From NCBI GenBank assembly GCA_043228905.1, contig JBHGNT010000011.1:682001-746000 (forward strand): DNA of 64,000 bases, read 5' to 3'. Shown here one piece after another: positions 1 through 64,000 of this stretch. The position numbers and the translations under genes were made by a program. This DNA comes from Azolla caroliniana. Taxonomy: Eukaryota; Plantae; Polypodiophyta. The notes under the pieces are model-generated. The model did not search any database. It saw only the letters and a list, made by a program, of their open reading frames with translations, and was not told the origin of the DNA. Positions within the stretch are counted from its first letter, which is position 1. The number at the start of each line of letters is the position of its first letter.

Positions 1-196
1 TCGATCAATCACCATCAATCAAGAACACCAAAGACAACAAAAGAAACATTAGAACATGAGCTCGGATACCAACTATTAGAGACATGAACTAATGTAAGCA
101 TAAAATAAGGATAAAAGATAGATCTAGATAGAAAGGAGAGAGACAATGAAGGGTGCCGATCCACCCGATCACCCCCGAGCGAAGGGATCGAGACGA

Positions 197-3100
197 TGTC
201 GTAGTGTATTTTGTACACTACATGAAAAACTTATAAAGTAACGTTTTAGTAAATATGAAGAAATAGAAGAAAATATCAAAATAAATAATACATGCATAGG
301 GCAAGATTCAAACCTTGCACCTCCATGTTAATAATGTGAAAGCTTACCATTATACTAGCATTTCATTAGTGTTCAAAAGTAGATGTTCCACATAGAAATC
401 TTAGTTCACCTAGGATAAACACGTATGCTAAAAGAAAAACCTACGCATGCACATCTAGATAAAGCATATAGTCTATCTATAGGAAAAGCATTGAGTCTAT
501 AGTTAGAGAAGAAAAAGCATGGATTGCTAAGACTCCCTCATCACTACATAAGGATGGGGAGCACAATGTAAGGTGTGTGTGAAATATTTGGGAAATTTGA
601 TATATTTCCTAAAACACCAATTAATAAAATATATTCGTGGGATTCACGAAGTTTTATATAATCTACTCTTTCAATCTATGCTAAATTGTTATTAGGATTC
701 TAAATATTAATAAATCTAATTATATATACTTGTGGGATTCACAAGTTCTTTTATCTCTTTCTTATAATCTATTCATAACTAGACTCGTCTCAAATTCTTC
801 CTCCTCCTAGTCCAAAACCCCAGTGGTTCCCACCCGACTCACGCAACGATTTGGCGCCGAAAGGCACGACACAAGTGGTGAACCCGACGTGAAAGCGGGT
901 GGCAAGGAGATGGAGAATCAACAAGAGGCGATGAGCATAATGATGATGATGATGATTGAGCGGATGCAACAAGAGCAACATGCGATGTCGGAGATGAAGT
1001 CGGCAGTAGAGCGGCTTGTGCAACGAAACGGGCAATTCAACGGAAATGATGTGTCACGTTATCTACGTGACTACAAGGCGGAGATGATGCGATGTGGGAT
1101 ACCGGAAGGATTGCAAGTGATATCCTTCAGCCGGGTAGCCACAGATGGGTTATAAGAGAGAATCTACAAGATACGGCAACAAAACCCAACATGGGGGTCC
1201 TTTGAAGAAGCTTGACGAGAGGCATATGATTACGATAGACCGAAAGGACGAGATCGGCGAGAGTTCGATGAATGGGTGGCATCGGAGAAGACCCACCGAA
1301 GTGCAACATAAGCATTCCTAGAGTTCGAGCATCGTTTTGCTCGACTCTCGGAGCGGGAACAAAGATTGTTGGGGGAGGATAAAGTCCTAATGTTCGTAAG
1401 ATCGATCGATCAAAAAGAAAGGATGGACATCGGGATCCAACTCGAAGATGATGACGGTGCAAATGGCCTTACCGAGGATTGGGCTGAAGTCGAAAGAGTA
1501 TGCCGAAGACACGATAAGTGGAAGATGAGAATATCGTCGGCAACAACATGGCCTATAAGGGATGATCGATTAAGGATGAACGATGTGGCTGATACGAAGG
1601 CCGAAATACAATATGATGGTACCACGGGAGAGAGTGTGGAACAAGTCACCCTCTCGTCTTGTGAAAGAACGACGGCCAAGGATAAGGTTGATGACTTGAG
1701 AGTGGCGAACACCACTTCAAGAACGGAAGAAGGTTTCGGAATACAAGTATCCGAAACATCGGGTGAAAAAGGGGTAAGCATAATCGATGCTTGCATGATC
1801 GAGGGAGATAAAGAGTGCGAGGCAGAATTAATTGAGGAGTCGCCATGAAAGATGACATCGAATCGGAGGTGGCTATGGACGAAGCGGATGGCCGTATGAA
1901 GACTTTCCCACCACTAGTTCTAGAGACTTCGGCAGTTGCGTTCGAAAAACAACGTGAGACCGAAGAGATGGAAGATGGTGGAGAGAAAACAAAGTTTGAA
2001 TCCGATGCATACGACGGAGAGATAGCCAAGGAGGTGGCTATGGATGAAACAACGGAGAACGATAATACCGAGGATTCTTGCCCACTAATCCTAGAGACTT
2101 CGGCGGTTGTGTTCGAGAAGCAACGTGAGACCGGAGAGACGGGAGGTGGCGGCAAGAAAGGTAAAGTCGGAAGTTGGTTCGAATGGAAGATGATCCGGGC
2201 GGAATTCTAATCCGAAAGAAAGCCGACCCGAAAGGGGGTCGACTCGGTCAAAACCGATCCACCGAGTCCGATTCGGCCGAACGCGAATACGGATGGAAGC
2301 CGACCTAGCCGATAGCCGATCGAACGAGACCGATCCGGAAAAAAGCTAATCCGACTCAATCGGAGGTTGAACCGGTTGAGGCCGGTGAACACGAGGAAAA
2401 GAAAGCCAACCGAAACCGAAACCGATAGATCGAACCCGACCCGGACGGGGGCCGACTCGGTCGAAACCGATCAACCGAGTCTGATTCGGCCGAATATGAA
2501 TCCGATCGGAAGCCGATCCAACCAAAAACCGATCAGACGAGACCGATCTGGAAAGAATGTAATCCAACTCAAATGGAGGTCGAAGCAATTGAGATCGGTG
2601 AACAAGAGGAAGACGCCAAACAAGCACACTACCACATAAGACAAGGGCCAAACGGATTTGAAGGGTGTTACCAAGGATGAGATCTCGACAAAGGAGGGCT
2701 ATAACATGAAGATTGTCAACTCTAACGCGAGATTATATGACAAAAGTGGACAATGTGGGAAGCATGGCACATGCACAAGACATGAAGGGTTATGCACAAG
2801 AGGATCACGAGGAGCCGTGACAACCGGCCATGGCCTTGCAAACACTGAACTAAGAATATGGTGGATCGGATGGCGACAATGGTTCGGGTGGAAAGAATGG
2901 ATATGCTCAAAATGGAGAGACAAAGTTAACATGGCGAGAGAAACTAAGGGTACAACAAGTAATGAAGAATTACGAGGGCCGGTAACCAGAGACCGGACAG
3001 AGCCAACAACCAAACAAAATTGGAAACCGGGCGGAGCCGGCAACCAAAAACCGGCGACCAAACGGGGCTGGCAACTAAACACGACCGGCGACGAAACCAA

Positions 3101-3938
3101 CTGGGCGGAGAACGGACGGACGAGACTAACAATCACTAACAACTTCGACACATACCAGAGGATGTGCGGGTTCGGAGGGGGCGAGTGTCGTAGTGTATTT
3201 TGTACACTACATGAAAAACTTATAAAGTAACGTTTTAGTAAATATGAAGAAATAAAAGAAAATGTCAAATAAATAATACATGCATAGGGCAAGATTCAAA
3301 CCTTGCACCTCCATGTTAATAATGTGAAACCTTACCATTACACTAACATTTCATTAGTGTTCAAAAGTAGATGTTCCACATAGAAAGCTTAGTTCACCTA
3401 GGATAAACTTTACTTAAAAGAAAACGTATGCTAAAAGAAAAACCTACGCATGCACATCTAGCGTGCATGAACGCTATAGTTGATAATAAAAAACGCACAA
3501 GTTAGAAAAAACATGATCACTTTAGATAAAGCATATAGTCTATCTATAGGAAAAGCATGGAGTCTATAGTTAGAGAAGAAAAAGCATGGATTGCTTAGAC
3601 TCCCTCATCACTACATAAGGATGGGGAGCACAATGTAAGGTGTGTGTGAAATATTTGGGAAATTGGATATATTTCCTAAAACACCAATTAATAAAATATA
3701 TTCGTGGGATTCACGAAGTTTTATATAATCTACTCTTTCAATCTATGCTAAATTGTTATTAGGATTCTAAATATTAATAAATCTAATTATATATACTTGT
3801 GGGATTCACAAGTTCTTTTATCTCTTTCTTATAATCTATTCATAACTAGACTCGTCTCAAATTCTTCCTCCTCCTAGTCCAAAACCCCAGTGGTTCCCAC
3901 CCGACTCACGCAACGATTTGGCGCTGAAAGGCATGACA
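197..3938 (+). mobile_element. Non-autonomous gag-only LTR retrotransposon (LTRs 197-871 and 3186-3938), tRNA-Trp PBS
   Basis: Near-identical TGTCG...GACA direct repeats. PBS TGGTGAACCCGACGTGAA at 876-893 and purine tract at 3174-3185. Degenerate TSD ACGA/ATGGA versus host LTR ACGGA at 53409. Decayed gag (FNGNDVSRYLRDY...PTWGSFEEA) with stops at 823-1560. No protease, RT or integrase motifs seen. Confidence 0.85.
1862..2620 (+). repeat. Internal tandem duplications of the gag-only element (~165-bp and ~213-bp units)
   Basis: GGAGGTGGCTATGGA...CTAGAGACTTCGGC at 1865 and 2030. GACTCGGTC...CGATTCGGCCGAA at 2241 and 2454. Confidence 0.75.
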
Positions 3939-4274
3939 ATGGACTCGATCCTCGATCGTCGTCCCATACCACTGCCGTGGCGTTGAGTCGTACCTGGTGC
4001 TGGCGCGCTTGCTACAACAGTTGACCCACCACAAGAACAGAGTCTCGACGTAGTCAAAAGATGATAAAATAAGGGTAGCTAGGCCTCTTATTTATAACGA
4101 TACCCAAGGCCCCCAGGCAAGTTTAGACTTGGCTTAATGGGTTGTCTCAATCCCGAGGATTAAAAGTAATCCTCCCCTTCTTTACACTCTCGTTTAACCC
4201 TCACACTTATCCACGTGTATAGAATACTACGGTAAATTCTCACCACGAGATATTATATGGGCATGCCCGTAACT

Positions 4275-5204
4275 TCGACACTCCCCATGACTAGGACGCC
4301 CACCGATTACGTTTACCAGCATCGATAGTTGACACAGACGATCTACTGCTGCTTGCACCTCCGTAGGCATGGTTACATTGACGACCAAATTTGCAACAAG
4401 ATTAATAACGAAGGGGAGTTCATTGGAATCCCTTCTTGACGTCATCGCGACTGTCGCCTCAACCATCGTCTTCTCTGAATTTAATTTACTCTAACCAATA
4501 AGAAAGATTTGTGCAGGAAACATTTTGGAAGGAGTCAATACCTTATTCCATAGTTAGTTAGTTACATCATGCAGTAGCCATAACTAATTAACTATTAAAA
4601 ATTAATAAGCTTTTTACATTACCATAGCTAGTAGCCACAACTTGCTAACTAAGAAGGAAAATACATTATTCAATAACTAATTAACTATATGAGCTAGTAA
4701 TTATAGCTAATTAGCTACAAAAAATTGATAAGCTACTTACATTACCATAACAACTCGCCCCAACTCACTAGCTAAGAAGGAACATACATTACTCAACAAC
4801 TAATGAACTACACGAGGTAGTAGCCATAGCTAAATCACTACAGAAAACTAATAAGCTACTTCAGCTAGTTGTAGCTAAATAGCTACTAATAACTTTAACT
4901 AGTTACACTACATCAACTTTTATTCATGGCTAATTAGCTATAGGTAAATAGCTATTAATAACTATAACTAGTTACACTACATAAACTTTCATTCAAAGCT
5001 AATTAGCTACAATAGTTAATAGCTATAGGTAACTAACTACTAATAACTATAACTAGTTACACTACATCAACTTTTATTCAGAGCTAATGAGCTACAACGA
5101 TTAGTAGCTATAGTGAAATAGTTGCAAATAAATATAACTAGTTACACTACATCAACTTTTATTCAGAGCTAATTAACTACAATAGTTAGTAGTTCTAGCT
5201 AAAT
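4275..5204. repeat. Duplicated AT-rich segment with TAGCTA/TAACTA sub-repeats, paralogous to 24795-25850
   Basis: Direct sequence match to 24795-25850, with a deletion at ~4540 relative to that copy. Confidence 0.8.
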
Positions 5205-5847
5205 TGTGTGGAAATAACGTTCGGCCACAACCGAGTCTTCAGCAAGGAATGGAAGAGAACAAACTGAGACAGAGATGACATAGGATGTTAACGTGGAAAA
5301 CCCTAAATGGGAAAAACCACGGGAGCCCACAGACTCCAAATATCACTATGAGGGGGGGAATACAATGTGAGACTCAGATGCAACGACCTCGAGCTCTATG
5401 TCTTTGCCAAACCGACGGTTACAACAGAAAACTAGTTTTGTATCTCTCTCTCGCACTCAGTCTCTGTGTCTCTAACAATATACAACAACACCATATTCAG
5501 TGATTGCCCTAAGTCATATTTATACTTATATGACTTTAGGACTATTTACAAATATAGCCTTGATGGGCTCACCATGAAACATATTTACACATATGTTCTT
5601 GGATTCGGTTTGCACCGGATCCATCCGAATTCACTCAGTTCGGTTTCCGGGTCTCATCCGAAACCCTTCCGAATCTGGTTCCTTCATCCGGAGCATAGTT
5701 CTAGCCATACGTCCCATTCGTGTCATAATCAAACGCCAATATTCGTATCATACTCATACGTGAAAAGGCTCCAAGTATGATTGAAATCCATACACGATAC
5801 ATAGATATATACATATGGTGTATATGGTGTACATAGTGTGTGTGTGA

Positions 5848-5898
<51 letters not shown>

Positions 5899-5970
5899 TG
5901 TGTGGTCTAGAGAGAGAAGCCCCATTTTGCATGTGTGAGGAGATAGTGGTTGAGTGTATATCTAGACTCT

Positions 5971-6001
<31 letters not shown>

Positions 6002-9000
6002 CTATGGGTTTTGTCTGTGTGAGGGAGTGTGTAATATGTATATTAGATATCTAGATTTTGTAGAGAGAGAATATCTGTCAGTTCTCGTGTGTGAGAGAGA
6101 GAGTGTGTGTGTGAGAGACATCACTTCTATAATCTACTCACAAAGAATTATGAATATCAAAAATTTTAAAAACCCAAAAAAAGTCAAAAAAGAAAAGAAA
6201 AAGCCAAATGAATATCATGTATCATACGCGTACGTTTGCAAACGTTCGTGTATGTCCAGTAAATTGGACGTACGCGAATATTAGGAACTATGATCCAGAG
6301 GGACCGAATTCCCAACAAACTCCCCCTTCACTACAGCATGGGATTTCTCGTTAATCCGATCCGTCTTCGGCACGTGTCCAACTTGTCGGTTGAAAGCACC
6401 TTGGTCAACATATCCGATCTGTTCTCCTTCGTGTGGATCTTCATCAGCACGAAGTCTTGATCTTTTACCTTCTCCCGGAGCTAGTGATATCTCCTCTGGA
6501 TGTGCTTGGTCCGAAAATGGTAGGCCGCATTCTTCACAAGGTGGATGGCACTTTGACTGTCGCAATAGAGCCGATATTCCTCATGTCGGATCCCTAGCTC
6601 TTCGATGAAGTCCATCCAGATTACTTCCTTGTCAGCTTCCACAACTGCCATGTACTCCGCTTCCGTTCTCAATAGTGCCACGGACTTCTGCAGCCTCGAC
6701 TACCACGATATGGCTCCCCCTACATAAGTCATGAAATATCCGGATCTAGACCGGTTGGTATTCGCATCGGCCGACATATCCGAATTTGTGAATCCGTCAA
6801 GTTGGGGTTTACTAGAGCCAAACCGAAGGCACATACTCCAGGTTCCTTTCAGATACCAGAGTATCCACTTGACTGTGTTCCAGTGTTCTCTTCCCAGATT
6901 GCTCATGAACTGGATGACTACTCCGACAACATATGCAATATTCGGCCGGGTGCACACCATTGCGTACATTAAGCTTCCGACAGCAGAGGCATATGATATC
7001 TTCATCATATCTGACTTCTTTCCCTTTGTCTCCAGGCTTTGCTTTCCGGACAACTTGCAATTTGTCGGAAGTGTCGATCCGACCGGTTTCGCCTCCGACA
7101 TGTTGAACCTTTGAAGCACCTTTGTCACGTACTTCTCCTGTGACAACCACAACAGCTTCTCTGACCGGTCTCAGATGATGTGCATCCCTAAGATTTGTCT
7201 TGCCGGACCCAAATCTTTCATGGAGAAGGTTTGGCTTAGAGCCTTCTTCAGCGTTCAGATCTTGATTTGGTCTCGTCCGACGATCAACATGTCGTCCACA
7301 TAAAGCACGAGTATTAGGAAGTCACCTCCGTCAAATTTCTTCACAAACATGCAATGGTCCGCTTGCGTCTTGTGGTACCCTTGGTTGGTCATGAAGGAGT
7401 CGAACTTCCGGTACCATTACCGGGGGGCTTGCTTCAATCCGTATAAGCTCTTCTTTAGCTGGCATACCAGGTGCTCCTTCCCTTTCCTCTCAAATCCTTC
7501 CGCTTGATGCATGTAGATCTCTTCTTTGAGGTCACCATGTAGAAATGTTGTCTTGACGTCCAGTTGCTCTACCTCGAGGTCCATGCTTGCCGCTATGCTC
7601 AATAACGTCCGAATGGATGTCATCTTTACTACTGGGGCAAAGATCTCATCGAAATCCACACCTTTCTTATGCTGGAAACCCTTCACCATGATCCAGGCCT
7701 TGTACCTCGGTGGATTTCTGGCTTCTCTCGGTTTCAGCTTGTACACCCACTTATTCGAAGTGCTCTCTTTCCTTTCGGCAGCTTCGTCAATTCATATGTG
7801 GGGTTCTCTTGCAAGGAATCCATCTCGTCTTGCATGGCATTTAACCACTTGTGGTTGTGGGTGTCTTTCTTTGTTTCTTCGAAGCTTTCTTGCTCCCCCT
7901 CATCGGTCAACAATATGTGCCCTGCATCCAGAAATCTCCGGGGGGCTTTTCTCTACCTGAGAGGGTATCTTCGCCTTTGGTCTTCAACTACTAGTTCCTC
8001 CGTTTGTTCTTCATCCGAATCTGATTCGGGGTCTTATCTGGTTCTAGTGTCTCCTTCTTCTTCTTCTTCTTCCGTCGGTTCAGTTTCTTGTCTGAATCCA
8101 ACTGGTTCATTGAGTGTCATCCGGCTTCCGGCCGGATGGGTCCTCAACTCCTTCAACTGATCTTTGCATGTCGACCCGGAATTCATTATCTTTTTCTCCA
8201 ACTCCTAGTCGGCAATGGTCTTATCCTCCATGAAGATAATGTCCCGACTCCGGAATACCTTCTTGTCAACCAAATCCCACACCCGGTAACCGAACTCATC
8301 ATCGTCGTATCCAAGGAATATGCATGGCCTGGACTTTGGATCCAGCTTTGCTCTCTTGTCCTTTGCAACATGCACATATGCGAGACACCCGAACACCTTC
8401 AGATGCCGGTAAGACACGTCTTTACCGGTCCATATTATTTGTGGCGTGTCTCCTTCCAAGGGTATCGAGGGTGACATGTTAATCACGTACATTGTTGTCA
8501 TCAACGCCTCAACCCAAAACATTTTGGGTAACTTTGCATCTGCTAGCATGCTTCTGACTCTCTCCATTATTGTTTGGTTCATCCGTTCAGCCAACCCGTT
8601 CAATTCTGGTGTCTTCGGCACGGTAAATTCAGGCGAGATTCCCTTCGATTGACAATACTCCTCGAACTGCCCCCGATACTCTCCTCTGTTATCTGCTTGA
8701 ACCGCTTTAAGCTTCCGATTGGTTTCTCTTTCCACTCTCGCATGGAGCTCCTTGAAGGACAACACCTGATCCTTCGTCTTCAACGGTGAGACCCACAACT
8801 TCCAGTTGTGGTCATCTATGAACATCACGAAGTACTGCGATCCGGCATGTGAATTTGTGTCCACTTGACACACATCGGTATGCACCAACTCCAGTGGTGC
8901 ATTCTGTCTCATCGGTGGTCTTGACGGGAAGGAGGTTCGGTTTTGCTTGCCGGCCAAGCAGTCGATGCACTTCTCAAGTTGCGCGTCCTTCACCAGAATG

Positions 9001-10785
9001 AGATTGACTTTGGCAATTCTCTTCATCCCCTTCTGATTCATGTGACACAACCTCTTGCGCCACAACTCATCGGCAATGATTGATGCTACGTTCACTTTTT
9101 CCTGGCATATTCGGGCATGCATCAGGTTCAATGTGTTGATCTTCCGGGCTCGAGCCACAGTCAAGCTTCCTTTGCTGAATTTCATGATTCCGTTTCGAAT
9201 GTTACCCGTGTAGCCTTCATCATCTAGCCGATCGGCTGATATCAGGTTCAACCAAACCTCCGGAACATGTCAGACTTCTTTCAACAACAATTTGCATCTG
9301 GTTGATGTCGTCAACAACACATCTCTTATGCCGACAATTCAACATGTACCTTCATTCCCTATCTAGACACAACTGTGATCTACAACTATGTAGCGTGAGA
9401 AGCATTTCCGGTCCAGTGTCAGGTGGAACGATGCTCTGGAATCGACAACCCACGTTGTCTCGTCACCGACAAGGTTTAACTCATTCTCCTCGGTAATGAG
9501 CATCAATTCTTCTTCACTTGTCGTGATCGCCGACGTTCCCTTCCGATCTGAGCCTTTCCGGTCTGAACCCTTCTTCGACTCGGCATCGTCGGTTCCTTTC
9601 TCTTTCCGAAAATGTTGACAGTTTTTCTGGAAGTGCCCTGGCTTCCCACAATAGAAGCAAGTAGGCCTTCCCCTTGACTTCGACCGCATTGTCTTGGTTT
9701 TGGGGACTCCGATACCGGCCTCTTCCCCGGTAATGGTCATCTTCCATGACAAAGGCCTTCAAATCGGTTCTGGACTCCCGGTCCTCCGGCGAGCTTCTTC
9801 ATCTACCAAGCTTGATTTTACCCTTGCTAGGGACAACTGTTTTCCTTCCGGCCTAGTGTTGCCTAAAGTGACAACTAGCGTTTCCCAACTATCCGGGAGG
9901 GAGCCGAGTAGGAGCAATGCAATTACCTGGTTGGTTAGAGGTACTTCGAGCAAAGTTGTTTGGCTTATGAGCCCCTAAAATGCATTCATGTGCTCCGCCA
10001 TGCTAGATCCGTCCTAGTACCGGAGTCTCACTAACTTCTGGAATTCTGAAACCCGATTTACGACGTTTTTACTCTCCAACATGGTGCCGATTTTCTCCTA
10101 GAGCACATGAGCTTTACTTTCTTCATTGAAGTTGTTATATAGGCTCATGACGATGAAGCACATGTGCATCACCTCCCATGTCGTGGCATCAATCTTGTTC
10201 AGTTTCTTGTCCCCGAACTATACCGATAGCCAGAGATCTTTGACCACGAGCATGTCCCTCATCTTCGACTTCCACACTAGGTAGTTGGAGCCGATGAGCT
10301 TGAACATGCCTCCGAATGATTCTTCCATTTCCTTTGTTGGCTCTGATACCATATTGTGCAGAAATAACACTCGACCACAACTGAATCTTCAATAAGGAAT
10401 GGAAGAGAACAAACTGAGACAGAGATGACACGGGATGTTAACGTGGAAAACCCTAAATGGGAAAAACCACGGGAGCCCACAGACTCCAACTATCACTATG
10501 AAGGGAGGATTACAATGTGAGACTCAAAGGCAACGACCTTGAGCTCTATGTCTTCGCCAAACCGGCGGTTACAACAGAAAACTAGTTCTGTATCTCTCTC
10601 TCTCTCTCTCTGTCACTCTCTGTATCTCTAACAATATACAACAACATCATATTCAATGATTGCCCTAAGTCATATTTATACTTATATGACTTTAGGGATA
10701 TTTACACATATGTTCTTGGATCCGGTTTGCACCAGATTCACTCGATCCGGTTTTCGAGTCTCATCCGGAACCCTTCTGGATTCGG
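5205..10785 (-). mobile_element. Decayed Ty1/copia retrotransposon (3' LTR 5205-6317 with a MITE inside; truncated 5' LTR 10355-~10785)
   Basis: iMet PBS GCTCTGATACCA at 10340-10351 and PPT at 6319-6327. Minus-strand gag (LLLLGSLPDSWE), zinc knuckle CFYCGKPGHFQKNC, integrase (LELVHTDVC...ELNGLAERMN), RT (YGLKQAPR) and RNase H (YCDSQSAIHL) fragments with stops and frameshifts. Confidence 0.93.
5694..6292. mobile_element. hAT-type MITE with (GA)n/(GT)n tracts inserted in the Copia 3' LTR
   Basis: TIRs CATAGTTCTA...TAGGAACTATG. 8-bp TSD ATCCGGAG (5686-5693) / ATCCAGAG (6293-6300). Confidence 0.85.
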
Positions 10786-11746
10786 CGTCGTGAAGATTCT
10801 GGGCAATGGTGAGAAACCGGGGAATATCGGAAGAATCGGCAGAGTGCATCATGTGCACTTACCCTTGTAAAAATGTGTGAATAATATGGTTGCCTTTATC
10901 TTGGTCTTCATCTTCTCTTATTCCCTTAGGGTCTATACTTTGGTCTTCACTCTATTTCGTTTTAGGGTTTCATCTTGGTAGCTTTCTCCTTCTTCTTACT
11001 TTCTTGTTTTCAGTTAGGGTTCTTCGACTTCTTCTTCTCCTTCGTGTCTGTTTAGGGTCTAGCTCTGTGAAGAGCTTGTATGTTCAGTGGGGTTTGCTTC
11101 TGCTCGGTCTCTTGTGCAAGACCCCGCTCGGCGCGACGAGCCCGAGAGCTCCCCGATAGGCGGCTTGGCAGCAGGCGGCTGTTGCAACCTAACCTAGCTT
11201 GGTCCGGCTCGAAGCCGGTATTGTATCTCGCACTTGTATTTATATATATATATAAAAGGTTGTGCGTATTTGTATCTAGGTTGGTGTCGGGTGCATTTCT
11301 TTCCTTTTGTTTCCTGTACATAAGAGGTGTGTGTTGAGTCGGTACTGTGCACGTGGTCTCTCTCTTTTTCTTCCTCTCTCGTGTTCGGTAGCCGCCGGTA
11401 CACGTCCGGAATAACTCTGGGATGCGCCACAACCAGTGCGGCCGGGATTGGAAATAAGTCATCAACGAATCCATTGTCTAACTTCAAATTACAATTCTCG
11501 TGAAGATAATTCATTATTAAAATTTATCAAAATGAAACCATTATCTTATTTCCTTGTAACTAACATCCTGGACATCATGGTTTATCAACAACGTGACAAT
11601 ATGCCAATAAGAGGAACCCGTGATCCATTTCCTTGTAAAACCCCACATAGCAAGACAAAACAATAAGTCGACAATGAATCCATTGTCTAACTTCAAATTA
11701 GAATTCTCTCGAAGGTAATTCATTATTAAGAATTTATCAAAACCAA

Positions 11747-11819
11747 GCGCTTGTGGCCTAATGGATAAGGCACTTGACTTCTAATCAAGGGATTGTGGGT
11801 TCGAGTCCCACCAGGCGTG
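11747..11819 (+). tRNA. trnR: tRNA-Arg (anticodon TCT), copy 1
   Basis: 73-nt cloverleaf: D arm GCCT/AGGC, anticodon stem CTTGA/TCAAG with loop CTTCTAA, T arm GTGGG-TTCGAGT-CCCAC. U5:G68 wobble in the acceptor stem. Confidence 0.9.
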
Positions 11820-12423
11820 CGATACGAAAAAGAAACACCATGATGCACACTAAGACTAAACAATAACGCAATATCGAATTCGTATTCCTTGCAAGGTACC
11901 TCGCACATAACGATGGTTATCCAAACCAAGCACTTCTTGACATCTAAAGAAGGGATTTTGGGTTAGGGTTTGAGTCCTACCACACGTGCAACATATAGAT
12001 GAGGAAACCGTGATCGTATTTCCTTGTAACTAACATCCTGGACATCAAGCTTATCAACAACGTGATAGTATGCCAATAAGAGGAACCCGTGATCCATTTC
12101 CTTGTAAAACCCCACATAGCAAGACAAAACAATAAGTCAACAACGAATCCATTGTCTAACTTCAAATTAGAATTCTCTCAAAGATAATTCATTATTAAAA
12201 TTTATCAAAACGAAACCGTTATCCTATTTCCTTGTAACTAACATCCTGGACATCATGGCTTATCAACAATGTGACAATATGCCAATAAGAGGAACCCGTG
12301 ATCCATTTCCTTGTAAAACCCCACATAGCAAGACAAAACAATAAGTCAACAACGAATCCATGTCTAACTCCAAATTAGAATTCTCTTGAAGGTAATTCAT
12401 TATTAAGAATTTAGCAAAACCAA

Positions 12424-12496
12424 GCGCTTGTGGCCTAATGGATAAGGCACTTGACTTCTAATCAAGGGATTGTGGGTTCGAGTCCCACCAAGCGTG
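12424..12496 (+). tRNA. trnR: tRNA-Arg(TCT), copy 2
   Basis: Intact 73-nt cloverleaf, acceptor GCGCTTG/CAAGCGT. Confidence 0.92.
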
Positions 12497-12982
12497 CGAT
12501 ACAAAGAAGAAACACCATCGTGTCGGGTGCATTTCTTTCCCTTTGTTTCCTGTACATAAGAGGTGTGTGTTGAGTCGGTATTGCGCGCGTGGTCTCTCTC
12601 TTTTTCTTCCTCTCTCGTGTTCGGTAGCCGCCAGTACGCGTCCGGAATAACTCTGGGATGCGCCACAACCAGTGCGGCCGGGATTGGAAATAAGTCATCA
12701 ACGAATCCATTGTCTAACTTCAAATTACAATTCTCGTGAAGATAATTCATTATTAAAATTTATCAAAACGAAACCATTATCTTATTTCCTTGTAACTAAC
12801 ATCCTGGACATCATGGTTTATCAACAACGTGACAATATGCCAATAAGAGGAACCCGTGATCCATTTCCTTGTAAAACCCCACATAGCAAGACAAAACAAT
12901 AAGTCGACAATGAATCCATTGTCTAACTTCAAATTAGAATTCTCTCGAAGGTAATTCATTATTAAGAATTTATCAAAACCAA

Positions 12983-13055
12983 GCGCTTGTGGCCTAATGG
13001 ATAAGGCACTTGACTTCTAATCAAGGGATTGTGGGTTCGAGTCCCACCAAGCGTG
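12983..13055 (+). tRNA. trnR: tRNA-Arg(TCT), copy 3
   Basis: Identical to copy 2. Confidence 0.92.
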
Positions 13056-13165
13056 CGATACGAAGAAGAAACACCATGATGCACATTGAGACTAAACAAT
13101 AACGCAACATCGAATTCGTATTCCTTGCAAGGTACCTCGCACATAACGATGGTTATCCAAACCAA

Positions 13166-13238
13166 GCAGTTGTATTATAATGCATAAGGCACTTGACATC
13201 TAAAGAAGGGATTTTGGGTTTGAGTCCTACCACGCGTG
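13166..13238 (+). pseudogene. Heavily decayed tRNA-Arg relic (similar relics near 11930, 13857, 14548, 15145, 21511)
   Basis: GCAGTTGTATTATAATGCATAAGGCACTTGACATCTAAAGAAGGGATTTTGGGTTTGAGTCCTACCACGCGTG is collinear with the 73-nt tRNA and has the same AAACCAA leader. Confidence 0.8.
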
Positions 13239-13673
13239 CAACATGCAGATGAGGAAACCGTGATCGTATTTCCTTGTAACTAACATCTTGGACATCAAGC
13301 TTATCAACAACGTGATAGTATGCCAATAAGAGGAACCCGTGATCCATTTCCTTGTAAAACCCCACATAGCAAGACAAAACAATAAGTCAACAACGAATCC
13401 ATTGTCTAACTTCAAATTAGAATTCTCTCAAAGATAATTCATTATTAAAATTTATCAAAACGAAACCGTTATCCTATTTCCTTGTAACTAACATCCTGGA
13501 CATCATGGCTTATCAACAATGTGACAATATGCCAATAAGAGGAACCCGTGATCCATTTCCTTGTAAAACCCCACATAGCAAGACAAAACAATAAGTCAAC
13601 AACGAATCCATGTCTAACTCCAAATTAGAATTCTCTTGAAGGTAATTCATTATTAAGAATTTAGCAAAACCAA

Positions 13674-13746
13674 GCGCTTGTGGCCTAATGGATAAGGCAC
13701 TTGACTTCTAATCAAGGGATTGTGGGTTCGAGTCCCACCAAGCGTG
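13674..13746 (+). tRNA. trnR: tRNA-Arg(TCT), copy 4
   Basis: Identical to copy 2. Confidence 0.92.
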
Positions 13747-14365
13747 CGATACGAAGAAGAAACACCATGATGCACACTGAGACTAAACAATAACGCAACA
13801 CCGAATTCGTATTCCTTGCAAGGTACCTCGTACATAACGATGGTTATCCAAACCAAGCAGTTGTATTGTAATGCATAAGGCACTTGACATCTAAAGAAAG
13901 GATTTTTTGTTTGAGTCCTACCACATGTGCAACATGCAGAGGAGGAAACCGTGATCGTATTTCCTTGTAACTAACATCGTGGACATCAAGCTTATCAACA
14001 ACGTGACAATATGCCAGTAAGAGGAACCCGTGATCCATTTCCTTTTAAAACCCCACATAGCAAGACAAAACAATAAGTCATCAACGAATCCATTGTCTAA
14101 CTTCAAATTAGAATTCTCTCGAACATAATTCATTATTAAAATTTATCAAAAGGAAACCGTGATCCTATTTCCTTGTAACTAACATCCTGGACATCATGGC
14201 TTATCAACAACGTGACAATATGCCAATAAGAGGAACTCGTGATCCATTTCCTTGTAAAACCCTACATAGCAAGACAAAAGAATAAGTCGACAACGAATCC
14301 ATTGTCTAACTCCAAATTAGAATTCTCTCGAAGGTAATTCATTATTAAGAATTTATCAAAACCAA

Positions 14366-14438
14366 GCGCTTGTGGCCTAATGGATAAGGCACTTGACTTC
14401 TAATCAAGGGATTGTGGGTTCGAGTCCCACCAAGCGTG
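14366..14438 (+). tRNA. trnR: tRNA-Arg(TCT), copy 5
   Basis: Identical to copy 2. Confidence 0.92.
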
Positions 14439-14754
14439 CGATACGAAGAAGAAACACCATGATGCACACGTACCTTGCAATAACGTAACATCGAATTCGT
14501 ATTCCTTGTAAGGTACCTCGCACATAACGATGGTTATCCAAACCAAGCAGTTGTATTGTAATGAATAAGGCACTTGACAAGATGCAGATGAGGAAACCGT
14601 GATCGTATTTCCTTGTAACTAACATCCTGGACATCAAGCTTATCAACAACGTGACAATATGCCAATAAGAGGAACCCGTGATCCATTTCCTTGTAAAACC
14701 CCATATAGCAAGACAAAACAATAAGTCAACAACGAATTCATTGTCTAACTTCAA

Positions 14755-14827
14755 GCGCTTGTGGCCTAATGTATAACACACTTGACTTCTAATCAAGGGA
14801 TTATGGGTTCGAGTCGCACTAAGCGTA
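14755..14827 (+). pseudogene. tRNA-Arg(TCT) pseudogene, copy 6
   Basis: D-loop GG changed to GT, D stem and T stem broken, upstream leader deleted. Confidence 0.85.
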
Positions 14828-14869
14828 CGATATGACGGTTATTCATTATTAAGAATTTATCAAAACCAA

Positions 14870-14942
14870 GCGCTTGTGGCCTAATGGATAAGGCACTTGA
14901 CTTCTAATCAAGGGATTGTGGGTTCGAGTCCCACCAAGCGTG
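14870..14942 (+). tRNA. trnR: tRNA-Arg(TCT), copy 7
   Basis: Identical to copy 2. Confidence 0.92.
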
Positions 14943-14972
14943 CCATACGAAGAAGAAACACCATGATGCACA

Positions 14973-15034
14973 CTAATGGATAAGGCACTTGACTTCTAAT
15001 CAAGGGATTGTGGGTTCGAGTCCCACCAAGCGTG
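14973..15034 (+). pseudogene. 5'-truncated tRNA-Arg(TCT), copy 8
   Basis: Starts at CTAATGGATAAGG; the first 11 nt are missing. Confidence 0.85.
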
Positions 15035-15417
15035 CGATACGAAGAAGAAACACCATGATGCACACTGAGACTAAACAATAACACAACATCGAATTCGTAT
15101 TCCTTGCAAGGTACCTCGTACATAGCGATGGTTATCCAAACCAAGCAGTTGTATTGTAATGCATAAGGCACTTGACATCTAAAGAAGGGATTTTTGGTTT
15201 GAGTCCTACCACATGTGCAACATGCAGATGAGGAAACCGTGATTGTATTTCCTTGTAACTAACATCGTGGACATCAAGCTTATCAACAACGTGACAATAT
15301 GCCAGTAAGAGGAATCCGTGATCCATTTCCTTTTAAAACCCCACATAGCAAGACAAAACAATAAGTCATCAACGAATACATTGTCTAACTTCAAATTAGA
15401 ATTCTCTCGAACATAAT

Positions 15418-15745
15418 TGTTGAGCGGCAAGCTCAACCGGAGCCGGATCGGCTGAATAAGCCGGAGCCGGTAAGTGTGACAGATCGGGTGAAACGGATCG
15501 GTATTACGGTGAGCAACCGAACCAGCAAGCAGTGGAGGCCGGGTGCAATCCGTAACCGGAAGTCCAATCGGAAACCTAGTGTAGGATAGACTACTAGGTA
15601 GCTATAGTCTCGTAGTAAGTGTCAGATGCTCGTGTGAGCATTGAAGTATATGGTACTTCTGGAAGTCCCAAGAGGACTTGTATAAATAGTGCTACTTAGC
15701 ATAGTGTGTGTACAGAGTTTTGATATAATTTTGAAATTGTGTTCT

Positions 15746-15813
<68 letters not shown>

Positions 15814-18800
15814 GTTCTCTGTTTTACGCTTCCACAAATATTTACGTTCACATTGTATCAGAGCGCGAGGGTTGAGAACCTCTGCTGCAGACATTTACTC
15901 TTGAGAAGAAAACCCTAAAAGGTCGAAAACAGACACAGTAGAAGACATGGATAGAGGCATGGCTACGTCGCTCCCGGTGGAGAAGCTCGACAGGAGCAAC
16001 TGCGCATCCTGGTCTTACAAGATGCACCAGTACTTGCTTGGACACGAGTACTGGAGTTATGTCGAAGGAGCGAATGATGCGGCGCCCGACTCGGCACACA
16101 AGGACTTCCCGGTATGGGAACAGGCGGCAAGCAGGGTGATGTACTGCTTCGCGTCCAGTGTCGGCGATCAGCTGCTCAACCACATCCGTGACGCCAAGAC
16201 ACCGAAGGATGCTTGGGGGAACCTGAAAAAGGTTTTCGCCGCAAGCACCACTGCCCGGAAGCTGCAACTCAGACAGAAGTTGAGCAATGTTCGACAGAAG
16301 AAAATGTTCGTGGCAGACTACACGGGCCGGATAAAGGAGATCTGCAACTCGCTGGCCTCTATCAATGTTACCGTAGAGGAAGACGAGATGGTGGAGGTAT
16401 GTCTCGGAGGCCTGGCGTCCAAGTTTGGAGCGTTCCGGACTGCGGTGTGTACAAGGGAGAATACCCCCTCATTCTTTGACTTACAGTCGATGCTCCTTGT
16501 AGAGGAGAACCACGCCGGTGCATCTACCAGTGCATCCCCGGACAGCCGAATGTTGTACACAGGAACGGATCGACTTCGTGGGTGTGGTGGAAGAGGTGGG
16601 TCGGCATGCAATGGAGGCGGCCGGCAAGAGCAGGAACGGAGGCACTATGAGCGTGCCGACAGCAGTTTCGGGACTTCCACAAGCAGGGGGAGTCAAGGCG
16701 GTGCCGGAGGCCGGCAAGACAAATCCGCTACGGAATGCTGGTACTGTGGCAAAAAAGGCCACAGGGAAAGCGAGTGCTGGAGAAAGCGTGCCGATTCGGA
16801 CAAATCCGGATCCGGCAAGACTTGTAAGGATGGCCGGCAAAACTCGCACTACGCAAACGGATCAGGAGGATTCGGAACCGGAAAGGCCGGTAAGGGGCCA
16901 GCCTTGGTGATGAATCACAAGGCAAACTCAATGTAGAAGACCACTTCCAAAACGGAGGAAGTGTGGTATGTTGATTCCGGCGTGTCAAACCACATGACGA
17001 GCCACAAAGAGTGGTTCTCCTTTCTGGAGAAACCGGATCCACCAGGAGTAGTCGAAACCGGAGACGACACTCCTCACCCAATCGTGCACGTCGGAGAAGT
17101 CCCTCTAAGCCACGTCGGACAGAAAGGGAAGTTGATGAACATATTACACGTTCCGACAATCACGAAGAACCTGGTGTCCGTCTGTCAGATTGTCGACCAG
17201 GGGATGCAGGTGCGGTTTACGCACCTCGGGTGCTTCATTGAGGATGAGGGCGAAGTCATTGCGCAAGGGCGCAGAGACGGGAGGATGTTTATCCTCAACA
17301 CCAATGACTTTGGCACCTCTCTGTTCGCGAAACGACAGAAGGTCGAGTCAGACATCGACTTGTGGCACAAGCGGATAGGCCACGTCTACTACCGGAGGCT
17401 TCAAGTCCTGCAAACGAAACAAGTCGTTTTCGGTTTGCCGAAGTTCAGCGGCCAGAGAGCCGAAATTTGTGAAGCCTGCCAACTTGGGAAGCAACACCGG
17501 CTTCCATTCCCCACTGAACGGAACCGGAGCCGTAACAAGCTCGATCTCATCCATTCGGATGTGTGGGGACCGGCACAAAGTGTAAACCTTGGCGGGAGCC
17601 AATACTTCGTCTCCTTCATCGACGACTATACTCGATATACTTGGATCTACCTCATTGAGCGGAAGAGCGAAGTCTTCGATTGTTTCCGGAGCCTCCAGAA
17701 GATGGTGGAACGGGAATCGGAGAGGAAGATCAAATGCCTTCGGTCGGATGGCGGAAAGGAATATTTTTCCGGAGCCGAACTTAAGACACCTTCGGATATT
17801 CGGCAGCATAGCGTATGTGCATGTGCCGGATCAGAAGCGGAGAAAGCTGGATGCAAAATCGGAAAAATGCATCCTAGTCGGCTATGCTCAAGAGCAAAAG
17901 GGGTATAAGTGCTATAACCCCCGGACGAAGGAAGTCCGAGTTAGCCAGGATGTCGAGTTCGATGAATCGGCATCCTGGTACTCCGTACCGACTCTGACTT
18001 CCGATCCCAACCCAATGCCGGAAGATTAGGCCAGTGAGCCTGAATCAGCCCTGGCAGAGGATGATGAAGCTGGGACTCAATATGAGAGTCCGGAATCGTT
18101 ACGGTTGAGTGGACCGAACGAGCGACTGAGTCGGTTGGACCAGTCGGATGAAGAGACGGCAAGTGGTGCAGACTCTGCCGTGCTCTCCCGCGCAAGGAAC
18201 CGAGGAAACGGTTCACGCGCAAAGAGAAGGGGAAGAGGAAGATGCCGAAATTCGAAATCGGCAACAATGAGTCGGATCGATGCGTATCCGACTCCGGAAA
18301 GGAGAAAGGCGGATCTTCGGCAACAAAGACCGAACTAGCCAAGAAGGGCCTCAAATCAGGTGACGGTGCATTGCGCCGATCAACCCGCCAGAAGGATCCC
18401 GTCATGTGGTACGGGTACAATGAATACATGGCGCATCATTATGCGTACATGACTAAGGTGACAGAAGTGCGTGAGCCGGAGAGCTACGCAGAAGCGGCAA
18501 AGGACGCAAATTGGCGTGCCGCTATGGACGAAGAAATGTGGGCACTCGATGCCAACGAAACTTGGGACCTAGTTGATCCTCCCCGTCACTGTAAACCGAT
18601 CGGATGCAAGTGGGTGTACAAGCTCAAGTACAACGCCGACGGTTCTGTTAACCGGTACAAAGCCCGGTTAGTGGTGAAGGGATACGCGTAGACCCACGGA
18701 ATCGACTACGACGAGACCTTCACTCCTGTGGCGAAGATGACGACGGTTCGTGTGGTACTGGCGGTTGCTGCGGCAAGGGGGTGGCATCTTCACCAGATGG

Positions 18801-21003
18801 ATGTGAAGAATGCCTTCCTTCAAGGAGAGCTTGAAGAAGAAGTCTTTATGACTCAGCCCCCCGGATTTCAATCAGAGATGAACAAGTCGGCGGTATGCCG
18901 ACTGAAGAAGTCGCTTTACGGCTTGAAGCAAGCCCCCCGAGCTTGGAACGCGAAGATCACACACCGGTTGCGTAAGATGGGGTTTGCTGTCTCTAAGTCG
19001 GACTCTTCGTTGTTCATCCGGCAAGGCTCTGACGATCCGGTATGTATACTCTTGTATGTGGATGATTTAGTCATCACTGGACCGGGTCTTCCCGAAATCA
19101 ACCGCGTCAAGTCCCAGTTGTCGGACGCATTCGAAATGAAGGACCTGGGGGACCTTCATTATTTTCTTGGGATCGAAGTGATCCAGACCCCCGACGGCAT
19201 ATTGCTCTCACAACGACATTACGTGTTGAATATGCTGTATAAGTTCGGCATGACGGATTGTCGACCTGTCTCCACACCCCTGGACCGGAACCAGAAGCTC
19301 CATCCCAACTCCGGACCGGCCTGCAATGAGAAACGGTTCCGACAGGTTGTCGGAAGCCTGATCTACTTAACCATCACCCGACCCGACATCAGCTATCCGG
19401 TCGGCATGGTAAGTCAGTTCATGCAGAAGACGACCGTGGAGCATCTTCAATGCGCGCAACGAATATTACGGTATGTCAACGGCACTAAGGACCGGGGACT
19501 GCTATACCGGCTAGGTATACCCGACGAGCTTGTCGGTTACACAGATGCTGACTGGGCCGGCGATGCGTATGATCGCCGCTCCACTTCTGGATACATGTTC
19601 TCCATAGGTAGCGCGGCCGTTGCGTGGAGCAGCAAGAAGCAACCCATAGTGGCTTTGTCAAGCACTGAGGCTGAGTACCGGGCCGCTACCGTTGCCACTT
19701 GTGAAGCCATCTGGCTTCGGCGACTGCTACGAGACTTGCGGATCGAGGTACCGACCCCGATCCCGATTTACTGCGATAACATGAGCAGCCTGCAGCTCGC
19801 CAGGAACCCTGTGTTCCATGCTCGCACAAAGCACATCGAGGTGCACTACCACTTCATGCGTGAGCGGGTCCTGAGCGGTGAAGTTGACCTACGGTATGTT
19901 CATACGGATCGGCAAGTTGCCGACATCTTCACCAAGCCACTCGGATCGGACAAGTTGCAGCACTTTACCGACATGCTTGGTATTCAGCATCTCGATGTGC
20001 CGCACTTGAGGGGGAGAAGCAAGGGCAAAGTCTCTACCGAAACGGGCAAAGGCCAAAAAAACTGTTGAACCCGTCAGTAAGAGGAGATCCGGAAGAAGAG
20101 GAGACAAGAAGATGAAGGAAGTCGACACATCCGAACAAGTCGGAGCAAGCGGCTGTGAAGAAGAGTTGTGCACTCAGGAAGAGAAGTGCATGCTGTGCGG
20201 AGGTCATCACGACGGTACTGACCATGATGCGGAGTCGAATGAAGAATTCGATTTCGGTTCACCGGCTGAAGAAGTTGAGGGAAGCATGGAGAAGGCCAAG
20301 ACTTGGAAGCCGGAAGTCGAATCGGAGTGTACCGATTCGGACAAGAGCTGGAACGAGTCGGAGACATTTGACTCGGATCAACAGATGGATCTGGACGAGT
20401 TGGATCGACAGAAGGCCAAGGGGACACGAACACAGCGGAAGTCGATGCCATCGTGGGAGAACCGACGGATCGGCAAGCGTCGGAGTCACAGCAACGTGAG
20501 TGCTGAGATGGGCCTATTGAGCAGACATGCCGACCGAGAGGGTCGAGGCACGCAGAACCAAAGGGGTCGCGGCAAACGGGACCGGACCGGACGAGGAGCG
20601 CGAGCAAGGTGGAGTGATGCCAAGAGAAGTCGGTTGGAAGAACCGACTGCCACAGAGGTCGACACTATGACCCCACCTCAGGTTGAGCTTGAGGGGGAGT
20701 GTTGAGCGGCAAGCTCAACCGGAGCTGGTAAGCGAGACGGATCGGGTGAAACAGATCGGTATTACGGTGAGCAACCGAACCGCCAAGCAGTGGAGGCCGG
20801 GTGCAATCCGTAACCGGAAGTCCAATCGGAAACCTAGTATAGGATAGACTACTAGGTAGCTATAGTCTCGTAGTAAGTGTCAGATGCTCGTGTGAGCATT
20901 GAAGTACATGGTACTTCTGTAAGTCCCAAGAGGACTTGTATAAATAGTGCTACTTAGCACAGTGTGTGTACAGAGTTTTGATATAATTTTGAAATTGTGT
21001 TCT

Positions 21004-21046
<43 letters not shown>

Positions 21047-21088
21047 GTTGTTCTCTGTTTTACGCTTCCGCAAACACTTACGTTCACA
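15418..21088 (+). mobile_element. Ty1/copia retrotransposon with both LTRs (15418-15852, 20700-21088), pseudogenised gag-pol
   Basis: TG...CA LTRs and perfect 5-bp TSD ATAAT (15413-17 / 21089-93). PBS T(T)GTATCAGAGC at 15853 and PPT at 20690-20699. gag with CWYCGKKGHRESEC, protease WYVDSG, integrase with an internal deletion near 17772, RT LYVDD and RNase H. Several in-frame stops. Confidence 0.96.
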
Positions 21089-21329
21089 ATAATTCATTAT
21101 TAAAATTTATCAAAACGAAACTGTGATCCTATTTCCTTGTAACTAACATCCTGGACATCATGGCTTATCAACAACGTGACAATATGCCAATAAGAGGAAC
21201 TCGTGATCCATTTCCTTGTAAAACCCTACATAGCAAGACAAAACAATAAGTCGACAACGAATCCATTGTCTAACTCCAAATTAGAATTCTCTCGAAGGTA
21301 ATTCATTATTAAGAATTTATCAAAACCAA

Positions 21330-21402
21330 GCGCTTGTGGCCTAATGGATAAGGCACTTGACTTCTAATCAAGGGATTGTGGGTTCGAGTCCCACCAAGCG
21401 TG
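21330..21402 (+). tRNA. trnR: tRNA-Arg(TCT), copy 9
   Basis: Identical to copy 2. Confidence 0.92.
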
Positions 21403-21768
21403 CGATACAAAGAAGAAACACCATGATGCACACTTACCTTGCAATAACGTAACATCGAATTCGTATTCCTTGCAAGGTACCTCGCACATAACGATGGTTA
21501 TCCAAACCAAGCAGTTGTATTGTAATGAATAAGGCACTTGACAAGATGCAGATGAGGAAACCGTGATCGTATTTCCTTGTAACTAACATCCTGGACATCA
21601 AGCTTATCAACAACGTGACAATATGCCAATAAGAGGAACCCTTGATCCATTTCCTTGTAAAACCCCATATAGCAAGACAAAACAATAAGTCAACAACGAA
21701 TTCATTGTCTAACTTCAAATTAGAATTCTCTCGAAGGTAATTCATTATTAAGAATTTATCAAAAACAA

Positions 21769-21841
21769 GCGCTTGTGGCCTAATGTATAACGCACTTGAC
21801 ATCTAATCAAGGGATTGTGGGTTCAAGTCGCACTAAGCGTG
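21769..21841 (+). pseudogene. tRNA-Arg pseudogene, copy 10
   Basis: Shares lesions with copy 6 (TAATGTATAAC, GTCGCACT) and adds U33 to A. Confidence 0.85.
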
Positions 21842-21883
21842 CGATATGAAGGTTATTCATTATTAAGAATTTATCAAAACCAA

Positions 21884-21956
21884 GCGCCTGTGGCCTAATG
21901 GATAAGGCACTTGACTTCTAATCAAGAGATTGTGGGTTCTAGTCCCACCAAGCGTG
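21884..21956 (+). tRNA. trnR: tRNA-Arg(TCT), copy 11, probably defective
   Basis: 73 nt, with a C5:A68 acceptor mismatch and B-box TTCTA instead of TTCGA. Confidence 0.6.
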
Positions 21957-21964
21957 ATACGAAG

Positions 21965-22880
21965 AGCAAAATGGAATACAACCCATAAATGGTGATCAAT
22001 AAATGTAACAATTATTGTTTACATAACTTATTATCAAATTTCGGGTGATGCAAAGAATGTAATTAATTTATTTATATATCTTGATAAGAAGCACAGTACC
22101 TTGTTCATCCAACATTGTTTTTTATTACATTGGAAATGGTTGTTAGATCAACATTTGGAGCTTACTCAACATTGGGTTTGGTCTGATGGAGCTGGATCAC
22201 GATTTAAGGCTAAACAACCATTCTATTTTGTTGGGAGGTATGCTTTTGAATTAGGATTGGAGATAACATGGAACCTTTTCAAGTTTGGCCATGGAAAAGG
22301 TGAATGTGATGGAGCAAGTGCAATTATAAAACGAGCACTTACTCATGAACGACTAAAGGTAGATGGTGTGCATATGAATTGTGTCACTCATGTAGTGGAT
22401 TAGTTAAGAAAGTATATGTCATCTAGTCCAATTGGTGTTTACTCTTCATAGGTTCGAGATATCAAACACGTATTTTGGAAAGTGAGGATAGATGAAGTAA
22501 ATAGAGAGAAGACGTGGGAGTGCCAAGGAATCCATAAACTGTGATCTCTTCACCCTGTTCATGGTTATTCTATGAGGGATGGTCATTGTATTGTAGTTAT
22601 AGAAGTAACACGTTTTTGCTACCAATGCATATAGGGAAACGGGAGTGGATTCAATGTCTCTCAATCCATGTGATAATGATATCATGTTCCGTCAGGGTCA
22701 ATATGTGCCGCGGAAGACGATGCAATGAAGAAGAGTTTCTCGGCGTCCTATTGGAGTTAACGACGACATGTGAGAATGATGTACGTATGGTTCATGCTTG
22801 CTTACCTATCGGAGTGGCACCCAGGGGCTAATGGACGGATGGATGGTTGGGTCACGTTTCCGATTACAGGATGGGACACA
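21965..22880 (+). mobile_element. Sola-like DDD transposase remnant, second copy (duplicate of 26339-27272)
   Basis: WVWSDGAGSRFK...WNLF..GHGKGECDGASAIIKR; near-identical to 26339-27272. Confidence 0.6.
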
Positions 22881-24472
22881 TGTTGAGGTGTGCCTGGACC
22901 AAGTAGGATTCTTTCATCCAAAGGTTGTAGAGGCACAAGATTAGGTATATCTTTGTTGTGACGACCTTCTTTTCATAAGTGTCTAAGAGTGTCTTCCATA
23001 GTGGGGAATCGAACACGATTGCACTTTGAGGTACACTGACTCCGACAAGTGCATCCGAATGGTGGCACAGACAATTTAGTCCAACTTTTCCACTCATTCG
23101 ACTTGTATCCTTCGGGAGCATTTTCTGTCTCGATTGGGTTGATTTGACCCTTGATTATTAGATAGTCATGCATTTGTTCCTTCCAAAAGTTGAAGTTCGA
23201 CCCATCGAACTTCCTTAGACTCATCTCGGATGAGCCAGATGTTGATGCCATCTGTGTCGACTTTTTGGAGGTTTTATTCGAAGTTGGCTACAAACAGTGG
23301 TTGGGTGTAGCCGACTGGCTCACTTGAATTCATTCTAGCTGAGTTTGAACATGAGCCGAATCGGATTCTACTGTCGACGCGTTCAATCCAGAGTGACTAC
23401 AGCCGATTGGTCTAGTTGAATTGGACTCGAATTAGCTAATTGATTAGTCGATTGGATTTAGGATGGCAGTTGGGTACTAAACTTGCTTAGAATGACTACA
23501 GTGAGTGGAGGGACAAAGCCGATTGGTCTTCCCGAATATCACTTAGCCTGATTGAGCATAGTTAATTGTAAGTCATGTTCCAATTGCCGATTTCAAAGTG
23601 TCGATCACAAATTGTGTGCCATTTTCCAGGGTGATCCTACTTCGAGTGACTATGACGATTAGAGGAACAAATTTGACTAGTCTTCCCAAATTTTGTCTAG
23701 CCGAATGAAGCACGGATGGGGTTGTTCCTGGGACTGAAGCAACTTCTAGTAGTTACGACGAGTGGGTGGACAATGCTGGATGGCCCGACCGATTGCTATC
23801 AAACTTTATGAAGCACGATTTACAATCGAATTGATGGAAATACCTCACTTCAAGCGGCTATAATCAGAAGGCAAAGTACAGTTGATTGGCCTACTTCAGG
23901 AGTGATTTAGCTCAGCGAAGTGCCAGTTTTCAGGTGTTTTCTTCCTCCAAAGGAATGATCTTGAGAAAGTTGCCGGTTGAGAGATTTTAGTCTGACTGAG
24001 ATCTCAAAATCTAGTCAAGCAAACAAGTCAACAAAAAGTTTTTCTAAGGTTTCCAAAGGGGTGTTGATGAAGATAGATGACGACCGGCAGTGAGTTGAAG
24101 AACCTTGATTTGATCCCAAATGTTGGTGCCAGCTGTCAAGTGTGGAACAAGAATCAACACACTTCCTATGAAGATCTCAAGTAGGTAGCAAATAGTAACA
24201 AATTTAAAGAGTAAAAACAACTTAATCAGAGATAAGATCAAAGAGAAGACATGGAGAATAGAGACACCAAAGTAGGCACACGAAAATGTAACTGTACTAT
24301 TACTTAGAGTTACAAATGACAACAACAACCCCAACAATTAGGTTACAAAAGTCAGTTTAAATACCAATGGATTTAGGGCAACTACCCTTTCCAGTATTTA
24401 CATAATATAGCCTAAAACCTAGTATGTCCAAATGGGACAATGTGAATACGTCTATTATTTCCCGTATTCGAC
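22881..24472 (-). mobile_element. Copia fragment: LTR (24134-24472), PBS-like site, 5' UTR and gag N-terminus
   Basis: TGTC...GACA-bounded block followed on the minus strand by TGGCACCAACATTTGGGATC. The ORF KFDGSNFNFWKEQMHDYLIIK at 22973-23251 is a typical copia gag start. Confidence 0.7.
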
Positions 24473-25058
24473 ACTCCATTACTAGGATGCCCACCGATTT
24501 CGTGTACCACCATCGATAGTTGACACAGACGATCTACTTCCGCTTGCACCTCCGTAGGCATGGTTACATTGACGACCAAATCTACAACAAGATTAATAAC
24601 GAAGGGTAGTTCATTGGAATCCCTTCTTGACGATTGTCGCCTCGACCATCGTCTTCTCTGTAACCAATAAGAAAGATTTGTGCAGGAAACATTTTGGAAT
24701 GAGTCACAACTGCCCTTTCTAGTATGTACATAAATAGCCTAAAACCTAGTATGTCCAAATGGGACAATGTGAATACATCTATTATTTCCCGTATTCGACA
24801 CTCAATGACTAGGATGCCCACCGATTACGTGTACCACCATCGATAGTTGACACAGATGATCTACTTCTGCTTGCACCTCTGTAGGCATGGTTACATTGAC
24901 GACCAAATCTGCAACAAGATTAATAATGAAGGGGAGTTCATTGGCATCCCTTCTTGACGTCATCGCGACTGTCACCTCAACCATCATCTTCTCTGAATTT
25001 AATTTACTCTAACCAATAAGAAAGATTTGTGCAGGAAACATTTTGGAAGGAGTCAATA
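24380..25058. repeat. ~330-bp tandem duplication
   Basis: TAGCCTAAAACCTAGTATGTCC...GGAAACATTTTGGAA occurs twice (from 24408 and 24736). Confidence 0.85.
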
Positions 25059-25899
25059 CGAGGAGCATCCCATTCACCTTCTTGATGTACCTGAAGTATT
25101 TATATTTATCTTATTCATGTTATTAGTGATAATAAGCCAAGATCACTCAAAATGAATATTTCTAGCTACTATTTATTAACCACAACTATTTTATTATCTA
25201 ATTCTCTAATTATTTATACAATAGTAGCCACAACTAGTTAGCCTCTAATAACTAATAAACATCATGTTAGATCACCTATTTCCTACATCAACTAGCATCC
25301 ATAACTAATTAAATACGAATAACGAATAAGCTATTTGCATTACAATAGCTACTAGGCATAATTAACTATCTATAAAGGAAAATATGTTATTCCATAGTTA
25401 ATTAGTTACATCAGGTAGTAGCCACAACTAATTAACTATTAAAAATTAATAAGTTTTTTACATTACCATAGCTAGTAGCCACAACTCGCTAACTAAGAAG
25501 GAAAATACATTATTCAATAACTAATTAACTACATGAGCTAGTAATTATAGCTAATTAGCTACAAAAAACTGATAAGCTACTTACATTACCATAACTACTC
25601 GCCCCAACTCACTAGCTAAGAAGGAACATACATTATTCAACAACTAATGAACTACACATGGTAGTAGCCATAGCTAAATCACTACAAAAAACTAATAAGC
25701 TGCTTCAACTAGTAGTTGTAACTAAATAACTACTAATAACTTTAACTAGTTACACTACATCAACTTTTATTCATAGCTTATTAGCTATAGGTAAATAACT
25801 ACTAATAACTTTAACAATTAGTAGCTATAGTGAAATAGCTACTAATTGTTAACCATCACCATAGCTCCTTACTATAGGATGTGGTATGAATTTGTAAAT

Positions 25900-27272
25900 G
25901 TCCAATTTGTCAATCTAACCATATAGAACAATGTAAGGCATAAGAGAATGTTTACAGATCAATGGCTAGTCTTTTAGATTCAATATTGTGTCCTCCAGGA
26001 TTTGAGCTATCTTTCACCATTACAAGTGTGTTATGGGTATATGTTTAGATTGTGAACCTATTGTTTTAGGTGGTTTCCAAAAGAGTTGAGTAGTGAAACT
26101 TTAATCCTTGTTAAGTTGTTTGAAAATGTTGAGACAACTTACATAGGCAATGTGTGTAAACGAAAAGATTTAGCTAGAAAGTTTCTTAAACCAAGAGATT
26201 CGTCCTCTCTTTTCTTAGTATCTCTTAAAAAGTTCATTAAGCACAACTTAATTTACTTATGGCAGACTTGCATATTCTAAATTTTCAAATGACGTAGTGG
26301 TCTTAGTAGTAGATTTTGTAGAGAATTGTACTTTCAATGAGCAAAATGAAATACAATCCATTAATGGTGATCAATACATGTAACAATTATTGTTTACATA
26401 ACTTATTATCAAATTTCGGGTGATGCAAGGAATGTAATTTATTTATTTATATATCTTGATAAGAAACACAATACCTTGTTCATCCAACATTGTTTTTTAT
26501 TACATTGGAAATGGTTGTTAGATCAACATTTGGAGCTTACTCAACATTGGGTTTGGTCTGATGGAGCTGGATCACGATTTAAGGCTAAACAACCATTCTA
26601 TTTTGTTGGGAGGTATGCTTCTGAAATAGGATTGGAGATGACATGGAACTTTTTCAGGTTTGGCCATGGAAAAGGTGAGCGTGATGGAGCAAGTGCAATT
26701 ATAAAACGAGCACTTACTCATGAACAACTAAAGGTTGATGGTGTGCATATGAATTGTGTCACTCATGTAGTGGATTATTTAAGAAAGTATATGTCATCTA
26801 GTCCAATTGGTGTTTACTCTTCATAGGTTCGAGATATCAAACACGTATTTTGGAAAGTGAGGATAGATGAAGTAAATAGAGAGAAGACGTGGGAGTGCCA
26901 AGGAATCCATAAACTATGATCTCTCCACCCTGTTCATGGTTATTCTATGAGTGATGGTCCTTGTATTGTAGTTATAGAAGTTGCATGTTTTTGCTACCAA
27001 TGCATATAGGGAAATAGGAGTGGATTCAATGTCTCTCATCAATCCATGTGATAATGATATCATGTTCCTTCAGGGTGGTCATTATGTGCCGTGGAAGACG
27101 ATGCGATGAAGAAGAGTTTCTCGGCGTCCTATTGGAGTTAACGACGACATGCGAGAATGATGTACGTACGGTGCGTGCTTGCTTATCTATCGGAGTGGCA
27201 CCCAAGGGCTAATGGATGGACGGACGGACGGATGGATGGTTGGGTCACGTTTCCGATTACAGGATGGGACAC
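25900..27272 (+). mobile_element. Sola-like (Sola2-type motif set) DNA transposase pseudogene
   Basis: Frame-shifted motifs in order: VVDFVENCTF-EQNEIQS (26291-26360), WVWSDGAGSRFK, WNFF.FGHGKGERDGASAIIKR (26476-26826). Confidence 0.6.
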
Positions 27273-27358
27273 ACATCTGTATGTACAAAACGTGCGCTGG
27301 CACAACCTGATTTCAGGCCGCAGAAGCGCATGTGAAGGAAAAGGAGCACACACTCAGG

Positions 27359-27360
<2 letters not shown>

Positions 27361-27397
<37 letters not shown>

Positions 27398-27639
27398 TAA
27401 TATCACACCCTGACTCAAGGGCTAAAACAACTAAAAAGCCAAAGCCAAAGCCAAAGCCAAAGCAAAAGCAAAAGCAAAAGCCAAAGCAAAAGCAAAAGCA
27501 AAAGCAAAAGCAAAAGCAAAGAAGGAAGAAGAAGAATTAGGACCTCCATAGAGTTCTCTGTGTCTTTCTCTTCTTTTGTAGAAGAAGACGAAGAAGAAGA
27601 AGAGAAGAAGAAGAAGAAGAAGAAGAAGAAGGAGTAGCA

Positions 27640-27672
<33 letters not shown>
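27361..27672 (+). repeat. Compound microsatellites upstream of PTB3: (CA)n, (GCCAAA/GCAAAA)n, (GAA)n, (GTCT)n
   Basis: Read directly from the sequence. Confidence 0.95.
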
Positions 27673-27673
<1 letters not shown>

Positions 27674-27740
27674 AGTTGTACTTCGTAAGGAGCTCCTTTC
27701 GCCACACATCGAAGGACCCTGTGAGAGAGCCGGAGAAACC

Positions 27741-30700
27741 ATGGCGGAACCTTCCAAAGTCCTGCACTTTCGGAATGTCGGTCCCGAAATTACAGAGGTA
27801 ATCGTGCGCGTGTTTCTGCTTGTCTTTGGGTTTGTGTGTTTTGCGTGTGTCTTATAGAAGGGAGAGAGACACAGAGAGAGACAGAGAAAGAGATGGATTG
27901 CGTTCTTTTTGTGTGTGTCGAGCAGGAGGATTTGACAGAGCTGGTCCGTCCGTTTGGCAAAGTAGCGAAACTCGTGATGCTGAGGGCGAAAAACCAGGTA
28001 TGAAAGGAGAATCACGCAAGACAGGAACCGATTTTGAAATGATAATTTCTTGTGGAAAGGAAAACAGTAAAATTCCGTTCTCAATTTCTTCTTTTCCTGC
28101 TCGCTGCCAGGCCTTGATACAGATGCAGGACCTCTCCTCTGCCACGAGTGTTGTGTCTTGTTATGACAGCACACAGCCTACCATCAGGTGAATGATTCCT
28201 TTCTTTTTAGCTTCCCCGTCCATCTCAATCCCATAGGATACTCCCTACTCTGCAGTAGATGTGACTCTTCTTTATCTCTGTTTGTTTTAGCATTTTTACT
28301 GCCGTTTGTGGCCCACAGAATTATACTGATTTTTGTGGACCCTGTTTTCCTTCCCTGCTTCAATGTCGGATATTTGAAGCTCTAGGACACATACATGGAT
28401 TGTATTCCTTGATATTTGCTAATCTTTTCAAATATTATACTCTGTTCATTGGTCATTTTTCCTTGATATCTATTTTCTCACATTATCCTGCGTTTTTATG
28501 CATTGTGCTCCCTTAACAAACCTAATTTTTTCTTGCTATGCCAAGTATTATACGTTTTTTCTTTGTATTGTGTATCCTTGATCTATGGTTCAATTCCGTC
28601 TTTCCAAGAATTATACTGCTTTAGCTTTTTAACATCACATTTCCTTTATCTCTGCTTCAACGTTTTGTTTTCACGAGCATTTTACTGCCTTGTGTGGACA
28701 GACTTTGCTTTTTAAAGTATTAGACTGTGTTTTATGGATCATGTTTTCTTGTGAGATGACAGGGGTAGAAATGTTTACATCCAGTTTTCATCACATTTGG
28801 AGCTCACTGTTCCTGAATCATGGCGTCAACAACAAGATCAGGTTTTTCTTCATTATATGTAGCAGTCCGTATCTATCGTATGCATGCTCCTCATATCTTC
28901 TCTTACTCTGTTCTCTGGCACAATGCTGTTCTGTCAGGACACACAACCCAATCGTATTCTTCTAGTAACTATCCACAACCCCCTCTTTCCCATTACAGTG
29001 AGCGTACTACATCAAGTCTTTTCAGCTTATGGGTTTATCGAGAAGATTGTAACGTTCCAAAAATCAGCTGGTTTGCTTCTTTCATTAACTTTTGGATTTA
29101 ACTCAACGACATTTAAAATCTCTACAGAAAGTTTCCACCATTTCTATTACTACACCTAGAAACTGGAAGCAAATATGATATACTTCTAAGCTTGAACTTT
29201 GCTGGGCTGAACTTGTTTGCAGGCGTTCAAGCCCTCGTCCAATTCACAGACCAGAATGGTGCTATGCAAGCAAGAAACAATGTGCAGGTTTTACAATCTC
29301 TCTATCTCTCTATGGCCAGCCACCTTAATAAATGCATCTGATAATGGTCCTCTCTGATTTCATACAGGGACGAAATATTTATGATGGGTGTTGCACCTTA
29401 GATATCCAGTATTCAAAGTATGTATTTTTCTGAAGTTCTAGCAAAAGCAAAAATCTTTTCATCCTAAGAGGTAGTAAAGATAATTTGCGTACTGATATAG
29501 ATTTTAAATCGCTTACAGCCTCTCAGAACTGCAGGTTCAACTGAACAACGAGCGAATGAGGTGATAAAATTTCCAATAAATATTAATATGTATATGTACA
29601 TATTTGAAGACTGTAATAATGGCTGATTCTTGACGTACAAACAGGGACTACACAAACCCATCTTTACCACCTGAACCAGGAATGGTATGGGGCATTTTTT
29701 CATTTGGAGGGATTGATTTATTTCTATAAGTTTCGTGAATATAATCATGCTGATTTATATAATTCAGCCCTTTTATGGAGAAAATGGGAATATGTATGCC
29801 TTGCAGCCGGGAGTATCGCGACCAGGTGTGCAATTAATTGACATTGAGATGTTTATGTGATTTTTGCAAGTGTTCATTTAGTAAACATATCTCTAACATC
29901 AGAATTTTTTGAAACCGTTTTCAGTAGCCTTTCAACAGGTATGTGGCTTCCTTCTTAATACCCTTTACGTCAGAAATTATGTTTTGAAGATGCATAAGGT
30001 GTTTCAATACTCCTTTATATACTGTTTAGATGCCTCTTGGTGGTAGTGTTACTGCTGCAGCAATGTTTGGGGGAGTGCTTCCCCAAGGTATAACTGGTAC
30101 CAATGATAGAACAACCCTTATTGTCTCCAATCTAAATTATGAGGTGCGATATAAGACTATTTAATGGCTTTAATTCAACAAGGAGGTTCTCATAATGATG
30201 TGTTTACACTTCGTATGTCTCCAGCAAGTTGATGCTGATAAACTATTCAATCTTTTCTCAAACTATGGAAACATTGTAAGGATAAAGTTCTTGCACAACA
30301 AACCAGATCATGCACTTGTTCAGATGGGTGATGGCCTGCAAGCAGAACTTGCTGTACATTATCTCAAGGTTAGATATTAAAAGCTGGATCTTCTTTTTAG
30401 GGTCTTGCTTGCACTTGCTCTAACGGTACGTAATGTTCAGGGGGTAACACTGTTCGGAAACAAAATGGAAGTAAACTTCTCTAAGTACACTCAAATCAAC
30501 CCCTCTTCAGACACACATGATTATTCCTCCTCAAGCTTGAATCGCTTCAACCGCAATGTCACCAAGAATTTGCGCTACTGTTGTGCCCCAACAAAGATGA
30601 TTCACATCTCAAGTCTCCCTAATGATGTAACTGAAGCAGATATTACTGCACATCTTGAACCACATGGACAAATCGTTGATGCAAAAGTATTTGAGGCCAA

Positions 30701-30830
30701 TGGGAAAAAGCAAGCATTGGTCCAGTTTGATACCGAAGAAGAAGCAATGGAAGCACTTATGTGCAAGCATGCTAGCCTCTTTCAGGGTCAAACTATTCGT
30801 CTTGCCTTCTCGAAGTCAAGATCAGTTTAG
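27741..30830 (+). CDS. PTB3: Polypyrimidine tract-binding protein homolog 3 (4 RRMs), 14 exons
   Basis: GT-AG spliced exons give MAEPSKVLHFRNVGPEITE / EDLTELVRPFGKVAKLVMLRAKNQ / ALIQMQD..QPTIR / GRNVYIQFSSH / PNRILLVTIH..IEKIVTFQKSAG / GRNIYDGCCTLDIQYS / ..GITGTNDR..DKLFNLFSNYGNIVRIK / CCAPTKMIHIS..IRLAFSK*. This matches plant PTB3. Confidence 0.93.
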
Positions 30831-32449
30831 CCTCATTCCGAAATTTCCTGCCATGTGGAGTTTCAGACAGGTAACTTCTATAAGCTTATTAGTTATTAGC
30901 ATGCTATGGAGCTGCATAATGTATGTAATGAATTCAGTATTACCTTTACGTTGTGTTGCAGATTGTCATGACTCAACTCACTTTAGGTTGTATTTAGCAA
31001 TACTATGGGATATTACATGTTTTTGGTACTTGTGGAGGCAACCTGTGAAATTCCTAGTAATCGTTCTCTGCAATGGGATTGTGGGAGAGGTTTTTTGAAC
31101 CTGCATTGCTTCACCATCCCTGTCAATCAGAGATCTGTTCAACTGCAAATTTGAGATCCTCATCTGTATGCATTGGCGTAAGTTGAAATGTTTTGAGATA
31201 AGATTTATTTTTTTTACCATGTTTTTGAGTTGCAGGACCAGTGTGACTTGAGTCAATTGGCTTTTCATTTTTCTTTAACTTGTAAGCAAAACAATATATA
31301 TAACTTACAACACTATTTATGAATCACGAGGTGCGATACATTTCTTCATTACTTGGAATAGGTGTCTTAGTTACTTAATCTTGATTTATCATTAGGTTGA
31401 TCTTTTACAATCATTTTATTTTTGGGTTGATGGCATCTATTTAATCCCTAAACCCTAAATCATGGATGATACTGGCTTTGTTCTGTTTAATCGATTTCTA
31501 TTTAGCTGGGAGGCATGGAATTGGAAGATCACAGGGTATTGATTGAGACTCAAAGAGATTAATGTCATAAGAAAGCTGGTGATATTGTAATGACATGTAA
31601 AATCATGCGAACTACTGTGAATGCAAATGCTTGCACAAAATCATTCAACTAATGAGCATATGTCAGTATATGCCTGTTGGTTGCATCATAAAAAGTGAAC
31701 CTTTATAACATTGAGTGCACATTACACAAGTACTTGAGTTTCATGAAGTTCTTGATTTGATGTGCAAGGAAAGTTTGCATATGGGATATTCTGTTTGTTC
31801 TCGGGAATCAATTCTAGTTGAATCGATGGGTTTGATCAATGTACCTTTGCGTATACATATATGCTCGAGTGTCATTATAGCACAATTTGTTTGCTAGCTA
31901 CATATATGAAAGAACAGGTGATTCGTGTTATCATGCACAATCCCTTTCACAATATCGTGTGATTTGCAGAGGCTTAGTGAAAGGCCAAGGTATATTTGTA
32001 AAACTGGATTTATGGTACTTTTGATTGGCATATGATTTCATGATATTTGGATACTGATAACATCAAATTTAGGCATTATGCAGTTTTTCCTTTGTAAGGT
32101 TGCTGCAGAAAGTTGCCTACCTGATTAGTTTGTTTCTCATGATTGGTTCCAAGTGTATCCTCACTTTTCTGAACAATAACTAGTTTTTAAGATCCAAGCT
32201 TGTGAAATTGTTAATAATGTTTCTGTGATGTGTTTAGCTATTCTTGAAGAGGGTGGGAACAACAAAGCAAACACAATGGTAACAATTGTTTGCATTATTG
32301 TTTTGGAGGCACTCCTAACAAGGGTTGTCACACTTGTCCTATGTATTCATTTTCATGTTCTTAAATTAGGCGCAACCTTCATTTGAGAAAAAGATAACAA
32401 AGAAAAGTTAATACAAAAACAAAGCATCACGCATAAGTTGGATCACCTA

Positions 32450-33200
32450 CTGAGAAGATAAGCTTCCTTCTTTGGTTGGTGTCATCACTGCATGGGTAGT
32501 AGGCCATGTTGAATCACCAATAGGCAAGATAAACACTCCACCATGGAGTGAATTTAACCTTGCTCCAATAAACAAAATTGCGACTCTAATACTCCAACCT
32601 TCATAGATATGCTCTAACTTAACACCTACCATCAAATACAAAACATTTCCCATAACACCCATTGTCTTGCCATCAAAATAACATGACAAAACTTCCCAAA
32701 TCTTAGAAAAACAGTGTGAATAATGAATACTATCTTCGACTTAAACAACACAAAAAACCATGGAGTGAAATTGTAGCCACTCTAAAGAGCCAATATGATG
32801 CCTCAAGGGCGGCTCCAATGGAGTTAAAAGACAACGATTAGCCTTCATCCAACAATGATCAACCTCTCCCTTTATTGAGTCAGTGGGCATCCACATAAGA
32901 TGGAACTATCTCGTCCCTACAGGGATTTGTACATAATCGTCTCATTTGTAAAATTTTATAACTAATGGAAGGAGTTTTTTTTGGAAATAAATAAATAAAT
33001 ACGAAATTGCCTATTGCAAGTCTATGTCTCTTTAAAGCTAATTCCAAATATGAACCCTCATTCAATACTCTCCAAATGAAGATCTTTGCTAAAAGTGGCA
33101 ATTTAGAATGTCAATTATATTTCGAGATTTATCACTAGAGTCTAGCCATATTTAGAGTGACATGTGTTGAAACATTATCAAACTTGGACAAACTAGATTA
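32450..33200 (-). mobile_element. Highly decayed LINE (zf-RVT-like) fragment
   Basis: Only the short motif LAKIFIWRVLN on the minus strand. Confidence 0.3.
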
Positions 33201-34483
33201 GGCCATATTTGTAATATGCTCAAAGGGCAGTCGCCCTAGTTCAGTTAATATATAATTGAACCTATAACCTAGTTTGAGATGATGTCGTCATTCTTTTCTG
33301 TTGTAACTTTTGAATAATATAGTTACATTCTTGTGTGTCTCTTGGGATCCTTCTCTCTCAGTTGTTAATCTCCTTGATTAATCTTGTTAAGTTGTAGAAG
33401 TCTAATCTCCGTTGTCATTGATCTAATCTCCCATCTTGAAAGTCTATTACTACATAGTGCTAATTTGTTATCCGCTCATTGACAACCTTGTTCCCAACAA
33501 CATGCCCATGGTTGTTGTTGGGTTTGCGTAGGCAAGGACCCTACATCGATGTTATATTTTGTAAACACTACCAAATAAACCAAAAATTGGGCGAGATGTA
33601 GAATATTGTCATGTCTCAACAAAGTATAAAAATCTCCAAGCTCAAGCCTCAACTACATCTTCCCACCTCTTTGTCCTCCAAATTAAACTAACGACTAAAT
33701 TAAGAGCGCAACCTCCCCTTTCCATGCCAACTTTGTAGTCAAGAAGACACATGTAACTCCTTTAGCGAGGAAGTACAATGTTCTTGCCATGAGACAACCA
33801 AGTGTTTGACTCATGAAGAACAAGTAATTTTAAGTGGAATACTTGCATTGAGTAATTGGCACCACACGGTCTCATTCGTGTGCTATGTGTTACACTTTCA
33901 TTCTCAATGAAATATTGGAAAATAGATATCCACAATTGTGAGTGTAAACATATGTCATGCAATAACAAAAATCAACAATCCATAATATACGTAGATATGT
34001 CCAATATTATATCTCTTGCTTAGGGGTTGCCACATGGTTCCACACACTCCATGCAATTCCCATCTCATCTCTCTTTCTCTACAAAAAATATCAAAGAGGT
34101 CACACAATGGAAAGCAAAGTCCTTTGTTCATAATTGCGACGACTACAATATTATGGGTTCAATAATACATTGATACAAGGCATATATGACATGGACAAGA
34201 TTGTAGCTTCTAATGCAATAATTTAGCTATACATTATTACAACTTGTTAGTTGTGTGACGTGTCTTGATGGGGTTATGCCTCTTAAGTTAAAATCATTTG
34301 TCGAAGAATACGTAATTGTTGTATATTGGTTGAAAAATAGAGCTTTTTAAACTAGGGATCCTTGTCATCCTAGACATTCCAAATCCCTCCTAGTATACAA
34401 GATGAGGTAAGATTTCTTTCAATTAATGTGCAATCCAAACACCAAGCCAAATTGGTCTCACACATGCATCCCCTTCTCACCAA

Positions 34484-34586
34484 GTCCTTTCGGGTACATT
34501 TGATAACCAAGGAACAATACAGAGAAGATTAGCATGACCCCTTCACAAGGATGACACGCACAAATCGAGAAAGGGTCCAAAATTTT
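34484..34586 (+). pseudogene. U6: U6 snRNA-derived copy, probably a pseudogene
   Basis: Collinear with plant U6: GTCC.TTCGGG.ACAT...ATACAGAGAAGATTAGCATG.CCCCT...CAAGGATGACACGCA.AAATCGAGAAA.GGTCCAAAATTTT. Many substitutions. No USE or TATA seen upstream. Confidence 0.85.
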
Positions 34587-35413
34587 ATGAATACCCCTTT
34601 TTAGGAAGGAGACACGTCAAGAACACATGTATACTCTAGTCCCATAGGTCAAATTTGGCCTCTTTATGGACGATAAAAATTCTAATTCTAATTCATGTGA
34701 GGCTTGCAAGAAAATGAAAGAATCATCACCAAACATTGAGCTACCAATTCTTCCTCAAATGCCTAAGACACCAAAATATCAACCTACGAACGAGTACACA
34801 ATAGAATATATAAGAATTCATCGGTTCTTATGTTACAATGCTACAACCCTAGTCCAGAAAGCGCACCAAAGGGGGAGGTGGTGTGCCTTCGTAAGAAACA
34901 TTCCCGCAACTCACATCTCAATCCATCTTTGCGTGTTATCCATTGGACACACGGAGAAGCAAGACAAAAGACTCTTTCCTAGATTTCTAAACCGGTTTTG
35001 AGGCTAATTTTATCAAACAATCAAACAATGGGTTACAACCTATTATTTACAAGCATTGATAGAAACATCTAATGGATTAGTAACAATAGCAAACAATAGT
35101 TAGCTATGTGGGCATCCTTGATAAACAGATCTGACGAAAGAAATATCTTATGTAACTCCAGCATTAAGCATTATGTACTTAGGGCACGTAATCTTGCCGT
35201 AAACAAAATGTATTAATCACCTAGGGAGTTTTTTTGTCAAATAGAATTGCAATATCAGGAATATCAAAGGTGAATAATAGATGTAATGTAGATTTTTTTG
35301 AACAAATAATCTATTGCAAATAAAGGAAAATGAGCATGAAAATATCTGTCTTATATACCATTGCATTGCAATGATGAAGACCAATCTTCAGTGTTGTACT
35401 AGGACAGCTCTGT

Positions 35414-35777
35414 AAAATCATTTAAAGAGAGCAATCGAGGGATCAAAAGCTAATATAGTGCATCTCAATTGATGCTCATCATAGATCATCAGTTTCCAGC
35501 AAACATAGAACTGGCATTTTCCTTGTGGGTTTACTAATGGAGACAGCTCTTTAAAATCATCTAAAGGGAGATCTATCAGGTGATCAAAAGCTAATTTAGT
35601 GCATCTCAATTGATGCTCATCATAAATCAACAGTTTCAAGCAAAAATAAATTTAAAATCATCTAAAGAGAGATCTATTGAGGGATCAAAAGCTAATTTAG
35701 TGCATCTCAATTGATGCTCATCATAAATCATCAGTTTCCAGCAAACATAAATTTGGCATTTCCCTTGGGGGTTTACT
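35414..35777. repeat. Three-copy ~100-140-bp tandem repeat
   Basis: AAAATCAT.TAA...GATCAAAAGCTAAT.TAGTGCATCTCAATTGATGCTCATCATA occurs three times. Confidence 0.85.
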
Positions 35778-36123
35778 GCGTTGACTAAACTGAAGATTAC
35801 CCTGACTTCATGGGAGACAAATTAGCAATGCAAGTGAGAGCATGTGAGAAAGAAATCCAATTAATCAAAAACTTGTATAGGAGCATTACATGTTTACTCA
35901 ATAAATAATCATGGTTAATGCAACCATGCTTTATATGTTTGAAATGTCACGACTTTTCAAAAAAGCTATTTTCCACAAAATATTTCGCTCTTTGGGGAGA
36001 GTGAAATGAGGTTTGAAACAATCTGAATGTTGTAGGAAAGAAAACTGCCTATTATTAAAGGGAGACTGACTATTTTAGGGGAAGCATGAAACTGTGTCTA
36101 GAGGAAGCCATTAATTTGTTGGA

Positions 36124-37797
36124 TCATGTGCCACCATCCAAATCTTCCATCACATCTACCTCGGTTCTAACTGTCATCTTGTGAACATAGCCTGCAAAAG
36201 AACCAACAATATAAAAATGTAAAACCCATGTGTAGTTCTTAGTGAGACATTAAATTTTATGCAAGTAAATCAATAATAGATGACTCAATGAATGGTTCCT
36301 AAAGGGTTAGCTGGAGGAGAGAAATAGTGGCATGCCATATTAATAAAGGTTGAGCCCATGACATTTGTTCCTGTGCAAAGTCGCAAAAGCAAAGACACTT
36401 GGATTCATAGACATTCCTAGAAAATAAAATAAGTCAAAGGAGACCATAGCTTTCACCATATGGAAACATATACACATACAAGAGATGCAATTTGCAGGCA
36501 ATAGTCATCATTAAATGCAGTTCACAGAAAATTGCTGAAAAGCTGATGTTTAGATCTCACTCACATTCAAAACACTAATGGCAACTGATCTCAAGACCTA
36601 TTAAGGAACATAGAGCCTTAAATCTTGTTATACAATGAACTGAATGACAAGCATTGGTGCATCGAGATCAACACACAAATCAAGCATTGATACATGCCCC
36701 TCTTACTATACATGAATTTGTACCTAGGAAATATATACGCAAGTTGTTTTTATGGCTCTTCCTTGCTCGCATTGTCTTTCCAAACCAAGATCAGCTTAAT
36801 GAAAAATTATGTAGTCCTATTTATGACATGGTTTACAGCTTCAGATTTGGCTAGGTTTAGAACAAAAATGCAGTAACATGGCAAAGCCACTTGCACAATC
36901 AATTGTCAGAGACTCGTGACTTACCTAAACCCATACAAGGAATACATTTACATATAACTTCCCGGCCTTTCTTCGGATAATAGCTTACTTCACCGGTCCC
37001 ATGACATCGTGTGCATTTCCCTGTCCATTGATATAAAACATCTTTGCAATCCTGTTTGTATCACATAATCAGAATAAGTTTAATCAGAATGAGCTTCTCA
37101 AATAAGATGCATTTCCATGTATGTACGAGAGAAGAAGAGATTTTGCGTTTAGGGATTAATCGGAATAATTTTCATGAAGGTACAAACAATCTGATCAAAT
37201 AAGAAAGGGTTTAGGTTTAGGGTTAAAGGTTTTAAAGACACAAATTCAAATACATACGATTTGTGCAAAGAATTTAAAAATGAATCAAGATTTAGGTTCG
37301 AGCAATACATCAACATCGACATGTACATACAATTTGTGGAAAGCAGAAGTAGAGAAAAAAACAATTTGGATTTAATGAGCCTTGACCTCTTTCTCTGTGT
37401 CGCAGTTCATCAAGTTCTCCACATCTTGATGGTTAGGAGTAGAACCAGGGTAGGCCATGGGTAGGGGAAGGGGCTCATGTCTGTTGAGGGAGCTCTCGTT
37501 GTCTTTAAACCATCGATTCGTCCTCTTCTTCTTCTTACTGCTATTGTTATTATCTTCATCAACATTTCTGTTGGCATAAACACGCCACTCGTTGGGGCGA
37601 GAGGAGCTCTGTGATCCCTCGAATGAAGGGTTAGAGCTCTGTGGCCATAGCTGATCTGGATTGATGGGCAAAACGAAAACACTTCGAACGACGAATCTGA
37701 CCGATGGCAGCGATGGCCGTCTCGGTTTCTGATGGGGTAACCCTATTCCAAACCCGATTCCTAACCCTAACCCTAATTCAAACTTCCCATGAAGCAT
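36124..37797 (-). CDS. SCO2: SNOWY COTYLEDON 2 / CYO1-like DnaJ-type zinc-finger plastid protein disulfide isomerase, 3 exons (37797-37387, 37051-36925, 36191-36124), 201 aa
   Basis: Spliced [80 protein letters not shown], with two CXXCXGXG motifs and consistent intron phases. Confidence 0.9.
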
Positions 37798-38491
37798 GTT
37801 ATGACAGCATGAAAGAATCCTTGAGAGGTAGTTTGAAGAGGAGGGGGGGGGATCTGGAATATTCTCAATGGGAATCTTTTGAAGGGATCTCTGGTTTCAC
37901 ATTGCGGGGGCCAAGCCAAACTGGAAATGTCCGACTCGAGATGTCCATAAGGCCTAGGGAATTTGGAGCCACTTACTGGCACACTCTTATATATATGCAA
38001 AGTCGGTCTTGTGCTAGAGCGGATATTATGCACTATTGAGATATCGGAGATGGGCACGAGTCAACATGGCTCTCTTATAGAGGGGTGTTCCATGTGCTAG
38101 TAGTAAATTGCCCTGAGGTCTCACCGTGAGACACTTGAGAAGTTATGTGCATACTTGCCATGCCATGGCCACAAAAGTTGTGTTTGTCCAATGCCATTCG
38201 AGGTCGAGGGACCGGGCAGGACGCTAACATTTTATCATGCGCTCTATGTTAGGGATTGTATTTGTAGCTTCCATCAATGTATGCAGAGGCTCTTACGTTA
38301 CTTGTTGTCTCATTTAGGCTTGTCCTCAAAATGTGAGGCCTTCATTCTTTTCTTTATTTTTCCAAAGTGTATTTTTGCATTTTGACTTCAACAAAAATTT
38401 AATGTGGAAAAACTATCGAGAGATACTCTTAACCACAACGGTATATCAACTTCATGAAATGACAGGTTGATAGTTAAATGTTTATTATCCT

Positions 38492-38793
38492 TTCAATGCA
38501 TGAGAAAGAAATGCTTTGTAGGAAGGAGAACATAGTTGGTCATTTTTTATGTGTGTCACAATTGAGGATTAGCATACATAGGATCATAAACAAGACAAAC
38601 TTGGTCGTAATATTGTGAGAGAACGATCTTCATCAACTAGTGTTCAATGCATGAGAAAGAAATGCTTTGTAGGAAGGAGAACATAGTTGGTCATTTTTTA
38701 TGTGTGTCACAATTGAGGATTCACATACATAGGATCATAAACAAGACAAACTTGGTCGTAATATTGTGAGAGAACGATCTTCATCAACTAGTG
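38492..38793. repeat. 151-bp near-perfect tandem duplication
   Basis: TTCAATGCATGAG...CATCAACTAGTG occurs twice. Confidence 0.95.
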
Positions 38794-40034
38794 TTGTGTG
38801 CTTAACGAATATGGGAACTCTAATTAAGTTAGCACTACCAATAATAGATTTAACCAAACGCCAGTTTAAGATCAAGAGTCCATATTGATGGAGGAACAAC
38901 TTTTAGAGGATTCAATGGTGCATAGTTTGGGGTTGATCTCCCATCTCATGGTAGTTGCATTACATTAATCTCTACATTCAATTTATGAGGGCCAAATCAA
39001 GTTCATGCTGGTTCAATAGACAAGCCCTATAGTAACATCTCATTAAATGTACATATACTTGCTCATCTTTCAAGATTTTACATTCTATTAATGGCAAACT
39101 TAATCCATTATCATATATTATATGCAGACTCAAATTACTTTTCATAGACTAATGAAAACCCAATGATTCTCATGTTTTTACAAAAGCTTCACTATCTATT
39201 TTTGAGATTTGTGCAATCGTACTAGGATATTTAACCAGATTACTTTAACTATTGAAAGCATCTCTTGTTTCTAAGTGTCTGTGAATTGTTGCCAAGTTTT
39301 CAAGTCATGGCAGCAAGCTATTTCTTTAATTTAAAGCTCACTAGTGAACTTTGAACTTGCCCCTAACACCCGCATCATGAAATGTGTAGCATAATTACTT
39401 TCCAAAAAGGCAATTCATGCAAATTTGAAAGAAAATGGCGATATATGGTTAGATTGTTGAGAAGAAAAGGAGCAAAATATAATGTAAGATTTATGGCAAC
39501 AAATAGGAGATCCAAGCAATTCATGAGAGAGATTGGGAAAAGAATATTGAGAAAAAAGGGGAATCAATGTTTGAGCATGATGTGTGGTGTGGTTAGGAAT
39601 GTTTACAAGAAAAGGAGTAACATATAATTCGAGAATATGTTGGAGTTATATAAATAGATTATTGCAACCATGTTCTTGAAGTTGGTGGGAGTCTTTTGTG
39701 AGTGTCAATCACATGCAAGACTTTCTAAAATCACAATTTAGTTCTATCACCAACCTTACAGGTCATTCATGTAAGGCAAACAAAGATGCCTTTTGTATTA
39801 TATTTAACAACGCATTCACAATAGTTCATGTACCACCATAATTGTTTAGAGACATTGTGAATATCTAACAAGTAATGCACTCCTTTGTTGTCACCATTTT
39901 GAAAAAGTTGAGTTAGAAAGTGTTGTTTATGCACACCATCCATTGACTACGCATTAGATCTTTGATCTTGCATCCTCAATGTTTTGATGACTTGCGAAAT
40001 ATGTGGGGACGAGACCTCCCAATTAGGAAGACCT

Positions 40035-43000
40035 CTATTGTGAATGACTACCGACTTTCTTCACTTCAGCAACTGAGTGTGTCTCTAATTCTGACAGACT
40101 ATCAAACCGATATATCATGTCAACGCAAAACACGTTTACGCATATAGAATATTATATGCCATGTAAAAACAGAATGGAATGTAGGTACCCGGATTACCTT
40201 GAAACAGCTCTATCCAAGTGTGCATCTAAGGCAGCAATGACACCTGGCATTTGCTCCAAGAGCTGAGAAAACAAAAGCTAGACTATCATTGCCAAGGCTC
40301 AAAAAAACATGGAATATTTAAAATGACAGATTAAGATTGTGAAAAGGTGAAGGAACATATATCTAGACAGATTTTAAATTCATTTGAGAGATCAAGCAAA
40401 CTCCACTGGTGTGCACATATAGAGTTCCATTCAGCTTCCAGGATCCTTGCATCAAAATCTACTTGTTCCATAAGTAGGTCACACCAACTCTATTAGCATG
40501 GAGCATTGATTTGAGAGACCGAATCTATGTCACATGGAATTTACAAGACATTTCACTCAGAGTGACACAGTGAATTGTAGTACATTCCATCACAACGATT
40601 ACTCGGATAATTTAGTGCTAGTCATCAGTGCAAAAGAACACTGTTAAGGCAGATTAGGTACCACCCCAGAAATTAACAAGAACCTGTTTGAGGTTGTATC
40701 CTCGAAAAGATAAAAGATCCCATGTTGACATTGATAAATGGCATTTTTACAAATCTGCACATGGTTTGATATCTTGGCATGACTTAGTATGGATATGTCA
40801 GGCTCTGACTCGTATAAAGGACATGCATCAGACCAAACTTTGGATATGAAAATATAATCAGAGATCAGCGGTGTTGTAACGAAGAGATTATAATTGTCAA
40901 AGCTCAAACTCCATAACCTTGGGCATAATCATCTTAGGAGAGAACTTATTTTTACAGCACAGTACATTGCGTAATTAATTCTTTTTAACCACCTCTTGGA
41001 AGCTCATATCATTCTTTGCTCTATCCTAAACCTCCACTCATGTTTCTTTGGGTAGTTAGTATGGTCATGTCTCATAGATCGCAATCAGTCTCCCGTGGAC
41101 GTTAAAAATATATTTATCTCTTCAAAAGATTCCATTGTGAATGAGGCCTTCTTGCAACACCAATGTCTCATGACATGTGCAACATGTGGAGGCTCACGCT
41201 TCTCACGTTATACTAAGTGTAACTACATAACCATAATCTTCATTGAACAGAGAAATCGTACACATCAATACATGTTAGAGCTCATCCCATTGTCTGCCAT
41301 CTGAACCATTGGTTCTAGGAGACTTAGCTCACACTCACTACAATGTGGTGGTCGATAGGATTTGGCAACAGCTCGGCTGAAGCCTAAACCGAACCGTTAA
41401 ACCGTTTTTAAACGGTTTGGCAGTTTGGTTTTATCGGTTTAGGCTTGAGCTTCGTTAACCAGTTTGAGCTCAGTTTGGGATTTCTCAAGCCAAACCAAAC
41501 CGGTTAAGGCTTAAACGGCTTGGTTAAACCAGCTACCTTTAATCGGTTTAGGAATCGATTCGGTTCAACTTTGGAAACTCCCAAACTGGTTAAGCCAAAA
41601 CTGAACCATTGCCAATTCCTAGTAGTCGATAATGCACACTTTGTCCTAAACAAGTTCAGGAGTCTGAGCATCACACTTTGATACAATCTTCTGCCTTTGA
41701 TCACATTCTACTATGCTTTCACACATTTTTGACCAAACCCAATCTTTGCATGAATTTCTCTCACAGTCACATTGTGCAATCCCAATTGCAACATTCATTA
41801 GCAAAGTTCTTGAACATGGAAATTCACTACTCACTCTCACGTGAAAATGTTATACTGGTCTCATAGGTCATATTTGACTTCTGAAGACAATAATAAATTC
41901 TCTCTCACTCTCTTTAGAGACCTTTATCTTAGATGGGCACATATTGGAGATCTTCTGAAGGCAAAAGTTTTGGTCTGTCTAAGCTCCTTAGTTAAAAGGA
42001 ATATCTTGTAACCTTAAGCAATTTTACTGATCTAGTTATCTATATTTTATTTATTTTAGTTTGTTTCTAGGATGAGACAACATTTTTGTCATCTCTCGTT
42101 CAGTCTCATAGACCATTTTTGGCATCTTGGAAGATGTTAATAAACCTTTCTCTCTGTAGATATGCAATGGGGAATCTATGCATGTATGAATCCATATCAA
42201 AAGAGGCGTTGTCACCCAATGGGGTGTCAAAGGATGTGGCTAGCAGAATTGAAATAAAACAAGGTTGCTCACTATCATCCACTCTCTTCAGTTTGTATAT
42301 AGATGAGGGGTCACATTACATAGAGAGATTTGGCGGCTCTAGAGCATGCCTAGCAAGTATAGCCATACAAATATTATTCCCCGGAAGGACTATAAAGACA
42401 TCTAAATGCCTTAAAAGTATTTCATACAAACAAAGGTTTGTCAGTAGACAGATAAAACTATAGCGATACCATGCAAGCATGGGTAACAAGATCAGAACCA
42501 GAATTCTTCTTGGGAGAGGAAAGATGGCGTCGGCATGATCCTCTACACATAACTACGAGTAACATTCAAAGGGCTTTAGTTCTTACAAGAGGCTGCTTGA
42601 GCTCAACTCTCTCGTGGATTTGCAGCCCTTCGTGCTCTTGAAAGACAATGTGCACATTTGCAGTTCCAAAAGCCATCAACTACATTGTGGCTATCTTATA
42701 CACTTGTCATACCAACTCATCTCTATGGAGTACAAATAGTCTTAACAAGTAACAGTCGGCAACGGTTCGGTTTGAACCGAACAAAACCGTGAAACCAAGG
42801 CTTAACGGTTTAATTGGTTCAGTTCGGTTCGGTTTCAACACGTAGAACCTGAGTTTAAACAGTTTAATGGTTTTTTATTTTTTTTCAATTTTTAGTTTTC
42901 TTTAATTTTAAAAAAAAATCTTTTATTTTAAAAAAATAATTTAAATGATCTTTTCATTTTCAAGCCTTATTCTCACATTTTAGGAAAATCTTTAAAATTT

Positions 43001-46000
43001 TAAATAATGAAATATTTTAAATTTTAAAATTTGAATTTTGATCTAAGTTGAAAAACCGAAATTGAACCACAAAACTGCGGTTTTAACGGTTTGAATTTTT
43101 TTAAAAGGTTCAGTTTAACGGTTCGTAGTTGGTTCGGTTCGGTTCAAGTTTCAAAATTTTTAAACAGTTCAGTTTTGACACTCTCAAACCGAACCGAAAC
43201 GTTGCCGATTGTTATTAACAAGGCAAATAACTAGAAAGATTTAGAGAGACCTTTAGGCTCAATGATTGCCTACATGATGAGGAAAGCATTGGTGCCCCAT
43301 GATATGATCCAAGCAAACATGGGAACTGCTCCATTAAGCATTGAGGCATTATTCTGATCAGTGACCAATATCCAACGGCTTTGGGAGCTTCTTAAATGAA
43401 GGTACACAAGGTTGGCAATTATGTCGTCAAAATAACTTGTTGAATATGGAGATATTCATTGTTGGTATGCTGAAACCCAGCAATGATTTGAGTCACATGG
43501 CATAAACATTAATGCACTACCCCCACTCCAATATAGCTTGGATTGTCACCATCTAAACATGACCAAAATGGAAAAGAATTGCGTGATGCGAACTGATATT
43601 ATCAAGTTGGATAACAAAACAATATGGATCAACCCCACGAGATCTCTTGGTAGGAAGATGGCTCACTATACAACACTTTTTACACACATCGGAGGATGGA
43701 TTCATCATCAGGCCCCCTTATATGGACATACATCTATCCTGTGCATTGCGCAGTGTGATAGGGCACTTGTGAACTTCTTTCCATGAGTTAGAGATTAAGG
43801 TACACAAATATGCACAAATACCTCTAGAAAAAAGCTTTTTCCAATTGTGTCATCAAAGAGTGGAATTTGAAGAACACTATGTTTGTCATTCTGCTGTTTT
43901 TATGAAATAAGGGGGAGATACCAATTCTTCAGCCCATTGTGCAAGGTAATGGAATATGAGGTCCAACGGCATTTGCGGTGTTTCTTGCTAGAACTCAAGA
44001 GACACAGGGAGAAGTTGACAGACAACAACACAGCCACACAAGCTCATCAACAAAGAACAATCATAGCTTTCTTTAGCCCCATCACTCCAACTCATGTTAC
44101 AAATCAATCAAGGGCTACATAAATTGGATCCCAACAGGGATAAGGAGAACAAATAGATCAGGCAATAGCAATTTTCCATGCACGTAGACCTCAGCCTCGT
44201 GTACCATGATCTCACCAGCCTTGTCATCTACAAATAAAGGCCATTTATCACCCATCATAGGTGCTTCCCTTGCTTTGGAGACCTCCATTCTGAATCGACC
44301 TATGCGAGACATCTTTCGAAGACAAAAAGTGCAATGTATCTGACTTGAGAACCTTACATGTATAGATGACAAGATTCTTTTGTCATGTCTTAATTATATT
44401 TCTAATTGCGTTTTTATTTAGTTACATTTGTTTTGGTTTGTTGTTCTCAAAGATGAGACAACAATTTTAGATGTAATCTCTTGTTTGGTCTTACAGGCCA
44501 TTTTGACCTCTTAAAATACATTTATATATATATATATAGTTATGTTTGTTTTGGTTTGCTGTTCTCAAAGATGAGACAACAATTTTAGATGTAATATCCT
44601 GTTTGGTCTTACAGGCCATTTTGACGTCTTAAAATAAATTTATATTATTTTTATATTTGTTTGTTTGTTTGTTTGTTTAGTTATGTTTGTTTTGGTTTGC
44701 TGTTCTCAAAGATGAGACAACAAATTCAGCTGTAATCTCTTGTTTGGTCTTACAGGCCATTATGACCTCTTAAAATACATTTACTATAAGTTATAACTAT
44801 ATATACCTTTCTCTTAAAAATCAACAGTCTCATCCCAAAAGGGACCGAGGCATTATTCAGATTAGTGACCAGTATGCAATGGGTTTGGGAGCTTCTAAGC
44901 AAAGTTATTCAAGACTGGTACTTGTGTCCTCAACATGACTTGCCGAAAATGGAGAAAATAATGGTTGGTTTGATGACCCTCATTCTAATCAAGCTTGAAT
45001 TATCCATACCTAAACATGACTAGAGTGGAAAAGAATAGATTGATCTGCCCCACAACATCTCTAGGTAAGAAAATGGCCCACAGTAAGACTCAAGATTTAT
45101 TATCAAACCTTGTATGGATACAAGTCTATCTTGTGAATTCCATAGTGTAATAGGGCAGCTAAGGAACTCTTCGCATAAGTTAGAAATTAAGATATAAAGA
45201 AATACACGCAAACCTATGGAGGAACATATCTGACAATTGTGCCACTGGGTAGTGGAATCAGAGGAGCATTATGTCAGCCAGTGTGCTGTTTTTTTATGAA
45301 ATAAGGAGATACCACTGCATCTCCAAACAAAGCTTTGGCCCATGCACTTTAATGGAATATGAAGAGCAATGGTGCTTTGGGCTGTTTTTGCTAGAACTCA
45401 ACACAGAGAGAAGTGACTAAGGACAACAATACGACCACTCCAGCTCATTAACAGAGAACTATTTTATTCATAGGTAATGAAGTGGTTCAACAACAATGGC
45501 CTCAGTATGAAGAAATTGCCACCCTTCTGATATTGTATTCCTTTCCAAAATGATGAAAGGGACAAGGTATTGCAATAAGATCTATGGTAGCTCTTTACCC
45601 AAAAGATTTGGATCACACCAAGGGAGCTTCTTTCCCCAAAGATGACATACTACAAAGATCATTTCATGACCTTTTCAAAGGATGGCTTCAAATGTGGACT
45701 GAGGTCTACATGCCACATAGTGCTCCCAAAGCAATAGGCAACACGGAGTTTCCTCCCACAAACTAGAGATCAAAGCAAGCCGCCTAGGCACTCTGCATAT
45801 CTAGACCTGAAAGATTTTGTAAATTATGTGACGGAGAGATCAAAAGCGATGAACATTTTGTGAGTAGTCCAGCTTACTAGCACATCAGCGAGAAGTATGG
45901 CAACCTCTACGCCACCATTCGACAAATGATGGAGAGCACTTCGGACAAATCTGGTTTGAGCTCCAAAAGCATAGGGAAGCAAGCCTTATAATAGCATGCC

Positions 46001-49000
46001 GGACGCAATGACAATCACACATCGCTGATTGCTTCGCTAGCTCCACACCTCCACTAACAATGGAACCTGCGAGTACCACGATAGAAGCACATGGGCCATA
46101 CCATCACCCGATCATTGTTCGTCATGTCTATTGGGCATGAGGACACCCAGCACTTGTTGAACTTCCTCATAACCTCATTCAACCACAACCACCAACCTCA
46201 AGGATGATGTTCATTGACCACTACTCAACACATACATATTAGTGATATACTTCACACTCAAAAACCACATGCATTAAGATCATGATCATGTAGCTTTTCA
46301 TAACCTAGAGTTTCTAATTTTGATTCAGTACGGATAACATGAATTCACCCACATTTGTAAACGCGGACAAATTGTAACCTTCAGTAGAAATTTGTGCAGT
46401 AGGATATCCTGCTTAAATCTAAGCCCACTTGATTCAGTACGGATAACATGAATTCACCCACATTTGTAAACGCGGACAAATTGTAACCTTCAGTACGGAT
46501 AACATGAATTCACCCACATTTGTAAACGCGGACAAATTGTAACCTTCAATAGAAATTTGTGCAGTAGGATATCCTGCTTAAATCTAATTTTGATTCAGTA
46601 CGGATAACATGAATTCACCCACATTTGTAAACACGGACAAATTGTAACCTTCAGTAGAAATTTGTGCAGTAGGATATCCTGCTTAAATCTAAGCCCACTT
46701 GAGGAAATTTTACCATCCAATTGCGTTCCTTGCATTAAAATTGAACTGCTTATCATTTTAAGAGTGTGCGAAGAATATTGGACAGTGGGTATTATACGAA
46801 TGTTTATGGGTTCAATATGTTAGGGCTGATATTTAGTTAACAATGCTAATGTAGGATAACTTCAAGGCCATTTCTGCCCATCTTAAATACTGCCCATTAA
46901 GATCACTTGCCACTTGAATTGAGCAAGCTGCACAACAACATCCAACAATTCAGTCAATGACGTAAATCTCAGCTGGTCTTCTGCCCACTAAGGCCAGTTC
47001 CCAATTCACTCATTGTGCAAGCCTCACATGGGACAGATGTTTCAATCATCACACCCCTTCTAAAATGGAAATTATTTTTGTTCCATTTATCCTCTAAGCT
47101 CATACAAGGACTTTGATTTCAACTTGAATATGACTGTGATCAAAATAATTGCCCTGCTAATAATGAATTGCAATTATTTTCAGAAATCAGTTCCCAACTT
47201 ATCTACGGACAGATGGTGAATCATTAAATCATGACATGAACAGAAAGCACCAACTCTGAATGTGGCAAATACCCACTCCATTCTTTCTTAATCTCTCCAT
47301 TCAGAAAAATCTACCATAAACACAAGCAGTTCATAGGCTGGATGTCAACTCAGACGATGAACAGCGGGTAAACCTTGCTTCTAACTTCTATCCAGTCTGT
47401 CTGCCCCCACCATCATCAGTCACCAGCCGATTTCCTCGAGTTTCTATATGTTCAACATCTTCCCACATATTGACTGCAGCATACATGCTTGACATTAGAA
47501 CATATCCAGAAGCATTGTCGGGATATAATATGCAAGCTCTGTCAAAGCATTCCCTAGCAAAATTTAAATTGTTATAGCTTTTACAGCTCGTAAGCAACGA
47601 CCTCCAAACAGCAATGTCTGGGCAAACTGGCATGGTACAAAGTAAAGCTTCTGCCTCTTGAAGCAAGCCTGCGCGACCAAATAAATCGATCATACAACTG
47701 AAATGTTCCATATTTGGCACAACTCCATGAACCTCCCTCATCGTTTGGAAATAATGGTGCCCATCCACGAGGAGGCCAGCGTGACCACAAGCAGTCAAGA
47801 TACTAGTAAATGCAGCATCACCAGGTCGCAATCCACACTGTTGCATGTCTTTGAGGCATTCCCAAGCCAATGAAGAGCTCCCATGAGATGCATAACCTGA
47901 CACCTTTGTCCCCCATGTAATGACATCAGGGTTCTGCAACTCCTTTGAAGTACGGAAAGCCTCAGATAGGCTTCCACATCTTATGTACATGTCTGCAAGC
48001 ACAGTCCCAACTGCAACATCAGACTCCAGCCCACTTTTGATAATCTGAGAATGAGCAAATCTACCTTGTTCTATCGCCCGTAAGCTGCCGCATGCTTTTG
48101 TCACAGAAAGATAGATAGCTCGATTTGGTTTCAAATCTGTTTGCTCCAATTTTTCAAAAAACGTAAGTGCAGCAATAGCATCCTCTTGCATCACGTAGCC
48201 TAGAATCATTGCACCCCAAGATACGATGTCAGGCTTAGGAATATCATCAAAAACTTTGCGTGCTTCTCTTGTACCCCCACATTTCACATACATGTCCACA
48301 AGGGCACCCTCAATCACTGGATCGGATGCTGCATGGCTTCTCAAGAACTCGTCATGTATATAGAAGCTTTCATGGATGTCACCTATGCTGCTACATGCTT
48401 TCATCAGGGAGGAGAATGTGAGGGTGTTGGGAGCAATGCCCACTTGCCTCATGTTCTGGAAAAAGTTCAATGCCAGCCAACCATGTCCATACTCTGCGTA
48501 TCCTGAAATCATGACGCTCCATGTGACCACATCCTTACATGGTATGCTATTAAAGACATTCTCGGCATCTTTCACATCCGAGCATTTACAATATGCAGCT
48601 AATATTGTGTTCCAAACACTCAAATCAAATTCAAATCCATGTTCGAAAATCTCCCCATGCACATACCTTATGTGATCAATGCCAGTGCAAGCTTTTAAGA
48701 TGGACAAAAAAGTGACCTTATCTGGCATGATCCCAGCACACTTCATATCGTTGTACAATGACAGAGCTAGTCCATTCTCACCAAACGTGGTAAATGCAGA
48801 GATCATAGAGTTGCACGTGTACGCAGTAGGGTTTTGAACATGTAAAAATACATCATAAGCTTCTTGCAATGCCCCACATGTGGCAAACAAGCGGATGAGG
48901 TTATCGTTGAGAAAGGTGATTGACCCAAGGTGTGTCCCCATAATTAGCTGGTGGATGCGTCTCGCAGAAACACGGTCCTTCTTCTTCAGGCAACCTTTGA

Positions 49001-51415
49001 TAAGGCAGTATATAATGTCACTAGAAACGGCATGCATGAGCCCTTCCTGTTTTGTCTCTTCCACAGCCCGAATGACTTCACATAGCTTCCCACCTTGCCT
49101 GGCCAGGGTAGCCATGGCCAAAAGGCGGTGGTATCGATGCTGCTGCTGTTGCTTCGGGACATCCATCATTCATCAGCAGTTATCATCAGTATTGTCATTG
49201 TGAGATCCGGAAAAGGATCGAATGGCATGGGTCAAATTTAGGCCATGGGAAGGGAAAGTTGAGAGAGATGTCCTCACTTATTTTTACCCACTTCCACTTT
49301 GTTGAATTAAAGGCCCCTGGCAGTGTACATATAATACATTTGTGTGGACAAGCACAAACCACCCGCGAGTGTAATCAACAAAAAGAGTGTTACATTTAAT
49401 ACTGTAGATGGGTTAGAAGTTACAGGAACCTAAGAGACAGTTCTAGGGTTAGCTCCTCATGTAGCCACTGAATTATATCTAACCTCACTTAGGAGCACTT
49501 GAGCTACGGATCCCTTTGTATCATTCCCTCTATTGTAGTCAGGCTTCAGCACTCTTTACTATACTATAAATCTGTTTTTCCATTGTTTCCCTGTGTTGAA
49601 TAATTGTCTCCATATTCTCTATTTTCAGCCATTCATTGACATGATATCAGCACTACAGAGATTCCATGCTTGTTAATCAAGGAGATCTTTGGAGGAGGAA
49701 ATTTATCAGAGGCAGTGGCTATTAGACAAGGCCTTGAAGAGCGCTAACGCGGTGCAGATGGTTTCCTCGGTTGTGTTCATAGTGGGAATCTTGGCGAGTG
49801 TGGCCACATCCATTAGCGATGTTGGAGAGGAAGCTCGACGGGACAAACTACATGTGGAAGTTCATATTGTGGATTATCATGAGCTAAGTCTATAGCAATG
49901 ACATTATCAATATTTTCTTCAACTTCATCAAGAAAGCAAACAGCTATGGCAATGACAGTAGGGAAGAAAGAGTACTCTAATAAACAACGAAACAAAGAAA
50001 AGGCATTAACCATGAAGCTCATGTTCAAAAAATTAATGTGTAAACTCTGATTTATGAAACTTGGAAATAATAGGAGATGAAAAAATAATAAAAAATGAAG
50101 AGATTAAGAGAAAGGAGAAAGTAAATGATTGAGAAGGAAAATAGATATCAGTAATGGAGCAAAAGATTCCATGGTCTTCTTATTCCTCTTCACCAACAGC
50201 TATGGTTGTGGAAAAGAGAGACGCCTCCAAAAAAGAGGACTTCTCACTCTCTACCATTTTCTCAAGCTTTCTGTTATTACTTTTTCAGCCATTCTCTCAC
50301 GTTTCCGGTTTTAAAACATTGACAAAAATGACTCTTGACCTTCTGCGACTAAATAACCACAAGTTCATAGAAACCCAGTTCGTTCTATGCTCTTGTTATA
50401 GTTCAGACGACAAAGGATGCTCTTCATAAGAGCAGGCCATGAGGGAATACACCTCACAATCACACTGAAAAGGTAGATTCAGGTTTACTGGTTTCTTCAT
50501 AAATGGTATCACTTTTCTACCCCAGCACCCTCTTGTTACTTTGTCTTTAAGGCCACCACTATACACCCTGTTCTTACCAGGCCTTTAACGTCACTATTAT
50601 ATTGGTCAGCCAGAAGACAATGTTGATCATGGCATTGACATTTGTCAAATTCCATGTCATTTCCTATTAAAAACATTTTCACAAGTTCATATCACCTCCA
50701 ATACAGCGCTATCATGGTTAGGCACTTAGGAATGACTTGTCATGATGTCGTTACCAACTCTTATTTGGTAAAGACGCGTGCGTAATTCAATCATTCATTG
50801 AAATATCAAAATTAAGTCTTGTTGCCATGTTTCTTGTGTGGGAGTTACACCTCCAAGATTAGGTTTTTAAGGTTTTTCTTTGAGCTTCATTTCAGTTTTT
50901 AACAGCATAATCTGGCCGAGATTTTTCCATATTAATCCTTTTTCTAGCTATTGAATGTTTCTTGTATTGGAGTTGCACCTCCAATATTAGGTTTTTAAGG
51001 TTTTTCTTTTAGTCTTTTTGAGCTTCTTTTCAGTTTTTAACAGCATAATCTGGCCGAGATTCCTCCATATTAATCTTTTTTTCTAGCTATTGACAGGCAT
51101 AGCACTCACCGCTCCTGTGTTTCTAATGCTTGCAGTCTTGGCTAGAAGTTCTTTCGGCAATTTCGCAATACTCTAAAAAAAAAAAAAAAAATTGGGAAGG
51201 AGCAAAAGAAATCAGCATCGATGAAATCGTGTGGAGCATCACTCGGAACGAATTAAGGTTCGATCTTAGGGTTTTACTGAAGCTTGTTTGCTTTAATTCT
51301 TTACCTCAGTGGGGGAGGTGTTCCGGATGAGGTCGGCGAGGTTGGAGACAGAGAGCACACATTGCACGAGACGATCCGAAACCTTGGCTGTGGTAGCAGC
51401 AGCTGGGCCAGAAGC

Positions 51416-51446
<31 letters not shown>

Positions 51447-51460
51447 GAGGGGCCTGCCAT
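40035..51460 (-). CDS. TOM2B: Tobamovirus multiplication 2B-like protein, exons 51460-51305, 51172-51110, 40262-40198, 40098-40035 (~115 aa)
   Basis: In-phase GT-AG exons give TAKVSDRLVQCVLSVSNLADLIRNTSPTE / SIAKLPKELLAKTASIRNTGA / LLEQMPGVIAALDAHLDRAV. This matches my recollection of TOM2B (AKLPKNLLAK..QLPQVISSLDAH). The last exon is less certain. Confidence 0.8.
41356..41621. mobile_element. AACCG-rich hAT-type MITE
   Basis: TIR TAGGATTTGGCAA / TTGCCAATTCCTA. 8-bp TSD GTGGTCGA/GTAGTCGA. Confidence 0.85.
42150..45880 (+). mobile_element. Decayed LINE remnants (RT and 3' regions, at least two copies, with a triplicated 3' tail at 44410-44782)
   Basis: RT motif IKQGCSLSSTLFSLYID at 42086-42463. 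43330-44060 resembles 44840-45460. Confidence 0.6.
42750..43214. mobile_element. AACCG-rich hAT-type MITE
   Basis: TIR TAACAGTCGGCAACG / CGTTGCCGATTGTTA. Perfect 8-bp TSD TTAACAAG. Confidence 0.92.
46319..46701. repeat. Minisatellite with ~57-bp and ~110-bp units
   Basis: TTCAGTACGGATAACATGAATTCACCCACATTTGTAAAC.CGGACAAATTGTAACC occurs four times. Confidence 0.95.
47388..49169 (-). CDS. PLS-class pentatricopeptide repeat protein with E domain, no DYW (organellar RNA-editing factor type), 593 aa, intronless
   Basis: PPR motifs (DVVTWSVMISGYAEYG, ALVDMYVKCG, HFSCMIDLFGRAG) and E-domain signature (VWRSLLTSC..YVLMSSMYA). Confidence 0.93.
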   Translation of the reverse strand: MMDVPKQQQQHRYHRLLAMATLARQGGKLCEVIRAVEETKQEGLMHAVSSDIIYCLIKGCLKKKDRVSARRIHQLIMGTHLGSITFLNDNLIRLFATCGALQEAYDVFLHVQNPTAYTCNSMISAFTTFGENGLALSLYNDMKCAGIMPDKVTFLSILKACTGIDHIRYVHGEIFEHGFEFDLSVWNTILAAYCKCSDVKDAENVFNSIPCKDVVTWSVMISGYAEYGHGWLALNFFQNMRQVGIAPNTLTFSSLMKACSSIGDIHESFYIHDEFLRSHAASDPVIEGALVDMYVKCGGTREARKVFDDIPKPDIVSWGAMILGYVMQEDAIAALTFFEKLEQTDLKPNRAIYLSVTKACGSLRAIEQGRFAHSQIIKSGLESDVAVGTVLADMYIRCGSLSEAFRTSKELQNPDVITWGTKVSGYASHGSSSLAWECLKDMQQCGLRPGDAAFTSILTACGHAGLLVDGHHYFQTMREVHGVVPNMEHFSCMIDLFGRAGLLQEAEALLCTMPVCPDIAVWRSLLTSCKSYNNLNFARECFDRACILYPDNASGYVLMSSMYAAVNMWEDVEHIETRGNRLVTDDGGGRQTG

Positions 51461-51518
51461 TTCTAGCGTGTGGAGGGGGCTCTCTTCTCTCATGGTCAAG
51501 TAGTACATATACTAGTAG

Positions 51519-51553
<35 letters not shown>

Positions 51554-51642
51554 TCGCCCACAAAGAAATGGGATGAGCTTGCCCAGGAAACTGCCCGAAT
51601 CGGCCTAATCTTATCTATTTTGTTCTGTTCTGCCACTGCATG

Positions 51643-52126
51643 TAACAATCGGCAACAATTCGGTTCGGTTTGAGAGGGTCCAAACAAAACCGGTTTGGAA
51701 CTGAACCGTTTAAAACTTTTGGAACCTAAACCGAACCGTTAAACCTTTTTCAAACCATTAAACCATTAAACCGTAAAAACCACGGTTTCATGGTACAGTT
51801 TAGGTTTTCAACAAAGGTCTTTTTTTTTTCTTTTTTTTTTTAATTTATAATATTTCATTTTTTAAAATTTTTAAAATTTTTAAGATGTTCCAAAAATGTG
51901 AGGATAAGGTCTAAAAATGAAAAGATTGTTTAAAAACTTTCTTTTTTTTTTAATAAATAATACAAAATAAAAAACCGTTAAACCATTTAAACCGCAGTTT
52001 TTGACTGTTGAAACCGAACCGAACCGTTTTAAAAAACCCAAACCTGAACCGAACTGTTGAAACCGTTAAGCCGTTAAACCGCAGTTCGGTTCGGTTCGGT
52101 TCAAACCGAACCGTTGCCAAATGTTA
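51643..52126. mobile_element. AACCG-rich hAT-type MITE just upstream of TOM2B
   Basis: TIR TAACAATCGGCAAC / GTTGCCAAATGTTA. 8-bp TSD ACTGCATG/ATTGCATG. Confidence 0.88.

Positions 52127-64000: not shown

Follow-up and report, generated by a model that had tools for sequence, protein, structure and literature searches.

A variant tRNA-Arg(UCU) tandem array in Azolla caroliniana, probably renewed by birth and death and kept for a usable tRNA

The window analysed here is a 64,000-nucleotide stretch of Azolla caroliniana DNA (contig JBHGNT010000011.1, positions 682,001 to 746,000, forward strand). We found that it carries a tandem array of tRNA-Arg(UCU) genes on C11 with 17 head-to-tail copies in the assembly, seven intact and ten decayed. 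The copies that are re-duplicated keep the full tRNA shape and the rest decay, so that the family is likely renewed through birth and death. Judged from its sequence, the array is probably a young offshoot of a family of variant nuclear tRNA-Arg(UCU) arrays on three chromosomes, in which intact units are likely kept for a usable tRNA.

The array spans 4,841 bp (~4.84 kb) once an inserted Copia element is subtracted. Rfam gave 11 tRNA matches above the gathering score, and ARAGORN called nine Arg(TCT) genes in 11747-21956. The 73-nt bodies at 12424, 12983, 13674, 14366, 14870 and 21330 are identical, and the copy at 11747 differs from them at position 68 alone, which makes a T5-G68 wobble. All seven intact copies score 69.5-71.6 bits with Rfam, have the cloverleaf as their minimum-energy fold and retain intact A and B boxes. 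The decayed set consists of four damaged and six relic copies. These counts bear out the sequence-only reading, which had listed 11 recognisable copies in ~4.8 kb (six identical, one wobble variant and four damaged) and about six relics. The features are as follows.

10787..11460, strand not assigned: left flank, a dispersed repeat with 520 candidates; a short common sequence links it to the array
11284..13768, +: one-off 1,236-bp duplication (~1.24-kb unit; 11284-12518 and 12520-13768, 96.5%), which also took in ~170 bp of the repeat on the left flank
11455..15417, +: left arm of the array
11747..11819, +: intact copy, T5-G68 wobble variant, the state of the C4 array; 69.5 bits
11930..11988, +: relic slot, internally deleted and also carrying an insertion
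12424..12496, +: intact array-type copy, T5-A68 and T6-A67; 71.6 bits, cloverleaf as minimum-energy fold
12770..12982, +: example of a 207-213-bp spacer module, two ancestral tRNA-flank copies, homologous to the 110-bp inner spacer
12983..13055, +: intact identical copy (ARAGORN, Rfam)
13166..13238, +: relic slot, 14 changes, containing the first T4 run, 156 nt past an intact copy
13674..13746, +: intact identical copy (ARAGORN, Rfam)
13857..13929, +: relic slot
14366..14438, +: intact identical copy (ARAGORN, Rfam)
14547..14578, +: relic slot that has lost its 3' half to a deletion
14755..14827, +: damaged copy, 7 changes, fold without a cloverleaf; 31.7 bits
14870..14942, +: intact identical copy (ARAGORN, Rfam)
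14973..15034, +: 5'-truncated copy, tRNA positions 12-73, via a 92-bp slip duplication
15145..15217, +: relic slot
15418..21088, +: Copia LTR retrotransposon in an array spacer, bounded by LTRs at 15418-15852 and 20700-21088 and flanked by a 5-bp target duplication; K2P 0.040; disrupted ORFs
21089..21960, +: right arm of the array, resuming the spacer interrupted by Copia
21330..21402, +: intact identical copy (ARAGORN, Rfam)
21511..21542, +: relic slot, its 3' half likewise lost to a deletion
21769..21841, +: damaged copy, 6 changes, anticodon loop affected; 37.3 bits
21884..21956, +: damaged copy, 3 changes including a C5-A68 mismatch and B-box G57T
21964..22880, +: right flank, a putatively transposase-like fragment, labelled by a motif (no Pfam match), duplicated at 26339-27273 (94%)

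The unit is built of monomers of a tRNA with its flank and contains one intact slot, one dead slot and a tRNA-less spacer. The basic higher-order repeat recurs every ~690 bp (691 from 12983 to 13674 and 692 from 13674 to 14366); the ~1.2-kb higher-order repeat proposed earlier proved to be a single duplication. The conserved ~207-bp spacer modules proposed with it are present, measuring 207-213 bp with 91-93% identity between classes. An AT-rich/CAA leader had been noted on each intact copy and is indeed there, but it does not mark intactness, since CAA lies immediately upstream of every tRNA body in the array, relics included. No run of four or more T was found within 100 nt of any intact copy. 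The first T4 lies 104 to >300 nt downstream in the array, compared with 4-53 nt in canonical genes, and the 30 nt after the gene are 17% T, compared with 37-53%. In tRNA-snoRNA dicistrons the snoRNA is located in the 3' trailer; this reading was rejected, as an Rfam search of 11000-22500 at E<=1 gave no snoRNA, only tRNA and its opposite-strand shadows.

Related arrays hold 68 copies on C22 and 73 on C4, which with the 17 on C11 makes a family of ~158 copies, a count that omits small arrays on C14 and at C3:10.19 Mb whose spacer is not in common. The majority of these copies are decayed and relics outnumber intact genes. The C11 units form a single clade within C22 diversity and the flanks of the two arrays differ, which suggests that the C11 array is likely a young offshoot of the larger C22 array. 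An origin of this pair by whole-genome duplication was rejected because only transposons are in common outside the array. By sequence, the older C4 arrays are cousins: C4 and C11 spacers are 69-73% alike (z 4-8), that is ~30% diverged, and the majority tRNAs of the two differ at position 68 alone with pairing kept. A nascent tRNA satellite had been proposed as an alternative; this cannot stand, because the family is old, occupies three chromosomes and has spacers ~30% diverged from C4. Compared with five canonical genes the array tRNA has four differences, all in two acceptor-stem pairs whose pairing is preserved, and keeps the cloverleaf. Positions 5, 6, 67 and 68 are CG/CHG sites and prone to mutation. 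Among near-intact copies T6 is present in 26/26 on C22, 10/10 on C11 and 14/14 on C4, and canonical C5 is found in three array copies.

We then compared rates of change in the tRNA body, the spacer and the relic slot, using a tree built from non-body columns with non-homologous tails masked. Units recombine, so tree-based counts are approximate. In 18 young units (5 from C11 and 13 from C22) the body has 30 changes against 66.6 expected (P 4e-7), whereas the relic slot has 62 against 62.2, a ratio of 1.0. Thus tRNA bodies do not diverge as fast as spacers but at 0.45 of the spacer rate. The deficit is also seen in all 26 units (69 against 130.8), in C22 units only (29 against 56.5) and outside the A and B boxes (24 against 47.6, P 1e-4); the acceptor stem has 7 changes against 13.8 and the anticodon arm 8 against 14.6. 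A test on C11 units only was not significant (1/73 versus 17/235 segregating sites, p 0.08).

The deficit lies in the shared changes. Singleton body changes number 21 against 24.2 expected, which is neutral (~0.9 on tips), but non-singleton changes number 9 against 42.4 (~0.2 on shared branches), about a five-fold depletion that holds both inside and outside the A and B boxes. A similar split was found in the C4 intact slot among 11 of 17 flank-selected units, six of a deletion class having been dropped (singletons 30 against 36.8, shared 10 against 27.3). This suggests that copies decay freely and that only intact ones leave descendants. Neutral tips, together with changes in most C22 copies and in all C4 copies examined, further suggest that few copies are under selection at once. 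The birth-and-death array put forward by the sequence-only reading is therefore upheld in a sharper form, with neutral tips and a conserved trunk.

Neutral tips with a conserved trunk are also what an amplification bias predicts, in which an intact Pol III promoter stalls forks or recombines more, so that its units are re-duplicated regardless of the usefulness of the tRNA. Intact array copies without a near terminator and the presence of several isotypes in array form in this genome would fit it as well. Conservation however extends outside the A and B boxes, and anticodon and pairing are preserved despite the ~30% spacer divergence; we regard this explanation as unlikely. Less probable still is a silenced passenger satellite of tRNA origin whose copies are intact merely through recency. 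The neutral tips, the decay of most of the family, the transposon-rich surroundings and a young Lys array without constraint (18 changes against 18.2 expected) agree with it, as does the silence of Arabidopsis clusters in most tissues reported in the accessible part of PMC7544208. Such a repeat should change as fast in its tRNA-like part as in its spacer, but the relic slot evolves at double the rate of the intact one when both are placed on one tree (62 versus 30, p 0.001) and C4 has the same pattern. The passenger satellite is thus rejected for the trunk, unless conversion biases the rate test.

Such conversion would overwrite bodies from other copies or from tRNA cDNA that a retroelement reverse transcriptase has produced, and so conserve them without selection. 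Long and full-length tRNA-Arg copies with a CCA end do adjoin LTR-like ends, and the three array copies with canonical C5 could be its traces. A donor from the canonical pool would however erase the array alleles, yet T6 is kept in all the near-intact copies, and relic slots stay unrepaired; we consider conversion very improbable. A TFIIIC/Pol III insulator shielding the adjacent gene block, also suggested from the sequence, is scarcely credible: the A and B boxes are intact and gene-like sequence, which we take to be PTB-like, begins at ~27742, but this is ~5.8 kb beyond the array with debris in between, retroelement debris lies on both sides, Copia sits within, and a barrier would not account for conservation outside the boxes.

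Under the favoured birth-and-death reading, a piece of the C22 array would have been copied into retroelement debris on C11, grown there by unequal crossing-over and microhomology slips, and then been split by Copia. Most copies are likely silenced and decaying, and weak selection on the tRNA product would preserve the trunk. Because array genes have no near terminator, we propose that Pol III reads a trailer of 100 to over 300 nt past the gene, which RNase Z would trim. The tRNA would decode AGA, and Gypsy-type elements likely also used it as a primer.

Primer supply had been suggested as a role, and primer-binding sites back it in an indirect and suggestive way. Among 102 CCA-ended retroelement primer-site copies of the tRNA-Arg(UCU) 3' end, 49 carry A67, compared with 17, 13 and 9 at control CpG positions, the variants are interleaved in the LTR family trees, and a full-length array-type tRNA with CCA adjoins an LTR-like end at C4:20.10 Mb. 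The A67 count is suggestive of past expression of the array allele. Two contig sets presumed to come from RNA gave no match to the array, which speaks neither for nor against expression. The 54 primer sites examined fall into two main LTR families and small ones, so that counts are not independent. Angiosperm genes also carry T6-A67, and the A67 in primer sites could come from an older dispersed isodecoder instead of the array. An apparent excess of the C11/C22-specific A67+A68 end vanished against a symmetric control (18 versus 7; p 0.54 after G>A bias), and over-representation of this end is no longer claimed. We gave no weight to the 5' alleles T5 and T6 of long retro-copies, some of which have mixed haplotypes (C16, C1:16.2 Mb and C4:10.67 Mb).

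Lys, Ile, Thr and His tRNAs form similar arrays in this genome. One tentative idea, rather unlikely in our view, casts the terminator-less Arg(UCU) arrays as a reservoir of primers within a loop between host and retrotransposons, derepressed where Gypsy elements replicate and supplying about half of the recorded primers; primer drain would favour amplification of intact units, and decaying Arg, Lys, Ile, Thr and His arrays would account for much of the Azolla tRNA-gene excess. The accessible text of PMC13578239 and 10.1101/2021.12.21.473619 gives ~7,500 tRNA genes and >10,000 tRNA-like sequences for Azolla and ascribes them to genome duplication and repeats. With the arrays there is a concrete mechanism for some of these numbers. 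Our Rfam tRNA census scored 63 of 58,716 rough genome candidates, and no genome total follows from it.

Plant tDNA homoclusters include Arabidopsis Pro, maize Ile/Ala, barley Gln and moss 'Cpu' Ile/Cys; the parts of this literature available to us mention neither an Arg(UCU) cluster nor one in a fern (PMC13437025; PMC13578239; PMC12652284). The working definition given in PMC13437025 asks for at least five same-isotype tRNA genes in a 5-kb span. The C11 array is such a homocluster: between 11747 and 14945 ARAGORN calls seven Arg(TCT) genes, every one on the + strand. The typical AT-rich/CAA leader is present, and the 691/692-bp periods, the C11 clade and homologous spacers indicate local tandem duplication with common flanks. 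It differs in having no near T-run; the downstream poly(T) terminator is typical but outside the definition, and uniform poly(T) tracts are described for the Arabidopsis Pro cluster in the text available. Across the Arg(UCU) family relics also exceed intact genes, unlike the homoclusters as described there. As described in PMC2886086, the Arabidopsis Ser-Tyr-Tyr array likewise has tandem higher-order tRNA-gene units, growth by unequal crossing-over and many pseudogenes, and it is silent in most tissues and reactivated in root tips (also PMC7544208; PMC12308677). The C11 array, compared with that description, is of one isotype, its unit includes a dead slot and tRNA-less spacers, and its family has spread daughter arrays over three chromosomes, has an isodecoder of its own and lacks a near T-run. 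A 2026 review (PMC13578239) treats it as unresolved if such clusters in plants are adaptive or a by-product.

Helenus and Cassandra TRIMs, as partly described in PMC10886601 and PMC7215508, also hold small-RNA-gene sequence in tandem or LTR-linked form, but the C11 tRNA retains anticodon and cloverleaf. On inspection, the unit alignments showed neither LTR termini nor a primer site nor a purine tract, and the TRIM reading was rejected. tRNA-derived SINEs and SINE satellites have decayed tRNA heads with a fixed tail, arrayed in the satellites, and SINE copies are expected to be dispersed, to begin at tRNA +1 and to have one tail in common but 5' flanks that are unrelated. In the C11 array, in contrast, duplication carries the 5' flank together with the gene, and poly(A) tails were not seen. 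The spacer is not dispersed (63/63 matches on C11 and C22) and is absent beside the 10 best tested copies outside the C4 arrays; a SINE was thus rejected.

The Arg(UCU) family has a built-in control, a live and a dead tRNA slot on one duplication tree, and with its private alleles T5, T6, A67 and A68 a single tRNA-seq run could tell array RNA apart. The use of primer-binding sites as fossils of isodecoder expression can be transferred to any LTR-rich genome. A supplementary treatment of Azolla tRNA expansions reportedly exists and may bear on novelty. In the literature searched we found neither fern arrays of Arg(UCU) genes described nor primer sites treated as an isodecoder record; PlantRNA 2.0 supplements may also bear on this. 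The tRNA content of the available supplementary text of PMC6786969 is an orthogroup table only.

An assembly artefact is unlikely because the units differ from one another and short-read contigs cover much of the array and some of its junctions. Such contigs match at >=99% in 27/30 bins (X1), 24/30 (X4), 22/30 (X2) and 16/30 (X6), their depth not being taken as copy number. One X1 contig spans the left array junction, and both Copia junctions are visible in loose ends of X2 and X4. A higher dose of AGA decoding had also been suggested as a possible role; in the retroelement ORFs of the window AGA makes up 8/80, 9/25 and 7/49 of the Arg codons and is not dominant.

The array is real, and is a variant of the known plant tDNA homocluster type. 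Azolla has n=22, and the assembly holding the window comprises 523 Mb in about 22 large contigs. Its plastid matK came nearest, among named hits, to the genes of tree ferns and Marsileaceae, at 49-53% identity. The copy counts of the sequence-only reading were upheld, with 4,841 bp carrying six identical tRNA-Arg(UCU) bodies, one wobble variant, four damaged copies and six relics. That reading had also proposed ~1.2-kb higher-order repeats; we found that the duplication exists but that the basic period is instead ~690 bp, the 1.24-kb unit being a single duplication that took along ~170 bp of flank. A Copia element (15418-21088; LTR K2P 0.040) interrupts a spacer with a 5-bp target duplication, so the array predates its insertion. 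Short-read contigs from four runs matched the array at >=99% in 27, 24, 16 and 22 of 30 bins and displayed the left junction and both Copia junctions, and an assembly artefact is therefore unlikely. The Copia family is very abundant and also occurs within the array region of contig C22, in opposite orientation and 93-94% identical (G000:C22:1,442,124-1,448,064, G000 being this assembly). Two copies of another element lie on both sides of the array; it has no Pfam match, and its left copy is interrupted by a Copia, a repeat and the array.

Other features in the window
4266-5204, 24788-25815; 21964-22880, 26339-27273: element with 123-bp subrepeats and transposase-like fragment
27742 onward: candidate multi-exon gene, with a start that we take to be RRM/PTB-like
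47388-49169, minus strand: PPR-E protein ORF, 593 aa

A 30-nt tRNA core, allowing <=2 mismatches, gave 90 genome matches, 62 of them in three related arrays on contigs C11 (the window; 11), C22 (30) and C4 (21). Within 639 kb of sequence nhmmer found 15 copies on C11, 68 at C22:1.428-1.512 Mb and 73 in the C4 arrays. All 63 BLAST matches of the array spacer fell on C11 and C22; compared with the C4 flanks that it matches best, the spacer was 69-73% alike, and it showed no relationship to canonical-gene flanks. The C11 units form a single clade nested in the C22 units, with identity to the best C22 match reaching 90-93%, and outside the array the two contigs have transposons alone in common. 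Together these point to the C11 array being a daughter of the C22 array.

The best copies from 32 stretches included five canonical dispersed tRNA-Arg(UCU) genes. These carry C5-G68 and C6-G67, and their T4 run is reached in 4-53 nt. The array tRNAs carry T6-A67 throughout, with T5-G68 on C4 and T5-A68 on C11 and C22. Their trailers are A-rich, and in the window the first T4 comes at 104 to >300 nt, for several copies within the following relic. At 13213-13216 and in equivalent relic slots a G-to-T change makes this first T4 downstream of the intact gene. In four C22 units that lack the change, a T4 follows the gene at about 55 nt; the four form one clade, and thus a single event.

Alignments among the 110-bp inner spacer and the two halves of the 210-bp module scored above 300/300 shuffles. 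As these parts are homologous, the array likely arose from one [tRNA + flank] monomer, whose slots would then have stayed intact, decayed or lost their tRNA. Short shared sequences at internal junctions and a 7-nt direct repeat bracketing each tRNA body would fit slip deletions and duplications. Folding gave a cloverleaf in intact copies and none in the copies at 14755 and 21769, nor in the relic.

Slots were assigned by flanks and position, never by body state, on a tree from non-body columns, and expected body changes were computed from base-specific spacer rates. In 18 young units we counted 30 body changes against 66.6 expected, and 62 relic changes against 62.2; unit-to-unit recombination makes these tree-based counts approximate. 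Overall, the bodies in these units did not diverge as fast as the spacers. Body singletons numbered 21 against 24.2 expected, and non-singletons 9 against 42.4; on C4 shared body changes were 10 against 27.3 and singletons 30 against 36.8. Our reading is that new copies decay at a neutral rate, while the lineage that goes on duplicating appears to have retained a complete tRNA. A birth-and-death tRNA gene family is the explanation we favor, with some reserve: copies would be born by duplication and decay neutrally, and weak selection on the tRNA product would keep the duplicating lineage intact. Two results speak against it: 14 young Lys units show no body deficit (18 against 18.2), and that of the C11 units by themselves is not significant (p 0.08). 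Duplication bias driven by the promoter is doubtful, as the body deficit persists outside the promoter boxes (24 against 47.6). A neutral satellite is somewhat less probable still; the bodies of the 18 units fall well short of expectation, and their relics do not. Conversion seems improbable, and the barrier role once suggested for the array very improbable indeed.

Many dispersed matches have a genomic CCA end a few bases off an LTR-like TG terminus; most of them span 18 nt, the typical length of primer-binding sites. A retroelement ORF lay upstream at 10/18 tested sites, always on the opposite strand, which is the arrangement of a normal primer site; one of these sites additionally had a same-strand Copia. 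Exact 16-nt patterns, with two array copies removed, gave 102 sites (G67G68 47, G67A68 6, A67G68 31, A67A68 18), with alleles interleaved inside LTR families among 54 sites looked at. A67 occurred in 49 sites, against 17, 13 and 9 for control CpG changes, and also exceeded its symmetric partner (6; p 3e-4 under two-fold G>A bias), in counts where LTR families are not independent and changes of this kind are tolerated by G-U pairing. A67 is absent from all five canonical genes. Since retroviruses and Ty elements are established to renew the primer site by copying the primer tRNA, this excess suggests that a mature A67 tRNA existed and served as primer, possibly from an older dispersed gene instead of the arrays. 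An A68 excess particular to C11/C22 was lost against its control.

At seven sites full-length tRNA-Arg copies with a genomic CCA end adjoin LTR-like ends. They are likely primer tRNA copied beyond the usual 18-nt stop, and they inflate tRNA gene counts.

Full-length tRNA-Arg + CCA copies in G000
C1:14.81 and C1:16.20 Mb
C4:10.67 and C4:20.10 Mb
C16:10.39 Mb
C18:10.897 and C18:18.04 Mb

Decayed Arg copies with a changed anticodon are a source of miscounted isotypes: ARAGORN calls two tRNA-Lys(TTT) (C22:1430503-1430577, 1436966-1437041) and one on C4 Ser(TGA).

By its working definition, the term plant tDNA homocluster applies to this array. It works like the SYY array of Arabidopsis, for which PMC2886086 describes unequal crossing-over and numerous pseudogenes, and PMC7544208 and PMC12308677 report silencing and root-tip reactivation. 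It differs in isotype and lineage and, unlike the SYY array, has a dead slot inside the unit, occupies several chromosomes and lacks the terminator. Reviews, in their available portions, mention the extreme tRNA count of Azolla and describe no arrays, and our literature search found no account of a fern Arg(UCU) array family. Salviniales have small genomes, with Azolla chromosome numbers nearly doubled, according to the available part of PMC6786969.

Decaying homo-arrays of further isotypes came from 63 scored candidates, a small and biased sample in which these arrays, with Arg, cover all four ANA codons. On C5, 30 kb of Lys(UUU) array hold at least 41 Lys calls. A young block of Lys(UUU) array evolves neutrally, and in two Lys copies mutation has produced an Asn anticodon. 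The Phe-like sequence in the window looks repeat-borne rather than a normal gene, and the Leu-Gln-His(-Met) groups look like organellar insertions.

Other tRNA arrays and tRNA-like sequences (L, genome stretch)
C5:17.913-18.023 Mb (L069-L071): large tRNA-Lys(UUU) homo-array, ~368-bp unit
C16:18.116-18.119 Mb (L077): large tRNA-Lys(UUU) homo-array
C2:20.109 Mb (L072): decaying Ile(UAU) array
C3 (L082, L085): decaying Thr(UGU) array
C4:19.530-19.541 Mb: decaying His(GUG) array
Window 61898-61972: tRNA-Phe(GAA)-like sequence, broken 3' end, ACAT/ACAC microsatellites either side
L076, L083, L084: Leu-Gln-His(-Met) tRNA groups in nuclear contigs
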